A stretch of 64,000 nucleotides of DNA from a virus. Positions 1 to 64,000 of this stretch are shown one piece after another. The notes beneath the pieces are model-generated. The model was not told where the DNA came from. It did no database searches and saw only the letters and a list, made by a program, of their open reading frames with translations. Location: positions 16,351-80,350 of the IMG/VR virus record IMGVR_UViG_3300026521_000148; one strand, written 5' to 3'. Position 1 is the stretch's first letter; each line of letters opens with the position of its first letter. The position numbers and the translations under genes were made by a program.

Positions 1-1462
1 CACCGTCAAAGTCACCTCCCATTGCGTCGAGATAAATTTCAGGGACCTCTAACGCTGATACATATACTTCCCCTATTATAGGATACTCTACAGCAGTTTT
101 ATACTCTAAAGTGTCTGGTAACTTAACCTTAACACGTTTAGATTTTATCGTTGTCTTAAGATACAATAACGTAGGAGTAATACCGCCGTATTGAATAATT
201 GGATATCTAGTAACATATGCTGGATAATCTCTTATGATATCGAATATGGATAAATAAACTAACTCACCGTATGTTATAGGCCTAACGTTCTTTACATCCA
301 TATGTTCTGACATACTTTCAATACCCTTTAATATGTCTACCTTATCATCATCCTCATGAACTAATAATAAGTAATGACCGTCCACTGTTATAGGTGAGTT
401 TAATATCTCATTTTGGCCTAACTTGTTTATAGTTTCTTCTATACCATCATCTGTTACCCATCTACTTCTAGTCTTCTCACTTATCTCCACTGGTTTCTTT
501 TTAAGTGTCTTAGGGTCTATAAGCATGGCGTTTGTACTATTAACATCGAATATGTCTTGTAAGAATCTAGTTCTTATATTAAACACAGTTATAGGTAATA
601 TACCTTTAGCGGCCTGAAATACACCTAATGACGATGTTATGCTATTTGGTCTATCTTCATCATCTAGATCAGTCATGATACTAGAACTACCTACGATAAC
701 ATTACGAGTACCATACATAATAGCTCTTTTAGTCCATTTACCCTGTATGAATTTAGACTTACCGTCTAATAAGTTTTCTAAATACTCATACACATCTAGA
801 GCAGCTTTTTGTAATCTTTTTCTAACAGCACTTATATATTCGTTATCTTTATTCTTAACATCAGATTTAAATACTTTAGCACTACTACTTATTGTTAATA
901 CTTTTCTGTATAAACCATTTATCTCGTTTTCTAAAGCTTTACCAGATTCTAATAATTTGTAATCCCTTATACCAGCTGGTATAACTAAGTACTTATTCAT
1001 AACTATCTCTTCTGCTTTATACTTTTTTAAGAACTTTATCTTAAAAGCTCTTTGCGTAGAATCTGTTTCTTTAAACACAATATCGTCATAATGTTCTAGA
1101 AAGAAATGTAGGCCGTTCTTACCGTCTAGTCTATCAGACTCTACAAAGTCTTTTACTTTATGATCCCATATAGCAAATCTAGTTCCGTCTAGTATACCAC
1201 CGTATAGACTATTTAGAGACACTAACTCTTTAAATACTCTAGGATGTAATATATCTATACCTAAATCTATATAACCGAATGTTGTGTTTCTTTCTTTAGA
1301 ACCAACTTCTCCAAATATAGTAGTACTGAATAAGCCTTCATGATGGAACTCTGTACTATTCTGTAAGAATATATCTCTTGTCTTAACTTCTAACATTTGT
1401 TTAGTTATCTTATTGTTTAAGATAAGTAATTCTATATTCAACGGTTCGTTTTCATTATCCAT
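1..1462 (-). CDS. Virion RNA polymerase beta' subunit with catalytic motif (phiKZ gp180-like); 3' end runs off the window
   Basis: Not in the ORF track; read by hand. ATG at 1462 after AAGGAG. N-terminus reads MDNENEPLNIELL...EGLFSTTIFGEVGSKERNTTFGYIDLGIDILHPRVF; the same frame reads LDAMGGDFDG at the window edge (DFDGD motif). Divergent from a gp181-like gene, as in phiKZ. Confidence 0.9.
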   Translation of the reverse strand, partial: MDNENEPLNIELLILNNKITKQMLEVKTRDIFLQNSTEFHHEGLFSTTIFGEVGSKERNTTFGYIDLGIDILHPRVFKELVSLNSLYGGILDGTRFAIWDHKVKDFVESDRLDGKNGLHFFLEHYDDIVFKETDSTQRAFKIKFLKKYKAEEIVMNKYLVIPAGIRDYKLLESGKALENEINGLYRKVLTISSSAKVFKSDVKNKDNEYISAVRKRLQKAALDVYEYLENLLDGKSKFIQGKWTKRAIMYGTRNVIVGSSSIMTDLDDEDRPNSITSSLGVFQAAKGILPITVFNIRTRFLQDIFDVNSTNAMLIDPKTLKKKPVEISEKTRSRWVTDDGIEETINKLGQNEILNSPITVDGHYLLLVHEDDDKVDILKGIESMSEHMDVKNVRPITYGELVYLSIFDIIRDYPAYVTRYPIIQYGGITPTLLYLKTTIKSKRVKVKLPDTLEYKTAVEYPIIGEVYVSALEVPEIYLDAMGGDFDG

Positions 1463-1562
1463 AGAAACTCCTTTTTATTTAATCAAAGAAGTTTTTATTT
1501 AGTATAATAATATATAGGTGGGGTAGGGGTTTTTAGTTTGAAATTATAAATATAAAGGATGC

Positions 1563-4500
1563 ATGATGGCAGATGAATTTGAAGAATTCGATGATATAGA
1601 CGCCCTGATGGCTGAAGGTGATGATTTTGACATGGGTGATTCATCCTCTTCAGATGGCCCAGTCTCCACTGTAGACCAAATAAGTGAAGGAGTTGTTGAC
1701 TCTTTAAATATAGACGCAACAGCTGAAAAGATAAAGAATTCTATGCTAGACTCATTGCCTGGTAATGTAGGTGATGGCGTTTATAAAGCAGAAAGTGCTG
1801 TAGATGATTTAACAGAAGCATTTGATAAAGAGATGAAGCCACTTAAAAAGGCTACATCAGCTACATTAGGTGGTATAGCCGATGTACTTCCTGATAGTAT
1901 GGCCGATAGTGTTAAATCATTAAAGTCATGGATAGATGGTGATGATGAATCTACTGGTAGTAATAATGAACCAACTGAAGATGAGAAGATAGCATCAGAA
2001 GTGGATCAACTTTTAGCTAAATCAGCTATCGAAGAGCAAGTTAATAGTAAACTAGCATCCGTACAGCAGAAGAAAGACTCTGAATTATTAAGTATGATAG
2101 CTGAGGCTACTACTAAGACAGTAGTATACAAGTCAGAATATGACGCTAACTATTATAAAAGAAGTTTAGAATTACAATTAAAACAAGTCTTAACAACAGT
2201 TAAACTTTATGATTTATTAAAACTAGATAGTGAGAATAGATCTAAACAACTAGACGCTATTGTTAAGAATACAGCATTACCTGATTTTGCTAAATCTAGA
2301 ACATCTGATATAGCTAAACAAATGATAATGGGTACGGCTAAGGATGTTGCTACTAACGCTTTCCTTAAGAATGATAGTATAAGTAATTTAACTAAGTTTG
2401 GTAAAGAGAAGATGTCTGGTGCATTAGGTGCCGCTACTGAAATGGTTGGTCTTGGTTCAGATTTATCAGAAATACTAACTATGCAGATGGAGCAAGGAGC
2501 TACGTTAACACAAGTTCTATCAAGTATGGCTACAGATATGGTTGTCGATAAAGCTGTATCTAAGGGAACTGATTACGCTCTTAAGAAATTATTCGAAACA
2601 CAAGGCGGTGTTAAAGTACTCGGTGATTACGATACGTTTATATCAGACCCACAAAAAGCTTTAGAAAAAGCAAAACAAGCACATATAGAAAATGGTGGTA
2701 GTGAAGAGGATCTTAAATATAAAGCTTTAGAATTAGGTAAAGAAGCTATCGGAGAACAGTATAAGACTAAAAGCGTTAATATATCCAATATAACGGATAT
2801 GAGAGATGCTGCTCAGATAGATAATAAGTTTGTTAAAACAGTAGATACAGTTATACCTACCTATTTATCTAAGATGCTTAATGAGTTAACAACTATAAGA
2901 AAAATAGCTGGTAACTTACAGTTAAGTAATGACCAACAAACAAATAAAGTATCGAGTACTAATAAAGGTAATAGTAGCTTAGGGAGCAATACTTTAGGTT
3001 TACAATCTAGTAGACCAAGTGACAATGTTCCTAAAACAGAAGATGAATTAGTATACGATTTTGAAAAAGGTAGATTTGTAACAAAGAAAGATGTTAAGAA
3101 AGTTATAAATGAAAAAATAGATAAACACGTAGCCAAACTAGCTGATGATATCATAAGTAGCAATATAGATGAACTTATTGTTCCAGACCATTTATCTATA
3201 AAAGAAAGAACATCCATAGCCTTAGCTATTAGTGATTATATCATGTCTGGTAAATCCATAGCACCAGCATATATGCACGAGGATGGTTTTCTTAACTATT
3301 TTAAAAATGATAAAGAGTTAAAGAAGAAAGTTAGTAAGGGTTTATCGAGACTAGAGTCTCCTGAAAATAAACTTATTTATGATCAAAGAGCTAAGTTAAC
3401 ACAATCTTTAGAAAGATTAAAGAAATCTAGTATCTCTAATTTTTCCGATATAGCTAAATCTGCAGATTTAAATAATAGTGTAGATACATTATTAGAAATG
3501 GGTATCGTTGATGAAGATAACCCAAATGTTATATCTACTAAGAATGTTAAAGATACGTATAGTAAACGTATACGTAAACAAACAACAGGTAAAATAAAAG
3601 AAAGTAAATTATCACTCAGTGAACAACAATTAGTAGACTCCATAAAAGAGAAAGAAAATAAATTAAAAGAAAAAGCTAGAACAAGAGATGATAAGTTAAA
3701 AAGAACTAAGACTAGAACTCTTAGAAATTACAAAGATAATGAAGATGCTGAAAAGGCATTTAATAAAGGTATAGATAGTTACGGCAAAACAGAAGATGAA
3801 TTAGATAAAGTACTTAATGAACTAATAAAAGATAAACCTATAGAAGAGGCTAACCTTATAGAAGAGGCGTTCAGTCTTGGACTTGGGCAAGGGTTAAGAG
3901 AAGCAGAGGAGTTAAAACGTTATAAAGAAGAGCGCGCCAATCTTGCTAAGAAATATGACAATAAAGTTAATAGAGCTACCAAGAAAATGGATGAAGATGA
4001 GAAGTCTTCTTTTATAGATAGACTAAGAGCTGAAACATTATTAGAGGAGATAGGTTCATTTAGTAAAGGTGGTAGTACAGGTAAGGGTAAAGATGATGAA
4101 GTAGCTGGTATCATACATAGAAACGAATACGCTCTTAATAGAAAAGATATACAAGATCTAGCTAACTTTATATCTGAAGGTAACGTTAAGAAGATCGTTA
4201 AGTTCTCTACCAGTATATTAGAAGATATTAATAAAGAAGATAATGTGTTCGATATTAAAGATATCGATAAAGATATAGTAACATCTTTTATAAGTAAACA
4301 TATACCAGATAAGGTTAAGGATACTTATACAGATTTAAAAAATAACACAAAAGAATTTATGGAAGGTGATGTTGTAAATGACTTCTACAATAACCATAAA
4401 GAAACATTCGATAGTGTTAAACAATTTAAAGATGATAAAGTATCTACTATAAAGACTAGTTATACGAAAACAAAAGATAAGATAAGTAAATATATACCAG

Positions 4501-7500
4501 AAACAAAAGTTATAGAAGATGCTATAAGTAATATAACAAAAACACTATCTTCATCACTAGAATCTATAAGTAAAGATATACCTAAAAATATGACTTCTGT
4601 TAAAGAAAACCTAACATCATTTACAGAAACACTAGGAACTACATTAGGCGATATGAAAACATCCTTATCCACAACATTCCAAGAACAAATGAAATCATTA
4701 GGAGAATTTACAGATTCTATATTTAGAAAAGGTACATTGTTATCTGAAGCGAAAGACTCTGTAGCTGGTTTAGCTTCCTCGCAGATAAAAAGTGTGAAGG
4801 AGTATGTTAATGGTAGTACTAAATCTATAAGAGATGAACTTGTAGAAAAAGGTGTTCTTAAGATAGACAAAGATGGTAAGATCATTAGTGTAAGTAGTGA
4901 GTCTATAAAAGATGAAATAAATAAAACTGTTGATAGTGTTAAGAATAGTAAAGATGATAATATAATATCAAAGTTAGTAAACACAACAACTAGTATGGTA
5001 TCATCAGGTATTAATAGTGTAAAAAGTGTGTTTAGTAATACTATAGACGTTACTCCAGAGATGTTAGCAGATATAAAGAATATGGAAGAACTAGTTAATG
5101 AACATGGTGCGGGTCCGATTATGAAAAACTATCTAGCATCTAGACCATTACCTAATAATGAATTAGCCGCAACTGATTTATACAGAGCTATGTTTACTGT
5201 TATGGATCCTTCTGGTCAAATGTGGGAGAAAGTTAAAGAGATGCCTGACCACCTTAAAGATTTAGAAAAGTTACATGTTAAAGCTATAGAGGAAGGTCAG
5301 AAAGGTTTATTGGGTAGAGCTTTAGAAGCTTCTAGTAACGTTTTCGATAAGGGTAGTTCTTTATTAGGCGGTATGAAAGATAAGATCATAAATAGTCTAC
5401 CTGAACCATTACGCGGTCCAGCTAAAAAACTATTAGATAATAAAATAACTAAGCTAGCTGGTAATGCATTAACTAATCTTAAAAAGATAGGTAAGGGAGC
5501 TTTAAAAACAACGCTAGATGAAATGCGTATCATAGGGCAAGAAGGTAAAGAATTATTTATTAATAAAGACGGTAAGTTACAGGTTCCTAATGCTTTAAAA
5601 TTAGCTAAGTTCGCCGGTAAAGCTTATGGTAGATCTATGGTAGCTACTGGTAAGGGTGTTAGAGAACTATACGGTGGTGTATTAGGTAAAGTAGATTATA
5701 AAGGTAAAGGTTTCTTAGGTAGATTTAATAAAAATAACTATGAAGCACAAAGTGGTATTTTAACAGACACAGTAAAAGCAGCTGGTGGTCTTGCATGGGA
5801 TTTTACAGCTGGTAAGTCTATAAAGAATACAAAGAAAGCTTTAAATAGATTATGGGCTAAAGTTAAGCCACCTATCACAAGGGAATTATTCAATGCTTGG
5901 GCCGATGGTACGATGACAGCTAAGGATGTTGAGGATGCTCTTAAAACAGATGAGGAAAAACAAATTTGGAGAGATTGGTTAAAAGCTAATACTCCGTCTG
6001 GTGTAACATTACCTAAAGTATTGTTGAAAACAGGCGAATGGTTCGTTAAATCTACTGTAGGTACTGGTAAACAAGTTAAGAAAGGTTATGGTAGTGTATT
6101 CACAGCTGGTAAGTATGCTGCTAAGGTAGCTAAAGATATAGCCATGGAAGCTTCAGGTGCTAATGATATAAAACGCTCTATAAAGAGAACATTAACTAAA
6201 CCAGATATAGATAAAAGTTTATATAGAAGTTGGGTTAAAGGTGATTTAACATCTAACCAAGTTAAAGATGCTTTACAAACACAAGAAGAGAAAGATAATT
6301 GGGTAAAATGGTTATCTGGTAATGCTACTAAGCACAGGTCCCTACCTAAACTACTAAATATGACTGGTAAGTGGTTTGCTAAAGCTTTAGGTAAAACAGC
6401 AGCAGGTGTTGAAGTAGGATATAAATCAGGATTTAAGAAAAGTAAAAACGTTACAGGATTAGCTTCTAAAGTAGCATATGCTGTATCAGGTATAGATGAG
6501 TTACTTAATAGCAAAGATAGACATAATGTAAAATTTAAAACATTATTAGATATCATACCTGAGAATATGAGAGCAGTTGTTATAGACGACATCAGTAATA
6601 ACGCTAAAGAATTAGGTATAACTACAGATGAGTTAAGAATACTTAATGAAAATGTAAACAAACTAAAAAGAAAAGATAAACAAAAACTAGTTAGAAAGAT
6701 GAGTGATCTTGTTAGTTTATATCTAGCAGAAGATGATGGTCTAAAAGATAAGATCGCTACTGATATTAAGAATCTTTTATTATACACACAATCGCTAAAT
6801 AAACATAGTAAAGATACTGAATCTAATAGTAGTGTAAAAGGTGTTAAAGTATCTACAACGAAAACATTCACAGGTAATAAAACATCTAAGGAGAAGGAAT
6901 TTCTACTAGGTGGGTGGACTGGCGATGGATCCGTTAAAGATATAGCTGGTAAAGTACACAAAGAAGAATATGTTATAAACAATAAAAAAGTTAAAGAATT
7001 ATTAAATATAGTTAAGAAAGGTAATATAGATAAAATAAATACATTTACAACTTCTATAGCTAAAGACATAGTTAAGTCTTCTGAGAAGATAAATGAGAAG
7101 ATAGATAAGTTAGATAATCCTTATGAACAAATGATAGAATTACTTAAATCTATTAATAAAAGTTCGTCTATAACGGCTAGTAAACCTGGTCTAGGTAGTA
7201 AGTTTATGGAAACATTTACTAACATCATATCCGATCTTAAAGGTACGAAAGATAAAGTTAAATCTAGTCTAACTAGAGTCGGTAACAGAGCTAGTGTACT
7301 GAAGAAGTTATACGGAGATAAAAAAGAACATGCTAAACGTACTATAAAAGAGAAGTTAAAAGATACTAAATCTGATTTATGGAAAACGCTATTAAAGTTC
7401 TCGCCATTGATTATAGGTGGTATAACTGGATTAGTTAAAAAATATATAACAGAACCTTTCTCTAATATGTTTACGTCTATTAAAAATGTTTTTAGTGGTG

Positions 7501-9146
7501 GTCTATCTACAATAACTAACACATTAACAGGTGTTAAAACATTTCTAGGTGATGGTATATTAGGTTTAAAAACAGCTTTACTTAAACCACTTAATCTTAT
7601 AACTAAACTCTTTGGCGGGCTATCGGATTTTATGGGTAGTAAATTTAAGTCTATAACTACTTCATTAAGTAGTTTTAAAGATAGTATTGTTAATAAAACA
7701 AAAAGCTTTTTTGGTACAGATAGTAAAGACGTCATAGATAAGCCAGAAACGCACCTTAAAGACACGAAAGTATCAACTACGAGTAAAACTACGAAACCAG
7801 TTAAAAAAGGTTTCTTCAGTAATTTATGGAGTAGTGCTAAAGCGAAAGCTAAATCTATCTTACCATCTAGTAAAACATTGGGTGTTGATAAATTAAAATC
7901 GTTATGGGGTGTAGTTAAAGAAAAGTTATTTAAGAAAGTAGGTAAAAAAGCTGGTATAAGGCTAGCTAGTAAAACATTAGCTAAATTCGTTCCTGGTGTT
8001 GGTACTGCTTTATTAGCTTATGATGCAGCTAAAGTAGGATGGGACCATTTCCATAACAACACGCCATTATTAAATGCTACATCTAAACAGCTGTTAGGTT
8101 TTGATGTGTTTGAAGATGATGGTGAAAGTACTAGCGATGTTAAAAAACCGTTATTAGAAGCCATTAATAATACTGGGTATAAACCAGTTATTAGACCAGT
8201 TAATAATCCTAAGTTTAAATCAGATATTAAGCTAGATAGTGATGGTAATGTAACTACACCTACAATAGGTAAAGTTAAGATAGATACAAAAGATATAAAG
8301 GTCCCTATAGAGCCTCTTATACAAGATCTTAAGAGAGATGAAGGTGTTGTATTACATAAATATAAAGATAGTTTAGGATATGAAACCATAGGAGTAGGAC
8401 ACCTATTAGATAAAAGAAAAGGTGGTAAAGATCTAAGAACTATCTTAGGTGTAGATAAGGATAATATAACTAGAGATGAAGCGGACGTTATATTGGTAGA
8501 TGATATTAACAAAACAAGTAAAGAGTTATATAAAGCATTACCATGGTTAGAAACTAAACCGTTAAATATACAAAATGATCTAACTAACATGGCGTTTAAT
8601 CTAGGTGTTGGTGGGCTACTTAAGTTTAAGAACACACTTAAGCACTTAGAGAATGGTGATTATAAGAGAACAGCAGCTGGTTTATACCAGAGTAAATGGA
8701 GAAGACAAGTTGGCGCTAGAGCAGATAGGATCATAGCCGATGTAGCTTCTACTCCTAATGATACAGTTATAGAGTCTAGTTCGAATAATGTAGTTAAACC
8801 AGATGTATCTACACTAGTGAGTAAACAACAGACTAAGACTACAATAGATAAATCTAAACAACAATATCAACAGTTACCTACTAAAGTAAGTGTTAATATG
8901 GATACCGTACAGGAAAGTAAACATCTAAGTGATGTTAAGGAGATAAATGGTAAGACATATGAAGTATTAAAAGATTCTCTTAAGGTACAAACAGGTATGT
9001 ACGATAAATTAGATAAGTTAGTATCGTTACAAGAGGAACAGTTAAAGATAATGACAAATGCTAATAGTCGTAGGAAACAATCTAACAACACTAGATTTGA
9101 GAATGATTATAAAGGTAAGGTAGATCATAAAACAGCTAATTTTTAA
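1563..9146 (+). CDS. Giant tail/tape-measure-type virion protein with C-terminal GH24 (T4-type) lysozyme (phiKZ gp181-like)
   Basis: 2527 aa, largely helical. Two GGxTGxG..(E/D)xAGxxHxxEY tape-measure motifs. Muramidase motif DLKRDEG...YKDSLGYETIGVGHL...NMAFNLG...SKWRRQVGARA at ~8325-8740. Confidence 0.8.
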   Translation: MMADEFEEFDDIDALMAEGDDFDMGDSSSSDGPVSTVDQISEGVVDSLNIDATAEKIKNSMLDSLPGNVGDGVYKAESAVDDLTEAFDKEMKPLKKATSATLGGIADVLPDSMADSVKSLKSWIDGDDESTGSNNEPTEDEKIASEVDQLLAKSAIEEQVNSKLASVQQKKDSELLSMIAEATTKTVVYKSEYDANYYKRSLELQLKQVLTTVKLYDLLKLDSENRSKQLDAIVKNTALPDFAKSRTSDIAKQMIMGTAKDVATNAFLKNDSISNLTKFGKEKMSGALGAATEMVGLGSDLSEILTMQMEQGATLTQVLSSMATDMVVDKAVSKGTDYALKKLFETQGGVKVLGDYDTFISDPQKALEKAKQAHIENGGSEEDLKYKALELGKEAIGEQYKTKSVNISNITDMRDAAQIDNKFVKTVDTVIPTYLSKMLNELTTIRKIAGNLQLSNDQQTNKVSSTNKGNSSLGSNTLGLQSSRPSDNVPKTEDELVYDFEKGRFVTKKDVKKVINEKIDKHVAKLADDIISSNIDELIVPDHLSIKERTSIALAISDYIMSGKSIAPAYMHEDGFLNYFKNDKELKKKVSKGLSRLESPENKLIYDQRAKLTQSLERLKKSSISNFSDIAKSADLNNSVDTLLEMGIVDEDNPNVISTKNVKDTYSKRIRKQTTGKIKESKLSLSEQQLVDSIKEKENKLKEKARTRDDKLKRTKTRTLRNYKDNEDAEKAFNKGIDSYGKTEDELDKVLNELIKDKPIEEANLIEEAFSLGLGQGLREAEELKRYKEERANLAKKYDNKVNRATKKMDEDEKSSFIDRLRAETLLEEIGSFSKGGSTGKGKDDEVAGIIHRNEYALNRKDIQDLANFISEGNVKKIVKFSTSILEDINKEDNVFDIKDIDKDIVTSFISKHIPDKVKDTYTDLKNNTKEFMEGDVVNDFYNNHKETFDSVKQFKDDKVSTIKTSYTKTKDKISKYIPETKVIEDAISNITKTLSSSLESISKDIPKNMTSVKENLTSFTETLGTTLGDMKTSLSTTFQEQMKSLGEFTDSIFRKGTLLSEAKDSVAGLASSQIKSVKEYVNGSTKSIRDELVEKGVLKIDKDGKIISVSSESIKDEINKTVDSVKNSKDDNIISKLVNTTTSMVSSGINSVKSVFSNTIDVTPEMLADIKNMEELVNEHGAGPIMKNYLASRPLPNNELAATDLYRAMFTVMDPSGQMWEKVKEMPDHLKDLEKLHVKAIEEGQKGLLGRALEASSNVFDKGSSLLGGMKDKIINSLPEPLRGPAKKLLDNKITKLAGNALTNLKKIGKGALKTTLDEMRIIGQEGKELFINKDGKLQVPNALKLAKFAGKAYGRSMVATGKGVRELYGGVLGKVDYKGKGFLGRFNKNNYEAQSGILTDTVKAAGGLAWDFTAGKSIKNTKKALNRLWAKVKPPITRELFNAWADGTMTAKDVEDALKTDEEKQIWRDWLKANTPSGVTLPKVLLKTGEWFVKSTVGTGKQVKKGYGSVFTAGKYAAKVAKDIAMEASGANDIKRSIKRTLTKPDIDKSLYRSWVKGDLTSNQVKDALQTQEEKDNWVKWLSGNATKHRSLPKLLNMTGKWFAKALGKTAAGVEVGYKSGFKKSKNVTGLASKVAYAVSGIDELLNSKDRHNVKFKTLLDIIPENMRAVVIDDISNNAKELGITTDELRILNENVNKLKRKDKQKLVRKMSDLVSLYLAEDDGLKDKIATDIKNLLLYTQSLNKHSKDTESNSSVKGVKVSTTKTFTGNKTSKEKEFLLGGWTGDGSVKDIAGKVHKEEYVINNKKVKELLNIVKKGNIDKINTFTTSIAKDIVKSSEKINEKIDKLDNPYEQMIELLKSINKSSSITASKPGLGSKFMETFTNIISDLKGTKDKVKSSLTRVGNRASVLKKLYGDKKEHAKRTIKEKLKDTKSDLWKTLLKFSPLIIGGITGLVKKYITEPFSNMFTSIKNVFSGGLSTITNTLTGVKTFLGDGILGLKTALLKPLNLITKLFGGLSDFMGSKFKSITTSLSSFKDSIVNKTKSFFGTDSKDVIDKPETHLKDTKVSTTSKTTKPVKKGFFSNLWSSAKAKAKSILPSSKTLGVDKLKSLWGVVKEKLFKKVGKKAGIRLASKTLAKFVPGVGTALLAYDAAKVGWDHFHNNTPLLNATSKQLLGFDVFEDDGESTSDVKKPLLEAINNTGYKPVIRPVNNPKFKSDIKLDSDGNVTTPTIGKVKIDTKDIKVPIEPLIQDLKRDEGVVLHKYKDSLGYETIGVGHLLDKRKGGKDLRTILGVDKDNITRDEADVILVDDINKTSKELYKALPWLETKPLNIQNDLTNMAFNLGVGGLLKFKNTLKHLENGDYKRTAAGLYQSKWRRQVGARADRIIADVASTPNDTVIESSSNNVVKPDVSTLVSKQQTKTTIDKSKQQYQQLPTKVSVNMDTVQESKHLSDVKEINGKTYEVLKDSLKVQTGMYDKLDKLVSLQEEQLKIMTNANSRRKQSNNTRFENDYKGKVDHKTANF

Positions 9147-9162
9147 AAATAAAAAAAGAATG

Positions 9163-9190
9163 CATAGTATGGACTTAAGTCCATACTATG
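9163..9190. terminator. Palindromic hairpin terminator between convergent genes
   Basis: CATAGTATGGAC-TTAA-GTCCATACTATG, followed by a T-tract on the minus strand. Confidence 0.75.
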
Positions 9191-9886
9191 TTATTTCTCC
9201 AAGAATGCTTTAACGATATCTTCGTTGGTTGTTTTCCCGTCAAGACCATCAAACAGATTATCTGACTTAAGATTGTCCATAATCTTATTGATAACGACTT
9301 CTTTAACTTTAAGTCTAAAAGCGTTATAATCTTTTGCATCAATATCCGCAACATCAGCACCAAACTCATCTATGAACATATTAACGATGGTTCTAAGATG
9401 AATACCAGCTATGATACCATATACTTTAAGTTTATCATTTCTGATCTCTTCAGTAAGAACACCGCGTTTAACTTCGATCATAGGCATAATGCGGATAGCA
9501 TCAATTTGATCATCATACTCACCAATAACATCTCTAATAAGATCTTCATCACTAAGGATTCTGTCAACTGTTACTAATGTAAGGATGTTCCAGAAGTTAG
9601 GAATATCTCTTTTAATAGCAGATCTACGAATGAAAGCGTAATCATTTTTACGCAGCTGTGAATTGATCCATACAGGTTTAGCATTTTCATAAGATAGAAA
9701 TCTCATAACGTTACCGATGCTGTATGTCTTACCAAAGATACTCTTAAAGTTAGCAGCAAAATCAATACTTAATCTATGGCCCAATGAGTCCTCTTCTAAG
9801 TGACTACCTACTTTTAACATTACTGTATCATTACGTTGTGTACCAAGATCTTTAAGATCCTCTAAACTCATTTTCTCTTTACTCAT
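9191..9886 (-). CDS. Hypothetical protein
   Basis: 231-aa ORF in a tightly packed minus-strand run. Confidence 0.75.
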   Translation of the reverse strand: MSKEKMSLEDLKDLGTQRNDTVMLKVGSHLEEDSLGHRLSIDFAANFKSIFGKTYSIGNVMRFLSYENAKPVWINSQLRKNDYAFIRRSAIKRDIPNFWNILTLVTVDRILSDEDLIRDVIGEYDDQIDAIRIMPMIEVKRGVLTEEIRNDKLKVYGIIAGIHLRTIVNMFIDEFGADVADIDAKDYNAFRLKVKEVVINKIMDNLKSDNLFDGLDGKTTNEDIVKAFLEK

Positions 9887-9890
9887 AAAA

Positions 9891-10301
9891 CTATCCTCTG
9901 TGTTTATTTAATAATGCAACTGCGAAAGCTGCCAGATGTAATCCATCTATTCTACCAACTCCATCATCAATGATTGATTTATCTATGAACAATGGTGTTT
10001 CAATACTATTAAAGTCTATTAAATTTTTAATATACCTACTAACATAATCCCTAATATATGATGTTAAATCTCTACCATCTACAATGGTGTTATCCATAGA
10101 TGTTTTAACAAGTAATAAAAACTTTAAGTTACTATATGAACCATCAGAAGATTCTGATATATGTCTGTCTAAAGTATCTACATTTCTTTTACTAAAGAAT
10201 GCTACTATGTTAACATCATTAAGGTAGTTCCTAAACTCTTGCGGTGTATCTTTTTTAACAGATTTAACTATCTCGCTAATATGTCCTAAAACCTCTAACA
10301 T
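9891..10301 (-). CDS. Hypothetical protein
   Basis: 136-aa ORF with AGGAG RBS. Confidence 0.7.
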   Translation of the reverse strand: MLEVLGHISEIVKSVKKDTPQEFRNYLNDVNIVAFFSKRNVDTLDRHISESSDGSYSNLKFLLLVKTSMDNTIVDGRDLTSYIRDYVSRYIKNLIDFNSIETPLFIDKSIIDDGVGRIDGLHLAAFAVALLNKHRG

Positions 10302-10311
10302 ATAAAACTCC

Positions 10312-10908
10312 TTAATCGTTTTTACTTATAAGTAATTCATGCTCACTAACTTTACCATGTATGCTTTTTATTTCTACTCCTATAGTAACATTATCGTTAT
10401 CTAATAGTTCGAATACTAGAAAGATATAACTTTTCCAAGATATAACCTCAGATTCTAATACCTTAGCTATAGTAGCTTTATTCTTTTTACCACCTTTTTT
10501 ATGGTAGTTAGTTATCAACTTGCGTTGGTCTTTTTTACTGTTTAATTTTAGATCTATTAGTAGATCATCAAAGTTTTGTTTAAGGATCTCTCCTGATGTT
10601 TTCTCCTTATAGTCTTCTTGTTTCTTTTTAGTAGAGATAACATATATTTTGTTGTTCTTAGTTACCTTTAATATTAAAATTATGTAATGTGCTTTTAATA
10701 CCCTTAATAATAAGAACGTGAAACTATTCCATGTCATCTCGCCAGCTAAGATTAACCTACTTATCGTAGTTCTATTCTTAGTACCTACATACCTATTTAT
10801 AAAATAATTAATAGAATTTATAAAACCAGTTTCTATTAATATCTTCCTAAATAGCTTTGTGAGTATGCCATCTTCACTACTCTGTATGGGTGACATCTCT
10901 TTAAGCAT
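10312..10908 (-). CDS. Hypothetical protein with an internal duplicated domain
   Basis: 198 aa, GGAGG RBS; two similar halves (ISRLILAGEMTWNSF / IAKVLESEVISWKSY). Confidence 0.7.
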   Translation of the reverse strand: MLKEMSPIQSSEDGILTKLFRKILIETGFINSINYFINRYVGTKNRTTISRLILAGEMTWNSFTFLLLRVLKAHYIILILKVTKNNKIYVISTKKKQEDYKEKTSGEILKQNFDDLLIDLKLNSKKDQRKLITNYHKKGGKKNKATIAKVLESEVISWKSYIFLVFELLDNDNVTIGVEIKSIHGKVSEHELLISKND

Positions 10909-10928
10909 AACTTACCTCCTATTTATGT

Positions 10929-11378
10929 CTAACTATTGTGGATATCGATGCAGATATACACTATGTTAATAATATACTGTTTAAATAGTTTAGATCTGAA
11001 AAATAGATAACTATATTCTGGGTAACTAACACTATTAACATATGCGTTTAATAAACTAACTAAGTCCTCTAAAAACTCTTTATAATAAGTATTATAATTA
11101 ATACTCACGCTACCATTACTATCCTTTATGAAATCAATAAGCCGCATTTCCCTAAAACTATCACTCACGTGATAGTCTAAGAGAATGGCTGAGTCTTGGT
11201 TAATTAATAATTGCTTAGTTACACTTTTATAATAGAATATGTTAGGAAACTTACTAGTTATAATAGTTTCCGTTAACCCATCCTTTATTATGTCTTTATC
11301 TTTTATACTACTTAACAACCTATCTACTAATTGTAGACTACCTATGACGTCGTCTAAATTTAGATCTTCATATTTCAT
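10929..11378 (-). CDS. Hypothetical protein
   Basis: 149-aa ORF, divergent from 11435. Confidence 0.65.
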   Translation of the reverse strand: MKYEDLNLDDVIGSLQLVDRLLSSIKDKDIIKDGLTETIITSKFPNIFYYKSVTKQLLINQDSAILLDYHVSDSFREMRLIDFIKDSNGSVSINYNTYYKEFLEDLVSLLNAYVNSVSYPEYSYLFFRSKLFKQYIINIVYICIDIHNS

Positions 11379-11434
11379 TACGGTGCCTTAATCTGGTGTT
11401 TTCAATGAAGAAATTATATTAAAGGAATTATTTT

Positions 11435-11860
11435 ATGGAAAAATTAACTAATCCATATGTTATGTTATTAGACGAGGAGAATAGAGTTTTACAAAAAACT
11501 AGAGCCCTTAGAGAAAAGATAGTAGATACGTTTATAGAGGAAAAGGGGGTCCCTACACGTTCTGGTGATATGCGTGTTGTTAATGAGTTATTAAATAGCT
11601 TAGACACCAACGTTACATCTGTTGTTGATCTTAGACTTAAACATGAAGACACTAAACAATCTGAAGATATGACTGAAGCTATTGTTAATATTTTTAAACA
11701 AATTAATGATAGAGGCAATACCATTGATGTAAAAAATAAACAAATAGATGTAGGTGAAAAAAGTATACCTGATGATGTAGTGCCAGGTGAAGATCTTATA
11801 GAGTATGAAGAATTAGATGTTGATTCTATCATGCCTACTATCGGTAAGGAAGCAAAATGA
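11435..11860 (+). CDS. Hypothetical protein
   Basis: 141 aa, AAGGA RBS, stop overlaps the next start (ATGA). Confidence 0.75.
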   Translation: MEKLTNPYVMLLDEENRVLQKTRALREKIVDTFIEEKGVPTRSGDMRVVNELLNSLDTNVTSVVDLRLKHEDTKQSEDMTEAIVNIFKQINDRGNTIDVKNKQIDVGEKSIPDDVVPGEDLIEYEELDVDSIMPTIGKEAK

Positions 11861-12672
11861 TATTTAATGGTACTAAAACTATGTATAGCGACAGACTTAA
11901 AAACTATATGTCTCTAGGCTTACATTATGAACCACTCATAAATACAACACTTAATGAGACTTTTGTTATAAAACCTAGATATGATTTTAACGATGATAAC
12001 ATACATTATCCAAAGATAAATGTTTTAGTCATAGGCAGTGATAACAATGAACCTAATAAAGAGATAAATAAGTTTAATTTAAGAACGTCACCACATAGCC
12101 CACTTGATGCTAGTCTATTTAACCATATACCTTTTTATTTAAGAAAAGTTAGTGAAGTAGATATGTACCCACCTAGTGATAGGTATGTATTAAGAAAAAA
12201 TATAACTATAAACGAGGAACTATATCTAGCGTGCTATGGTTATAGAATGGACGACATAGTATATAAAGGAGATATAGTTTCTTTTAATAGTATAGATAAA
12301 GATTATGTTAATATCACGAAGATAGATACAAATGATGGTAGATATCTTAATCCTACTCCTAGAGAGAGGATAGAGCTTTATAAGGCACCAGATTATTATC
12401 TTGGTACATTTTTTAAGTTATTCTTCTTTTTTAATAAAGATGAATTAGGAGAGATGTTAAATAGTTTTAAAACATTATATCCAACTAATCCTATAAATCG
12501 TATAACTGAAATGGGTATCTGTAGTAGTATATATTTAGAAGATGATAATGAGGTCGTATGGTGTGGTATAGAATATTTCATAGATACAGATTATAATATA
12601 CAAGACGCTTATGATAAATCTTATTTAGAGTTCTACGTGGAAGTAGGTAACTCAGAAGTTATAAGGGGATGA
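11857..12672 (+). CDS. Putative virion structural (baseplate/tail) protein, phiKZ-like
   Basis: 271 aa; TTLNE...H.P.DASLFNHIPF.LR pattern recalled from phiKZ-like structural proteins; late operon context. Confidence 0.5.
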   Translation: MIFNGTKTMYSDRLKNYMSLGLHYEPLINTTLNETFVIKPRYDFNDDNIHYPKINVLVIGSDNNEPNKEINKFNLRTSPHSPLDASLFNHIPFYLRKVSEVDMYPPSDRYVLRKNITINEELYLACYGYRMDDIVYKGDIVSFNSIDKDYVNITKIDTNDGRYLNPTPRERIELYKAPDYYLGTFFKLFFFFNKDELGEMLNSFKTLYPTNPINRITEMGICSSIYLEDDNEVVWCGIEYFIDTDYNIQDAYDKSYLEFYVEVGNSEVIRG

Positions 12673-12673
12673 T

Positions 12674-13186
12674 ATGCGTTTAGTTAGCGTAGATCCTGGT
12701 ACAGTTACATGTGGAGTTGCTGTATGGGATCTTAATAAAGATTTCACAATAGATAAGATGCGTTCTTTTACTATTTATATAAATGGCGATATGGAACTAG
12801 ACAGACGTATGGGTTTACTTTATAAAATGTTTAAGCAATTTTTTATAGAGGAAGAACCATTTCAATTAGCTCATGAGACAGGCTTCATAAATAGATTTAG
12901 ACCACAAGCATATGGACCAATATACACAACAATTTACCTTATACGAAAAGCATTTTCTGATACTGTATCTGATTATGGTTTATTTGGTTACCCGCCTAAA
13001 ATGGTTAAATCAGTTGTTAGCATTGGTACTGCTGGTAAAGATGATATGCTAGCTGCTGTTACGTCTATAAATGAGTTAAAGTCGTTCATAACAGGTAAAG
13101 AAAGTGAGCACGAGATAGACGCTATTGCTATAGGGTATACACATATATTAAATATAAGAATGTATCCAGAAATTTTATTTATTTAA
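12674..13186 (+). CDS. ruvC: RuvC-like Holliday junction resolvase
   Basis: VSVDPGT..CGVAV, central E (AHE), P.MVK..V..G.AGKDDM, EHEIDAIAIG catalytic pattern. Confidence 0.85.
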   Translation: MRLVSVDPGTVTCGVAVWDLNKDFTIDKMRSFTIYINGDMELDRRMGLLYKMFKQFFIEEEPFQLAHETGFINRFRPQAYGPIYTTIYLIRKAFSDTVSDYGLFGYPPKMVKSVVSIGTAGKDDMLAAVTSINELKSFITGKESEHEIDAIAIGYTHILNIRMYPEILFI

Positions 13187-13199
13187 AAAAAGGAATAAT

Positions 13200-13694
13200 A
13201 TGTTTACAACAATATTGTTTAGCAAAAAACTTAAATATATAGGCTACGTTATTCTTTTCATTATGGTAGCTATTCCTATCGGTATAGTTTTTAATAACCT
13301 ATATACATCTGTTTTACATTTAACAGGCGGTGAAACAAAGGATGAAAAGATACAAAGACTAGAGCATAACCAACAAGTTTATGAAGATAGTATAAAGTCT
13401 ATACAACAAGAACAAGTTATCGAAGCTAAAAAACAACACATCATAACTGAGATACAAGTTACCACTATAAAGGATAAGGTTATCCGTGATAGTTTTAAAG
13501 ATGATGTTAAGAAAACAGTTGCTACTAAGGTAGCTAAAATACAACATAAACAACAATCTACTAAAGCAGAAGAGAAACAGCCTCCTCCTATAACCGAGGT
13601 ACATGACGAGGAACTCTATGATGAAGTAGGAACAGCTTTTATGGATGGTATGGAAAATATATACCTAGAAACGATAAAGGATTACCCAGAATGA
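13200..13694 (+). CDS. Putative inner-membrane spanin (Rz-like)
   Basis: Single N-terminal TM helix then coiled coil; overlaps the downstream lipoprotein gene. Confidence 0.5.
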   Translation: MFTTILFSKKLKYIGYVILFIMVAIPIGIVFNNLYTSVLHLTGGETKDEKIQRLEHNQQVYEDSIKSIQQEQVIEAKKQHIITEIQVTTIKDKVIRDSFKDDVKKTVATKVAKIQHKQQSTKAEEKQPPPITEVHDEELYDEVGTAFMDGMENIYLETIKDYPE

Positions 13695-14017
13695 AAACAC
13701 TAGTACTAATGTTATATGTTTTATTATTTGTAGGGTGTGGTGAGAAGGTCATATATGTACCTAAAACAAAAGTTGTCTATGAAGTAGTTCCAGGTGAACT
13801 ACTTGTGGACGGCGTTAATGTTACTAAACCACCAAATAGAGAAGTATTTGTTAAGGCTGGTCCTATAGAGAGGGAATCTATACTAACTTCAACTATCATA
13901 GAGTTATATAGCGATATAAAAGAATATAAAACAAAATTATATAACATAAGGTTATTTAATAAAAAAATGGAGAAGTTAAGAGATGAAACATATGGAGAAA
14001 CAACTAAGAAACCTTGA
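13691..14017 (+). CDS. Putative outer-membrane spanin lipoprotein (Rz1-like)
   Basis: Signal peptide with lipobox LFVG-C; Pro-containing mature part; ATGA overlap with the Rz-like gene. Confidence 0.55.
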   Translation: MKTLVLMLYVLLFVGCGEKVIYVPKTKVVYEVVPGELLVDGVNVTKPPNREVFVKAGPIERESILTSTIIELYSDIKEYKTKLYNIRLFNKKMEKLRDETYGETTKKP

Positions 14018-15020
14018 TCTATCTAAGATACATTTTCATTCATATGGCATAGTGGCTATGGATAATGTAGATAACGAGAAAGAGATAAAGGTATTTCCTG
14101 TAGAGAAGCTATATTTAGAGAATGGTGAAACTATAGTTAAGAATGGTAGTATAACTCAAGATGAGGATTACAAACCAACTACGTATACTGTAAAAGAAAA
14201 GATACTTACTACTATACCAGAAGATATAGAACCTAGACACATCATAAAGGAAGAGGCCTTATCGTTAGTTAAGACCAAGTACCTATATAGTACGTGGTTA
14301 AATATAAATAACCCAAATAGATACACGCCACCTAATGTTTGTTTAGGAGAGAAGGTTATTATTTATAAATATGGTAATAGTGATAGATATTTCTGGGATA
14401 CATTAGGTTTTGAATTAAACTTAAGAAAAGAGGATCATGTTGTAGATGTTTACAGTGATAAACCAGAAATAAATGAAGATGATGTCGCCAATAATGTAGA
14501 GGAAGATTTAGAAGATACATATTACATTATGAAATCTCCTAAAAATAAAATAGTTAAATTACATACTACTGATAAGTATGGAGAACTAACAACCTATGAT
14601 ATAACGTTAAATACTAAAGATGGCACATTAGAGGTATTAGATGGTAAAGGTAATTATATACTATTAGATAGTGATAAAGATACCTACACCACTAATATAA
14701 ATAAAGACCTCATAGATACGGTTGGTAACGATAGGATCTCAGATATAAAAAATGATGAAAATATAACTATAGGTAACGAAAGAAAAACGGACATAGCTAA
14801 AAATGATACTGAAACAATAGGTGATACAAAAACTATATCTCTTAAGAAAATAGCTATAAAGAATGATACGACTGAACTTATATCGTTGTTATCCGAATAT
14901 ATAGCTACACATATAACAGAACAACATATAGGCAATTTAGGAATACCTACTGTACTGACAGGTGATTTCATAAGTAAGTACCAAGATATAAAATCTAGGT
15001 TAGATACATTAAAGGTTTAA
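13983..15020 (+). CDS. Baseplate central spike / gp5-gpV-like protein
   Basis: OB-fold-like N-terminus (W...PPNV..GEKV..Y), 8-residue beta-helix repeats (TVGNDRIS/TIGNERKT/TIGDTKTI), tip motif HIGNLGIPT. Confidence 0.65.
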   Translation: MKHMEKQLRNLDLSKIHFHSYGIVAMDNVDNEKEIKVFPVEKLYLENGETIVKNGSITQDEDYKPTTYTVKEKILTTIPEDIEPRHIIKEEALSLVKTKYLYSTWLNINNPNRYTPPNVCLGEKVIIYKYGNSDRYFWDTLGFELNLRKEDHVVDVYSDKPEINEDDVANNVEEDLEDTYYIMKSPKNKIVKLHTTDKYGELTTYDITLNTKDGTLEVLDGKGNYILLDSDKDTYTTNINKDLIDTVGNDRISDIKNDENITIGNERKTDIAKNDTETIGDTKTISLKKIAIKNDTTELISLLSEYIATHITEQHIGNLGIPTVLTGDFISKYQDIKSRLDTLKV

Positions 15021-15022
15021 AA

Positions 15023-15514
15023 ATGGACGCAAATAACCCAGCTACATTAATAGCTAGTGAATACAAACATATATGCGAAATAGGAGAAGCCGACAGTACA
15101 ACTCTTTTAACCTTAATGGCTGTAGCTCTAGATACTGAGTTTCAGAAAGGTTTAGTGTCTATGAAAAATGTCGATATAACCCCACCTACCGATAGTTTAA
15201 AATTTACAGCACAAAGTAATCCTTCTGATAATGCTCGACATATAGCGGAACAAGTTACATCATATTGGTTACAAACAATAACACCTACAGGTATACCACA
15301 ATCGTGTGATAGTATAACTGGCGTTAGTAATGATGCTAGTAAAATAAAAGACCCTATAGAAAGTAATCTATTAAGTATCTATAACGGTAGTATCTTAACG
15401 CCAAGTTTTTATCATTTCTGTGACGCTATTATAAAAGAAGTAAAAAAAATAACATGGGTAGTAAACGAAGCTAGTAGTAAATGTGCTACAACATTCACTG
15501 TAACGATATCATGA
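15023..15514 (+). CDS. Hypothetical protein, probably structural
   Basis: 163-aa ORF directly after the spike gene. Confidence 0.65.
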   Translation: MDANNPATLIASEYKHICEIGEADSTTLLTLMAVALDTEFQKGLVSMKNVDITPPTDSLKFTAQSNPSDNARHIAEQVTSYWLQTITPTGIPQSCDSITGVSNDASKIKDPIESNLLSIYNGSILTPSFYHFCDAIIKEVKKITWVVNEASSKCATTFTVTIS

Positions 15515-15536
15515 AGAGTAAATACTCTTCATGATA
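15507..15536. terminator. Hairpin between convergent genes
   Basis: TATCATGAAGAGTA-AA-TACTCTTCATGATA. Confidence 0.65.
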
Positions 15537-15537
15537 G

Positions 15538-16206
15538 CTACCCTTTTACACTCACCATATAGTCTTTAAGATATTCTGTTAACTCTAGCTGGAACCGCTC
15601 GTATTCATCTTTATACAATTCTTTGTATTTACTATCATTCTCCCATAGATAACCATTTACACCAAACTTATCTCTTAAGTGATTAACAACATCATCTACT
15701 GTCCTGTTCTTAGCTTTATTATATTCTAAAGTTCTATTAAGAACATCTTCGAATATAGGCTTACCTTTATCAGCAGCTCTTATTAGCGTTATGTAGTCCA
15801 CGTCTATAGGGAATGTATCATAATCTATCTTAATACTGGCTCTATGGTATAGGACCATATTAGCTATAGTTGTTATCTCGCTACAATCAAGATCCCATGT
15901 GTGCTCAACCACGGGACACTCATTATCAACAGCAACCATCGTTTCTATAACATAACGATACGCCTTAATGTTATGTATATCTCTATATTCATCATTAGAG
16001 AATATATCATGTAGATATACACCTAAAAACGATACTTTGCGATTTAGTTCATAATTAAATTTGTTAGCTAACCTACAAAACTCAGACCACACGTTATCAA
16101 CATGATCTATTTGGTGTGCTTTATCATTTTTTATATAGAACTCGTTTATTAGGTATTCTCTAACGACATTCTCTTCTTTTGTTAATTTAACATCTAAATT
16201 AGCCAT
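15538..16206 (-). CDS. HD-domain phosphohydrolase
   Basis: H...H, LHD, H..., HR.S, AAD motif order. Confidence 0.8.
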   Translation of the reverse strand: MANLDVKLTKEENVVREYLINEFYIKNDKAHQIDHVDNVWSEFCRLANKFNYELNRKVSFLGVYLHDIFSNDEYRDIHNIKAYRYVIETMVAVDNECPVVEHTWDLDCSEITTIANMVLYHRASIKIDYDTFPIDVDYITLIRAADKGKPIFEDVLNRTLEYNKAKNRTVDDVVNHLRDKFGVNGYLWENDSKYKELYKDEYERFQLELTEYLKDYMVSVKG

Positions 16207-16230
16207 ACTTCTTTCCTTTTATATAATAAT

Positions 16231-16262
16231 ATTAGTACACTGTACTATATAAATAATATATA
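16231..16262 (-). promoter_or_regulatory. Putative early (vRNAP) promoter with 5' hairpin
   Basis: Minus strand TATATTATTTATATAGTACAGTGTACTAAT; one of 8 copies upstream of minus-strand genes. Confidence 0.7.
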
Positions 16263-16277
16263 AGTTAAAATATATAG

Positions 16278-16308
16278 ATATACAGTAGGATTTAATCCTA
16301 CTGTATAT
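16278..16308. terminator. Hairpin terminator
   Basis: ATATACAGTAGGA-TTTAA-TCCTACTGTATAT at the stop of 16308..17288. Confidence 0.7.
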
Positions 16309-17288
16309 TATTTAAATACGTTTAAAAGTATATTGTAGCCTTCTTTAAAAGAACTAGCTACACTATCTGTTATAGATTTATCCTCATCTTCCATCTCTAT
16401 CATTTTGATAGTAGCTACTAACATATCTACTAACTGGTAATATAAATAAAAAAGGAACGCTACTGCCGTTAACATCTTAGCCATATTACCGATATACATA
16501 CTTATCTTTTTTATATCATCTTTACTTATAGAGGCTTTCTTACTTTTTATAATGTCATAAAGAAGATCTAATTTACTATTTATCTCTTCATTAAGTTCAT
16601 AGATTCTTTCTAAGTTTTCCATTCTATAAACGTTACCTAATTTTAAAGTTAAGTTTATAGTTTCATTAAGTTCTCTAAAATTTTTAGTTAGTCTCTTTAA
16701 CTCCACTCTATCCTTAAGTAACTTATCATGTGTTACTGTGTCTAAAGATTTGTTAATGTTTTTAACATTTGAAGCTAAAGCGGATACTTCATCTTTATCT
16801 ACATTAACATTTAATTCATCTTTTTTACTATCTAATAAACTATCTAAGAAATTTATAAACCTATTCATAGAGTCTTCTAACCCGTTGACATAACTACTAT
16901 TAGCAGCTAATAGTTCCATCAACTCTTTATACGTTAACTTAAGTCCTAATATAACAGGAGCTTTCCTATTCTCCACGCTATGGAACTTTATTCTGTCGCT
17001 AACTTTTATAAATGTAGGTCTAGCTTTATGTAAGTTAGTAATAGAAGGTGTCTTAGTTTTATACTCCATAAGGTCTTCTATAAAGATATTTGTATTTTGA
17101 AAGAATCCCATAACACCTTTAATGCTATTTTCAAAAGCTTTATCTATTTTATAAAGAGTTTTGTCTAGTAGTTCAAAACCTTCATTCCCGACATCTATAT
17201 CTTCATTACCAACAAGATCTTTTATAAGCCCAGTTGAAACTTCATCAACTTTTTTACTATACATATTGTATACATTACTAGTAAACAT
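16308..17288 (-). CDS. Putative internal head protein (processed)
   Basis: 326 aa helical; G-N-E near residue 35 fits the S/A/G-x-E prohead-protease site of phiKZ-like phages; next to SbcC as in phiKZ. Confidence 0.4.
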   Translation of the reverse strand: MFTSNVYNMYSKKVDEVSTGLIKDLVGNEDIDVGNEGFELLDKTLYKIDKAFENSIKGVMGFFQNTNIFIEDLMEYKTKTPSITNLHKARPTFIKVSDRIKFHSVENRKAPVILGLKLTYKELMELLAANSSYVNGLEDSMNRFINFLDSLLDSKKDELNVNVDKDEVSALASNVKNINKSLDTVTHDKLLKDRVELKRLTKNFRELNETINLTLKLGNVYRMENLERIYELNEEINSKLDLLYDIIKSKKASISKDDIKKISMYIGNMAKMLTAVAFLFYLYYQLVDMLVATIKMIEMEDEDKSITDSVASSFKEGYNILLNVFK

Positions 17289-17376
17289 CGTTATCCTTTG
17301 CTATAATTTCAACAGATGTATTACTATATAGTTAATTTACACATATAAACAATTAACTGAATTTTAGGAGTAAGAT

Positions 17377-19788
17377 ATGAAATTAATAAGTTTAGAATTA
17401 AAAAATTATACAAGACTTTATGTATCAGGTATAAAACATATTATATACACACCAGAAACATCGTTTAATATTATACTTGGTAGAAATGGTTCCGGTAAAT
17501 CATCTCTAGTTAAGGAGATGTTCCCGAATGTAGATGAACTTAAAAATGACTACGGTAAAGGCGGTTATAAGATACTTAGACTTGAACATAATAGTAATAA
17601 GTATGTTATAAGTTATAATAGAGATAATAACAAACATAGTTTTATAGTTAACGATGAAGAACTTAATAAACAGTATATACAGAAGACACAGAAGATATTG
17701 ATAGAACAACATTTTAAACTTAATAAACATATATACGAGATGTTATTGTCTACTAATAACTTTACATCTATGTCTGTATCAGAAAGAAAGAGATGGTTCA
17801 CAGATATATTAACAACCGTAGATTATGATTACGCACTTAACCTGTATAATAAAACTAAAGTTAGACTTAAAGAATTAACTTCATTTATGAAATTAGTGCA
17901 AGCTAAACTCATGAAGAATTCAGACCTTATGAAGGAATTAACTCCTGAATATATAAAAGGTCTAGAAACAGAGAAAGAGATGTTGTATAAACTAGTCGAC
18001 CATATGTTATCTATGAAAAGTAATGAACAACAGATGCAACCAGTTAATATCAATCTTTTAGAACAGAAAGTGAATGAATTAGAACATTATATGTCTAAAA
18101 TAGAACAAGGTAAGAATAAAGAGTTTTATAATAGAGAAATCTTTTCACTATTAAAACAACGTGATGATATACGTGAAAGAAGTAAAAAAATACAACAACA
18201 ACTATCTAAAATAGATGAACTTAAAATAGATAAAGGTGTTTCTTTAAAAGATTTAGAAGAAGAGAAAAATAGTCTATTATCTAAAATAAAAGAGTTACTT
18301 GTTAGATACGATGTTAATGATATAGATGAACTAATATTAGAGACGTCTTCATATAGAAATTCGTATAACTCATTGTTAATGAAAGCTGAGAGTATACAGC
18401 CATTAGTTAGTTATCATAGTACAGATGTAAGTAAGTTAAGAGATTTATTAAAACATAAAGAAGGTAAGTTATCATTACTATCTGAACAGTTTATAAAACT
18501 AGATAAAGAATTTATGTTACTAAGTTCTTTTAAAGAGCAGCCCGATGTAACATGTCCATCTTGTTCTAACATATTTAAACCTAACTTTGATAATGGTAAA
18601 TATATTAAACTTAAGGAAGAGATAAGTAAGATATATAAAGAAAAAGAAAAGATAACAGAAGAATATGAAACTATCAAGTTTCAGTTAGAACAGACTCTTG
18701 ATCTAAATAATACGTTAGATAGTCTAACAGATGAGCTAGATAGTTGTTGTAAACATATGAAAAAACGTTTAGAACCTCTTATAACAGAACATATCGTATC
18801 TATATTTAGTTCTACTTTAGCTGTACTACCAGATTATAACGAACTGCTATCTTTAAGAGATAAGTTAGCAGAATTAGATAGTAAAATAAACGTTTATAAA
18901 AAACTATCTTCTGAAAAGCTAGATTTCATAGCTAATAGAAAGAAAGAACTTATAGATGAGCATATATCCAATATACACAAGATAGAAAGTATAAATAATA
19001 CTATAGATAGTTATAAGTTAAAGTTAAAACAACTGGACACAATAATATCACTACAAACTGACATATCTTCATTAATCAGGAGACAACATAAATATAAACT
19101 TAACGTACGGGAGGTAGAGTTTAATAGATATATAAACAATGTTGTTTTAGAACTTAAGAGAGATATAACTGATATAGAAACTAAACTATTAGAATTTGAT
19201 AGGCTTAAGTCTAATAGTGAAGAGTTAGAGTTAGAGTTAAAAGAATATGAGATTAAACTTAAAAGCGTTAAAGAGTTAGAGAAACTATTATCACCGACTA
19301 AGGGTTTAATAGGCGAATCTATAAATACAACTATGAACTCTATACTTAACAGAATGAATGAGATCATTAATAAAGTATGGTCTTATGAAATAGATATATT
19401 ACCATGTGATATAAATGAAAGTGATTTAACATTTAGATTCCCTGTTAATATTAATAGCGCTAAAATCATACCCGATATAAGTAAAGGTAGTAGCTCTATA
19501 AAAGATATCATAGACTTAGCATTTAAAATAACAGCTATGGAATTCTTAGAGTTACTAGATTACCCTCTTATCCTAGATGAGTTAGGTAGTACATTTTCAG
19601 TTAGTCATAGAGTTAGTGTATATGATTTTGTAGACGAGTTAAGTAAAGGTTATTTTAATCAGGTATTTATGATAAGCCATTTTGACGATATGTTTGGTAG
19701 ATTTAAAAATACAGATGTTATTGTATTAGACAATGATGGTATAAACTTTACAGGTACGCATAATAAAATCATAGAGATAAAAAGATAA
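17377..19788 (+). CDS. sbcC: SbcC/Rad50-like SMC ATPase
   Basis: Walker A GRNGSGKSS, long coiled coil with CPSC zinc hook, Walker B LILDE, H-loop MISH. Confidence 0.9.
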   Translation: MKLISLELKNYTRLYVSGIKHIIYTPETSFNIILGRNGSGKSSLVKEMFPNVDELKNDYGKGGYKILRLEHNSNKYVISYNRDNNKHSFIVNDEELNKQYIQKTQKILIEQHFKLNKHIYEMLLSTNNFTSMSVSERKRWFTDILTTVDYDYALNLYNKTKVRLKELTSFMKLVQAKLMKNSDLMKELTPEYIKGLETEKEMLYKLVDHMLSMKSNEQQMQPVNINLLEQKVNELEHYMSKIEQGKNKEFYNREIFSLLKQRDDIRERSKKIQQQLSKIDELKIDKGVSLKDLEEEKNSLLSKIKELLVRYDVNDIDELILETSSYRNSYNSLLMKAESIQPLVSYHSTDVSKLRDLLKHKEGKLSLLSEQFIKLDKEFMLLSSFKEQPDVTCPSCSNIFKPNFDNGKYIKLKEEISKIYKEKEKITEEYETIKFQLEQTLDLNNTLDSLTDELDSCCKHMKKRLEPLITEHIVSIFSSTLAVLPDYNELLSLRDKLAELDSKINVYKKLSSEKLDFIANRKKELIDEHISNIHKIESINNTIDSYKLKLKQLDTIISLQTDISSLIRRQHKYKLNVREVEFNRYINNVVLELKRDITDIETKLLEFDRLKSNSEELELELKEYEIKLKSVKELEKLLSPTKGLIGESINTTMNSILNRMNEIINKVWSYEIDILPCDINESDLTFRFPVNINSAKIIPDISKGSSSIKDIIDLAFKITAMEFLELLDYPLILDELGSTFSVSHRVSVYDFVDELSKGYFNQVFMISHFDDMFGRFKNTDVIVLDNDGINFTGTHNKIIEIKR

Positions 19789-19816
19789 GATATACTAGCT
19801 ACGCTAGTATATCTTA
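19786..19816. terminator. Hairpin between convergent genes, overlapping both stop codons
   Basis: TAAGATATACTAGC-TAC-GCTAGTATATCTTA. Confidence 0.65.
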
Positions 19817-20265
19817 CATATTTCATATGGTAAATTATTAAGAACGACTATTTTGTTATTGTTTCTATACATTATATAATTGTTTAGTTCATCTGTTACA
19901 ACGATATTTACGTATTCAGGATCTTCTCTACTGTTAACATTATATTCTATACATAGTTTATTATCATCTACATGATGCCATCTGATTACAGGCTTATAAA
20001 GAATTATGACATTATCAAATTTATCTATAACTAATCCAGATTGTGAAACTATCTGCTCTTCTTCGAAATATTTTACCTCTCCTTTATACAATGTTTCTAA
20101 TAATAAATCTGGTCGTTTTTCATATGTTGTTACCTTATATAATCTTTCTAAGGTATCATCATGTATATCTAATTCATCTTTAGATTTTATAATACCTAAC
20201 CTACCATTAGATATAACCAATAATATGTTATATTCATCTTCTTTTAATAACGCTACCTTATACAT
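19804..20265 (-). CDS. Hypothetical protein
   Basis: 153 aa, AAGGAG RBS. Confidence 0.7.
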   Translation of the reverse strand: MYKVALLKEDEYNILLVISNGRLGIIKSKDELDIHDDTLERLYKVTTYEKRPDLLLETLYKGEVKYFEEEQIVSQSGLVIDKFDNVIILYKPVIRWHHVDDNKLCIEYNVNSREDPEYVNIVVTDELNNYIMYRNNNKIVVLNNLPYEICKIY

Positions 20266-20333
20266 ATTAACTCCTTTTATTCAAAAGAAAAAAGCGTATA
20301 GTAATTTATATATGCTTTTGATACACAAATGCA

Positions 20334-20361
20334 TAGTATAGCGCGATATCGCGCTATACTA
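20334..20361. terminator. Palindromic hairpin terminator
   Basis: TAGTATAGCGCGA-TA-TCGCGCTATACTA. Confidence 0.7.
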
Positions 20362-20377
20362 CATTCTACACTATAAT

Positions 20378-20695
20378 TTAATATCGGCGTATCAGTCTTT
20401 TAAAGATTCTGTATTTCACCCATATCCTATGTTCCAATAATTCTTCTAGGCTATCGTATTTATAACTTGGCTCACCTATAGATGTTCCTAAGTTCTCAAT
20501 TTTTAAACATCTATTACGTGTGTAAAAATATACATTCTTATCCAGTTTTGCTATGTACAGTTTATAGAAATAATATTTTCTACACATCTCACATCCGCCA
20601 TTGATGCCTATCATATATAGCCTGTCATCATTCTGTTTTGGTGTGAATACTACTAATAATAGAAACATAATGGTACCAATTATAAAATAATCCAT
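20378..20695 (-). CDS. Hypothetical membrane-anchored protein
   Basis: 105 aa, hydrophobic N-terminus, CxxC, GGAG RBS. Confidence 0.65.
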   Translation of the reverse strand: MDYFIIGTIMFLLLVVFTPKQNDDRLYMIGINGGCEMCRKYYFYKLYIAKLDKNVYFYTRNRCLKIENLGTSIGEPSYKYDSLEELLEHRIWVKYRIFKRLIRRY

Positions 20696-20707
20696 GTTTA
20701 CTCCATT

Positions 20708-20869
20708 CTATTTATCGATATCATAATACCCATACGTAACTATGGTTAAAAATAACTGAGTCTCTGTGTATTCAGGGTGCGTTACTCTTAAGTATATATT
20801 ACCTATCATAATGTAACCTACAAAAGCAATAGCTACCAGCGTTACTAATGCGTCTTTAATCTTTTCCAT
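20708..20869 (-). CDS. Small membrane protein (53 aa)
   Basis: Read by hand: MEKIKDALVTLVAIAFVGYIMIGNIYLRV...; AAGGA RBS; directly after an early promoter motif. Confidence 0.6.
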   Translation of the reverse strand: MEKIKDALVTLVAIAFVGYIMIGNIYLRVTHPEYTETQLFLTIVTYGYYDIDK

Positions 20870-20890
20870 GATTCTTCCTTATTTACTTTT

Positions 20891-20920
20891 ATTAGTACAC
20901 TGTACTATTTTAATAATATA
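20891..20920 (-). promoter_or_regulatory. Putative early promoter with 5' hairpin
   Basis: Minus strand TATATTATTAAAATAGTACAGTGTACTAAT. Confidence 0.7.
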
Positions 20921-20938
20921 AAAATAAAAAAGATTAGA

Positions 20939-20966
20939 ATGTATGGTGGGACATCCCACCATACAT
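20939..20966 (-). terminator. Terminator of the nvRNAP beta' gene
   Basis: ATGTATGGTGGGA-CA-TCCCACCATACAT followed by a T-rich tract on the minus strand. Confidence 0.75.
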
Positions 20967-21178
20967 CACATTTCTAATATTTGTTTATACACAGGACAAT
21001 CTGGATCATCCTCTTCTACTTTACTAAGATAATTCATTAATGTTAATGAACTTGTTTTAGGTAAGTTAAGGTTACCGCTTATCTTGTAAATATCTAGAGC
21101 AGGTAGATTGTTGTGTGGTGCGAACACCTCTGCTAACTCTACTAGTCTATTACTAAGTAATAAGGCAAAGTTTAATTC
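20966..21178 (-). CDS. Non-virion RNAP beta' subunit (phiKZ gp55/56.1-like), exon 4
   Basis: ELNFALLLSNRLVELAEVFAPHNNL...; begins right after the intron terminal G (21179); completes NMDFDGD-E. Confidence 0.88.
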   Translation of the reverse strand, partial: ELNFALLLSNRLVELAEVFAPHNNLPALDIYKISGNLNLPKTSSLTLMNYLSKVEEDDPDCPVYKQILEM

Positions 21179-21806
21179 CGTCGCTTTCAGCAAGTGCGCT
21201 ACTACTCACCAGTTCTCAGTATCTCTACATGAACTTCCCATCCATTACAGATGGATACAAGACTATATCTTATTCCTTATATAACTACACGAGTTATATA
21301 GGATCACCCCATTTCGTCTTTAAGGGGACAATACCCCACCACTTGGCGCTACTCTACTTTCTTTAACTACATATGTAGCCACAGGGTTACTACACTACCT
21401 GTGTGATTAACTAGATCTATCACTAGTCTAGTATAGATTTCGATAGTCGTTGAACTCACACACTCTAGTCATACTAGATCACTCTCGTGGTTTAAGGTGC
21501 TTCGCTGCGTCGATCGGAGTCTAATCAATAGGTTTTTACCATGCTAGTATTTCTATTACCGACACTAGTTACATAGTCTGTTTCCAGCTATGGGTGGTAC
21601 TATTAATATAACAACTCCTCCCCGCAATTAGAGGTGTATCAACTACCTTACGGTAGAGCTAATCATTACTGATTAGGGAGACCAATTAAATTATTTTTAT
21701 AGTATAACCATTCCGTTCCGAGTTTTTTTACCAATGTTTTTCTATCGATATTAAGGAACTTTGCAGCTTTTCTTAAACTAATCTCGTAAATACGGACTAT
21801 TTTTTA
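21179..21806 (-). mobile_element. Group I intron 3 of nvRNAP beta' (628 nt, no intact ORF)
   Basis: Exon ends in U; P1 GGAGAU|UAA pairs with UUGGUCUCC (21685-21677) giving U.G at the splice site; core motifs TTCAACGACTATCGAA and GATATAGTC; terminal G. Confidence 0.88.
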
Positions 21807-21818
21807 ATCTCCATCAAA
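21807..21818 (-). CDS. nvRNAP beta' exon 3: 12-nt micro-exon encoding FDGD
   Basis: Minus strand G|TTT GAT GGA GAT|TAA between two intron cores; supplies the missing catalytic residues. Confidence 0.85.
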
Positions 21819-23133
21819 CCCACTTCTCTCGAAGTGTGGACCATATCATGATCACTTACATACCCATAGAGTAATGTAGGACCCTCTCCGTTTCGCCATA
21901 TTAAAATACAGCTACTCTACTTTCTTTAATATCTTTATAAGATACCAACCAGTTATTACGTCATGGTTGTGATTAACTAAGTCTGTTACCAGCTTAGTAT
22001 AGATTTCGATGGCCTCTGAACACATACCATACCTCTATGAAGGTTAGGCACTTCGTTGCGTCGATTAAGATCTATTTAACAAGTTTTTACTATGCCCTTA
22101 GTTCCACTATTACGGCTAGGGTATCATAGTCTGTTTCCAGCTATGAGTAGTATTGCTAACATAACGATCTCTTCCCGCAGTTAGGAGAGTTTGCTTATAT
22201 AGTTACCTATATAAGGGACTTCTTATCTTAGTATTTAAAATAACAATTTTATTCCTAGAGTCGATATAGTATCTCTAACTAGGGTGTTGCCGGGTACATT
22301 ATATAATTTACCTATATAAACGAGTGAATTGGTCGCCACCATTTCACCATCTTTAATAAACCAATATTTACAAATATTAGTCAACTTTTTCTTTAACACT
22401 TCCTCTATATTGTCTATATCTAAATAATTCAACACAGCGAAAGCGTAACCATTCTCTTTAGCATATCTCTTTTTTACTATGTCACTAGCCTGTCGTTTCT
22501 TAAAACCATGTTCACCACCCCAGATTTTTACTGGAGTATAATGTTGGCCACTATGAAACTCTAATAACATATTTACTATAGGTATATAAAAATCATACCT
22601 ATATTGTTTACCATTTATAGATACCCTGAACTCACGTTTATATTCTATACCATACTTATCTAATATACTACTTATAGCTAATTCACCTGAGCTACCACCA
22701 CACTTAGGACACCCATGGCCACGTAATAATAACTGTGGTGTTGTATCGAACTCACCATGTATCGGACAACCTATGGTTATGTTAGTTCTATTGTTTTTAT
22801 AGTTAACTTTACTATAATCAAGTTTATTACCAAACTTCTCCCTAGCTTTCTTTATGAACCTTTCTGTATTCATTTTACTGTTACCTGAACATTCGCTACA
22901 CCCGAAGCCGTTTAAGTGGTCTCCTGGTCTTTGCTGGTAGTCACCATGTATCTTACATGTTATGGTTATTTTTGTGCTTCTGTTTTTGTATACTGCGTTA
23001 TCGTAAGTATAACGTCCGTTATGGACTTTAGTGGCTCTACCGATGAACTCCTCGGTAGTTAACTTTTTACCCATTCTATACCCCTGTTTGTTTGTTTTAT
23101 GCGTTGTTTTTTATTTATCTACTAAGAAATTTT
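21819..23133 (-). mobile_element. Group I intron 2 of nvRNAP beta' (1315 nt) with an endonuclease ORF in the P1 loop
   Basis: Exon 2 ends GGAU, pairing with GUCC after the ORF (U.G); UCUUAGUA/UACUAAGA extension; core variants TTCAGAGGCCATCGAA and GATATGGTCC; terminal G at 21819. Confidence 0.88.
22235..23074 (-). CDS. Intron-encoded homing endonuclease: zinc-ribbon repeats plus PD-(D/E)XK/Vsr-like nuclease
   Basis: Two ~65-aa repeats (Y....Y....K/N.TI.C.IHG.......L.G.GC..C) then YRYDFYIP..N.LLEF..GQH. Confidence 0.8.
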   Translation of the reverse strand: MGKKLTTEEFIGRATKVHNGRYTYDNAVYKNRSTKITITCKIHGDYQQRPGDHLNGFGCSECSGNSKMNTERFIKKAREKFGNKLDYSKVNYKNNRTNITIGCPIHGEFDTTPQLLLRGHGCPKCGGSSGELAISSILDKYGIEYKREFRVSINGKQYRYDFYIPIVNMLLEFHSGQHYTPVKIWGGEHGFKKRQASDIVKKRYAKENGYAFAVLNYLDIDNIEEVLKKKLTNICKYWFIKDGEMVATNSLVYIGKLYNVPGNTLVRDTISTLGIKLLF

Positions 23134-23247
23134 ATCCATATTATAAGCGCTAGCCACGAGAACGGATATAGAGACCGTTGTATCGTTAGCATCATGCTTA
23201 AATTTTGTTATATATAGTTTTTGTATGCTGCCTTGGAGCAACGAAGG
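23134..23247 (-). CDS. nvRNAP beta' exon 2 (38 codons)
   Basis: PSLLQGSIQKLYITKFKHDANDTTVSISVLVASAYNMD; joins NRN-PSL and NMD-FDGD; preceded by G, ends in T. Confidence 0.9.
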
Positions 23248-24933
23248 CTAGTTGCATACTATATTGTAACACATAAGTATTACAGTACGCAACACAGACT
23301 ATATCATATATATATAAATCTTATAGGTCTGCTTAACCTATTGTTAATCGATCGTCTCGACACCATATTTTTCCTCTAACGCCCTATTATTAAGAGACGC
23401 CATTACGCCAATAGTTAACCCTAACTCTTTAGCTAGCTCTACTCGACTATAGATATATCTATTATTAAGTTTGTACAACTTACCATCTATAGATTTACCA
23501 TGCTTACTAAGTATTAATTGTTTATTAGTATAAATATCCTTTAAAGGATAATCATCACATAATCTCGTAATGACATAACCACTAAATATACCAGCTCTAT
23601 TAAACTTCTTAGCAGCAGTTTCTACTTTAGCGCTTATAGTTCTAGGTTTAACATTTAGTTTATTAGCAAAGTCTGTGACAGCCTGATATTCAGTAATGGT
23701 ACCGTTAACTGGATCATAGACTCTGATACCATTACATATCTTTTTGATGGGTTTAGACCATATAGCTGTTCTATCGCGCTGTGCTCTCTCCTTATCTTCT
23801 AGATCTAAAGTTATCTTAGATGTATCTATAGGTTTATACGAGAACGTGTATCCGCCTATGTATTTAGTGTCTTGTTTTAATAGATCCTTACTAAACGATG
23901 TATGAACTATACCTGTGGCGAATGATGCGTGGTATAAGTTATTATATTCTTTTACCTCGCCTGCCATATGGTCTAGTACATATACGAGTCTATCTGAATC
24001 ACCAGTAAAATGTACTTTAGCAGTTATCTTATATCTACCGTTTATAGGATATTTACTAGATCTAGGTATATAAGCTATGAGGGTATCATTACTTATCTTC
24101 AGGTATTTACTAAGCTCTTCAAGACTGATGAAGTTCTTTTTAGTACCTTCTTTTATATCCTCTAAGATACATTTGAAGTTATCTTTGCGAAGGCCCTCTT
24201 TGAACGCATGTTTAACATTCTCCGAAGCAGATACCGCTTCTAAGTTAGATATATGGTTATTGTATTTATTACCATCTTTATGATTGATCTGGTATTTATG
24301 GCCATCCCGTAGTTTGATATCTTCTGGTTTACCGAAGGCGTTAATAACCATTACATGTATGCTGCGATTGAGTTTACCGCCATCATCTAGAGGCAGGTTA
24401 ATCCTCTCATAGCCTCTGTTAGATTTAAAGGTCTTTCTTATTTTACCTGTTAATGTATTAAGTACTTTACCAGTATTGGATATAAGATATCCTTTACAAT
24501 TCTCTATCTCCCTCCATTCCTCTTTCATTTTTTGTTTCCTTGTTGTTTTTAAGATTTATATATATCGTGGCGTTTCGATTTAAGGATCGCCTGATCCACT
24601 ATAGTATAACTATAGCCCTACTCTACTGGATTTAATACCATATGGTACCAGAGAATTTTATATCTCTGTCACTCCTCTTAAGATCACTCTTAAGACGCAT
24701 CGTTCGATAGTCGTTGAGCACATCCCATATACATAAGTACTTAGGGACTTCGCTGCGTCGATCGCTCCAGTGTATATCTTTTCACTATGCCTACTTATCC
24801 TTAATTACGGTGTAGGTGTCATACTACATTTCTGTGTATGAGTAGTAATATACGACTTATGGAGTTTCCCGCGATTAGCCACGTTCTTTAGACAGAGTTA
24901 TTAAGCAGCTAACTCTGAATGGAACCCTATTTG
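23248..24933 (-). mobile_element. Group I intron 1 of nvRNAP beta' (1686 nt) with an HNH ORF
   Basis: P1 GGAAU|C-loop-GGUUCC with U.G; core CTCAACGACTATCGAA near 24703-24718 and GATATAGTC near 23300; terminal G at 23248. Confidence 0.9.
23344..24528 (-). CDS. Intron-encoded NUMOD4-HNH homing endonuclease
   Basis: EEWREI...YLISNTGKV (NUMOD4); INHKDGNKYNNHISNLE.V...EN.KHA (HNH); C-terminal NUMOD1-like helices. Confidence 0.9.
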   Translation of the reverse strand: MKEEWREIENCKGYLISNTGKVLNTLTGKIRKTFKSNRGYERINLPLDDGGKLNRSIHVMVINAFGKPEDIKLRDGHKYQINHKDGNKYNNHISNLEAVSASENVKHAFKEGLRKDNFKCILEDIKEGTKKNFISLEELSKYLKISNDTLIAYIPRSSKYPINGRYKITAKVHFTGDSDRLVYVLDHMAGEVKEYNNLYHASFATGIVHTSFSKDLLKQDTKYIGGYTFSYKPIDTSKITLDLEDKERAQRDRTAIWSKPIKKICNGIRVYDPVNGTITEYQAVTDFANKLNVKPRTISAKVETAAKKFNRAGIFSGYVITRLCDDYPLKDIYTNKQLILSKHGKSIDGKLYKLNNRYIYSRVELAKELGLTIGVMASLNNRALEEKYGVETID

Positions 24934-26028
24934 ATTCCTGTTACCCAATACAGCGATACCTTTACCTTTAGCTTCACGTATTAGTTCATCACCTATATCT
25001 GCTATCTCTTGGTCGAACATAAGAGTAGCGTTAAACACCTTAGCAGATGCTTGTTTATAAGTATAACCTCTTCTTTTAAGTTTGTTAAGAACATGCGGTC
25101 TAAATGTTGTTGTTAGTATGGACCATGGGACATGTATAGTGTCATAATCATATTCCCTACCTAATGAAGAAACAACACATCTAAATGTAAAATGAGCTCT
25201 TGTACCATAAATATTCTTACGGATAAGACCGCCTTTTCTAGACACGAGATCTTTAACATAGTTAGTAAATAACTCTGCTGATTTACTTATGATCTTAGCT
25301 GTGTTAGTTTCTAACCGTTTATTTGTCATAGTGATATCGTTAGACGTATTGATAGCTAATAATGCTAAGTCTATGATATCAGATAGTAAAACAGATGTGT
25401 AGTTACCCTTATTAGTTGTTTCCATAACAAACAACTTTTTGTTAATAAGAGGTATGTGGTCTGAAAAGATTTTATCATGATCTTCTCTATATAACTTAAG
25501 TAATGCATCTAGCTTAACTTGTTTAGTTAATGTTTTATAATATGCATTATTCTTAAGAAATATGATGATCTTCTCTAAATTGTTAACAACATTAAGATAA
25601 CTTCTACCGCCTATGATCTCTTTTAAAGATAATAGAACTATCGGTATAGATGGTGGGTTATAAGTTGTGTCTGATAACCATCTTAAACCATCTACTTTAG
25701 TATTAATAGTTCTCGATAAATCAGCCCAAAACTTAGGGTTAATAAATACCAACTCTTTTCTAAACTTCTCTACCCACAATATAGGCTCCACTGAGTCGAA
25801 TACGTTAACAACAGTTGTGTCGCATCTAGGACATGTTCTACCCAACAGGTAGGCTTTCTTATAATAACCGCACTCACACTGAGGTATCATAGAGATCTCA
25901 TCGTCATACGTTGTATAGATAAGATCTTTGATATTATCAGTACTGAGTGAAATATCATTAAGTAATAGTTTCCTATTAACCCTTTGATATAAGTCATCTA
26001 GTTGTATATAACTTTGTACAATAGCCAT
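24934..26028 (-). CDS. nvRNAP beta' subunit (phiKZ gp55-like), exon 1 (365 codons)
   Basis: CECG...CPRC zinc site, KGGLIRKNIYGTRAHFTFRCVV, ends GNRN; spliced product 477 aa. Confidence 0.9.
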
Positions 26029-26051
26029 ATAGAACTCCTTTAAAAAATGTA

Positions 26052-26080
26052 TTTAGTGACTAGCACTATATTAATAATAT
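26052..26080 (-). promoter_or_regulatory. Putative early promoter upstream of nvRNAP beta'
   Basis: Minus strand ATATTATTAATATAGTGCTAGTCACTAA (variant hairpin). Confidence 0.6.
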
Positions 26081-26109
26081 GGTTATGAAAAAAAATAGAA
26101 AGGAAATAC

Positions 26110-26137
26110 AACAGTAGGAGCTGACGCTCCTACTGTT
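26110..26137 (-). terminator. Hairpin terminator
   Basis: AACAGTAGGAGC-TGAC-GCTCCTACTGTT with T-rich tail on the minus strand. Confidence 0.7.
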
Positions 26138-26627
26138 ATTTTATTTCATATACATAAAGACTTATCTCTTTTATAGCGAATATACTTTTCTTACGATAAT
26201 CTATAAGAACCAAGTTATCTCTCAAGCTCTCTATTTTTAAACAATCGTCTAATTTTACTAATATAGTCTTAGGTGATATGTAACTTTCATTTGTTGTGAA
26301 TTTTACGCCACTAGTTAACTTTAACAATAACTCCTCTATCCGTTCCTCTTTTTCTTTACTAGATATAGTTATTATATAACCACCAGTTGCTTCGTCTGAT
26401 GCCCTTATTGTATAAATAAGATCCAATAAATCTAAGTTAGCAAATAGAACTTTAGCCACTTTGTTAATAGGTTTTATATCTCCTGTATGAGAAACTTCTA
26501 TTTTAATTTCATCGTTAAGATAAAACTTTAATAACCTCTGGTGCATTAACATTACTTTAAGCATATTAGTTACATTAAAGATATTAACTAAATCAAATTT
26601 ACTACCTTTTGCGAATAACATATCCAT
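26136..26627 (-). CDS. Hypothetical protein
   Basis: 163 aa, AAGGA RBS. Confidence 0.7.
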   Translation of the reverse strand: MDMLFAKGSKFDLVNIFNVTNMLKVMLMHQRLLKFYLNDEIKIEVSHTGDIKPINKVAKVLFANLDLLDLIYTIRASDEATGGYIITISSKEKEERIEELLLKLTSGVKFTTNESYISPKTILVKLDDCLKIESLRDNLVLIDYRKKSIFAIKEISLYVYEIK

Positions 26628-26639
26628 CTTATATCCTTT

Positions 26640-27668
26640 TTATTGTCTCTCTATCTTACACACAACCGTTATCTTATTAATCTCGAATGTTATAGTCTCC
26701 TCATCAGTAGACTTGATGCATTTTTTATCTAGTATGATATTCTTACTATCACTTCTAAATGAGCCTGGATGCTGGTTGGCTTTTTCGTCTTTACTCATTA
26801 CTTTAGCTACATTAAGATATAGATTACCATGCTTCTCTAGATTATCTAGCGGTAAACTATTTGGTGATGAATTAAGTATATCATAACTATCACCTGTTTC
26901 ACTATCCATAGCCATAAATGGAACAACGACTTTCTTACCGGACATATCTTCTATGTTCAATAACTCAATAAGTTCTTCGAACTCCATATCTGGATTATAA
27001 AGATGTTCCTCTACAATAGCTATAAGGTGGTCGAACTGGAATGTTATAATAGAATTATACGCATCTAAGAAATCCTTATAGAACTTACCAGATACGTTTT
27101 TCTCACTACAGTATTCCTCTACAACCTTTATAGGTAACTTATTAAAGTGTAAACTATACTTAACTCTACCAGGTCTGTTACGTATAAACTCAGATACCCT
27201 TCTCGGTTCATTTTCTGTTATAAGTATGACGCGCTCTTTACCAGATATATTACTAAGGACAGTCAACATCTTATCCTGTTGCTGAATAGAGAAGTTTTTA
27301 CCAAACTCATCGAAGAATAACACAACACTATCTAATTCATCTAGGAATCTTAATAGATTAGTAGAAAACGACACATTAGTTATTTCTACAACTTGCATCC
27401 CGTGCTGTATGGCTCTGTTGCAGAGTGTTGCTGATATAACTGTTTTACCAGAACCTTTTTGTCCAGTTAATAATAATCCACCCGTATAAGACATTCTTTC
27501 AAAACTATTCCAGTAGAACTCTACATATTTATCCATACCACCATAAAGTTTACTTGGTACTTTATAGTTAAGCTCCTTCCTTTCTAAGTAGTATTCTTTT
27601 GTCTTAGGGTTCTCTCTTACTTCGAATACACCTGGGTAAGTTAATGATCTATAGAACATAGTTATCAT
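26640..27668 (-). CDS. AAA+ ATPase
   Basis: Walker A GQKGSGKT, Walker B LFFDE, RPGR arginine finger. Confidence 0.85.
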   Translation of the reverse strand: MITMFYRSLTYPGVFEVRENPKTKEYYLERKELNYKVPSKLYGGMDKYVEFYWNSFERMSYTGGLLLTGQKGSGKTVISATLCNRAIQHGMQVVEITNVSFSTNLLRFLDELDSVVLFFDEFGKNFSIQQQDKMLTVLSNISGKERVILITENEPRRVSEFIRNRPGRVKYSLHFNKLPIKVVEEYCSEKNVSGKFYKDFLDAYNSIITFQFDHLIAIVEEHLYNPDMEFEELIELLNIEDMSGKKVVVPFMAMDSETGDSYDILNSSPNSLPLDNLEKHGNLYLNVAKVMSKDEKANQHPGSFRSDSKNIILDKKCIKSTDEETITFEINKITVVCKIERQ

Positions 27669-27960
27669 CCTCAGCTATAAGCTTAAGAACTCTCAGGTGT
27701 CTATCAGTCATATCGAAACCTTCTCTAGGCATGATCGTTAGGTATATCGTTTCATCATCTATATCTGCTATACCTATAGGTAATACAGGTTTACTATAAT
27801 TTTCTGTTATGAAAACAGATAGATTAAACTTCTCTATACATCTTTGTATAGCGTGTTCATCATCTTTAACGATTCCTATATAGGAATCATCTATAACCTT
27901 AACCCCATTACCGACATTGGATAATATATCAGCGATATTATATAGAATATCTTTATCCAT
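27649..27960 (-). CDS. Hypothetical protein
   Basis: Start moved to MDKDIL, which follows AAGGAG. Confidence 0.65.
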   Translation of the reverse strand: MDKDILYNIADILSNVGNGVKVIDDSYIGIVKDDEHAIQRCIEKFNLSVFITENYSKPVLPIGIADIDDETIYLTIMPREGFDMTDRHLRVLKLIAEDDNYVL

Positions 27961-27984
27961 ATCCAACTCCTTCATATATTTAAA

Positions 27985-28013
27985 ATTAGTACATTGTACT
28001 ATATTAATAATAT
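27985..28013 (-). promoter_or_regulatory. Putative early promoter with 5' hairpin
   Basis: Minus strand ATATTATTAATATAGTACAATGTACTAAT. Confidence 0.7.
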
Positions 28014-28038
28014 GGTTATGAAATTTTATAGAAACAAG

Positions 28039-28641
28039 TTACTTTATTTTATCTATAAGTAGTTTAGCCTTAGTCTTATAATACTCTAATGTTTTTTGAC
28101 ATGCTGCTAGTCTACCAGTACATGTTATGTTATTTGTAACATTTTTTAATCTGTCCTTCTCTTTAATATCAGCATCTTCATAACTTAGTAAATAATCCCC
28201 AGAAACATCTTCAACACTACTAGTACATTTTAACCCTGTATAAGCACTAACTTGGTCAGCTACTTCCTGTGCTATAAACTCAACATCCATTTCATCTCTA
28301 ACATAACCTAAGTTAACTAGTATAACTCTTTGTTTATAAATAATACCAGTAGCTTCCGGCATATTTACTATATATCTAGATGGTATATAGAATAATTGCT
28401 CAGCTTCAGTGATTAACGTTACTATAGGTATATCGTTTATATAATCATTTTCGTAATCTTCTATAGTAAGACCTTGGTTAATATATATGATAGTTTTAAC
28501 ATCAATATCATCTTTAACTAATTTCTTTATAGATTCTATACCGAAAACTTTATAAGTTATATTTGGGTTTAGTATAGCGCTTAATGGTTCTTGTAATGTG
28601 AACGTCCCTTTTAATCCTATGGGCGGTAATAATGGTTGCAT
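28039..28641 (-). CDS. Conserved jumbo-phage hypothetical protein
   Basis: 200 aa, AAGGAG RBS; PPIG.KG.F.L..P start recalled from phiKZ-like phages. Confidence 0.65.
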   Translation of the reverse strand: MQPLLPPIGLKGTFTLQEPLSAILNPNITYKVFGIESIKKLVKDDIDVKTIIYINQGLTIEDYENDYINDIPIVTLITEAEQLFYIPSRYIVNMPEATGIIYKQRVILVNLGYVRDEMDVEFIAQEVADQVSAYTGLKCTSSVEDVSGDYLLSYEDADIKEKDRLKNVTNNITCTGRLAACQKTLEYYKTKAKLLIDKIK

Positions 28642-28677
28642 GATAACTCCTTATTTTTAATCAAGAAAAAGAAAAAT

Positions 28678-28703
28678 AGTAGTTAGGATATATCCTAACT
28701 ACT
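28678..28703 (-). terminator. Palindromic terminator
   Basis: AGTAGTTAGGATA|TATCCTAACTACT with T-tract on the minus strand. Confidence 0.7.
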
Positions 28704-29277
28704 TTAATATTTTAGACTCAGTAAATTCATTATGTAATGGTTTCCCAATAACTCTAACATGTAGAACATTAATGCCTTCATAGTTAAATAGTTTTATGAC
28801 GTCATCACTACCGTACCCAACAGCATAATATAACTCGTCACCATCGTCAACTTCATAAATACTTAATTTAGTATTTTCTTTTGTTAAGTTAAATTCATCC
28901 AACCATTTATTGTTTGTTACCTTTGGTTTACCACATAATAAACCAAATGCATCTATAATTATACCTAAGTACCTTTCAACTGTTACAATGTATTCATCTA
29001 TACTTTTTATAACTGTTTTTCTTATAGTGTATTTTCCTCTATAACTAATGTTAAGTTTAACTACAACAGAACCATTCTTTTTCTTATAGACATTTATAGA
29101 CTTAAAACCAGTGTTAGTTCTAGACGTATAAAGATACTGCTCATCCCTATACTTCACAGCTTCTTCATAATTATCAAAAGTTATCTCTTCTTCTCTACCG
29201 TCATACATTTTAGTAACAACTATAACACCATTTTTAGCACTTATATTCATTTCTCCTAAATCATAAATCTTTTCCAT
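28699..29277 (-). CDS. Putative DNA-binding protein with AP2-like segments
   Basis: EEAVKYRD...NTGFKSI pattern; paralog-like to 55161..55790; start at MEKIYD after AAGGAAG. Confidence 0.4.
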   Translation of the reverse strand: MEKIYDLGEMNISAKNGVIVVTKMYDGREEEITFDNYEEAVKYRDEQYLYTSRTNTGFKSINVYKKKNGSVVVKLNISYRGKYTIRKTVIKSIDEYIVTVERYLGIIIDAFGLLCGKPKVTNNKWLDEFNLTKENTKLSIYEVDDGDELYYAVGYGSDDVIKLFNYEGINVLHVRVIGKPLHNEFTESKILK

Positions 29278-29299
29278 GACAACTTCCTTAAATAAATTT

Positions 29300-29332
29300 A
29301 TTAGTATATACATACTATATTAATAATATATA
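29300..29332 (-). promoter_or_regulatory. Putative early promoter with 5' hairpin
   Basis: Minus strand TATATTATTAATATAGTATGTATATACTAAT. Confidence 0.7.
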
Positions 29333-29410
29333 AGTGATTACAGGTAGATAATATACTATCTATTAAAATACTCATTGGGCTACTTTCATGAATAGAATAA
29401 AAAAGGACAT

Positions 29411-30853
29411 ATGATGGATAATATAGAAGAGAATGATAATATTGTAGTAGCTTTTGTTTATTGTGATGGTAGTGCTGGGCCGACTAATCCCGGACCAACA
29501 GGTTATGGGGTACATATAACGATAGCTGATTCTAAAACTAAACCTAAGAATGTATTAGGTAAATACAAGTTAACACCTGACGGATATAAAACAACAGTTG
29601 ATTTTAAATTAAGAGATGACAAAACATTACTAGGGTTACTTCATTGTGTGGAGTTATATGGTTATACTGATGATACGAGTACAACTAACAATACAGCAGA
29701 ATTAGATGCCGTTATCGAGTCTATAAGTAAAATAAAACATATAGAAAAGACTATAGATATGAAAATAGATAAGTTAGATTTTAAATGCGACTCCACTTAC
29801 GTCCTTAACGCTGCTAATAAGATTCTAAATAACGAAATGGATTTAGAAAATGTAGTTGCTAATGCTGATAGAATAAAGAAACTATCTGAATCTATACATA
29901 GTATAAAAAATGATTATGTTGTTTCTTTTAAAAAGGTTAATGCGCATACTGATGATCTAGGTAATAATAGAGCAGATATGTTAGCTAACATGGGTAGGAT
30001 GTTACGTAAAAAACCGAATAGAGCTAATTTTAATATTTATATAGGGGATAGTGATTTCTGGAAGGATCCTGTAGTAGATGCAGATCTATACCACTTTAAA
30101 CAATTATTTAGTTTCTATCCTGATGTAGTTACTGCTGATAGAAGTTATTATGGTCTTAATTATAAGAAAGAATCTGAGATAGGTAAGAAGATGAGTTATG
30201 TTAGTTACACTATATTAAAAACAAAAGAAACCAATAAAGTTATTTTTGATACTATAAAAACTATTAGGGATGTATTAGGGGAGTCTTATGTACCGTATAT
30301 AATAAGACTTAAAGAATTACTTAATAAAAATATATTAAGAGATTATCTTAGATATAAAGACGATTACTTAATATTAAGTAATAATAAGTATCTAACTATT
30401 AAAACTATACAGGGTGAAGAAGTTGCTAGGGAGTTATATCCGGCTGGGTTAAGTAACATAGTGCAAGATAAGTTTTTAGATTACGAAAAAGAGTTACATG
30501 AGTATTTTAAAGATGATAAAGTATTACCTATAGATTATATAGATATAACTGATATGTTGTATACTAAAGATGCTAAAGGTAAGAACATACTTAAGAAAGA
30601 TATAAAGAATGATAAGTTTATAATAAAAACAAGTTATGAGAAAACTAAGATAAATCTGGTTATGAAATATGACCTACCTCCTAGAAATACATTACGTAGA
30701 TTAGAGAGTAAAGATCCTAAGGCTATATTAATGGTTACTGATAAGGGTGGTATGATAGAATATAAGATACTCATACTCCTTAATAATGATGATGTTATCT
30801 TAACAGTTAATGCATATAGTAATAAACTTATAAAAAAGAAAACTAAAAAGTAG
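29411..30853 (+). CDS. rnhA: RNase HI with C-terminal extension (phiKZ-like)
   Basis: YCDGSA, TNNTAEL, CDSTYV, KVNAH...GNNRADMLA. Confidence 0.88.
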   Translation: MMDNIEENDNIVVAFVYCDGSAGPTNPGPTGYGVHITIADSKTKPKNVLGKYKLTPDGYKTTVDFKLRDDKTLLGLLHCVELYGYTDDTSTTNNTAELDAVIESISKIKHIEKTIDMKIDKLDFKCDSTYVLNAANKILNNEMDLENVVANADRIKKLSESIHSIKNDYVVSFKKVNAHTDDLGNNRADMLANMGRMLRKKPNRANFNIYIGDSDFWKDPVVDADLYHFKQLFSFYPDVVTADRSYYGLNYKKESEIGKKMSYVSYTILKTKETNKVIFDTIKTIRDVLGESYVPYIIRLKELLNKNILRDYLRYKDDYLILSNNKYLTIKTIQGEEVARELYPAGLSNIVQDKFLDYEKELHEYFKDDKVLPIDYIDITDMLYTKDAKGKNILKKDIKNDKFIIKTSYEKTKINLVMKYDLPPRNTLRRLESKDPKAILMVTDKGGMIEYKILILLNNDDVILTVNAYSNKLIKKKTKK

Positions 30854-30876
30854 TATATGGGATCACCCATATACTA
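30851..30876 (+). terminator. Hairpin terminator
   Basis: TAGTATATGGG-ATCA-CCCATATACTA starting at the stop codon. Confidence 0.7.
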
Positions 30877-30945
30877 TATATCCTCTTTTCATTTTGTTGC
30901 TAATTTATTCGGTATCTCTATTGAATTTTATTTAAAGGAGTTACT

Positions 30946-31716
30946 ATGCGTATTTTAATACCATTGTTTATTTTGTCATTTTTATTACATGCAGGATGTC
31001 CTGTTAAAACTTATATACCTGTAAAGGCTAAAGAGTTAGCACCTATTATAGTTTCAGAAGTCGCTACTATAATACCTGAATATAACAGACCTTATTATTT
31101 CCAGTCACTTATAGAACATGAATCATGTGTTGCGTTATGTGGTAATGGATATTGGGCTAGAAGATGCTATAGCCCTGTATCCGAGCTTAAAACTAAAAGA
31201 GAGCAAGGTGTTGGTTTTTTTCAGTTAACTAGAACATTTAGAAAAGATGGTAGAATAAGATGGGATATCGTAGCAACGCTAAAAAAGAAACATCCCAAAG
31301 AACTACATGAACTAAACTGGGACAATATAAAACAGAGACCTGATTTACAAATAAAGGCTGGTCTTTTACTATGGCGTGATAACTATAGAAAGTTAGCGTC
31401 AACCATACCAGTAGAGGAGAGAGTTTATTTTGCTGATAGTATCTATAATGGTGGTGGGTATGTATATAAAGAAAGAAGGATATGTAAACTAAGAAAAGGT
31501 TGTGATCCTGATGTTTGGTTCGATAACGTAGAACTAATAAAGGACGTTAGAGGAAAAAAGAAATTATATGGTAATAGAACAGCATGGGATATAAATAGAC
31601 ATCATGTTAAAGATGTTACTAAAACAAGAATAGATAAGTATAAAAAATATGACGAGTCTAAGATATCATATTGTAAAGAAAATAACGGAACCATAACTTT
31701 TGGGTATAAGTTTTAG
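30946..31716 (+). CDS. Lytic transglycosylase (SLT-like) with signal peptide; candidate endolysin
   Basis: Signal peptide ending LHA; IEHES catalytic Glu, G.GFFQLT, YNGG. Confidence 0.75.
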   Translation: MRILIPLFILSFLLHAGCPVKTYIPVKAKELAPIIVSEVATIIPEYNRPYYFQSLIEHESCVALCGNGYWARRCYSPVSELKTKREQGVGFFQLTRTFRKDGRIRWDIVATLKKKHPKELHELNWDNIKQRPDLQIKAGLLLWRDNYRKLASTIPVEERVYFADSIYNGGGYVYKERRICKLRKGCDPDVWFDNVELIKDVRGKKKLYGNRTAWDINRHHVKDVTKTRIDKYKKYDESKISYCKENNGTITFGYKF

Positions 31717-31744
31717 TAGTATGTGGTTAATACCACATACTACT
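31715..31744. terminator. Hairpin between convergent genes
   Basis: AGTAGTATGTGGT-TAAT-ACCACATACTACT. Confidence 0.7.
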
Positions 31745-31916
31745 GTTTCTTTTCTATAATATTTCTATACTTATCTGGTATAGATTCATATACCTCATTA
31801 GCTTTTTCTTTGTTAAGTTCTTTTAAAACTTTATCACACCACACATAACACATATACTCATCGAAGTTAGTAGCGTCATAGTGTTTCTTAAAATAATATA
31901 ACTTTTCTCTATCCAT
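31740..31916 (-). CDS. Small hypothetical protein (58 aa)
   Basis: Read by hand: MDREKLYYFKKHYDATNFDEYVLCVCDK...; overlaps the upstream stop and fills the gap to the terminator. Confidence 0.55.
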   Translation of the reverse strand: MDREKLYYFKKHYDATNFDEYMCYVWCDKVLKELNKEKANEVYESIPDKYRNIIEKKQ

Positions 31917-32148
31917 TATTTAGCCCACCTGGAACAACTACGGTTATCTTAAGTCCTTCAGACTCTACATTTTCTATAAGATATTTCTCCACACATGCGT
32001 TATCTGTAAATGTGTACTTAGGTATATGATATCTCGTTTCTACCTTATTCGTATCTCTTATCTGGAGCATGATAGTACTTTCATTTACATCATGCTCAAA
32101 CTTTAAACTAAATTCCACGCCTGATAGGCTTGTTAATGTCTTATCCAT
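31909..32148 (-). CDS. Hypothetical protein
   Basis: 79 aa, AAGGA RBS. Confidence 0.6.
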   Translation of the reverse strand: MDKTLTSLSGVEFSLKFEHDVNESTIMLQIRDTNKVETRYHIPKYTFTDNACVEKYLIENVESEGLKITVVVPGGLNNG

Positions 32149-32157
32149 AACATTTCC

Positions 32158-33186
32158 TTATTTATTATTTATCTTATCACATAGTACTTTTAATACATAG
32201 TTTTTATCTTTAGAATACCTAACATCATCTGGTATAGTAATGTTAGTATCGTCTTCGATTTTTCTATAAAGTAATGTGAATCTTTTATACTTTGTTAGTC
32301 CATCTGTATTAAAACTAATTATATCAGGAAACTCTTCCTCTAATTTATACCGTAAATCATCAGTCCATGTCCTGTTGATATAGTCTATAATAACTTTATG
32401 GCTACCGTAAGTATCAAAATCGTCCTCATACATATCTATAACAGATTTTTTTACATCATATACAAACTTCCTAACTATATGAGATTTAATATCGTTTATA
32501 TCTATATTAAGTATATCTTCTAGTAAACCCATAGGACACCATTCTTTATCCTCATAAGCGCTACCTTGTAATACTTTAGTTCTGGGTATAAATGTATGTG
32601 TACCATATAACGGTTCCGGTAGGTCTACATTTATATATAGATAATCATCATAGTTAACGTCTAATTCTAGTAACTCTTCATTAGGTATATCTAAATTAAC
32701 TAAATATCCTAACGTAACAGTAAACTCCTCATAAACACCATCTCTATAGAACTTATCATAATCTCTTAAAACATAGTTACTTTTATCAAGTTGCCTAACT
32801 ATAGTTAATGGATCATCTTTCATTGCTGTATATAACTCTTCACTTATAACTCTATCAGACTGTTTTGTTTGTAAATGCCTGATGTCGTCTTTTGTTCTTA
32901 TTTCTATCTTAACAGGTATAAGGTTAAGTAAATCTTTAACCTCTTGCCCTATGTACAATAAAGGAACAGGGTATTCTAAATACTTATAACTTTTATCCTT
33001 AAGCAAACTAAGATCTTCTAATGCCGGGTTATTGGATTTAGTTATTATGTTAAGTTTATTTATGAGATTCTGAACATCGGTATCAGAAGGAACGACAGGA
33101 AACAATAATGCTTCCTTAAGTGTCGTTACTGTAAGAGTTTTATAATAAGTGAATCGAAATATATCTCTATTCTCATCAACTAGCAT
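32158..33186 (-). CDS. Hypothetical protein
   Basis: 342-aa ORF in operon. Confidence 0.75.
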   Translation of the reverse strand: MLVDENRDIFRFTYYKTLTVTTLKEALLFPVVPSDTDVQNLINKLNIITKSNNPALEDLSLLKDKSYKYLEYPVPLLYIGQEVKDLLNLIPVKIEIRTKDDIRHLQTKQSDRVISEELYTAMKDDPLTIVRQLDKSNYVLRDYDKFYRDGVYEEFTVTLGYLVNLDIPNEELLELDVNYDDYLYINVDLPEPLYGTHTFIPRTKVLQGSAYEDKEWCPMGLLEDILNIDINDIKSHIVRKFVYDVKKSVIDMYEDDFDTYGSHKVIIDYINRTWTDDLRYKLEEEFPDIISFNTDGLTKYKRFTLLYRKIEDDTNITIPDDVRYSKDKNYVLKVLCDKINNK

Positions 33187-33526
33187 TATATGCTACTATA
33201 GAAGCTGCTATAATGATAGCGTAAGCTAATATACGTATAGACTTAGCTATAAGGGCGGAACCAGCCCCTTGTGGTGTTTCAACTGCCTTAAGCCTTAAAT
33301 CCTCTTCTTTACCATATATAACATCTATAAAGAAGTCGGGTAAGAACTCTATAACAACAATACTAGCTAACGCTATAACAAAGATATTTATCGTCATGAT
33401 CATGCCTACACCAAATGTTAGGTTCTGAAATACTTTAGTATCAGGGTCCGTACTTAAATAGTACAACACGAACATAACTATAGTAATAACCATAGCCAAC
33501 TTTCTTTTTATTTTAACTATATCCAT
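33176..33526 (-). CDS. Membrane protein with 3 TM segments, putative holin
   Basis: 116 aa; TDPD...KA.E.P.GAG pattern recalled from membrane genes that accompany phage transglycosylases. Confidence 0.4.
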   Translation of the reverse strand: MDIVKIKRKLAMVITIVMFVLYYLSTDPDTKVFQNLTFGVGMIMTINIFVIALASIVVIEFLPDFFIDVIYGKEEDLRLKAVETPQGAGSALIAKSIRILAYAIIIAASIVAYNAS

Positions 33527-33548
33527 TATAGCTCCTTTTTGATTTAAC

Positions 33549-35483
33549 TCACTTTATTAAAGTTAATAGTTCTTCATAAGTGAGTATCTTTTTATTAAGT
33601 AGTTTAGCTTTATTTAGTTTACTACCGGGACTTTCACCATATACTAACATAGTGGTATCTTTCGTAACTGAACTAACTATATCCCCACCACTATCCTCTA
33701 TTATCTTTTTAACTTTAGATTTACCATTAGGGAAGCTGCCTGTTAAAACTATCTTCTCCCCAGATAACTTACCAACTGTATTAGACTTTACTTTTAAATT
33801 AAGAATTTGTTTAAATTCACTTATCATGTTCTTATGTTTATGCATATAGTTATCAAATGCTTCAGCTATCTCCTCACCTATGCCATCCTCTTTCATAAGT
33901 TCTTCTTTAGTAAAGTTTAGTAAATCCATACCGTATTTAGCTGTTAATCTTTTAGCTAATGTCCTACCGAAGTTAGGGATACCTAAAGCAGCTATAAACC
34001 TATCTAATTCTACATCTTTACTAGTATCTATAGATTTAAGGAGTTTATCGACTCCTTTCATAGTGAACCCACCTACTGAATAAACATCATCTGGTTGTAA
34101 TTTATATATATCTACTAAAGATTTTATATAACCAGCATCTACTAATTTATTTATAACACTAGGTCCAAGTCCATCTATATTCATATAGTCTCTACCTACA
34201 AAATGCATAATCTTTCTACCTATACGAGAAGGACATTCTTCGTTAGGACATTTTATATAAGTATCCTCTTTAATAACACCTGTACCACACGTAGGGCAAT
34301 GTTCTGGTTCTTTAACTACTTTAACTGTATCATCTCTCCTTTCTTTAAATACATGTGTTATCTTTGGTATGATGTCACCAGACTTTATAAGTATAATGTA
34401 ATCATTTATACGTATATCCTTTCTTTTTATCTCTTGGTAATTATGTAATGTCACTCTGGATACAACTGACCCATCTATAAGCGTTGGTTCTAATATAGCT
34501 ACTGGTGTTATAATGCCTGTTCTACCTACTTGTGTTTTAATATCTATGATCTTAGTAGTCTTCTCTACTGGTTCAAATTTCATAGCTACTGACCATTTAG
34601 GATATTTAACGGTATAGCCTATTTTATCATGCATAGTAGTTTTATTTACCTTAAATACGACGCCATCTAGTCCATAATTGTAACTATCCCTCTTATTAGT
34701 ATATTTACTAACAACTTCTTCTAATAGATCGGGTCTACATACAAACATTTGTTCAGCTGCTTTAAAATTAAGGTTCTTTAATATCTCATTACCTTCCTGT
34801 AATGACTCTATGTCGCTATCCTTTAACTCCCATGCTAAAAACTCTAATCCCCTTTCTTTAACAACTCTACTATCTAAACTTCTAATAGCGCCAGCTGCAG
34901 CATTTCTAGGGTTAGCTAATAATGCCTCCCCGTTATTTTCACGTTTCTTATTAATTATATCAAACCTCTTCTTAGACATAACAACCTCACCATTTACTAT
35001 AATCTTTCTCTTTAAAGATATTGTTAATGGTATATTTCCTATATATTTAGCATTACTAAAAACATCTTCACCTATGAGTCCATTACCTCTAGTTATAGCA
35101 TGTTTTAACTCACCATCTTCATAAACTAAACTTAACGTTAGTCCATCATACTTTGGTTCAGCTATTAGACATAATCTACCATATTTATCTATAATGTTTT
35201 CGTACCATTTAACAAAATCATCTATAGTAAATATATCTTGTTGTGAGTATAATCTTATCTCATGCTCTAATTTCTTAAAACTACTAGCAACTTCATACCC
35301 GACCTTTTGAGTAGGTGATAATGGATGGATAAAATTATGTTTAAGTTCGTACTCTTTTAACTCTTTCATAAGGTTATCATATTCATCATCACTTGCTAAT
35401 AGTGTATCAGAATTATAATATGCGTCAGAAAGCTTTTTAAGGTACCTTATAGCCTCTGAATATTCTTCCCTAGTAGATATCAT
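33549..35483 (-). CDS. ligA: NAD-dependent DNA ligase
   Basis: YY...D.EYD, EPKYDG, TRGNG..GED, NPRNAAAG, DGVVFK, VGRTG, C4 zinc finger, HhH repeats, BRCT. Confidence 0.97.
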   Translation of the reverse strand: MISTREEYSEAIRYLKKLSDAYYNSDTLLASDDEYDNLMKELKEYELKHNFIHPLSPTQKVGYEVASSFKKLEHEIRLYSQQDIFTIDDFVKWYENIIDKYGRLCLIAEPKYDGLTLSLVYEDGELKHAITRGNGLIGEDVFSNAKYIGNIPLTISLKRKIIVNGEVVMSKKRFDIINKKRENNGEALLANPRNAAAGAIRSLDSRVVKERGLEFLAWELKDSDIESLQEGNEILKNLNFKAAEQMFVCRPDLLEEVVSKYTNKRDSYNYGLDGVVFKVNKTTMHDKIGYTVKYPKWSVAMKFEPVEKTTKIIDIKTQVGRTGIITPVAILEPTLIDGSVVSRVTLHNYQEIKRKDIRINDYIILIKSGDIIPKITHVFKERRDDTVKVVKEPEHCPTCGTGVIKEDTYIKCPNEECPSRIGRKIMHFVGRDYMNIDGLGPSVINKLVDAGYIKSLVDIYKLQPDDVYSVGGFTMKGVDKLLKSIDTSKDVELDRFIAALGIPNFGRTLAKRLTAKYGMDLLNFTKEELMKEDGIGEEIAEAFDNYMHKHKNMISEFKQILNLKVKSNTVGKLSGEKIVLTGSFPNGKSKVKKIIEDSGGDIVSSVTKDTTMLVYGESPGSKLNKAKLLNKKILTYEELLTLIK

Positions 35484-35800
35484 CTAATCCTCCCTTCTAT
35501 AGCGTCTAGTGGTCTTATAGGTTTATTTTTACCACAACCTTTTCTTAAAATATATTTACCATTAAACATAGGTAATAAGCAAAGTTTATATCTCTCACAA
35601 TACCAACCTAGCTTATTGTTATTTTTAATGTTAACAGGGTAACGTGGTTTATTAACTGGGTTACCTACACAATCCCTTATTTCCAATGTTAAGACGTCTC
35701 TATCTAGTTTAATATTAAGTTTATCACTTTCTTTAAACAACATAGTTAAAAAAGATAAAACATCTTTAACAACGAAGCTACCGAAATCTACACTATCCAT
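35480..35800 (-). CDS. Hypothetical protein
   Basis: ~106 aa after AAGGAG; overlaps the ligA start. Confidence 0.65.
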   Translation of the reverse strand: MDSVDFGSFVVKDVLSFLTMLFKESDKLNIKLDRDVLTLEIRDCVGNPVNKPRYPVNIKNNNKLGWYCERYKLCLLPMFNGKYILRKGCGKNKPIRPLDAIEGRIR

Positions 35801-35823
35801 AGCCACTCCTTCATATGTTAATA

Positions 35824-35855
35824 ATTAGTATAACTATACTATATTAATAATATAT
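35824..35855 (-). promoter_or_regulatory. Putative early promoter with 5' hairpin
   Basis: Minus strand TATATTATTAATATAGTATAGTTATACTAAT. Confidence 0.7.
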
Positions 35856-35937
35856 ACTTATAATATAATCAATACCAAAAGTAATCTTTTTAAAAGAACT
35901 TTTAATCTGAACATAATAGTATAAAAAGGATGAAAAT

Positions 35938-37128
35938 ATGAGTGAAAAGAACACAAATAGTGGTAGTAATAAATGTTTATTATATAGCGATAAACTTATA
36001 AAATTTATAGATGAACCGATGTTCTTTGGTAGCGGTAAGAACACGCAACGTTATGACGAAATGAAATACGAGTGGTTCGACAAGAATAATAATAAACAAC
36101 AGGGGCATGACTGGGCATGGGATGAGATAACTAGTTCTGGTGATATCGTAGACCATGAACAGAAGCTTAGCGATGCTATGCGTTTTGTAACTAAGAAAGG
36201 ATTACAGAGGGCTATCTTCTTAGATAGCGTTAACGGTCGTGGTCCAGTGTTAATGTTTGGACAAGTAACAACTATACCTGAACTAGAAGCTGTTATAACA
36301 ACATGGCAGCACTTCGAAGTTAATAAACATAGTAGAACTTATACAAAACACTTAAGAGCTTTGTATACTAACCCAGGTGAAGTGTTCGATGAGTCATTCA
36401 CAGATCCTAATCTAACTAAGATAGCTAACTCTATCGCTGGTCCATATAATGCTGCATATAAAGCTGTTATAGAGTATATCTATAAAACTCTATTCGATAT
36501 AGAGTTAACAGAAGAGGATATGCGTAGAATTAAATCAGCTTTCATCATGGCTTGGGTAGAAGTTAATATTTTAGAAGGCATAAGATTCTATCCTTTCTTT
36601 AGTACAGTATGGGCTTACAACCATACACATAAATACATGAATGAACTAACAGGTGATCTTATTTTTATCGCTAGAGATGAGAATGAACATCTTAAGTTAA
36701 CACAACATGTTATCCATAAACTAAAGATGTACGAGATGGAAGGATTTAAAGATATCTTTAAGTCACTTATACCAAAAATAAAAGAAAGATATTACACAGC
36801 TCTATTAGAAGAATTTGAATGGATAGATTATCTGTTTAGTAACGGCAGTTATGTAGGTATGAATGCTAAGATATGTAAAGCTTATGTTGTATATTTAACT
36901 ATAAGAAGAATGCGTGCTATAGGCATAGAGCCTGATGTTGATAGAATAGGAGGAGTTCTTATAGAAGATAACCCTATCCCTTGGACAGAAGATTATATCG
37001 TTAATGATGATGAAGAGAAGTTACCTCAGGAAGAGAACGTTCTTAATTATATAGTTAATGCAGTTAACGATGATCTAACTCCTTCGAAAAGAAAAGAGTT
37101 ATTAACAACATATTTAAAAAATCTATAA
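35938..37128 (+). CDS. nrdB: Ribonucleotide reductase class Ia beta subunit
   Basis: LDSVNGRGP, E..KHSRTY (radical Tyr), LEGIRFY, IARDENEH, PQE....Y tail. Confidence 0.95.
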   Translation: MSEKNTNSGSNKCLLYSDKLIKFIDEPMFFGSGKNTQRYDEMKYEWFDKNNNKQQGHDWAWDEITSSGDIVDHEQKLSDAMRFVTKKGLQRAIFLDSVNGRGPVLMFGQVTTIPELEAVITTWQHFEVNKHSRTYTKHLRALYTNPGEVFDESFTDPNLTKIANSIAGPYNAAYKAVIEYIYKTLFDIELTEEDMRRIKSAFIMAWVEVNILEGIRFYPFFSTVWAYNHTHKYMNELTGDLIFIARDENEHLKLTQHVIHKLKMYEMEGFKDIFKSLIPKIKERYYTALLEEFEWIDYLFSNGSYVGMNAKICKAYVVYLTIRRMRAIGIEPDVDRIGGVLIEDNPIPWTEDYIVNDDEEKLPQEENVLNYIVNAVNDDLTPSKRKELLTTYLKNL

Positions 37129-37137
37129 GGAGAAAAG

Positions 37138-40100
37138 ATGAGTCAAATTTTAATAAAGAAACGTAGCGGCGTAATGGAACCACTTGACGATGAGAAATAT
37201 CACCAGCATGTAGAGGAAGCAGTTAAAGGTATAAAGGGTGTATCAGCATCGCAAATAGAGATGGACGCAGCTATGAATATAGTCGACGGTATGCGCTCTA
37301 CAGAGATACAACACGCATTGATCATGTCGGCTAGTAATAAGATACCAACTGACCCAAGATACAACAAACCGGCAGCTAGGCTACTTAACCAAGATTTAAG
37401 AAAAAGAGTTTATGGTGATTATAAACCAGATGATTTTGTTAAACATATCGTTGGTAATATCGAAAATGGTGTATATGATAAATCCTATTTAGAAGAGAAC
37501 TACACTGATGATGAGTTTAAAGAGTTATTGTCTATCATAGATTATGATAAAGATGATAAGTTCACATATTCTGGTTTAAAGAAAAATACTGATGGGTATT
37601 TGATAAAGCGTTATGGAGAGATAAAAGAAACTCCTCAAGAATCATACATCATGATAGCTATATTCGCATTTGCTAAGTATAAAGAAAAATATGATGTAGA
37701 AACAAGAGCATATTGGGTTAAAGAGTTATATACAGCATTAAGTGATTTTGAGATAAGTCTACCTACACCTATCATGGGTAAACTAAGAACAACTTTTAGA
37801 AACTTTATAAGTTGTGTACTTATTCCATTAGGAGATACGAAAAGAAGTATAGCTAACGCATTCTCTACTATATTAACTGTTGTTGCATCTGGTGCCGGTA
37901 TTGGGTTAGGCGGGTACGATATCCGTGGCCAAGGTGCTGATATAGATGATGGTAGAATGCAACATGTTGGTACATTCCCTATTATTAAAGCCAGTGAAAA
38001 AACTACTAAAGCTTTTGTACAACCAGATAGAGACGGTAGCACTACTGTATTCTATGCTTTTTACAATGTAGAGATCTTGAAGATGATGACATGGGGTAAT
38101 GCTAAAGGTACTGATGATACAAGAGCTAGAGATCTAGACCATGCCATTAACTTTAATAAGTTATTCTTCGAGAGATTAAGAGATGGTAAAGATATAACAT
38201 TATTTTTTACAAATGATGTACCTATGCTTAAAACATGTCTTGGTGATTTTAAAACTTTTAAAAGATTTTACGAACAATATGAAAATACTGTTCCTGTAGA
38301 AAGACAAACTAAGGTACCTGCAGAGGTTATATTCGATAATTTTATAGATGAACGCGTGTTACAGTCTAGAGAGTATGCCGCTTTCATGGATGCGGTGCAA
38401 ATGCATGGTGGTTATGATGTACCTATTAATCAGTTAAACCTTTGCGTTGTTGGTAGTACAGAAATATTAACAAAAGAGTATGGTAACATAGAAATAGGTA
38501 AATTAGTTAATGATATGGGAGTTACTAGTACGGAATGCTGGAATGGTGAGGAGTGGTCACAAACAGAATTATTTAAAACAAGTGACGGTCAAAAAGTTTG
38601 GACTATCATACTCAGTAACGGTGTTAAGCTGGAGGTAACGCCATACCATAAATGGTATGTTAAGAAAGATCCTAATAAGTACGATAGTCCGATAATCGAA
38701 AAAAGAACACACGAGTTACTAATAGGTGATAAACTAGAAAAATTCCTATTACCAGATGATGTCAAATTTGGCGATAAACTGATATTAAATCCCTATACAT
38801 CTGGTTTCTTCACATCTGATGGAACCGATTTAGGGCAAAATAAACGCATCCGTCTGTATAACGAAAAAACAAATTTATTAGATAAGTTATTTAAGAAGAT
38901 TAGGTATAAACGTTTTTTTAAAGCTAACGAAAATAATAACTCAGTTATTGAGGTATATTATTCGTCTAACTATTTAGAGGATAAATTTTTTGTACCAACA
39001 TCAGAATATAGAAAATCTGATGTATTAAAATGGTTAGCTGGTGTGTTGGATGGCGATGGAACAGTACTTAACAATAACGGGGCTATGTCTATACAACTAG
39101 CGTCTGTTAATGAAGAGTACCTTACTAAGATACGCTTACTTTTAGTAAATTTCGGTATCGATGCGAAAATCTCGGTTTTTAATAACGAGCGCGTTGTTCC
39201 TCTACCAACGAATAAGGGCGATGGTAGTGCGAAATTATATAAATGTAAAAAGGCATGGCGCATTACTATACCTGGTAATGATGTTAATACGTTAATAAAA
39301 CACGGCATAAAACTACATAGATTAGATATAAGACACCATGACTATAATAGAGATGCTAGGAGTTTCGTGACAGTTAAAGCTATAATCGACGATGGTGGCA
39401 TTAGTGATACCTATTGCGGTACAGAACCTAAAAGAAATAAATTATTGTTCAATGGCGTTTTAACAGGTAACTGTAACGAGATCGCACAGCCGACATTTCC
39501 ACTTGAGTCTTTGTATAATATTAAAAGAAATATTAGATTTTATACAGAAGAAGATATGAAACACTATTATGAATTAAGACATCAGTTATTCTCGTTACAA
39601 TCTTACGAAAATAAGTTTTCTTACACTATAAGAAAACAGATGACTAGACACTTTGAGTTTGTTAATAGTGATCTCGGAGCTACTGTAGATGAAACTTTAC
39701 CTTATGATTATTTCGATCTATTAGGTCTACCTGTTATGGATGAAACAGGTGTTTGTATTATTGCTGGTATAAATATAGGACATGTTAAAGTGGAAAGGCT
39801 CCCTATAGTTTCTGAATTGTTAGTTAGGGTTCTTGATGAGCTTATTGACTATAACAAATATGAATCTTCATACATGGAGAAAGCTGCTAAGATGCGTAGG
39901 GGCATAGGTATAGGTTTTAGTGATGTATTTCACTTATTAGCTATTAATGAAGTTAAGTATAATACTAAAGATGGTATGGAGCTGATTAATGAAAGATGTG
40001 AGTTAGCTACCTACCATATGATAAAAACATCTATACAACTAGCAGAAGATTTTGGTCCTTGTTTATTAAGTTACGATAATAAGTATAGTAAAGGTATATT

Positions 40101-40692
40101 CCCTATAGATACGTATGAAAAGAATGTTGATGAGTTGGTGTCTAGATCACCATTAGGGTTAGATTGGGATGGTCTTAAAGTTAGAGCTAGAAAATCCGGT
40201 ACTAGACATAGCACACTATTCGCTAATGCGCCATATGGTAACTCTGCGATACCTTCAGGTAGTACATCTGGTATAGAGCCACCTAGAAGTCTTATCTATA
40301 AGAAACATGGTTTATATAATGTTGTTCCTGATTACGAAACACACAAAGATTTCTACACTACAGCATGGAGTGATGAATTTAACAATGCTGATTACTTTAA
40401 GTTTACAGCTGTTGTTCAGAAGTGGTGGGATCAAGCATTAAGTCTTAATGAGTATAGAAACTTATTAAAATACGTAGATGGTAAGATACCTAAATCAGAG
40501 TTAATGAGAGATATACTTATAGCTATGCATTATGGACATAAATCTATGTACTACCTTAATGTTAAGTCTAAAGAAAAAGATAAAGACGGAGATGGTGATG
40601 ATAGTCTGTATAAAGCAGATATAAAAGAAGAGATTATTATAGAAGATGAAGATGATAGCATAAGCTGTGAAAGTGGTAGCTGTTCTATTTAA
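37138..40692 (+). CDS. nrdA: Ribonucleotide reductase class Ia alpha subunit (intein-containing)
   Basis: ATP cone, SLPTP, SCVL, NL[intein]CNEI, KSMYY, C-terminal CESGSCSI. Confidence 0.95.
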   Translation: MSQILIKKRSGVMEPLDDEKYHQHVEEAVKGIKGVSASQIEMDAAMNIVDGMRSTEIQHALIMSASNKIPTDPRYNKPAARLLNQDLRKRVYGDYKPDDFVKHIVGNIENGVYDKSYLEENYTDDEFKELLSIIDYDKDDKFTYSGLKKNTDGYLIKRYGEIKETPQESYIMIAIFAFAKYKEKYDVETRAYWVKELYTALSDFEISLPTPIMGKLRTTFRNFISCVLIPLGDTKRSIANAFSTILTVVASGAGIGLGGYDIRGQGADIDDGRMQHVGTFPIIKASEKTTKAFVQPDRDGSTTVFYAFYNVEILKMMTWGNAKGTDDTRARDLDHAINFNKLFFERLRDGKDITLFFTNDVPMLKTCLGDFKTFKRFYEQYENTVPVERQTKVPAEVIFDNFIDERVLQSREYAAFMDAVQMHGGYDVPINQLNLCVVGSTEILTKEYGNIEIGKLVNDMGVTSTECWNGEEWSQTELFKTSDGQKVWTIILSNGVKLEVTPYHKWYVKKDPNKYDSPIIEKRTHELLIGDKLEKFLLPDDVKFGDKLILNPYTSGFFTSDGTDLGQNKRIRLYNEKTNLLDKLFKKIRYKRFFKANENNNSVIEVYYSSNYLEDKFFVPTSEYRKSDVLKWLAGVLDGDGTVLNNNGAMSIQLASVNEEYLTKIRLLLVNFGIDAKISVFNNERVVPLPTNKGDGSAKLYKCKKAWRITIPGNDVNTLIKHGIKLHRLDIRHHDYNRDARSFVTVKAIIDDGGISDTYCGTEPKRNKLLFNGVLTGNCNEIAQPTFPLESLYNIKRNIRFYTEEDMKHYYELRHQLFSLQSYENKFSYTIRKQMTRHFEFVNSDLGATVDETLPYDYFDLLGLPVMDETGVCIIAGINIGHVKVERLPIVSELLVRVLDELIDYNKYESSYMEKAAKMRRGIGIGFSDVFHLLAINEVKYNTKDGMELINERCELATYHMIKTSIQLAEDFGPCLLSYDNKYSKGIFPIDTYEKNVDELVSRSPLGLDWDGLKVRARKSGTRHSTLFANAPYGNSAIPSGSTSGIEPPRSLIYKKHGLYNVVPDYETHKDFYTTAWSDEFNNADYFKFTAVVQKWWDQALSLNEYRNLLKYVDGKIPKSELMRDILIAMHYGHKSMYYLNVKSKEKDKDGDGDDSLYKADIKEEIIIEDEDDSISCESGSCSI
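38443..39471 (+). mobile_element. Intein (343 aa) with LAGLIDADG endonuclease in NrdA
   Basis: Starts CVVGSTEILTK, block B TPYH, LAGLIDADG motifs SGFFTSDG and LAGVLDGDG, ends NGVLTGN before the catalytic Cys. Confidence 0.93.
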
Positions 40693-40701
40693 AAAAACAA
40701 T

Positions 40702-40733
40702 ACATAACTATGGACCATGGTCCATAGTTATGT
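40702..40733. terminator. Perfect palindrome between convergent operons
   Basis: ACATAACTATGGACCA|TGGTCCATAGTTATGT. Confidence 0.75.
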
Positions 40734-41944
40734 TAAAATTTATATATAAAACCAATACTAAACGCAACCATATCTTCATAAGTAGCACTATATTCGTCTA
40801 TAGGTGATGTTTTAGGAACACCAAATATTTGTGTTGTTTTATTTGTTGTATTCTTATAATAACCAAACATAGCTTTAACCATGAAATCTTTTTTAATAGT
40901 TATTGTATCATACATTTTAAATGTGTACCCTAATGCACCACTATTGTTTATAGACAATGGGACACCAACAGTCATGTTGTCATAACCGGGAGATACATAT
41001 TTACCTTCGAACCCTAACCTCATACTGCGATGAAGTATAACATCATCAAATATCTTAGAATAACCTAATAATAGGGAATACCCGTGTGTTTCATATTTAC
41101 CAAAATAACTATTACTTGGAGGTGTTTCTATAAACTTGTTTAAAAGAGTACTATCCCCTTTTGTTTTAGACATAGAGCCTATGATATAAAATGTATCACC
41201 TATGGTTTCTAATCTATCATATACGAACTCTATGCCAACTAACTTTAGATCTTTAGTACCTGCGTCATAGAGTATCTCTTTATATGTATAATAATTAAAA
41301 TCCATACTTAATTTATCAGTTATATCACTCTTAATCAAAACAGTATATCCATAACTACCGTTAAATGCTTTCATAGTTTTTCTGTTATCGTATGTGTATT
41401 GATTAGTATCCATAACGTAAGCTGTATCTACGAACTCTCCTTTTGATATCCTACCACCAGTTATGATTGTATCTCTATCTCTCCATGTTAACAATAGTCC
41501 TTCTAACTCAAAATCTACTAAACCATATATACCTATACCGTTAGTACTATCATAAAGATCTGTGTTATTAAAACTACCTGTTTTAAAGTTTAATATACCT
41601 GTTGTTAAATATAGATTATTTATTAAATGTTTAGTATAATAGAAGTTCTCTACATTTATAACATCATAGTCACCTAACTGATGTTTATATTTATTATTGT
41701 AACCTGTACCGGTAACCCCTATGTAACTTATAGTACTAGCGATTTTATCTTTATCTATAAGTAATAGAGTGTTATTTCTAAGTACAGTTCTAACTAACGT
41801 ACCATTATCTCTATCGCCATCATCAATCGGGCTATTATAATAACCAACTGCTTTATCCATTAACAGATATGTATTACTCTTTATGTCGTCTAGTGCATGT
41901 AGACCACATATAACTACTAATAAACCTATTATAATGTTTTTCAT
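40733..41944 (-). CDS. Putative outer-membrane beta-barrel (porin-like) protein
   Basis: Signal peptide ending LHA, Tyr/Gly-rich amphipathic strands, C-terminal FSIGFIYKF matching a BAM beta-signal. Confidence 0.7.
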   Translation of the reverse strand: MKNIIIGLLVVICGLHALDDIKSNTYLLMDKAVGYYNSPIDDGDRDNGTLVRTVLRNNTLLLIDKDKIASTISYIGVTGTGYNNKYKHQLGDYDVINVENFYYTKHLINNLYLTTGILNFKTGSFNNTDLYDSTNGIGIYGLVDFELEGLLLTWRDRDTIITGGRISKGEFVDTAYVMDTNQYTYDNRKTMKAFNGSYGYTVLIKSDITDKLSMDFNYYTYKEILYDAGTKDLKLVGIEFVYDRLETIGDTFYIIGSMSKTKGDSTLLNKFIETPPSNSYFGKYETHGYSLLLGYSKIFDDVILHRSMRLGFEGKYVSPGYDNMTVGVPLSINNSGALGYTFKMYDTITIKKDFMVKAMFGYYKNTTNKTTQIFGVPKTSPIDEYSATYEDMVAFSIGFIYKF

Positions 41945-42258
41945 TTCTTATCCTTAAAGATATAGAACGAATTCGATCCCATGTCGGTATTTTCATCATG
42001 TGTTAAACAAAAACATGCTTCTTTCATAAGTTGTTCCTTTTTAACACCACAAACATAATAAGATAACTTATTATTATTACAAACTCGTTTCCAACTTACA
42101 ACTGTTTTTATGTCTGGATCTATACATAATTCATTAAGTACGTTAGTACACTTTTTCTTACTATACTTACAGCCTACATTTATAGTCGGCAGTATAGCAG
42201 GTTCAGCATGAAGTATGACAGATATAAACAAAACTATAGATGATATTTTCTTTATCAT
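41941..42258 (-). CDS. Small secreted cysteine-rich protein
   Basis: Signal peptide (LHA-EP), 7 Cys in the ~87-aa mature part, no CxxCH; overlaps both neighbours. Confidence 0.7.
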   Translation of the reverse strand: MIKKISSIVLFISVILHAEPAILPTINVGCKYSKKKCTNVLNELCIDPDIKTVVSWKRVCNNNKLSYYVCGVKKEQLMKEACFCLTHDENTDMGSNSFYIFKDKK

Positions 42259-43577
42259 ACTCGTTCCTTTTTCTTTTCTACTACTTTAAATACTAATCTA
42301 AAGATGGTGCCTTGTTTAGTTGTTTTTAACACTTCAACACTACCTCCTATAGATTCTAACTCTTTTTTATTTATATACATACCTATACCCCTGAGTTTAC
42401 TACTCTTACCATCTCTAGCTATTTCACCGTTAGCTTTTTTAGTAGTGACGCCTTGCTCAAATATTATATTAGGATCTTTTACTATATTACCATGTTTATC
42501 TTGTATGCCTATACCGTTATCTACTAATAGCATCTCTACTACATTAGTATCTATCATTTTTAACATTATAGATAGCTTACTAGCTTTTGCTTCTTTACTA
42601 TTAACTATATGGTTTTTTAATATTCTACCTGTCTTACTATTCCCTAACTCCCTACAAGGCCTAAACCTTTTAGCTATATCCCTGCCCTTAACAATAGTGA
42701 CATCTATTTTCCTAACTGATAATGAATTAACAAAATTTGTTATAGTAGTTATTATCTCGTATATACTAGCTTCTGTTTCTTGGTACTTTAACTTCTTAGT
42801 ATTTGATATAGTATGTATAACTTCTTCTATTGTCTCTACTGCCATTATGCTGTTAGAGTACATATCGTCTATTTTAACTAGATCATAAGTTTTTTTATCA
42901 ACAAGCTCACATTCTGCTAAACAACTAGGTTTCTCTGTTAAGTGTTTATACATAGACGTTATTAAACTTTTTAATAGTGCTAGTGGTAAATTTATTTCAT
43001 GACCTATAGATTCACCAAGATCTCTCTGTAACGCTATCTCTAACTCTTCTTCTTTAGCTTTATCCCTTATATCTAAAATCTTTATACGTTCGTATTTATA
43101 TATAAAAAATGGTATAGTGAAAAAAAGAAATAGAAAAAAATAGTTAATAATCATTAACGTATTAACAGAATCAAAATACGCTGAATCATCTACTATTATT
43201 CTATTACCTTTAAACTCTATAACTGTATCATAATCTTCATTAAACACATTACAAAATAAAGGTTCAAACTTACTTATATCAACGGTATCTCTTCGTAAGA
43301 TACCGTTGATACTTTTATAAGTCACGCCATTACTACTCTCTAATTTATCGCATGTTACTGTGTTGCATATGAGATTAAGATCCACTCCATTAAGTCTATC
43401 AACGGTTTCTAATCGTGTATAATATTTTTCTAAAGATGTCTTATATGTACTATACATAGTTATAACATTAAATAACGTTATAGTAACTAAGACTATGAAA
43501 CCTAACTTTATATATTCTTTACCTGTTTCTTTAGTTAAAACTCTATTAAGAATATCTTTATTAATATTAAACATCAT
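42255..43577 (-). CDS. Membrane sensor histidine kinase
   Basis: Two TM helices around a periplasmic domain; H-box HEINLPL, N-box ILKNHIVNSKEA, G1 DNGIGI, F-box IFEQGVTTK, G2 GIGMYI, GTIF. Confidence 0.9.
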   Translation of the reverse strand: MMFNINKDILNRVLTKETGKEYIKLGFIVLVTITLFNVITMYSTYKTSLEKYYTRLETVDRLNGVDLNLICNTVTCDKLESSNGVTYKSINGILRRDTVDISKFEPLFCNVFNEDYDTVIEFKGNRIIVDDSAYFDSVNTLMIINYFFLFLFFTIPFFIYKYERIKILDIRDKAKEEELEIALQRDLGESIGHEINLPLALLKSLITSMYKHLTEKPSCLAECELVDKKTYDLVKIDDMYSNSIMAVETIEEVIHTISNTKKLKYQETEASIYEIITTITNFVNSLSVRKIDVTIVKGRDIAKRFRPCRELGNSKTGRILKNHIVNSKEAKASKLSIMLKMIDTNVVEMLLVDNGIGIQDKHGNIVKDPNIIFEQGVTTKKANGEIARDGKSSKLRGIGMYINKKELESIGGSVEVLKTTKQGTIFRLVFKVVEKKKERV

Positions 43578-44203
43578 TAATCCTTATATAATAACTCATA
43601 GATGCGCTTATATCTTTCTGAGTTTTTATTAAGATAATAGTTACTAAAGTTTAAACCTGTAGCATCCTCAAATTTCTTAAAGAAAAAACCAACTGTGGGG
43701 TTCTTCTTATTAAGAGTGTGGGCTGTACAAAATATAAATTTAAGATCAGGATTTCTTTTATATAACTCTAAAAATACGTCTATACCATCATACTCGACAT
43801 AATCACCATTAGTTAATTTAACACCATATCCTAATGTTATATCTAATATAGCGTAGTCAACATGTTCATAATTTTCGTGTATGAACTTATGCGCTATAAA
43901 ACCAGCTTTAGGTCCTAAACATGTTATTATATTAAAATCTTCATTAACGTCTTTATCATACACTCTTTTTATGTCTTTAAAATCTTCCCCATACAGATAC
44001 CACATATTTTGTATATCATCTAGTATTAATATGGTCTTACCATTCTCTACTCTAGATATACCAGGGTTACCGTATTTATCATAGTCTATACTTTCAACAC
44101 CATCTTGTATATCTGTTAGTAATTTATCCAATTCTTTATTATTATATTCTTTATTATTATCATTTTTTTCTTTTTTAAAAAATCTTTTAAATATGTTTAA
44201 CAT
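43577..44203 (-). CDS. Response-regulator receiver protein with no output domain
   Basis: ILILDD, AILDI (phospho-Asp), DGID, IFCTAH (switch Thr), YLNK (conserved Lys). Confidence 0.85.
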   Translation of the reverse strand: MLNIFKRFFKKEKNDNNKEYNNKELDKLLTDIQDGVESIDYDKYGNPGISRVENGKTILILDDIQNMWYLYGEDFKDIKRVYDKDVNEDFNIITCLGPKAGFIAHKFIHENYEHVDYAILDITLGYGVKLTNGDYVEYDGIDVFLELYKRNPDLKFIFCTAHTLNKKNPTVGFFFKKFEDATGLNFSNYYLNKNSERYKRIYELLYKD

Positions 44204-44213
44204 ATCGATTCTC

Positions 44214-44678
44214 CTATATAAGGTTAGTTAAGGCTTTTAGACCTAATGTTAATAAACTATGCATAGCTGAAACAGCCTTCTCAACAGCTACTGGTTCTAG
44301 ATGGTATAGTATAGTAAAAAATAAAGTTGTTGTAAAGACAACACTCATACCTTTTAAAGCATTCTTATATGTAAAAAGTTTAGCCTCTTTTTCCTCTTTA
44401 AGTTTTTCTACCTCTACTAACATTTCTTTGTATTTATTAAGTAGTGCCATATCTAGATCTATGATATGTATAAGTGACCTAACATGATGATGACGTATAG
44501 CTTGTAGCTCTGCTGTATAATTGTTAGTTAATAAAATAAGTATCTCTTTAAGCTCTCTATCTATAGAGTCCATAGCTATAAGTTTATTAACACTAGCATT
44601 CTCTTCCGTCCTAGATTCCATTGTTGTATTAAATATGTTTTCTTTTAATTCAAATAGTTTTTTATTTATATCTTCCAT
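44214..44678 (-). CDS. Coiled-coil protein with C-terminal TM helix, first gene of the signalling operon
   Basis: 154 aa, GGGAG RBS, hydrophobic MSVVFTTTLFFTILY. Confidence 0.7.
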   Translation of the reverse strand: MEDINKKLFELKENIFNTTMESRTEENASVNKLIAMDSIDRELKEILILLTNNYTAELQAIRHHHVRSLIHIIDLDMALLNKYKEMLVEVEKLKEEKEAKLFTYKNALKGMSVVFTTTLFFTILYHLEPVAVEKAVSAMHSLLTLGLKALTNLI

Positions 44679-44722
44679 GGTAACTCCCTATGCGTAAAAT
44701 CAAATAAATTAAAAGAAAAAAC

Positions 44723-44750
44723 TACTACTAGCCTAACTAGGCTAGTAGTA
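44723..44750 (-). terminator. Hairpin terminator
   Basis: TACTACTAGCCTA-AC-TAGGCTAGTAGTA with T-tract on the minus strand. Confidence 0.75.
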
Positions 44751-44752
44751 TG

Positions 44753-45217
44753 TTAGTTTGCATCGCTGCGTTCATTTTTTTCAGTATTTACTGCTTCTTC
44801 ATCACCAGGAATACTAGCTGCTTCTGCGGCTGCCTTAGCTAAACCAGCAGGATTTATCTGTTCCATTTGTTTTTGGAACTCTTCACGTTTTTTACGTTCT
44901 TCTTCTGCTTGTTTACGAGACGCTTCAATCTCTTCAGCAGTAGGGAATGCTTGTTCAATCTTTTCAAACATTTGATCTTCAGTAAGACTATCTGCTAAAC
45001 TGATAACATTGTTGTAAGCTACTTCTAAACCTTTTGGCGTTTTAGCTAAAAGAACAACACTTACTTCATGACTTGTAATTGTTTCATCTTTTTCATAATC
45101 ACAAGTTAAAACATTTTCTTGTACCTGTACTTTAGCGATAAATACATTTTTATCTTCACCAGCTCTTTCTAAGAACGCTGTTACTTCTTCTAGTGCTTTT
45201 TGTTTTACATTTTCCAT
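44753..45217 (-). CDS. Hypothetical acidic protein
   Basis: 154 aa, AAGGA RBS, own promoter and terminator. Confidence 0.75.
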   Translation of the reverse strand: MENVKQKALEEVTAFLERAGEDKNVFIAKVQVQENVLTCDYEKDETITSHEVSVVLLAKTPKGLEVAYNNVISLADSLTEDQMFEKIEQAFPTAEEIEASRKQAEEERKKREEFQKQMEQINPAGLAKAAAEAASIPGDEEAVNTEKNERSDAN

Positions 45218-45306
45218 ATGGGTTTCCTTAAATTTGTTTTACTACTTAGTAGTTCATAATATACATCTTCCTATAAAAAAGATATACAACTCTATCCATG
45301 TTAACA

Positions 45307-45336
45307 TAGCGATTACTCACTATCTTAATAATATAA
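45307..45336 (-). promoter_or_regulatory. Putative early promoter (variant)
   Basis: Minus strand TATATTATTAAGATAGTGAGTAATCGCTA. Confidence 0.5.
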
Positions 45337-45372
45337 GTATAAAAAATAATAGAACTAACAGGTATTAACCTG

Positions 45373-45771
45373 TTAGTCTACTAATGTCGCAATGTTATAC
45401 ATAGCTGCTTCTAGCCCTATACCTATATCACCTATTTTAATATCTCTCCAATTATTATCATTATCTTTCCATTGGATAGTTTTATTATAAACAGCATCAT
45501 AAGCATCATTAAATGCTACCCCACCTCTAACTGCTTCATTAACTTTAAAATTAGCTAACGCTAGTATAGAACTCATAAAATTGATACTACCTTCATCAGC
45601 ATCAAATACATTACCATTAAGTTCTATAGTAGCTGTTCTTATCTTATACTTTTTCCTAGCTTTACTATTTTCAACAGCAGCTGGTTCTAAGATAGGTGTT
45701 ATTTTAGCTTTACCATCTATAAACTCCATTCTGTGTCTTAATCTAGCTAGATTTAAATCTCTATTTTTCAT
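45373..45771 (-). CDS. Tail-fibre assembly/chaperone-like protein (DUF4376-like)
   Basis: NGNVFDADEGS...M and IQWKDNDNNW motifs; downstream of the tail fibre. Confidence 0.55.
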   Translation of the reverse strand: MKNRDLNLARLRHRMEFIDGKAKITPILEPAAVENSKARKKYKIRTATIELNGNVFDADEGSINFMSSILALANFKVNEAVRGGVAFNDAYDAVYNKTIQWKDNDNNWRDIKIGDIGIGLEAAMYNIATLVD

Positions 45772-45804
45772 AAGTAATCCTTTAAAATCTACGAGTGTTA
45801 ATAT

Positions 45805-46086
45805 TCACTTCAATTCATTCGCTTGTTGTTCGGGCTGTTTCTTTTTCACATAGTTTAATAAGAAATCAGTAACACCTGTATTTCTCAGTAATCTTTCACC
45901 GAACCAAAATACAATAATGACTATCATGATATCGCTTAACTTGTCTATATAAATATCTGGTAAATCATCGTGTTTAAAAAATGTGTATACATAAAGTATC
46001 GTGAATACATATGTTAAAACAGGTCTTATAGACGACTTTAATTTTAATACCCAATTAGGACTATAGTTATCTGTATTTAATTCCAT
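45805..46086 (-). CDS. Putative holin (GTA 3TM-holin-like)
   Basis: WV..L.SSIRPVLTY...IIVFWFGER motif with two TM segments. Confidence 0.65.
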   Translation of the reverse strand: MELNTDNYSPNWVLKLKSSIRPVLTYVFTILYVYTFFKHDDLPDIYIDKLSDIMIVIIVFWFGERLLRNTGVTDFLLNYVKKKQPEQQANELK

Positions 46087-46604
46087 GGTAATTTCCTTAG
46101 ATTTATTAATGGTTTATATTCAGCATATTTAACATTAGGATCTTTATAAATAGAAACTAAATTAAATAATAGGTTAGGTGATACACTAGAAGGCTCTAAG
46201 TACCACATAGGTTTATAGCCATCTATTTTTAATACGTTACTAGCTACTTCAGAACAGAACCACATATCACTTCTATCTTTAAACGGTAAAACAAAACCTA
46301 TTATACCAGCGTAGTCATATTTTTGATCTACTATAGATTCTAGGAATTCAACTATTACATCTTGATTATTTATAGGTACATGTACGTAATCGTATCTACT
46401 AGCATTTATATCATTTAGTATATGTTCATTTTTAACTACTTTACCCCTACCCTCTTTTGCTTCGTAACTAACATATTCACCATTTACTTTTAAAATTATT
46501 GCTACATGGCTATAAGGACCATTTGTCCAAGCTGCTATAAGCTTACTTGTAAAAGCAGTATCATTTACATCGGTTCTTCTAAATCCCAATATCATAGTAT
46601 CCAT
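46077..46604 (-). CDS. Permuted papain-like (YiiX/YaeF, peptidase C92) amidase
   Basis: YSHVAI before YDYAG...WFCSE...SP..L. Confidence 0.8.
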   Translation of the reverse strand: MDTMILGFRRTDVNDTAFTSKLIAAWTNGPYSHVAIILKVNGEYVSYEAKEGRGKVVKNEHILNDINASRYDYVHVPINNQDVIVEFLESIVDQKYDYAGIIGFVLPFKDRSDMWFCSEVASNVLKIDGYKPMWYLEPSSVSPNLLFNLVSIYKDPNVKYAEYKPLINLRKLPWN

Positions 46605-46606
46605 AT

Positions 46607-46915
46607 CTAACCCCTAAATAATAAAAATAAAACAGTTAACGTTATCATAACTGCATTTTTAGATGTATATATGATATCTAATATATCAGGAGTATGTTTA
46701 CTTTTATTAAAATAGTCATATACCTCTTTACTAGTAGCTACTAATACTACTATAACTGTAGCTAAAATAAATATAGTAGCCATAGACATAGTAATAAAGA
46801 AAGAAACTAATGTTAACACTATAAGGCTTATAGTATATAAAACATCACCGTAATACGCATGTAATAACTTATCATTAGGGATAAATTCATTAAGTCTTTT
46901 TAAGATCTTCTCCAT
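46607..46915 (-). CDS. Membrane protein
   Basis: DKLLH...KEVYD...D..DI.. pattern, 3 hydrophobic segments. Confidence 0.65.
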   Translation of the reverse strand: MEKILKRLNEFIPNDKLLHAYYGDVLYTISLIVLTLVSFFITMSMATIFILATVIVVLVATSKEVYDYFNKSKHTPDILDIIYTSKNAVMITLTVLFLLFRG

Positions 46916-46958
46916 AGGAATCCTTTAATTTTAAATCATATAAATTAAAAAATAATAG

Positions 46959-46988
46959 AACATAGTAGGACATCAGTCCTACTATGTT
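46959..46988 (-). terminator. Hairpin terminator
   Basis: AACATAGTAGGAC-ATCA-GTCCTACTATGTT with T-tract on the minus strand. Confidence 0.75.
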
Positions 46989-46989
46989 G

Positions 46990-47865
46990 TTATTTGTATT
47001 TTCTAACTATACCAGCGATAGCAACTTCTCTTTCATAGAGCTTATCTACTAATGCAACACCTTCTTCTGCTAATTGATCATCAGCACGTGTTTCGATTTC
47101 ATTAAATCTTTGAACAGCGTAATCGATAGTAGCTTTTGTAGCTTCAGGTAGATTAGCTTTAGCGTCATCAGAAGTGATAGCCCATAATGCAGAGATAGCT
47201 GAGAATGACAATGAAACCATCTTAGCTAGATCAGCGATAGAGTCTTCATTGTTACGAACAGTTAGGTCTCTTTCATGCGCTATAAGTTTCTTCTCTTGTT
47301 CTCTAGGTAATGAAGTTATCTCGATAGCTGGTTCAGGTCTAACTTCTGTTGTCTCTTCACCACGGTATGCTAATAACCATTGGTTATCTTTTTCAATAGC
47401 TTCCATTCCTTCTACTGCTTGTGTTATTTCACCTTTTTCAACGATAGGTTGTTTAACGCCATAATCATCGAAAACATATGTAGTTTTGTCAAGAAGCTGT
47501 GCTTTTCTTTCATTAAGCTTTTCAATAACAGCTTCGTCTGTAACCGCTTCTACAGCTGGTTCTATAACAACACCTGTCTCTTCATCGATAACTTCTTCTT
47601 TACCAGATAGTTGTAATCCGATATTTTCTAGTTCTTTGTTTAGCTCATATTGTTTTTTATAAGCATTGAACCAGTCTTCTTCTATAGAAACTATAGGAGC
47701 TTCTGCTTCACCTTGTAAAGCTTTAAGTTGTTGTTTTTTAATAAGTTCTGGATCTCTCCCTGCTTCGATACCTTTATCTAGGATATCTGTACTAGGGTAA
47801 GTTTCAAGAACCTCATGACTAATTTCTTTTGTTTCTGTGTCTAAGATATAATTATATCTGATCAT
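46990..47865 (-). CDS. Tail-fibre-associated protein (putative chaperone)
   Basis: Acidic helical protein directly after the tail fibre; start at MIRYNY after AAGGAG. Confidence 0.55.
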   Translation of the reverse strand: MIRYNYILDTETKEISHEVLETYPSTDILDKGIEAGRDPELIKKQQLKALQGEAEAPIVSIEEDWFNAYKKQYELNKELENIGLQLSGKEEVIDEETGVVIEPAVEAVTDEAVIEKLNERKAQLLDKTTYVFDDYGVKQPIVEKGEITQAVEGMEAIEKDNQWLLAYRGEETTEVRPEPAIEITSLPREQEKKLIAHERDLTVRNNEDSIADLAKMVSLSFSAISALWAITSDDAKANLPEATKATIDYAVQRFNEIETRADDQLAEEGVALVDKLYEREVAIAGIVRKYK

Positions 47866-47925
47866 CGTTTTCTCCTTTTTATATAGGTTTACCATATAGG
47901 TAAACCTTTTAGTTTTAGCTTATAG

Positions 47926-50411
47926 CTATTTTACAAAATATGGTAACCTAACAGATTTTTGACCGAATAGAATTACTTCGCCATTATCATCACGCATAGT
48001 TGCTGTTCTGCTAGCAGAAACATTAAATAATCCATTATCACCCCAGTCACCATTAGAGTTCTTCAGCTCGTTATATGTATATGTTAAATAAACTACCTTA
48101 TTTGTTTCAGATAAATAATCTCTAAATTTAACAAAAGGAGTTGCATAACCAGGCGCCATTATGACATCATGCGACGCTAAATAATTATAATTACCATTGT
48201 AGGAGTGTATGCCATTTAACTTCGTGCCTAATCTATTAAGATTAGATCCCCATGTTGACCACCAACTGGTGATACTGAGTTTATTTAAAAAATTCTGAAT
48301 TAACATTACACCGTTAGAAGGGTATCCCTCCATTGTAACATCATAACTATTGTTAATATTTAGAAAACGTCTATTAGTAGTCTCTTTTAGGAAATTAGTT
48401 TTCATTTTATAATACACTTTTACAACCATAAGATCAAGAGCTTCTTCTAAGCTGCTATAGCCTAACTTATCTAATGTTTTTTCTATGTTCCAAAAGAATC
48501 TATTATCCAATCTATCACAACTGTTATGGTAATATTTTGCTTCAGCATCAGATCCTCCTGCTGCATATGGGACCCATGTATCATCCTTAGCTTTAACTAA
48601 AAATTTCTCTATACCTAAACCCTTTCTACTAGCTTTAACACTAAGACGCATGTTATCATCTTCACCAAATAAACATATTCTGTTGTTATGATCATAACTC
48701 TCTACTTTAGCATCAACAGGCAGCATACTACCACCCTCTTCATCCACTAATAAAGGATAACCGCTTACACCATGTTCTAGCCACGTATCTGTATACCCAC
48801 CAACAGAACCATCGTCACCTAGATCTAACCATACAGCATCATCGCTAAAATCGATGTGACCATCAGTAGCATTCGCATCACCGTCAGTAGTGTTAGTATG
48901 TACATTACTTATAGTAGTGTCACTTAGGTATCTATAATAATGACCAGCATCACCATTATTGTTATCAGTATCAGTACATAGAACATAATCATTCTTAGTG
49001 AATGTTTGAGTTGTGTCTTCTGTAATATCAAGCTTGATACGATCAGCTAACTTACGCGGATCACCAACTATATCACAATGTGTAGATGTTCCATTGTTAA
49101 CAAAATCGTCCTCCATGATAAGGTAAATATCAAAAACATCATTCTCTAAAACATTAACATTAGGAACACGTTCCAAACTTGTTGTTCTATTCTCTACATT
49201 AATTTTACTAAGATGTAAACCATAAAAACTACTATCTTTGTTATACCAAATATGTTGTAAATAACTTATATCCCTAGTTCTTCTATTAATAAGGATGGCA
49301 TTTCTAACGTTTCTGTATTTTAAATAAAACGTACCTGTATCATATGGGATATTTAGATAATCCATAAGGAAATCATAACCATCTTCTTTTTTAAGAAAAA
49401 AATAATTGTCATTATTATTGGATCTAGCTCTAGATGTTAATCTAACTATTTTAGTAGTTTTTTCTTTACCACGGATCTCTCCTCTAAGAGCCTTTTGAGC
49501 ATACTCTTCTCTAAGTTCATCGTAGTTACGTTTATGAGCAGACATACGAAGATCTTCAACATCTCTTTCATTAACTTCATCTACATATAAACCATCTGGT
49601 CTACCAGACATAGCTGATTCGATAGTGCCTGTAACTTTATAAGTATCAGGGTTATCAGTACCATCATCAAGACTACTTAATCTACTTGCATTTGTAGGAT
49701 CTGTAATATCTATAGTAGCTATAAGATCGTGATCGAAACAATCTGCTAAACTAGTGATAGTTCCTTCAGGAGCTAGATAACTCATAACTGCAGCACCATC
49801 TACATAAACTCTTGCACAACCTTCAGGGTTGAATGTTTCGTGCCAGATGCCCGCATTACGTCTCTGTACTAGTGCTATAGGAAGCGCTACAACTTTTTTA
49901 CTAGCATTAGCCCAGCACCCTTTAACGTGTCCGCTACTATTATGATCGTATGTATATAGTGGATACCCACCATCGCGAAAATCACTACTGTAAGATGAAC
50001 TAACAGCACCCGACTTAACTTGCACTAGCATGGCACCAAAACCGATCGCACTGTAGCCGGCCCCAGGACTTATAGCGTTAATATATCTCCATTCGTTACC
50101 AAGACCTTTTACAACTCTGATACGATATCTAACTTGGATCCATTTTTCACCATCTCTATAGATGTTGTTATCTGGGTTATTAGCTAACTTGATTTTATCA
50201 GCTAAACTAAGTTCAGACCAAACGTAACCTTTACCAACTAACTCACCTGGCTCTTGCCAACCATCTGAGAATAAACTATATGTATCAGCACCCTCAAATA
50301 CACCATCAACTATACCTGATAGCCCATCTACATTACCGCCTCTATACTGCACATTCCCATAAGGATAAACTAATGAGAGTTCACCTTTATCTGTTATATC
50401 TTCATGCCATG
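47926..50411 (-). CDS. Tail fibre / receptor-binding protein, exon 2
   Basis: Open from (T)CA TGG CAT GAA = SWHEDITDKG...VYPYGNVQY into the 808-aa ORF; SGRPDGLYVDEV...DLRMSA and DWGDNG motifs. Confidence 0.75.
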
Positions 50412-50802
50412 CATTTGTATTCCATATAGATCGCTACTTCTATATGCGATTAGTTTCTTTATACTACTGTTAAGTAGAACTAATCAGCTATATGTCTCCA
50501 TATAGATTAGACTATATCTTCATCTCTTTATAAAAGATGCTTACCACTTCCACCCTCGATCGCTTAGAGCGTACTCCCTTTCGGGATAGTCGTTGAGGTT
50601 TACTCTTATATAAGAGTCTTACCTGCTGATTACCTCTATTTATAACATTTTAAGGGGTCGCTACTATGTCGCCATGTAGTATCCTAGTTATAACTTAACG
50701 AGTGTGTCCCAGCATTTCAATAAGTTTAAATACACATCACTGTGTAAGTGAACCATTTTCTTTTTATTTACTTGTGAGATCACGCGGCATAACGTGTTGT
50801 TA
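50412..50802 (-). mobile_element. ORF-less group I intron (391 nt) in the tail-fibre gene
   Basis: Exon ends GAAU; P1 GAAU|UA pairs with UGGUUC; core GAAATGCTGGGA, CCTCAACGACTATCCC, GATATAGTCT; terminal G; splicing restores the frame (FLE-S-WHE). Confidence 0.88.
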
Positions 50803-52117
50803 ATTCTAAGAACACAAGATCTTGTCTAGAAACTGAGTCTCTAGCTTCAAATTTAGGCGCATTTTCATAAACATCACCAACATTCGTATATCGTAATGCT
50901 ACGATAGGAGTTTCTTTTTTAAGTTTAACAGAAGTAACGTCGAAGTAAACTTTACCCGTTTCACCTGTATTGCTTAATAGATAAAGTCTCTCTTTACCAT
51001 CAGGTTTAAACTCAATTTTATGCTCTACGTACTCAGATGTTATAGCGTATTCTGTGTCATTATGGAATGTACCGTTATATGTTCTAATCATACCTTTTGT
51101 AAAATCATCTGACTTTACTTTAAATGTTATCTCATACACAGCATCTTGATCGCCGATATAGTCGAAATAATCGAACAACATGTAGTGTGAACCGTTAGTT
51201 GTTTCAAATTCGTAAATGTCGTCTGTTATACTAACTGTTGCATTACCGTCAGCATCACCGACCTCTACTAGATTAATATCTTTAACATCAAACAACTCTC
51301 TATCGAAATCAGCTAATACGGCCATATCACCTTGTTTCATGGCTGGAGCATTAGTGCTGTCTTTGATAACAGGAGGTACAGGGTTGTTAGGTAAATCAAT
51401 ACCAGAAAATTGTATAGGAAAAGTAGTATTTTTTAGCAATATCTTGTATCCATTAATATTAAAATAATTACCTTCTTGGCTTGGGTCAATATTTAAATAT
51501 AAATAACTTCCCCGTGGTTTTATGTTAGGGTGGCAGTTACTAGAGTCCTTACTATATAAATATACGTCCGCATGTCTCCATGTATACATGCCTCCATAAT
51601 TTAAATAGTCTAACCTATTATAGCCGTCATTAAATAAACTAATGAATCCACTACCAGCAAATTTTTCTCTGTTCATAGCAGCTAGTGCTTCGAACTGAGC
51701 TTTACTCATAACGTTAGTACTATCAACATCCATAGTTTCTTTATGTGCCAACTCTTTATTAGTAGTAACAGTAACATTCGTGCTAGTTACTCTATCATCA
51801 ACAACCTTGATAGCATCATCAACTTGATTTTTTGTATAATAATCATCGAACTTAGCTATAATAGCATCATTAAGTTCATCTACTTCACCTTGTTTGTAAT
51901 ACTCTTTAAGTATATCGTCTAACTCACTATCTGTAACACCATTTTCTTGTAACTCAGCTGTTACTTTAGCTACATTCGGAACAGTAGTTGATAATACTTC
52001 ACCGTCCTCGTTCATATATTCAAAAGTGACATCTGCAGCGTCACCATAAAAAAATTCTTGAAATTTACTTGCTAAGTTTATTAAAGTAAACGCAGCAACA
52101 CTACTAGCTATAGGCAT
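50803..52117 (-). CDS. Tail fibre / receptor-binding protein, exon 1
   Basis: MPIASS after AAGGAG; YY.K..VD repeats, NREKFAGSGF, carbohydrate-binding-like module, ends SRQDLVFLE; spliced product ~1266 aa. Confidence 0.75.
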
Positions 52118-52275
52118 AGTAACTCCTTGTTTTTTATTTTGTATTATTGCTAATACATACATGTATGTACTAATATGTATCTTAGATACTTCCTCTAATC
52201 ATCTACTAGAGATAAAAAGAGGCATAGTATAAGGATCGCTCCTTATACCGCTCGTAATTAGACAAGCAAAGCTCC

Positions 52276-52572
52276 CTACAATCTTAACGCTAGACTATTT
52301 ATGGTGTCTTCTAAGACATGTTCAAAAGACATCTTAGTGTTCTCCATGAGTATAACTTCTTTATTAAGATGTTTGCTATCTGTATTAAGTATTAACTCAT
52401 TAACAGCGTTCACATCTAAACTATTCATCATCATTAAATTAACTACATCACCCAAACTACTATTCGTTAAAAACTCTGCGGATGTTTTTATGGTTATATT
52501 ATCTATGGCCCCAACAACGATCCTATTAAGTCCGAACTGCAGTAGGTCTTGCGTACTACCATAAAACACCAT
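52276..52572 (-). CDS. Hypothetical protein
   Basis: 98-aa ORF in the structural operon. Confidence 0.55.
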   Translation of the reverse strand: MVFYGSTQDLLQFGLNRIVVGAIDNITIKTSAEFLTNSSLGDVVNLMMMNSLDVNAVNELILNTDSKHLNKEVILMENTKMSFEHVLEDTINSLALRL

Positions 52573-52578
52573 AACTTT

Positions 52579-53304
52579 TTACTTTACTACAGATATTTCT
52601 ACAAGTTTAGCTAATGTATAATCTAACGCTTCTTTAAGATCTTCATTTTCAGCTACGATAGGTCTTATACCACCAAATGATAGATCTTCAGCGCTAGAAC
52701 CTTCACCTGTTGTTTTAACGATCAACTTACCAGCATTAGACGGCATGTTATTGTTACTTATATAAACAACTTCTATAGTATATAATCTGTTAGGTTTTAA
52801 AGTATTACTAGGTACCCTGATTTGTGTTAAGTTATGTTCATCTCTTTTAACTTCCCATATAACAGCACCGGTGTTATCTTTTATGGCCCATGAAGTCTTC
52901 TCATGGTAACCTGTACCTGTGAAAATAATAAATTCACCACCATTAATCTTAAAGTTACCTAACTGACAATTATCTCTATCACTGTCTATAGACACTTTGG
53001 GAGTTACTATAACAGTATTATTATGGCTGAATCCGTCACCATCTCTAGTGAGAACTATAGGCTTAGTCCAACCATAATAAGTATCATCATCGAAGTGGAG
53101 CTTAACTCTAGCGTAATAAACATCAGTAGCACTGAAGTCAAGGTCTAGATCTATATCTGTTAAGTTCTCTTCATCTTTTTCTATATTTATAACAATATCT
53201 TCATCTCTAAACAGACCATTATCAGCTACTTGATAACTAGTCGCTTCTAATGTTTTATCAGCGGGTAGCTTTATAGATCTTAATGATAAATTTATTACAT
53301 CCAT
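52579..53304 (-). CDS. Putative virion structural protein with Ig/FN3-like beta domains
   Basis: YQVA...F, YYARVK...GW, H.KTSW.I, L.PNRLYTIEV.Y. Confidence 0.55.
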   Translation of the reverse strand: MDVINLSLRSIKLPADKTLEATSYQVADNGLFRDEDIVINIEKDEENLTDIDLDLDFSATDVYYARVKLHFDDDTYYGWTKPIVLTRDGDGFSHNNTVIVTPKVSIDSDRDNCQLGNFKINGGEFIIFTGTGYHEKTSWAIKDNTGAVIWEVKRDEHNLTQIRVPSNTLKPNRLYTIEVVYISNNNMPSNAGKLIVKTTGEGSSAEDLSFGGIRPIVAENEDLKEALDYTLAKLVEISVVK

Positions 53305-53440
53305 TATATCTTCCTTCTTCTTTTTATAGGTATAAGCTTATATGTGATACCTTTCATAATTTCAATATATGACGCTATATGTATATACCTATTTTTAGGG
53401 GTAAGCGATTAACTGATTATAAAAAACAAAAGGGTAGATC

Positions 53441-55132
53441 ATGAGTACTAAAGAATGTAAACTTATAACTTATCTCTCTGAACGAGATGTTGGATCTGAT
53501 ATACATATAGTAAAAGAATTAAACATAGATGACGATGGAAACATAACTGATGAGATAAAGATAATAAAAAACTTTAAAAGACCTTTCTGGGTCACTAAAC
53601 CTATATACAGAAACTATAACGATAAAAAAGAAGTAGAAGATGTTAAAAAACTAGATAAGTTCATGTCCACACAATCTAACCTTTATAAAAATATAGGCAT
53701 GCGTCTAGGTGAAAGGTATATGGTAAGGAATGACCCAAGAACTATAAAACGCTCTCCGTACATTTATGGAAGCGATGTTGATAGTAGAACTATCCTTAAG
53801 CATTTATATAATAAAAAATACGGTGAGCCATCTACTCCATATAGAGTTGGTATATTCGATATCGAAACTAATATTTTAACAAACGAAATTATTATCATAT
53901 CCATTATAACGCAATACGAGTGTAGATTGGTTGTTTTAAAAAGTTATGCTGACAGAATACGTGACTTAGAAAATAGGTTAAGGAGAGGCATAGAGCAACA
54001 TATACCTATAGAGGCTTTTAAGCTTGATAAATCTGGTAAGAATGATACTAACGCAGAATATAAAAAAATAAGAGAAAGGGTATTAAATAATTTCCATATG
54101 GAGATATTTGAAACAGAGATTGAACTTATTAAATACATATTCCATCACGCTAACTACATGAACATAGATTTCTTAAGTGGTTGGAATATAAAATATGATT
54201 TAACAGAAATTTTAGAGCGTATAGAAAACGCTGGATTGGATCCTGTTGATATATTTCACTATGATAAGATACCTAGAGAATATGGTTTTTTTAAATATAC
54301 AGAAGGTAGGAGTAAGAAGATAACAGAAGCGGGTAAAGAGATACCGTTACCACCCGAAGAAGTATGGAGTTATGTTACATCATCTACTAACTATTATTTC
54401 ATAGATGCTATGAACGCGCATAGATACGTTAGGGTCGGCGGTGCTACTGTACCAGGTGGCTATAGCCTAGATAACATACTGCAGGTAGAAGGCGTTGTCG
54501 GTAAACTTAAATTCGATACTAACCAAGGTCATAAGGGAGCAGAATGGCACATCTTCATGGTTGATAAAAAACCATTAGAATATATCATATATAATATATG
54601 GGATTCATTAGCCATTATAGCTATGGATAGTAAAACTAAAGACTTAGCTGTGTCTGTACCATTGTTATCTATGATAAGTCACTTTGATATATTTAATAGT
54701 GGTCCCAGGAAACTAGTTGATGGTATATTCTTTTTCTTTTACGAAGAGGGTAAAATACTAGGTGTTAAAGACCCTACTGAGGATAATAACAAGATTTTAG
54801 GACTAGATGGATGGGTGATCACTTTAAACGCACACATGGTAGAGGATACTGGATTACCAGCATTCGAGGAAACAGACTCCATACTATCTAATGGTAAAAC
54901 TCATGTTAGTGATTTAGACGTTACTGGAGCATACCCTAACGCAACAAGAGCGGCTAATGTATCTAAAGATACTACGCATAGAGAGTTAGTTAAAATAAGC
55001 GGGATGTCTAAAGAAGAGTTCATAGTCCATAATATTAACCTTATGTTCTCGGATACCAATTCTTTAGAATATGCACAGGAGATGTTCAAACTACCATCTT
55101 TATATAAAGTTATAGAAAACATAAAAAAATAA
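53441..55132 (+). CDS. Split family-B DNA polymerase, exonuclease/N-terminal subunit (phiKZ gp82-like)
   Basis: ExoI DIET, ExoII GWNIKYD, ExoIII YNIWD, motif A DLDVTGAYP near the C-terminus; no YGDTDS. Confidence 0.85.
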   Translation: MSTKECKLITYLSERDVGSDIHIVKELNIDDDGNITDEIKIIKNFKRPFWVTKPIYRNYNDKKEVEDVKKLDKFMSTQSNLYKNIGMRLGERYMVRNDPRTIKRSPYIYGSDVDSRTILKHLYNKKYGEPSTPYRVGIFDIETNILTNEIIIISIITQYECRLVVLKSYADRIRDLENRLRRGIEQHIPIEAFKLDKSGKNDTNAEYKKIRERVLNNFHMEIFETEIELIKYIFHHANYMNIDFLSGWNIKYDLTEILERIENAGLDPVDIFHYDKIPREYGFFKYTEGRSKKITEAGKEIPLPPEEVWSYVTSSTNYYFIDAMNAHRYVRVGGATVPGGYSLDNILQVEGVVGKLKFDTNQGHKGAEWHIFMVDKKPLEYIIYNIWDSLAIIAMDSKTKDLAVSVPLLSMISHFDIFNSGPRKLVDGIFFFFYEEGKILGVKDPTEDNNKILGLDGWVITLNAHMVEDTGLPAFEETDSILSNGKTHVSDLDVTGAYPNATRAANVSKDTTHRELVKISGMSKEEFIVHNINLMFSDTNSLEYAQEMFKLPSLYKVIENIKK

Positions 55133-55135
55133 AAG

Positions 55136-55161
55136 AGTATAGTAGGTTTTCCTACTATACT
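55136..55161. terminator. Hairpin between convergent genes
   Basis: AGTATAGTAGG-TTTT-CCTACTATACT. Confidence 0.7.
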
Positions 55162-55790
55162 TACTTTTTCTTCATTTCGAAGCTAACTACATTTTTATTC
55201 CTTTCACATACTTTTGTTATAGACTCAACATTTGAATCTATAGTTATTACGTTTGTATTATACATATTACCATGCACTATATTTATTAGTGTTTTATAAT
55301 ACATCTCTTTAGCTTCATATGCGTTTCTAGCTATAACAACACATGTAGCTACTTTACTATCCACTTTAAAGAGATAGTATTCATCATCTAAACCAAAGCT
55401 AGCTAATGTTTTAAGTCCTTTTCTATAATTAAACTCCATAGGAGCATCTACGCCTATAACGGCAGATAAAGCCTTAACAGAGTCACGTAATGCTTCTTCA
55501 TAAGACTTATCTTTATTTATATAGATCGTATTCCTAAACTTTATACCTCTATTACTATCAGTGTATTGTGTGTCTACTCTAGCATGGCCATTAACCTCTT
55601 TAAGTATGATATGTTTATAGCCTGTATTAGAGTTAGTTTTATGTTGGTAATATAATCTATCTCTATACCTTTTAGCTAACTTTAATGCCTCATCAACACT
55701 TACTCTTTTTAAACTATAAACCTTTTCATATTTTTCACCTCTGAATACGTAAACAGATCTTTTGGTTACTTCTATATATTTCATAAACAT
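55161..55790 (-). CDS. Putative DNA-binding protein with AP2-like segments
   Basis: EALKLAKRYRD...NSNTGYKHI...SYEEAL. Confidence 0.4.
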   Translation of the reverse strand: MFMKYIEVTKRSVYVFRGEKYEKVYSLKRVSVDEALKLAKRYRDRLYYQHKTNSNTGYKHIILKEVNGHARVDTQYTDSNRGIKFRNTIYINKDKSYEEALRDSVKALSAVIGVDAPMEFNYRKGLKTLASFGLDDEYYLFKVDSKVATCVVIARNAYEAKEMYYKTLINIVHGNMYNTNVITIDSNVESITKVCERNKNVVSFEMKKK

Positions 55791-55791
55791 A

Positions 55792-55965
55792 TTAAAACCT
55801 TAAATCTTTTTCAGTTGTAAAGAACGATACATCACCACGTGATTTATCATTATTCTCTATAGCTCTCTTGATCTCTTTTATTAGTTCCTCTGTTCTATCA
55901 ACCTTTTTAGGTAATAAGTTTTTCATAGACATAACGATATTATTTACAACATTTAATAACCGCAT
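55792..55965 (-). CDS. Small hypothetical protein (57 aa)
   Basis: Read by hand: MRLLNVVNNIVMSMKNLLPKK...; AAGGA RBS after an early promoter. Confidence 0.55.
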   Translation of the reverse strand: MRLLNVVNNIVMSMKNLLPKKVDRTEELIKEIKRAIENNDKSRGDVSFFTTEKDLRF

Positions 55966-55989
55966 ACTTCTTTCCTTTTATATAATAAT

Positions 55990-56021
55990 ATTAGTACATT
56001 GTACTACATTAATAATATATA
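55990..56021 (-). promoter_or_regulatory. Putative early promoter with 5' hairpin
   Basis: Minus strand TATATTATTAATGTAGTACAATGTACTAAT; leader nearly identical to 16204-16265. Confidence 0.7.
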
Positions 56022-56048
56022 AGTGAAATATAATGGACGTAGAAGAAC

Positions 56049-56077
56049 CCTATACTGTAGCGATGCTACAGTATAGG
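56049..56077. terminator. Hairpin terminator
   Basis: CCTATACTGTAGC-GAT-GCTACAGTATAGG. Confidence 0.65.
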
Positions 56078-56217
56078 TAACCCAATCTACTTTAAAAACA
56101 GGAAAAAATGAAAACACCAGGATAAGGTGTAAAAAGGCAATGTTATGTAGTGCCATGATTATTGACCCTATGTTATTTATCTTTCATAACTAAAGACACA
56201 TAGGTATCAATATATAA

Positions 56218-57039
56218 CTAACCTAACACGCTCTTAAGATCATTGTATTGTTTGTCCATCGCTATGTTAAACATATTAAGAGACAGCTTCTTAGCTAAGA
56301 AGACATAATCAGATGTATTCTGACTTTGTTTAAAGTCTAATCTACGTCCATCATAGTTTCTATCATGCACTATGACAAACTGTGATAGTTCGTTATTATC
56401 AGGACCAACTAAACTACCCATAGCAGCACTTTTAGTTAGCTTAATACCATTTGGTAAATCATTATAGTTTTTTCTATCAGTACTATAATAATAAGCAGCT
56501 GCTTTGATGTTAGCATCTGTGCTTAAATATTGTTTAACATCTTTAAGTTCTTTACAGTAACCTTTCCACGCAGTAATCAGCATAAGATCGTCACCGAATA
56601 CTTCTTTAAGAATTTTAAAGATAGGCTTAACATAGCCACACACAACTCTAGCTTTAAAACCTTTCTCCTTAAGAGTAGTAGCTAGCTCTTTGATCTTGGC
56701 TTCCTCTTGTTCATCAAGTTTATAAAACATATTAGCAATAACAAATGTAACCCATTTTTCATTTGTTTTAAGGGCTTGCATATCTAACTCTAGTGGTTGT
56801 ACTCTATCACCGTTCCAAATGTTGATAGTTTGCTTACCTTCTACATTCTTATACTTAGGTTTATTATCATAGTTACCTTTTTTGTAACCACCATAGTTAT
56901 TGTTTTTATAACCGTTACTATTGTTATTATAGTTTTGGTTGTTTTGTTGTGTATAACTTTGTTGTTGGTTATTGTTGCTCTCTGGAACACTTGCTACTTC
57001 ATCAGTAACATCACTAAACATATTGTCGAATTCATCCAT
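56218..57039 (-). CDS. Hypothetical protein with N/Q/Y/G-rich N-terminus and possible SLOG/DprA-like domain
   Basis: Low-complexity NNNQQQSYTQQNNQNYNNNSNGY; alpha/beta body with WKGY. Confidence 0.55.
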   Translation of the reverse strand: MDEFDNMFSDVTDEVASVPESNNNQQQSYTQQNNQNYNNNSNGYKNNNYGGYKKGNYDNKPKYKNVEGKQTINIWNGDRVQPLELDMQALKTNEKWVTFVIANMFYKLDEQEEAKIKELATTLKEKGFKARVVCGYVKPIFKILKEVFGDDLMLITAWKGYCKELKDVKQYLSTDANIKAAAYYYSTDRKNYNDLPNGIKLTKSAAMGSLVGPDNNELSQFVIVHDRNYDGRRLDFKQSQNTSDYVFLAKKLSLNMFNIAMDKQYNDLKSVLG

Positions 57040-57186
57040 TATAATCTCCATTTCATTTAACGCATAAAAAGCGTTATATATAGTATCGTCAATTTATACC
57101 ACTAATCACTATGTAATGCGGTATTAATATCTAAATAAATAGTTAACATGTAAAATAATACTATAGAGGAGTTTATCCCCTATAGA

Positions 57187-58443
57187 CTATTTAAAATCAC
57201 TTATACTAACATTTGTTAATTGTAATGCTGATGCATGGAACTTACTTAAAGACATAGCTAACATAGAACCACCTGTCTCGATAGACATAAGGCTGACCCC
57301 TTTAGTGTGTCCTTTCATATTCTCACCCATACACTCTAAACAGAAATCCTTCTTTAACTTACAGTACATAGGACTTCTAACTATAGTAGTAATGCCAACA
57401 TCTTTATCGGTTATAGTTACCCATTTGTTACCTACCATTTTTTGTCTACCTATATCACTATCAGATATCTTTTTCATAGCACCTGTTTTAGTACTACAAT
57501 CTTTATCAACTATATCTATATCAGAAGATGCCCTTAATAGCACTTTAGATGCGACACCACCGTTCTGTGTCTCAGCACCACGATAAAATGATCCAGATCT
57601 AGCATCATTGAACAATGTAGTTAGTTGCTCTGGATCCGTACCCCATCCTTCACCTAACGAATTAACAACGCCGTCTTCTTTACCGCCAAATGTATTAGAT
57701 GTACCAAAGTTAAGAAATAGTTTCTTTCTAGCTAATTTAGTTTTACCATACATAAGTCTACCGTTAGAAACATCACCTTTTAACCATTCCTCATCATACT
57801 TACTTAATTTCTCTTCTAATTCAGCTGTTACTTTAGCTGTATTCATTTTGTCTTTACCGTATTTCTTTTCTAACTCAGCAACTACTTTTTTTTTATACTC
57901 TTCGATACCATCTGGTGGTAATACTGATTTTTTAGTACCTGCTACTGATAAGAATTTAGACCAACCACTAATATAAAGAACAGCATCCATAAACTGTATA
58001 TATTCTTTAACAGTTATTTTTTCTAAATCATTTTCATCATCTGTTAGTAATGTAGCTATATAATTATCCTCTATATATCCAACTGTAAAAGATTCATTTA
58101 TATATGGTATTTTATTACCAAAATTTCTAGCTAATAAAACATAGTTCATAACTACCCTACCTATAGTAGTTTCTATATCTTTACTATTATTAACTAAATA
58201 GCCTGCTGGTAGGTTAACTTTATCTTTAAAGTTTAATAAATCATCTTTATAATCGGTATCCAAAAGATACGGTTCACCATCTTCTATCTTTAAATAAAAC
58301 TTCTTATCTTTAATAATAAAGAATTCATCTTCATAATCATCTTCCGCTATAAATGAAAATAATCCTAAAATATATTTTTGTTTATTAAAATATTTATGCT
58401 TAACACCATATTCTATTATCCTTAATAATTTATCATTACTCAT
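57187..58443 (-). CDS. Virion RNA polymerase beta' C-terminal subunit (phiKZ gp80-like)
   Basis: TTIGR..N, SLGEGW, RSGSFYRGAETQNGG...LLR (bridge helix), DC.T, VRSPMYC...CLECMG, SKFHA. Confidence 0.88.
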   Translation of the reverse strand: MSNDKLLRIIEYGVKHKYFNKQKYILGLFSFIAEDDYEDEFFIIKDKKFYLKIEDGEPYLLDTDYKDDLLNFKDKVNLPAGYLVNNSKDIETTIGRVVMNYVLLARNFGNKIPYINESFTVGYIEDNYIATLLTDDENDLEKITVKEYIQFMDAVLYISGWSKFLSVAGTKKSVLPPDGIEEYKKKVVAELEKKYGKDKMNTAKVTAELEEKLSKYDEEWLKGDVSNGRLMYGKTKLARKKLFLNFGTSNTFGGKEDGVVNSLGEGWGTDPEQLTTLFNDARSGSFYRGAETQNGGVASKVLLRASSDIDIVDKDCSTKTGAMKKISDSDIGRQKMVGNKWVTITDKDVGITTIVRSPMYCKLKKDFCLECMGENMKGHTKGVSLMSIETGGSMLAMSLSKFHASALQLTNVSISDFK

Positions 58444-59359
58444 GTTTAACTCCGTCTATAAATTTATAAAGCCCTGACTCGGTACAATGATGGTCAAAGT
58501 TTATTAGCATCTTATTATATTCAGGTAGTTTGATATCTGTGTCTTGTAAAATATCTAATGCTAATAGAATATATTCATCTTCACCGTTATATCTATAAGA
58601 AAACATAACATCTTTTAATACAAGCTCTATATATTTATTTAACTTATCTTCTACATATTTTTGTTTTTCTATATTAAATCTTTTAATAATATCACTTACA
58701 TATGTGTCATTAATACCATATACGAAATCAGGACTTAATAATGATTTAACTATAGTGTCTGGTAATGTTATATCTTTTTCTTTAAAATAATCTAATATAG
58801 ATATCTGTATAGACATATTATCGAAGTCTAATTTAACTGGTTCAACATCCCCTTTCCCTAGTATGGAGATAAATACATTATCTATGGTATCTAGTAACGT
58901 TGGTTTTATATCTTTTATAACATTAGCGACAGTTAATATATCTATAGTAGGATTTAAAGATAATAACTGTATTATAAAATCTTTATCTAACACATCATCT
59001 TTCATAGACATAAGATATAAAACATCTGATATATCTGTTTCATTAAGTGTTGTTAATAATTCTAACATACCAGCTACAGAACCTATATTTATAGTATGCT
59101 CTAGTTCATTATCAAAAATTATACCTATCTCTTCTAATAAATCTAGACCGTGTCTTTTAGTAACGGTTAATAGTGATAAACTTCTTTCTGAATCATCCAT
59201 AATATCAGTTGGTGTATGTACGTATTTATCTAGCTCATCATGTATAGATAAATCATCATTACTTTCTAATATATGTAATACAGTCAACACCTGGTTAGCT
59301 AATATCTCATTTAGGTATGCCTTTATAACACTCTCTAATTCTGTTTCCATATGTTCCAT
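58436..59359 (-). CDS. Hypothetical protein
   Basis: 307 aa, AAGGA RBS, overlaps the RNAP subunit start. Confidence 0.75.
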   Translation of the reverse strand: MEHMETELESVIKAYLNEILANQVLTVLHILESNDDLSIHDELDKYVHTPTDIMDDSERSLSLLTVTKRHGLDLLEEIGIIFDNELEHTINIGSVAGMLELLTTLNETDISDVLYLMSMKDDVLDKDFIIQLLSLNPTIDILTVANVIKDIKPTLLDTIDNVFISILGKGDVEPVKLDFDNMSIQISILDYFKEKDITLPDTIVKSLLSPDFVYGINDTYVSDIIKRFNIEKQKYVEDKLNKYIELVLKDVMFSYRYNGEDEYILLALDILQDTDIKLPEYNKMLINFDHHCTESGLYKFIDGVKHE

Positions 59360-59444
59360 TATATAAATCCTTTAATATTGTATTCAGGGAATATAGTGTT
59401 TTTTATAAAGGGTAATATCATTGAACAAAATACAAGGAGTTATT

Positions 59445-59930
59445 ATGGGTAAGAAAAAACCTTATAAAGTTAAAAATAAAGACAATGTTGTTGTTAAGTG
59501 GGATGACCTTGTTCCAGTATACCAAGCTACTAGTGATAGTCTATCAACTGCGATTGCGGCACTACACGATACAGGTAAAGAGTTTAAAGCTATTATAGAT
59601 GGTGATAAAGAGATCTCTACTACATTCTTAGGTATCAGTAATGTATTCGCTGATTTAACGAATGAACTAACTGGTATAGCTAAAATGCACTGTAACGTTG
59701 TTGAGAATGAAGATGGTAAAAAACAGTTCCTACCATATACTGGAGTAGTTGCTGATAAAGATGAACATAAAGAAGTATATTTATATACTACTATGGCATA
59801 TGGTGGACTTAATGATAAGATCGAGCAAGCTGTTGAAAATGCTATGACTACACTACTAGGTGCTATTAGAGAGAAAGTAGCTATCTTAGAAAAGAAAGGT
59901 GAATTAAATGGAAACACAGAACAAGAATAA
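59445..59930 (+). CDS. Hypothetical protein
   Basis: Start MGKKK after AAGGAG. Confidence 0.7.
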   Translation: MGKKKPYKVKNKDNVVVKWDDLVPVYQATSDSLSTAIAALHDTGKEFKAIIDGDKEISTTFLGISNVFADLTNELTGIAKMHCNVVENEDGKKQFLPYTGVVADKDEHKEVYLYTTMAYGGLNDKIEQAVENAMTTLLGAIREKVAILEKKGELNGNTEQE

Positions 59931-61356
59931 TGTGACTGAGAGTGAACAACTCTCGGTTAGTGAAGAGCAGAATGACTTCCTTTTTGATTATGAGGAAGTT
60001 AGTATTAGTGATGTTAAATCTAAAAATGATTTAAGAATTATTCCATCTTCCACTAGGGAAGAATTGACTAATTTTTCAAAAGAACTAGATAGGGACAAAT
60101 TCACAGAGCTAAGTACTGAAGAAAAAGCTACAGTTGGTTTAGGTCTAGAGACTGAGGACTTTATTAATCCAGATGATATTGGTGTAAGATCTCTAAAATC
60201 TGGCTTAACTAATGAACCAGAATATGACGATATATCACTTAAGCCAAAGGCATTAACTATATCCAAGAGAGTTAAAACAAGTAAAGCAGCATTACTTAAA
60301 CTTAAACAAAAATCAGGTATTGGTCCTAACATCCATATACCATTATGGCACAGTGGTTTTTGGCTAACATATTCACCGCTTGATGATGAAGAGATCATTA
60401 ACTTAGAATTGGAGCTCATTTCTGAACTGGCTAGAGTTGGTAAAGAAACATCTACATTGGTTTTTAGTAACTATAATGTTCTGTTTGCTGAAGTGCTATT
60501 AAAACATTTTAAATATAAGATCATAGATAGCACATTAAAGATAAGTGATGAAGATGAGTTATATGATTATATAAACATCAATGACCTACCAACGATAGCG
60601 CTGTTCATGGCTAAATCTATGTACCCACATGGATTTAATGCAGTTGTTCCGTGTAAAAATGTTAACAAACTAAATGAAAATAAGCTACCTATATGTAGTA
60701 ATAAAGTATCTATGAAAGTAGATCTTAATGAGTTACTATGGGTGGACTTCGATAAGTTATCTGTAGACCATAAACAACAGATGGCTAAAAAAGCTCCTAA
60801 GTCAGTCACAACTGATGATGTTGTTAAATATCAAGAAACATTACCAACAAGTGGTGAAGTTACTAAACAATATAAAGATGAAGATGGTGATGCTTTAACT
60901 ATAGTTCTAGGTCCTGTTAATGTTAGTAAATATATAGAGTCTGGACAAGATTTTATCATAGAGTTAAGAGATAAAGCGGCTGAACTTATTAAAAACAATA
61001 AGCAGATAGGCGATAGTGATAAAGCTGAGAGAATATTACTGAAAGGTATATATTTAAATGTGTATAGTCATTTCATTAAGTCTATACCTGTTGATGATGC
61101 AGTTATCACAGATGTTAATGATATCAGAGACGCTCTTAATACCTTAACTTCTAACCACATCATGGCTAAACAGATTATGGACGACATTAAAGAGTATATA
61201 GATGATTCATTATTATCTATAGTGGGTATACCTAATTTCGAATGTAAAAGTTGTCATCATGAACAAACAGATAAAGAAATCATCCCGTTATCAGTGTACG
61301 AATATTTTTTTATCCTACTGCATTCAAAATACGAGAAAATAATGGCGAGACTTTAA
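59908..61356 (+). CDS. Conserved jumbo-phage protein, putative tail assembly chaperone (G-like)
   Basis: IPLWHSGFW motif, C..C near the C-terminus, YFF encoded by a slippery T7 run. Confidence 0.55.
   Translation: METQNKNNVTESEQLSVSEEQNDFLFDYEEVSISDVKSKNDLRIIPSSTREELTNFSKELDRDKFTELSTEEKATVGLGLETEDFINPDDIGVRSLKSGLTNEPEYDDISLKPKALTISKRVKTSKAALLKLKQKSGIGPNIHIPLWHSGFWLTYSPLDDEEIINLELELISELARVGKETSTLVFSNYNVLFAEVLLKHFKYKIIDSTLKISDEDELYDYININDLPTIALFMAKSMYPHGFNAVVPCKNVNKLNENKLPICSNKVSMKVDLNELLWVDFDKLSVDHKQQMAKKAPKSVTTDDVVKYQETLPTSGEVTKQYKDEDGDALTIVLGPVNVSKYIESGQDFIIELRDKAAELIKNNKQIGDSDKAERILLKGIYLNVYSHFIKSIPVDDAVITDVNDIRDALNTLTSNHIMAKQIMDDIKEYIDDSLLSIVGIPNFECKSCHHEQTDKEIIPLSVYEYFFILLHSKYEKIMARL
61305..61311 (+). 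other. Putative -1 programmed ribosomal frameshift site (T TTT TTT)
   Basis: Heptamer in the correct phase; the -1 frame is open from 61275 through 61874. Confidence 0.65.
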
Positions 61357-61874
61357 AAGATAAAAAGATAAATAAAATTTATGAAGACGTGTTCGGTGGT
61401 TATAATAACCATGACAACATCATACATAAAGTAGCCTCATTTTTGAGTAAAGATACTGAAAGAATTATTAAGGAGTATGTTGGCTTAGTTCAACAACTCC
61501 TTATACCTAATAAACGGTATTCTTATTTGGATGCAGTTGTAATAAACAAAAAGATAACCAATATCCTATTTGGTAGGAATATAAGTAAAACGGATAACTT
61601 AGATACGGTTAGATATGAGGAACGTAACAACCCTTATTACATAGATAGTATATTCACACTTATGGACCAATACATAGACTTAGAGATACATAAGTTAACA
61701 GGTATAACGTATACAGAATATAAACACATGACGCCACTAGAAAAGAATCTTATATTAGAGCATATAAAATATAAGACATTAGTTAGTAATCTAGAATACG
61801 AAGAAGCTAGTAAAGAAATGAATGAAGAGAAACAAAAGATAGACAATAGTTCATTATTCGATTTAGGAGGTTAA
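61311..61874 (+). CDS. GT-like frameshift extension of the tail assembly chaperone (ORF track 61389..61874)
   Basis: No good ATG/RBS of its own; IHKLTGITYTEYKHMT..EK resembles the T-domain pattern. Confidence 0.55.
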   Translation, partial: YPTAFKIRENNGETLKDKKINKIYEDVFGGYNNHDNIIHKVASFLSKDTERIIKEYVGLVQQLLIPNKRYSYLDAVVINKKITNILFGRNISKTDNLDTVRYEERNNPYYIDSIFTLMDQYIDLEIHKLTGITYTEYKHMTPLEKNLILEHIKYKTLVSNLEYEEASKEMNEEKQKIDNSSLFDLGG

Positions 61875-61876
61875 TA

Positions 61877-62593
61877 ATGGTTAATATAAAGAATGGTATC
61901 TATGTTACTTTAGATTCCTTATTCGATACTAGGTACGGTACTTTAATAGACATAGATAAATCATTACTTAAAAAAGAGTTAATATCTGATAAATACTGGA
62001 ATAGGTTATATGATGAATTTAGTTATATTAATAATTTATTCTTTAGTTATGTTTATTCTAAAAGAGATAAGATAACTTTGTTTAAAAGCCCGCCTACTAA
62101 AATTATAGAGCTGATAGCTACTGAGTTAGTACTTATAGAGAGTAGACTTATAGAGGCCAATGAGATACCTATCCTAACATTAACAGTTAATACATTCCCA
62201 TATACATTAAGTAAAGGTGAAATGGATAGTTTAACTAAAGCTCTAAAGATTTTGACGCTTAATAAAAACTTAGAAGTAGCTTATATAAATGTAGATAGTA
62301 AAGACATAACGTTAGACTTTATAGGTAGTAACTTCTCCATAGCTATTATGTATGAATATAGTAAATGGATAGATTACCATCTAGTAAATAAAACTGGTAA
62401 TGCTACCGATACTGTATTATATGTACCTGCTATAACTGGTACTCCTACAAAGGTTAAAAAAGAAAGAGAGTTAGAAGATATGTTACAAGCTTATAGTGAA
62501 TTGTTCGGTGCTTTTATTAAGATAACCCACATACCGATAGAAGCTTTCTCTGCTAAGATACAAGAAAAAGAAAAACTTATAAAAACACTATAG
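61877..62593 (+). CDS. Conserved jumbo-phage hypothetical protein (HAD-like N-terminus)
   Basis: IYVTLDSLFDTRYGTL; GGAGG RBS. Confidence 0.65.
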   Translation: MVNIKNGIYVTLDSLFDTRYGTLIDIDKSLLKKELISDKYWNRLYDEFSYINNLFFSYVYSKRDKITLFKSPPTKIIELIATELVLIESRLIEANEIPILTLTVNTFPYTLSKGEMDSLTKALKILTLNKNLEVAYINVDSKDITLDFIGSNFSIAIMYEYSKWIDYHLVNKTGNATDTVLYVPAITGTPTKVKKERELEDMLQAYSELFGAFIKITHIPIEAFSAKIQEKEKLIKTL

Positions 62594-62616
62594 TAGGAAT
62601 TATCCTACTATAGTGT
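62585..62616. terminator. Hairpin between convergent genes
   Basis: ACACTATAGTAGGA-ATTA-TCCTACTATAGTGT. Confidence 0.75.
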
Positions 62617-62623
62617 ATGTTTT

Positions 62624-62917
62624 TTAATCTTTATCTACTGTACCTATGAGTTCACTATCAGCTATCTCATCATCCTCAAATTTATGAGTTAGCATGACTT
62701 CAAGCTTATCAACAGTACGTTTAACATCATCGTCTAGTTTTATTTTACCTGTCTCTAATTCGACTTTAACAAATGGGTTTATTTTAAATCTAGGACTAGG
62801 ATACTTCTTTATAAGATACAGCATTGATCCAAATGCTAGATCTTCGGCTCTTAGTGTTTTTGTATTTGGTGGTAACACATTACGAGTCGAGCGCTTAACT
62901 CCTTGACCACGGTTTTG
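62624..62917 (-). CDS. 3' exon of an intron-split gene, probably the nvRNAP beta N-terminal subunit (phiKZ gp123-like)
   Basis: Follows an intron 3' end; L.A.DL.FGS...L.K..P.PR.KINPFV....G.I resembles my recollection of the gp123-family C-terminus (unverified). Confidence 0.5.
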   Translation of the reverse strand, partial: QNRGQGVKRSTRNVLPPNTKTLRAEDLAFGSMLYLIKKYPSPRFKINPFVKVELETGKIKLDDDVKRTVDKLEVMLTHKFEDDEIADSELIGTVDKD

Positions 62918-64000
62918 CAATATCTTCAGCATGATTCGTTACATCATGCCCGCAGCTTTACCTGCAGCTCTATGTCTCCATAGACATCTAGGGTTTACGC
63001 ATCCTAAACGGCACTAATGTGCGTTGAGACTATATCATTCCCTAATACGGGATTCAGCTTTTCGATTTAAGGACTACCGTCCGCCTACTTAGGCCCTACT
63101 GTATGTTTATTACGCTTAATTTGTAAGAATGGTTTCTTCCAGATTCTATACCTATCTTCTTTAGCGTCTTTATTTATTACGCTATTTTTAAGTAAACTAA
63201 TTTCATAACTAAAACTACAACCGCCAATATATATAATGGCATTTTTCCGTAATTTACGTTCAACACTAATTGGGTTTATCCCAAACATAACGCCTATTTT
63301 AGATATAGAGTTCAGTTTAACAATATTATTCTCTACATGATCAAGTACATATATCGTTTTATTACTTGGCCCCTTATCATAAGCGAAAAAATGTTCTTCA
63401 TTATCTAGTGTTAATATATATCTATTAAATAATGGATATTTCTTACTTATTGGTATTCTAGTTTTAATAGAATTTATAGATATTCTAAGATATTCACTGG
63501 CTTTTCTTAACGACCTAAATTTATATATGTCCTTAAGTTTTGTATCGTGTATAGTGATACCGGCATCAAATGTGCACAATCCAATCTCATGGGCATGGTT
63601 AACATTCTCCTTCGGTGTTACCCACTCTAAATTATCAAACTTATTATTATTTTTATCTCCATCCTTATGGTTAATATTCTTACCTATTAGTCTATATACT
63701 TTTTCGTGTAAGAAATACTCAGCTACCAATAAATGGATTGTCTTATTAAGCCTAGCCCCATTCACGAATCTAATCTTAACTCTATGGTACCCATCGGCAG
63801 TAATCCATGACCGCATAACATTACCATCATGTTTTATGACGAACCCATTCCGATGAATATAATAATTAGTGTTAGCTATATTTTTTATTAAGCTATCTTT
63901 TAGCATTTTATCCAACTGTTCTGTGTTATATATCACTAACTTCCTCCTTTTTATAAAGAATTAAACACATTAAGCATAATAATTAAACATACGTATATAG
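62918..64000 (-). mobile_element. Group I intron (3' part; 5' end beyond the window) with HNH ORF
   Basis: CCTTAAATCGAAA and GATATAGTCT core motifs shared with intron 1; P9 hairpin GCATGAT-GTAACGA-ATCATGC; 3' G placed at 62918 by analogy with the other introns. Confidence 0.78.
63085..63936 (-). CDS. Intron-encoded HNH homing endonuclease
   Basis: IHLLVAEYF, INHKDGDKNNNKFDNLEWVTPKENVNHA, NUMOD1 SLRKASEYL; paralog of 23344..24528. Confidence 0.9.
   Translation of the reverse strand: MIYNTEQLDKMLKDSLIKNIANTNYYIHRNGFVIKHDGNVMRSWITADGYHRVKIRFVNGARLNKTIHLLVAEYFLHEKVYRLIGKNINHKDGDKNNNKFDNLEWVTPKENVNHAHEIGLCTFDAGITIHDTKLKDIYKFRSLRKASEYLRISINSIKTRIPISKKYPLFNRYILTLDNEEHFFAYDKGPSNKTIYVLDHVENNIVKLNSISKIGVMFGINPISVERKLRKNAIIYIGGCSFSYEISLLKNSVINKDAKEDRYRIWKKPFLQIKRNKHTVGPK

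Follow-up and report, generated by a model that had tools for sequence, protein, structure and literature searches.

Three group I introns in a giant-phage RNA polymerase gene, two of them around a predicted 12-nt micro-exon in the catalytic motif

How can an RNA polymerase gene whose metal-binding motif is divided among separate exons, one of them only 12 nt long, still encode an intact subunit? The gene in question lies on the minus strand of a 64,000-nt stretch of DNA (the window) from an uncultured giant phage. Its product is the catalytic half of an RNA polymerase that belongs to the phage itself, and three group I introns split it, so placed that the NMDFDGD catalytic loop appears only once exons 2, 3 and 4 are joined. 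Neither the introns nor the micro-exon are picked up by standard gene callers or by Rfam, with the result that an essential polymerase gene is annotated as fragments.

Joined in transcript order, the four exons of Table 1 give an in-frame protein of 477 aa. A sequence-only reading of the window had proposed this product, and its exon lengths and boundaries are borne out by intron-less relatives: in six of them (L031, with 57% identity, and L026, L032, L039, L040 and L050) the NRNPSL and N-x-DFDGD segments are uninterrupted and without indels. The protein aligns over its full length with phiKZ gp55-type beta-prime N-half subunits of 475, 487, 487 and 486 aa. That alignment, of the kind that the same reading had put forward as a check, extends across NxDFDGD, and against AgentSmith gp102 and 201phi2-1 gp107 the junctions are gap-free. 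Exon 1 matches PHROG 2987, RNA polymerase beta subunit (E 3e-78), and in a tblastn search of 248 phiKZ-like phages at least 80% of it was covered in 239 phage records. By these comparisons the gene encodes the N-terminal half of a beta-prime-like catalytic subunit of the non-virion RNA polymerase (phiKZ gp55 type), and its exon boundaries are set by alignment with relatives. Exons 1 to 3 all have a 3'-terminal U (AAU, GAU, GAU) and introns 1 to 3 a terminal G (UAG, GGG, ACG), at positions fixed by the intron-less homologues; an in-frame stop codon follows 0-10 codons past each 5' splice site.

Table 1. Features of the interrupted polymerase gene, in transcript order (window positions; paired strands separated by a slash)
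Feature	Position	Strand	Description
Exon 1	24934..26028	-	1095 nt, 365 aa (M...GNRN), last codon AAU; ORF list, PHROG, tblastn
Intron 1, group IA-like	23248..24933	-	1686 nt, ends UAG; IGS GUUCC 24921-24925; P3 24878-24883 / 24566-24571; P7 24705-24710 / 23296-23301; P8 stems 24550-24566 / 23308-23323; covariance model match 24748-24885, 104 bits, E 2.5e-19
Intron-1 ORF, HNH homing endonuclease	23344..24528	-	394 aa; Pfam, PHROG
Exon 2	23134..23247	-	114 nt, 38 aa (PSLLQGS...AYNMD), last codon GAU
Intron 2, group IA-like	21819..23133	-	1315 nt, ends GGG; P1 loop-closing stem 23120-23127 / 22226-22233; IGS GUCC 22216-22219; P10 GAA 22220-22222; P3 22184-22189 / 21884-21889; covariance model match 22051-22191, 109 bits, E 2e-20
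Intron-2 ORF, putative homing endonuclease	22235..23074	-	279 aa; PHROG, Pfam
Exon 3, micro-exon	21807..21818	-	12 nt, 4 aa, UUUGAUGGAGAU = FDGD
Intron 3, group IA-like	21179..21806	-	628 nt, no ORF, ends ACG; IGS GUCUCC 21677-21682; P3 21631-21636 / 21305-21310; P7 21443-21448 / 21260-21265; covariance model match 21500-21638, 106 bits, E 1e-19
Decayed homing endonuclease remnant (candidate)	21675..21779	-	in intron 3 P1 loop; weak match, matching position
Exon 4	20966..21178	-	210 nt plus TGA stop, 70 aa (ELNFALLL...QILEM)
Candidate intrinsic terminator	20926..20965	-	hairpin then T run directly past stop; read from sequence

In each of the three introns the core has the P, Q, R and S elements and its P3-P7 pseudoknot covaries, and the guide lies immediately 5' of the P2 hairpin. 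When ten introns were compared with P7 treated as a pseudoknot, 88% of cells were paired, as against 30-44% with slid partners; both sides had changed in 24 pairs, and none of 500 shuffles was as good. Forcing P3 and P7 to nest lowered pairing in those helices to 35-38%. Between the P7 5' strand and P3', where introns of subgroup IA (Michel-Westhof) have the additional helices P7.1/P7.2, ~100-190 nt hold several hairpins, and CACAGG/CCUGUG covaries there (94% paired). P1 covaries with the exon in relatives, as GGGGAU/GUCCCC in L011 and GGAGAU/GUCUUC in L008, and in the window all three introns have the U-ending exon, the G-ending intron and the P1 with a U.G pair that the earlier reading had described. 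That reading had also called for a search with group I models, whose outcome depended on the model. Rfam RF00028 missed all three introns, with none found at E up to 1 in 20500-26500 and none at the gathering score in the window, whereas a covariance model of 137 positions (P3-P6), trained on nine introns of other phages only, matched exactly these three at 104-109 bits. RF00028 does match another intron of the window, at 50488-50775, which the other-phage model matches weakly (31.5 bits) and thereby connects with the three. On core architecture and covariation, then, each of the intervening sequences is a group I intron. A tree of 16 cores gave no clean sorting by insertion site and no simple 'one lineage per site' pattern; support of 98/96 joined intron 3 to other introns at site 3, and intron 1 grouped with that of L036.

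Intron 1 pairs with its upstream exon through GGAAU/GUUCC and carries its ORF inside the P8 loop. The product contains HNH_3 (30.1 bits, cut-off 24.8), NUMOD4 (29.8, cut-off 23.4) and NUMOD1 (34.6, cut-off 22.8) and matches PHROG 59 (E 2e-34); the insertion site is also filled in L007 and L036. In intron 2 the ORF lies in the P1 loop instead. Its P1 (GGAU/GUCC) is just 4 bp at the splice site, lengthened by the 8-bp stem that closes the loop with the 840-nt ORF, and P10 is 3 bp, one of them G.U. Cofolding recovered P1 and the loop-closing stem, an outcome equalled in 3 of 300 shuffles. P7 (GGCCAU/AUGGUC) has compensatory changes, and a P9 hairpin with a GNRA loop directly precedes GG, whose last G is the terminal G at 21819. 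The encoded protein has two treble-clef zinc fingers and a nuclease-like C-terminal half and matches PHROGs 559 (E 6e-53), 681, 9084 'homing endonuclease' and 7140 'intron encoded nuclease'. Pfam gave DUF723 just above the cut-off and otherwise only zinc-finger matches near the cut-off, and a PDB sequence search gave no meaningful match and no solved relative. The same family occurs in the P1 loop of introns at the same motif in L046 and L052. None of 13 relatives from viral contigs adjoins an RNA polymerase gene, and they are therefore uninformative on the target site of the putative intron-2 endonuclease. Intron 3, whose P1 (GGAGAU/GUCUCC) was recovered by minimum free energy folding (z = -2.9), has in its P1 loop a possible trace of such a gene. 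Introns at this site in L009 and L043 carry 476-aa ORFs in their P1 loops, and the translated trace is 40-46% identical to the C-terminal 35 residues of these; this match is weak (E 0.03-0.06 in a tiny database). The site of intron 3 is also filled in L007-L011 and L043, and a distant blastn search with its core returned only a 35-nt block in phiR1-37.

No more than 12 bases separate introns 2 and 3, and both lie within the metal-binding motif. The first catalytic Asp is the last codon of exon 2, and the micro-exon codes for the second and third, which confirms the placement of two of the three Mg-binding aspartates on the 12 nt. Its sequence, TTYGAYGGNGAY, was found once in 64 kb on both strands, at the micro-exon itself, where 0.06 occurrences were expected. 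The 12 nt had been assigned a double role, as 3' exon of intron 2 and as P1 substrate of intron 3, and the assignment holds: bases 1-3 (UUU) are the P10 partner of intron 2 and bases 7-12 (GGAGAU) the P1 substrate of intron 3. The predicted junction of exons 2, 3 and 4 is AATATGGAT-TTTGATGGAGAT-GAATTAAAC. Public runs comprised one DNA run and one metatranscriptome, the latter being the only RNA run with window DNA; its contigs, the form in which it was searched, contained no spliced joint and covered the intron cores as well as portions of the HNH gene and exon 1. A megablast search with the 5.2 kb region found nothing in the phage records.

Across close and distant relatives the number of introns at the three sites is zero, one, two or three, and occupancy differs even between 80%-identical strains, the contigs of which stop short of the micro-exon. 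At least five intron insertion points fall inside one 21-base stretch in this phage clade, and a two-intron micro-exon of 9-13 nt at the same motif is found in the distant relative L033 and in the cultured phage Goslar. A range from none to three among relatives is the pattern of a selfish mobile element, not of a conserved regulator. The clustered insertion points and the micro-exons of L033 and Goslar indicate a hotspot of homing, not a device made for a purpose. The best explanation, and very probably the correct one, is that mobile group I introns occupy a gp55-type gene and are spliced to an intact 477-aa subunit. Three introns of one IA-like family would interrupt the gene, each folding its own ribozyme core, with a guide that would pair, by way of the U.G wobble, to the 3' end of the upstream exon. 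Guanosine-initiated transesterification would excise the intron and ligate the exons, to yield a protein with its NMDFDGD magnesium-binding loop intact. Two distinct intron lineages may have homed to neighbouring points of the DFDGD-coding stretch, the hotspot of the clade, in which case the 12 bases between them are an accidental by-product. Introns 1 (HNH) and 2 (zinc-finger nuclease) would have retained their endonuclease genes and intron 3 lost its own. We infer from these features that splicing does take place and is accurate, that the introns splice themselves and that they home.

The twin introns could instead, along the lines of the earlier reading, be a regulatory device, with a fixed splicing order and an in-frame, dead skip product that tunes or gates the change to middle and late transcription. 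Deleting the 12 nt does keep the frame (NMD-ELN), as had been noted from the sequence, so the skipped form would remain in frame; phage group I introns are known to skip exons in Twort (work cited in PMC3073962), and in SIOphi an exon is skipped in ~47% of transcripts (PMC11878797). Intron 2, moreover, has a weak P1 and P10 of its own. However, the cognate exon-guide pairings are the best for all three introns, and the guide extension of intron 2 lacks the complementarity to exon 4 needed for direct skipping. The proposal that splicing must be ordered finds no support, since P10 and P1 use different bases of the micro-exon, so that neither pairing excludes the other and no order is imposed. 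An early-to-late checkpoint is likewise unsupported; the differing occupancy of 80%-identical strains, together with six intron-free relatives, argues against it, and we regard such a device as unlikely. That the 12-nt exon is included only under some conditions, and that its skipping under others yields an assembly-competent, inactive subunit, is in our judgement quite unlikely; if it were true, the intron pair would modulate the phage's own transcription or act on co-infecting relatives.

Damage to the gene is very unlikely. Here at least one insertion would no longer splice, or would need a missing cofactor, and no active subunit would be made. The lack of an endonuclease gene in intron 3 and the short P1 of intron 2 would fit, as would one long-read study in which the predicted gp55 intron of phiKZ had no spliced reads (PMC10914365). 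Against this, the four exons keep an open frame and the conserved residues, the three cores keep all paired elements with compensatory changes, and the subunit is essential in phiKZ-like phages while the FDGD-coding 12-mer has no second copy in the window. With so short an exon one might also suspect a twintron, a single composite intron that spans the interval between exons 2 and 4 and in which the 12-mer is a chance in-frame match. Nothing speaks positively for this, and its probability is close to nil: the region holds two full cores, and both possess a P1, P3-P9 and terminal G of their own; the 12-mer, unique in 64 kb, sits precisely between G| and |U; if it is left out, a universally conserved motif is absent; and L033 and Goslar share the layout with different boundaries. 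Mobile introns around a genuine micro-exon remain the preferred reading.

Known systems place the arrangement in context. For phiKZ gp55 / gp56 (HNH) / gp56.1, a group I intron is predicted in the non-virion beta-prime N gene (Mesyanzhinov 2002, as cited in PMC10914365). In the phiKZ record the same gene is broken in the same motif, at KAPN|ADFDGDQLN, with the HNH gene between the pieces, but the single phiKZ intron lies two codons upstream of site 2 of the window and leaves no micro-exon, whereas the gene in the window has three introns and only 12 nt between two of them. A second comparison is Escherichia phage Goslar (gp247 / Intron_gpI / HNH / gp185; NC_048170.1). On our reading of the record, its gene is NAD-F|..|DGDA|..|LNTT and two introns flank a 13-nt exon (L059:6197-6209), with exons ending in U and introns in G and a predicted spliced junction of GCCGACTT-CGACGGTGACGCT-CTGAACACC. 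The insertion points, after GACUU and after GCU, differ from those of the window, and only the first intron is annotated (Rfam score 46.9 bits); our literature search found no description of the two-intron arrangement. Unlike the uncultured window phage, Goslar is cultured and nucleus-forming, and since it appears to carry the same layout, the arrangement could be tested at the bench.

Tiny exons are also known from mitochondrial genes and from DNA-metabolism genes of Bacillus phages, where a second self-splicing intron was inserted beside a first in a conserved catalytic region. Those exons are validated on RNA, whereas the one described here is predicted from sequence and falls within the catalytic loop of an RNA polymerase. 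What is known of intron biology is unchanged: elements of this type, their preference for such targets and tiny inter-intron exons are all on record, and the micro-exon arrangement shows in compact form a behaviour already familiar from mobile introns. The locus nevertheless shows how densely such introns can be packed into one catalytic motif, and a 12-nt exon handled by two ribozymes offers a natural test case for short-flank recognition and for the frequency of exon skipping. In PhiPA3 gp210, a mobile group I intron in the RNA polymerase beta subunit gene has been shown to have a competitive function (PMC11620839). As in the window, an intron with an HNH nuclease sits at conserved aspartates of a jumbo-phage polymerase gene, but the PhiPA3 intron is single and in a different subunit. 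A fourth intron of the window genome (L006) lies at a DDPKRS site of the beta gene.

The 64-kb window belongs to an 80-kb IMG/VR viral contig (CheckV completeness estimate 29%; GC ~31%), and the DNA run best containing its sequence is a hydrothermal-vent metagenome. From 20966 to 26028, the minus strand carries ORFs of 375, 394, 39 and 279 aa, then an ORF-free stretch and an ORF of 75 aa. The 375-aa ORF, which holds exon 1, matches PHROG 2987 'RNA polymerase beta subunit' (E 3e-78) and, by tblastn, 248 phiKZ-like phages; among these matches is 201phi2-1 gp107, annotated in its record as similar to beta-prime and phiKZ gp55. The gene structure of four exons around three introns is real and well supported. 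The sequence-only reading had proposed that the exons join in frame into 477 aa, and related phages bear this out: each exon length is divisible by three, and the product can be aligned end to end with Bacillus phage AgentSmith gp102 (475 aa) and 201phi2-1 gp107 (487 aa), across NRNP^SL and N-x-D^FDGD^x-LN (carets mark joins). In six related phages (L031, at 57% identity, L026, L032, L039, L040 and L050) the gene is uninterrupted and reads NRNPSL and N(A/G)DFDGD(Q/E), with zero indels relative to the spliced product; these relatives are the strongest control, a natural one, for the exon joins. Across the 64 kb there is a single copy of the FDGD-coding 12-mer (0.06 expected).

Coordinates of the split gene, its introns and related features
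Feature	Locus	Position	Strand	Length
Exon 1	window	26028-24934	-	1095 nt
Intron 1	window	24933-23248	-	
P3-P6 match, intron 1	window	24748-24885		
Exon 2	window	23247-23134	-	114 nt
Intron 2	window	23133-21819	-	
P3-P6 match, intron 2	window	22051-22191		
Exon 3	window	21818-21807	-	12 nt
Intron 3	window	21806-21179	-	
P3-P6 match, intron 3	window	21500-21638		
Exon 4	window	21178-20966	-	213 nt
RF00028 match	window	50488-50775	-	
X2 RNA contig match	window	23250-23324		
Intron pair	L033	7171-7937		
Goslar intron pair	L059	4755-6560		
Goslar small exon	L059	6197-6209		13 nt
A-ending intron	L008	1424-3299		
A-ending intron	L010	8249-10103		
A-ending intron	L011 (L049 identical)	8276-8759		
Fourth intron	L006 (G000:C1 ~9420-10000)	1198-1777	-	
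phiR1-37 gap	L056	2340-2671		

Their cores identify all three intervening sequences as group I introns. Inspection by eye located the classical elements P (UAAUUGCGGG), Q (AUCGACGCAGCGAAG), R (GUUCAACGACUAUCG) and S (AAGAUAUAGUC) in each. Introns 1-3 were aligned with seven introns of relatives, and pairs were counted in P3, P4, P5, P5a, P5b, P7 and P7.2. When P7 was set to form a pseudoknot with P3, pairing reached 88% of cells, as compared to 30-44% for slid partners; both sides had changed in 24 of 39 pairs, and none of 500 shuffles matched any measure. Forcing P3 and P7 to nest abolished the signal in exactly these two helices. P3 differs in almost every intron with complementarity kept (CACCUC/GGGGUG, CUCUCC/GGAGAG, CGUGGC/GCCACG), and P7 is GGCCAU/AUGGUC in intron 2 and GACUAU/AUAGUC in the others. 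The proposed check with Infernal group I models gave a divided answer: Rfam RF00028 did not match introns 1-3, although it matched elsewhere in the window, but a covariance model of the P3-P6 domain, trained solely on nine introns from other phages, matched all three (104-109 bits, E ~1e-19 to 1e-20), with a weak match to the RF00028-positive intron (31.5 bits) and no further window match. The RF00028 match itself (75.3 bits, E 3e-17, full model covered) is the sole Rfam family match in the window.

A P1 helix with a U.G pair had also been noted for each intron, and guides were found for all three. The intron 1 guide, GUUCC, lies 9 nt inside the intron and pairs with GGAAU, and the AGG immediately 5' of it pairs with the opening bases of exon 2. 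In intron 2 the P1 loop accommodates the 279-aa ORF, which places the guide, GUCC, 912 nt downstream; cofolding gave GGAU/GUCC plus a loop-closing 8-bp stem, UCUUAGUA/UACUAAGA, at -13.8 kcal/mol versus -7.2 ± 2.2 for shuffles (3 of 300 equally good). The minimum-free-energy fold of exon 3 with intron 3 recovered GGAGAU/GUCUCC with three extra pairs (z = -2.9), as well as P2, P4-P6, P8 and P9. In every aligned intron the guide is directly 5' of the P2 hairpin, and it tracks the exon in relatives (GGGGAU/GUCCCC in L011, GGAGAU/GUCUUC in L008). Within the gene, cognate exon-guide pairs are the most stable of all combinations (-4.0, -2.8 and -7.4 kcal/mol). Stop codons fall 10, 3 and 0 codons past the three 5' splice sites, as is usual in phage introns. 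Given the exon join set by homology and P10 pairing, the intron after DFDGD in L008, L010 and L011 seems to end in A, not G (..AAGAGA^GAA, ..UUUUAA^GAA); P7 is unaltered there, and otherwise the protein would gain an Arg, or the 5' exon would have A or G as its last base.

The 12-nt exon does serve both ribozymes, through bases 1-3 and bases 7-12. These contacts are on separate bases and therefore do not compete, so that the shared exon does not force ordered splicing, as had been suggested it might; completion of intron 2 before the intron 3 guide exists would be a default of transcription polarity, not a mechanism. Skipping of exon 3 is in frame by arithmetic, and exon skipping has been described in phages (PMC3073962, PMC11878797), but nothing here indicates its occurrence or use. 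The further suggestion of a splicing checkpoint is unsupported, and the patchy intron distribution argues against it and for dispensable passengers.

Judged by the relatives, the DFDGD-coding stretch is an intron hotspot. Insertions lie after N in phiKZ (N^ADFDGD); after N-x-D in this phage, its 80%-identical strains L034-L036 and L033; one base further (GACU^) in L041, L042, L046 and L052; after GACUU in Goslar; after FDG in L033; after DFDGD in this phage, L007-L011 and L043; and after DFDGDA in Goslar. Site 1 (NRN^P) is occupied in this phage, L007 and L036 and empty in L034 and L035. In L033, a distant relative (32% identity; NAD^FDG^DQMN), two group I introns flank a 9-10-nt exon; the second has a clean P1, P10 and terminal G, and the boundary of the first is ambiguous (AACG-U^UUUGAUGGU). 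In the cultured phage Goslar, the same motif seems to be interrupted by two introns that leave a 13-nt exon (CGACGGTGACGCT) between them; of these introns, the Goslar record (NC_048170.1) annotates the first alone, and the last exon is listed there as hypothetical protein gp185. The micro-exon has thus originated more than once, wherever two introns happen to fill neighbouring points. Within this phage, neither intron 2 nor intron 3 is a recent copy of the other.

The intron 1 ORF encodes an HNH/NUMOD endonuclease placed in the P8 loop. The intron 2 ORF, with strong matches to PHROG endonuclease families, is by that assignment a putative endonuclease, and ORFs of its family occupy the P1 loop of the introns in L046 and L052. 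No ORF is present in intron 3. When translated, about 105 nt of its P1 loop match the final 35 residues of the 476-aa ORFs that same-site introns in L009 and L043 hold in this loop; the match is weak but in the corresponding position, and the stretch is thus read as a probable decayed endonuclease gene.

One metatranscriptome contains 21% of sampled words of this stretch, and its contigs, which are identical to the window, span the intron cores as well as portions of the HNH gene and exon 1. None of these contigs bridges a splice junction, which is neutral toward splicing. A 105-nt contig (depth 4.6) of X2, a metatranscriptome run stored as contigs, matches the intron 1 3' end exactly, stops 2 nt before the splice site and then runs for 30 letters differing from exon 2; a strain variant, a circularised intron or a branch in the assembly could each account for it.

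The split gene is a compact version of an already known phenomenon. Introns are known in phiKZ-type RNA polymerase genes (PMC11620839, PMC10914365), it is textbook knowledge that homing introns favour active-site codons (PMC12908238), and mitochondria provide examples of tiny exons between group I introns (PMC5436844), a Bacillus phage one of a small exon (PMC11878797). Our literature search found no paper linking DFDGD with group I introns. Outside the window, a fourth member of the family of introns 1-3 splits an RNA polymerase beta-like gene of this genome at ...DDPKRS^LYVNIQ (guide GUCUC, terminal G); its 3' third is near-identical to that of intron 3. In phiR1-37 (NC_016163.1), 35 nt of intron 3 recur at 91% identity where two 'DNA polymerase' CDS fragments are separated by a gap that bears no annotation; this gap is probably an intron of that family, left unannotated.

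Follow-up and report, generated by a model that had tools for sequence, protein, structure and literature searches.

A predicted two-component module with envelope components in a phiKZ-like jumbo phage contig

Two-component systems with a single-domain receiver, namely CheA-CheY, KinA-Spo0F and DivJ/PleC-DivK together with HK853-RR468 of Thermotoga, have in common with the locus described here a HisKA-type kinase carrying H, N, G1, F and G2 boxes, and a receiver core of about 120 residues with the DD, D, T/S and K residues and with no output domain. Other kinases work with periplasmic accessory proteins, as in LuxP-LuxQ, TorT-TorS and CpxP-CpxA, and RcsF-OMP is an outer-membrane sensor. Phages do sense superinfection in the periplasm, and in T4 lysis inhibition the RI antiholin binds the holin T there directly, with no phosphotransfer. 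Phage-encoded porins are also known, such as Lc of phage PA-2 and NmpC of a defective lambdoid prophage; they belong to temperate phages and are closely homologous to the OmpC/OmpF of the host. With respect to kinases, the temperate Clostridium difficile phage phiCDHM1 carries an agr cassette with a membrane histidine kinase and genes for an exported partner (PMC3901668), and a divergent receiver of jumbo phages, cREC, was described by Iyer et al. 2021 (PMC7824862).

We analyzed a window of 64,000 nucleotides of viral DNA (IMGVR_UViG_3300026521_000148:16351-80350), in which an earlier note, made from the sequence alone, had proposed a phage-borne complete kinase and receiver pair accompanied by envelope components. 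The domain assignments of kinase, receiver and barrel hold, and through this module the phage may monitor the cell envelope, perhaps in order to set the time of lysis.

Operon layout, phage context and distribution

The operon consists of five tightly packed minus-strand genes (40733-44678) in the order g154, receiver, kinase, Cys-rich protein and barrel, bounded by two terminator hairpins. The first junction is a 10-nt gap, followed by a 1-nt overlap (TAATG) and two 4-nt overlaps (ATGA), and a ribosome-binding site, GGAG or AAGGA, stands before each of the five starts. GC content of the five genes is 26.5-29.4%, within the window range of 27-35% and slightly below the 31-34% of the phage replication genes. 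Terminator-like hairpins occur at five sites in the region, with 0.9 expected from shuffles. The upstream one (44723..44750, minus strand; 12-bp stem, T-run) would terminate the transcript of the preceding gene and insulate the operon, and the downstream one (40702..40733, minus strand; 14-bp stem, T-run) separates the operon from the convergent RNR gene. Between the upstream hairpin and g154, a short leader (44679..44722, minus strand) was read directly; it holds a TTGA...TTAC motif, a possible phage promoter, and a GGAG ribosome-binding site, and no sigma-70-type site was found in it. Loci L009 and L010 of other contigs have resembling leaders, a hairpin of different sequence at the position equivalent to 44723..44750, and a barrel gene followed by a hairpin equivalent to 40702..40733; hairpins are thus found on both sides of the block in three phages. 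These observations bear out what the earlier note had described, namely touching or overlapping genes with no gap above 10 nt, hairpins at 44723 and 40702, and phage-like composition and ribosome-binding sites.

Judged by its genes, the contig is a distant, uncultured phiKZ-like jumbo phage. Genes for a phiKZ-type RNAP beta, DNA polymerase, ligase and RNR are present, and the relatives of the DNA polymerase all belong to jumbo phages of 200-320 kb. The host indicated is Gram-negative, probably low-GC and possibly Arcobacter-like.

The block is found in the same order, at 20-60% identity, in metagenome contigs and in a phage genome of 205 kb that has terminal repeats. A search for conserved order of the five genes, suggested earlier, found the whole block with identical order in L009 and L010, and the core of g154, receiver and kinase in two more large-phage contigs, L011 and L012. 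L010 belongs to G001, a genome of 205,015 bp with terminal repeats and an RNAP beta 41% identical. In L006, the receiver, kinase, Cys-rich and barrel genes adjoin the same RNR gene as in the window, and in L009 the upstream 154-aa gene is conserved with the block. L013 holds the receiver and kinase alone, and g154 was not found there. The clusters of receiver and barrel have four identical contig sizes in common, which points to a further lineage. From sequence comparison, g154, receiver and kinase form a core that recurs in several large-phage lineages, extended by a porin-like barrel in the window lineage and two others, with an exported small protein between kinase and barrel wherever the locus is readable. 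L011, L012 and L013, and the whole of G002, G003 and G004, lack both barrel and Cys-rich protein; since three lineages keep receiver and kinase in their absence, these two components are accessory and cannot be needed for the core function.

Every homologue is 20-70% identical and none is near-identical. No match to the module was found among 50,697 deposited phages, and motif scans of 185,579 species genomes, run with one peptide motif each and not directed at Campylobacterota, found no copy; the case raised in the earlier note, a block present at high identity in bacterial chromosomes only, was not encountered. NCBI contigs of 164-165 kb labelled 'MAG: Arcobacter sp.' carry a barrel relative and one homologue of the receiver, at 54% identity. 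As far as the sequences searched indicate, related modules are so far confined to uncultured large-phage or metagenome contigs.

The predicted kinase-receiver pair and its envelope partners

The third gene (42255..43577, minus strand) encodes a 440-aa sensor protein that we assign, by a HATPase_c match, motifs and topology, as an inner-membrane class I HisKA-type histidine kinase with predicted activity. HATPase_c (PF02518) matches at 31 bits with a Pfam cut-off of 26.4, and Pfam HisKA itself gave no match; the kinase family profile aligns with HK853 over the DHp and CA domains (E 3e-10) with the H-boxes aligned. Among 10 sequences with identity down to 20%, the H and E of the H-box (G-H-E-I-N-L-P at 192-198, with H193 as the phospho-accepting His) are invariant, as are the N-box (322-332, N326), G1 (D353-N-G-x-G357), F373 and G2 (G397-x-G399). 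Two transmembrane segments (21-45 and 137-161) enclose a periplasmic loop of about 90 residues (approximately 46-136) with a conserved C71-x4-C76. The boxes and the periplasmic domain noticed at first reading are therefore both present. The protein has no HAMP or PAS domain, and a Cys pair, C219 and C223, lies in an insert of the DHp loop.

Immediately upstream, the second gene (43577..44203, minus strand) encodes a stand-alone CheY-like protein of 208 aa. We assign it, by fold and catalytic residues, as a divergent single-domain receiver with a complete predicted phospho-acceptor pocket: an acidic pair (D62/D63), the phospho-acceptor D121, T160-A161 and K193. In the family alignment D62, D63, D121 and K193 are invariant in 35 homologues, and either T or S stands at position 160, before A161. 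Its AF2 model (pLDDT 84.5) has the (beta-alpha)5 fold, and the top Foldseek matches in the PDB are all receivers (DesR, CheY, Spo0F, ArcA; probability 1.0, target-normalised TM 0.6-0.7). At the level of sequence the distance is larger, with a PF00072 score of 12.5 bits for a cut-off of 30.2 and a family profile whose top 16 PDB matches are all CheY/receiver proteins, weakly matched at E 0.009-0.9. The protein has an N-terminal extension of about 45 aa and a beta-hairpin insert after D121, adjoining the phospho-site, and carries no further domain. The description of a receiver that keeps DD/D/T/K and is devoid of DNA-binding output thus holds.

Downstream of the kinase, a gene at 41941..42258 (minus strand) encodes an exported protein of 105 aa with a signal peptide and, as had been proposed, seven Cys in its mature part (positions 30, 37, 45, 60, 70, 82 and 84). 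It has no lipobox, C30 lying about 11 residues past the predicted cleavage site and being preceded by N-V-G, and its orthologues likewise have none; the protein is probably periplasmic and is a candidate co-sensor. All seven Cys are kept in the orthologues of L006 and L009, and the L010 orthologue has only two in the mature part. Pfam and other profile searches gave no family match, and the quality of the Atlas structure model was too low for use.

The last gene (40733..41944, minus strand) encodes a predicted outer-membrane protein. As expected of a barrel with a BAM signal, it has a signal peptide and a C-terminal F, and its monomer model is the all-beta barrel with a C-terminal aromatic residue of a 16-strand porin. 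No Pfam porin family matches it. Structurally it is near general and substrate-specific porins (OprB, OprO/P, chitoporin), its top Foldseek match is AlgE, an export barrel, and only 21 relatives were found among 1.84 billion representative proteins.

Possible output of the module and alternative explanations

The first gene, g154 (44214..44678, minus strand), encodes a predicted tail-anchored inner-membrane protein of 154 aa with an N-terminal cytoplasmic helical domain and a C-terminal transmembrane segment. The family has a conserved E-x-LILL-x-x-N motif and invariant N53 and D74, and g154 gave no match in Pfam, PHROG, NCBIfam, PADLOC or the PDB. Its likeness to XhlA, suggested previously, stands for the topology, a coiled coil followed by a C-terminal transmembrane segment, but does not extend to sequence membership, as none of 13 family members matches XhlA (Pfam) or holin families. 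Orthologues of g154 adjoin the receiver gene in L009, L010, L011 and L012, and g154 is a candidate output partner of the receiver. The earlier idea that the two proteins bind each other is hinted at by complex prediction: receiver and g154 scored 0.38, compared with 0.00 for the best of three controls, with contact agreement between runs of at least 84% and partner pLDDT of at least 69. Of 80 solved complexes 58 reach the mark used, as do 2 of 110 mismatched pairs; with scores of 0.60 or below, only 7 of the 80 do so, together with both passing mismatches. These counts hold roughly, custom alignments having been used for receiver and g154. The score lies in a range in which wrong passes outnumber correct ones.

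The surroundings also bear on the output. A putative lysis region (45805..46915) outside the operon holds minus-strand genes for a protein with one transmembrane segment (45805-46086), a candidate C92/YiiX-like permuted papain amidase of 175 aa (46077-46604) and a holin-like protein with about three transmembrane segments (46607-46915). The amidase-like and holin-like genes lie 1.4-2.2 kb upstream of the operon, so that the distance of 1-2 kb given at first was about right; of the two identities, the holin is based on topology and the amidase on a weak match. Three genes and two terminators stand between these lysis-like genes and the operon in the window. In L011 the homologue of the 175-aa protein scores 25.5 bits with Peptidase_C92, just below the cut-off, and lies two genes before the module; L011 thus resembles the window in having a C92-like amidase gene close to the module. 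Independent support for the proposed connection with lysis comes from comparison, as endolysin-type M15 peptidases precede the core in two other lineages: in L011 Peptidase_M15_3 stands immediately before the g154-like gene, and in L012 Peptidase_M15_4 is found two genes upstream and is followed by an 84-aa coiled-coil protein with a C-terminal transmembrane segment. This adjacency is not universal: the upstream genes are a helicase and unknown genes in L010, and a tail gene in L013.

We infer that the module may control lysis timing or superinfection. Given the repeated proximity of the core to endolysin and holin-like genes, a self-contained, phage-inherited two-component module would most likely act by controlling a membrane step of lysis, a reading to which we give about an even chance. 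The phage-made porin would admit, or itself report, an envelope or external cue, and the periplasmic Cys-rich protein could serve as a co-sensor on the periplasmic loop of the kinase, as in LuxP-LuxQ, TorT-TorS or CpxP-CpxA. The kinase would autophosphorylate at H193, and from there the phosphoryl group would move to D121 in the receiver. Since the receiver has no DNA-binding domain, it would act by protein-protein contact, most likely at the inner membrane with g154, through the cytoplasmic helical domain of the latter. Lysis would then be timed or inhibited in response to the envelope state. The complete version, a phosphorelay of a virulent large phage in which porin and periplasmic co-sensor deliver the cue and the receiver acts on the tail-anchored protein to delay or trigger lysis, is tentative, and we hold it to be about half as probable; the cue may be, for example, products from lysing neighbours or a superinfecting phage.

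Somewhat less probable again is that the module manipulates the host, with the phosphorylated receiver acting on a host machine, for example on the flagellar switch as CheY does, or draining or feeding host phosphorelays, and with the porin aiding nutrient uptake; g154 would be either a scaffold or a membrane protein with no relation to the pair. In profile searches the receiver family indeed matches CheY proteins best, CheY, Spo0F and DesR are among its best structural matches, the barrel has the structure of a porin, general or substrate-specific, and phage-borne porins such as Lc of PA-2 exist. However, a g154-like gene lies directly upstream of the receiver in four further loci from distinct lineages, which argues for a phage-encoded partner, and three lineages have the core but no porin. 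In addition, the receiver is so distant from cellular CheY (12.5 bits in Pfam, E 0.009 for the PDB profile) that mimicry of a specific host CheY is unlikely.

We regard as improbable a sensor of superinfection or inter-phage conflict that would detect envelope damage or components of a second phage and trigger exclusion, for example via g154, with the porin replacing or masking host receptors. The kinase, with two transmembrane segments around a loop holding a conserved C-x4-C, would read the periplasm, where T4 lysis inhibition shows that superinfection can be sensed, and the block is insulated by its own terminators in the manner of a moron. Yet none of the five operon proteins matches known defence models in PADLOC at E <= 0.01, and the loci indicate no exclusion effector; this explanation also overlaps largely with lysis timing and is inseparable from it by sequence.

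Phage-phage communication, in which the Cys-rich protein would be secreted via the barrel and sensed by the kinase in neighbouring infected cells, is very unlikely, even though the small protein has a signal peptide, its gene overlaps the kinase gene on one side and the barrel gene on the other by start and stop codons, and the export barrel AlgE leads the Foldseek matches. Finally, the idea that the block was recently taken from a host operon, or arose as a chimera of the assembly, and has no role specific to the phage is hardly credible and largely refuted: the 'MAG: Arcobacter sp.' homologues and the slightly lower GC would fit it, but those contigs fit putative jumbo phages binned into a MAG, the flanks are conserved with the block (RNR gene in L006, 154-aa gene in L009), the whole block stands in the 205-kb genome that has a phiKZ-type RNAP in common with the window phage, identities are 20-70%, barrel relatives are few, and conservation in other large phages with no copy in the deposited phages or in the single-motif genome scans indicates neither chimera nor recent capture.

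Comparison with known systems

In contrast to CheA-CheY, Spo0F, DivK and HK853-RR468, the window pair is found in a virulent-type jumbo phage, and its family only in phage or metagenome contigs; its receiver is too divergent for Pfam and has the 45-aa extension and beta-hairpin insert, and its kinase combines the lack of HAMP and PAS with a Cys-bearing DHp insert. With respect to the agr cassette of phiCDHM1, the window kinase has a cognate receiver and a family deeply diverged from cellular proteins, and the module has a Gram-negative host and an outer-membrane component. The receiver resembles cREC (PMC7824862), which is likewise divergent and comes from jumbo phages; unlike cREC, the window-type receiver always adjoins a histidine kinase gene.

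Barrel, small periplasmic protein and inner-membrane kinase are encoded together, as might be expected of a trans-envelope relay analogous to LuxP-LuxQ, TorT-TorS, CpxP-CpxA or RcsF-OMP. The Cys-rich protein differs from the lipoprotein RcsF by having no lipobox and is far smaller than binding proteins of the LuxP or TorT type, so that the likeness is one of architecture, not of sequence or fold. The barrel gene recalls Lc and NmpC as a phage gene for a 16-strand general-porin-like barrel but falls into no Pfam porin family and shares its operon with the genes of a two-component pair. The topology of XhlA, shared by g154 and the 84-aa protein of L012, comes with no homology. T4 lysis inhibition offers a possible analogy, in that a periplasm-derived signal alters a membrane lysis protein; should the phosphorelay proposed above be true, the module would be the two-component equivalent of lysis inhibition in T4, and a phage decision circuit of a new kind.

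Operon architecture and the kinase-receiver pair

We regard the operon as a two-component module of phage lineage that has envelope accessories and a putative non-transcriptional output; the interpretation in the earlier note is supported in part. The earlier note had drawn five touching or overlapping open reading frames on the minus strand (40733-44678), and all of them were found precisely where it had placed them. Successive genes are separated by a 10-nt gap, a 1-nt overlap and then two ATGA overlaps, and each of the five is preceded by a ribosome-binding site, GGAG or AAGGA. Terminator-like hairpins with a T-run (44750-44723 and 40733-40702, both on the minus strand) form the boundaries of the operon, in a region holding 5 terminator-like sites compared with 0.9 expected from shuffled sequence. 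The GC content of the genes (26.5-29.4%) lies within the range of the window. Hairpins differing in sequence flank the block at equivalent positions in two related contig loci, L009 and L010, and we therefore conclude that the block acts as an insulated transcription unit.

Within the kinase gene, in the part coding for the periplasmic loop, a perfect inverted repeat with a 14-bp stem (43277-43311) was flagged as terminator-like on the plus strand by the scanner. Upstream of the operon lies the gene of a 154-aa acidic protein (44753-45217, minus strand), which is also kept beside the module in L009. An early-promoter-like element, ATATTATTAA-GA-TAGT (45310-45332, minus strand), precedes this gene, and none stands directly before the operon. 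The motif was considered as the operon promoter and rejected because it is upstream of the preceding gene and not of the operon.

The histidine kinase (42255-43577, minus strand) matches HATPase_c above the Pfam cut-off. Hydrophobic segments at residues 21-45 and 137-161 stand on either side of a loop of about 90 aa that bears a C-x4-C pair, and because the second transmembrane (TM) segment passes almost directly into the DHp helix, the protein is without a HAMP or PAS domain. In an alignment of 10 homologues, down to 20% identity, the H-box (E-x3-H-E), N-box, DNGxG, F-box and GxG are invariant. Compared with the PDB, the profile of the wider kinase family aligned with Thermotoga HK853 over DHp and CA (E 3e-10) with the H-boxes superposed, while the profile of the narrower alignment alone gave no match. 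Judged by these conserved residues, the kinase is shown to be catalytically complete, with a predicted periplasmic loop.

The loop between the two DHp helices (residues ~205-235) also carries Cys residues, C219 and C223 in the window kinase and four to five, including CxxC pairs, in the kinases of L010 (6407-7807) and a further locus, L011 (10533-11954). This Cys-bearing loop, on the kinase's cytoplasmic side, has the appearance of a zinc-ribbon-like or redox-sensitive insert.

The stand-alone receiver (43577-44203, minus strand), which reaches only 12.5 bits against Pfam, was assigned by its fold and invariant residues. D62, D63, D121 and K193 are invariant among 35 homologues, and a [ST]160-A161 pair is common to all. 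The 16 best matches of the family profile in the PDB, though weak, are all CheY or receiver proteins; the AF2 model (pLDDT 84.5) retrieved only receiver domains as top Foldseek matches (DesR, CheY, Spo0F, ArcA). The protein has an N-terminal extension of about 45 aa and a beta-hairpin insert just past the phospho-acceptor, and is without an output domain. As read from the alignment, its phospho-acceptor pocket is shown to be complete.

Membrane partner, envelope proteins and lysis-gene neighbourhood

The first gene of the operon, g154 (44214-44678, minus strand), encodes a helical protein that matches no known family. It has a conserved E-x-LILL-x-x-N motif, N53 and D74 are invariant, and its hydrophobic C-terminal segment is a clear TM segment in all orthologues. 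The g154 profile gave only noise against PDB and Pfam, with no CheZ, Spo0E, XhlA or holin match, and in Atlas the protein falls in an unnamed viral cluster only. The earlier note had likened it to XhlA-type lysis proteins; the likeness is one of topology, and a family match to XhlA or holins is absent from the Pfam and PDB profile searches.

Downstream of the kinase, the Cys-rich protein (41941-42258, minus strand) has a signal peptide and seven Cys and is without a lipobox. All seven are retained in two close orthologues and mostly gone in L010; the Atlas model (pLDDT 0.38) was unusable. The last gene encodes a 16-strand porin-like outer-membrane barrel (40733-41944, minus strand). Searches of Pfam, PHROGs, NCBIfam and PADLOC gave no match for g154, the Cys-rich protein or the barrel, and ten distant barrel relatives matched no Pfam family.

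Another contig locus, L012, holds between its receiver and kinase genes the gene of a 203-aa protein (10657-11268) that contains 8 Cys and has a TM segment at each end. Comparison with the Cys-rich protein of the window (E 35) showed no homology, and the L012 protein may be its analogue as an exported partner.

The earlier note had also pointed to lysis genes near the operon. Upstream of it in the window, at 1.1-2.2 kb, are a C92-like gene, a holin-like gene with ~3 TM segments and a gene for a 1-TM protein. In L011 the g154-like gene comes directly after a Peptidase_M15_3 gene, itself preceded by the gene of a C92 permuted-papain amidase, a homologue of the 175-aa protein of the window, and in L012 a Peptidase_M15_4 gene is two genes upstream of the g154-like gene. 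The modules of L010 and of a fifth locus, L013, have no lysis-type neighbours. Lysis-type genes thus recur beside the module in at least two independent lineages, though not universally, and five loci are too few for a firm statistic.

In L012, a gene between those of the M15 peptidase and the g154-like protein (9269-9523) encodes 84 aa with an XhlA-like topology, namely an N-terminal coiled coil followed by a C-terminal TM segment, and the module may there form part of a lysis cassette. Upstream of these lysis-like genes and the module, a phosphodiesterase of the HD_5 (HD-GYP) type is encoded as a stand-alone gene (7616-8218). Its product was considered as an alternative partner of the receiver and rejected, as it is near the module in L012 and in no other module-bearing record.

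Distribution among large phages

The window belongs to an 80,350-bp IMG/VR viral contig, estimated by CheckV to be 29% complete, that encodes a phiKZ-type RNA polymerase (RNAP) beta subunit, a DNA polymerase, an NAD-dependent ligase, a ribonucleotide reductase (RNR) and an SbcC-like nuclease. The relatives of the DNA polymerase among deposited phages are all phiKZ-like jumbo phages of 200-320 kb, at 35% identity or less. The contig is a distant, uncultured jumbo phage.

The RNR large-subunit gene (37138-40692, plus strand) has an in-frame insertion of ~340 aa, at about residues 438-778, with a LAGLIDADG-like motif and Cys/Asn-Cys junctions, which is most likely an intein. The orthologue in another locus, L006, matches residues 204-437 and 779-1142 contiguously and so is without the insertion.

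Searches of 50,697 deposited phages by blastn and tblastn with the block, the kinase, the receiver (two lineages) and a barrel relative gave no match. Scanning IMG/VR with the kinase or the barrel as a single protein was equally negative, as were scans derived from the narrower kinase alignment, whose patterns were low-complexity TM sequence. A degenerate DNA motif for ETIEEV gave chance matches only in IMG/VR; in metagenome contigs it retrieved three true loci (L006, L008, L009) and one chance match (L007). A second receiver motif returned from IMG/VR two chance matches (L016, L018) and the already-known L011 contig. In JGI metagenomes, five kinase homologues were found at 49-58% identity.

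The gene order whose conservation the earlier note had proposed to check is kept. L009 holds the upstream gene and all five operon genes in the same order; L006 has the receiver, kinase, Cys protein and barrel, followed by the convergent RNR gene as in the window, and L008 has the receiver, kinase and Cys protein. Since both flanks are conserved together with the block (the upstream gene in L009, the RNR gene in L006), an assembly chimera is excluded. Of the 36 members of the receiver family, four lie on IMG/VR contigs. Among the more distant loci, L010 carries the entire block at 20-45% identity and belongs to a genome of 205,015 bp, G001, which has direct terminal repeats and shares the phiKZ-type RNAP beta subunit (41% identity). 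Core or part of the block occurs elsewhere: g154-like gene, receiver and kinase in L011; the same three with the unrelated Cys-rich two-TM protein in L012; receiver and kinase in L013. The phiKZ-type RNAP was not found in two of the large-phage records, G003 and G004, and the core is therefore not confined to a single lineage of large phages. In these two and in a third, G002, each searched as a whole record, the barrel was found nowhere.

In a further lineage, the same four contig sizes (165,374, 164,448, 11,604 and 9,471 bp) occur in the receiver cluster and in the barrel cluster, and both proteins therefore co-occur there too. One member bears the NCBI label 'MAG: Arcobacter sp.'; judging by size, such contigs may be jumbo phages that were binned with a host-like MAG.

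Recent capture, which the earlier note had envisaged as the block being present at high identity in bacterial chromosomes and in no other phage, is very unlikely: two motif scans of 185,579 species-representative genomes, one with P0045 and one with the receiver-family alignment A3, revealed no relative, and G001 carries the block. On these sequence comparisons, the module is inherited within large phages.

A proposed mechanism and its relation to known systems

We propose that the kinase would transfer a phosphoryl group from H193 to D121 of the receiver, which would in turn act upon g154. The Cys-rich protein may be a periplasmic co-sensor and the porin an entry or reporting element, and the output may be lysis timing. 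As porin and Cys protein are accessory, the core should be able to work without both. The adjacency of g154 to the receiver is shown to be conserved. Binding between the two, as the earlier note had suggested, was weakly favored by complex prediction, with a score of 0.38, the best of 3 controls scoring 0.00. Of 80 solved complexes 58 reached the mark, as did 2 of 110 mismatched pairs; with a score of 0.60 or less, just 7 of those 80 reached it, and so did both of the mismatches that passed. Contact agreement between the predicted receiver-g154 complexes was at least 84%, with a partner pLDDT of at least 69.

The nearest phage precedent is phiCDHM1, whose agr kinase was acquired recently from a host and comes with no response regulator (PMC3901668). 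A survey of 224 jumbo phages reported only a 'cREC' domain, never linked to histidine kinases (PMC7824862). Other receiver-like and kinase-like proteins are present in viral proteomes, annotated by similarity, and our literature search found no study of such a phage kinase-receiver module.

If the proposal is true, virulent jumbo phages would sense envelope state or surroundings during infection and respond without transcription, and the module could serve as an orthogonal, compact signalling unit. Four protein families without current annotation are defined here, namely the divergent receiver, g154, the Cys-rich protein and the porin-like barrel.

Known phage sensing systems, such as arbitrium, VqmA-phage, LuxR-type receptors and the phiCDHM1 agr kinase, use cytoplasmic receptors or a borrowed host response regulator. 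In contrast, the module described here joins a complete kinase-receiver pair to a membrane partner of its own and to accessory proteins of the outer membrane and periplasm. Among working systems, those closest to it are two-component systems whose regulators consist of a single domain.
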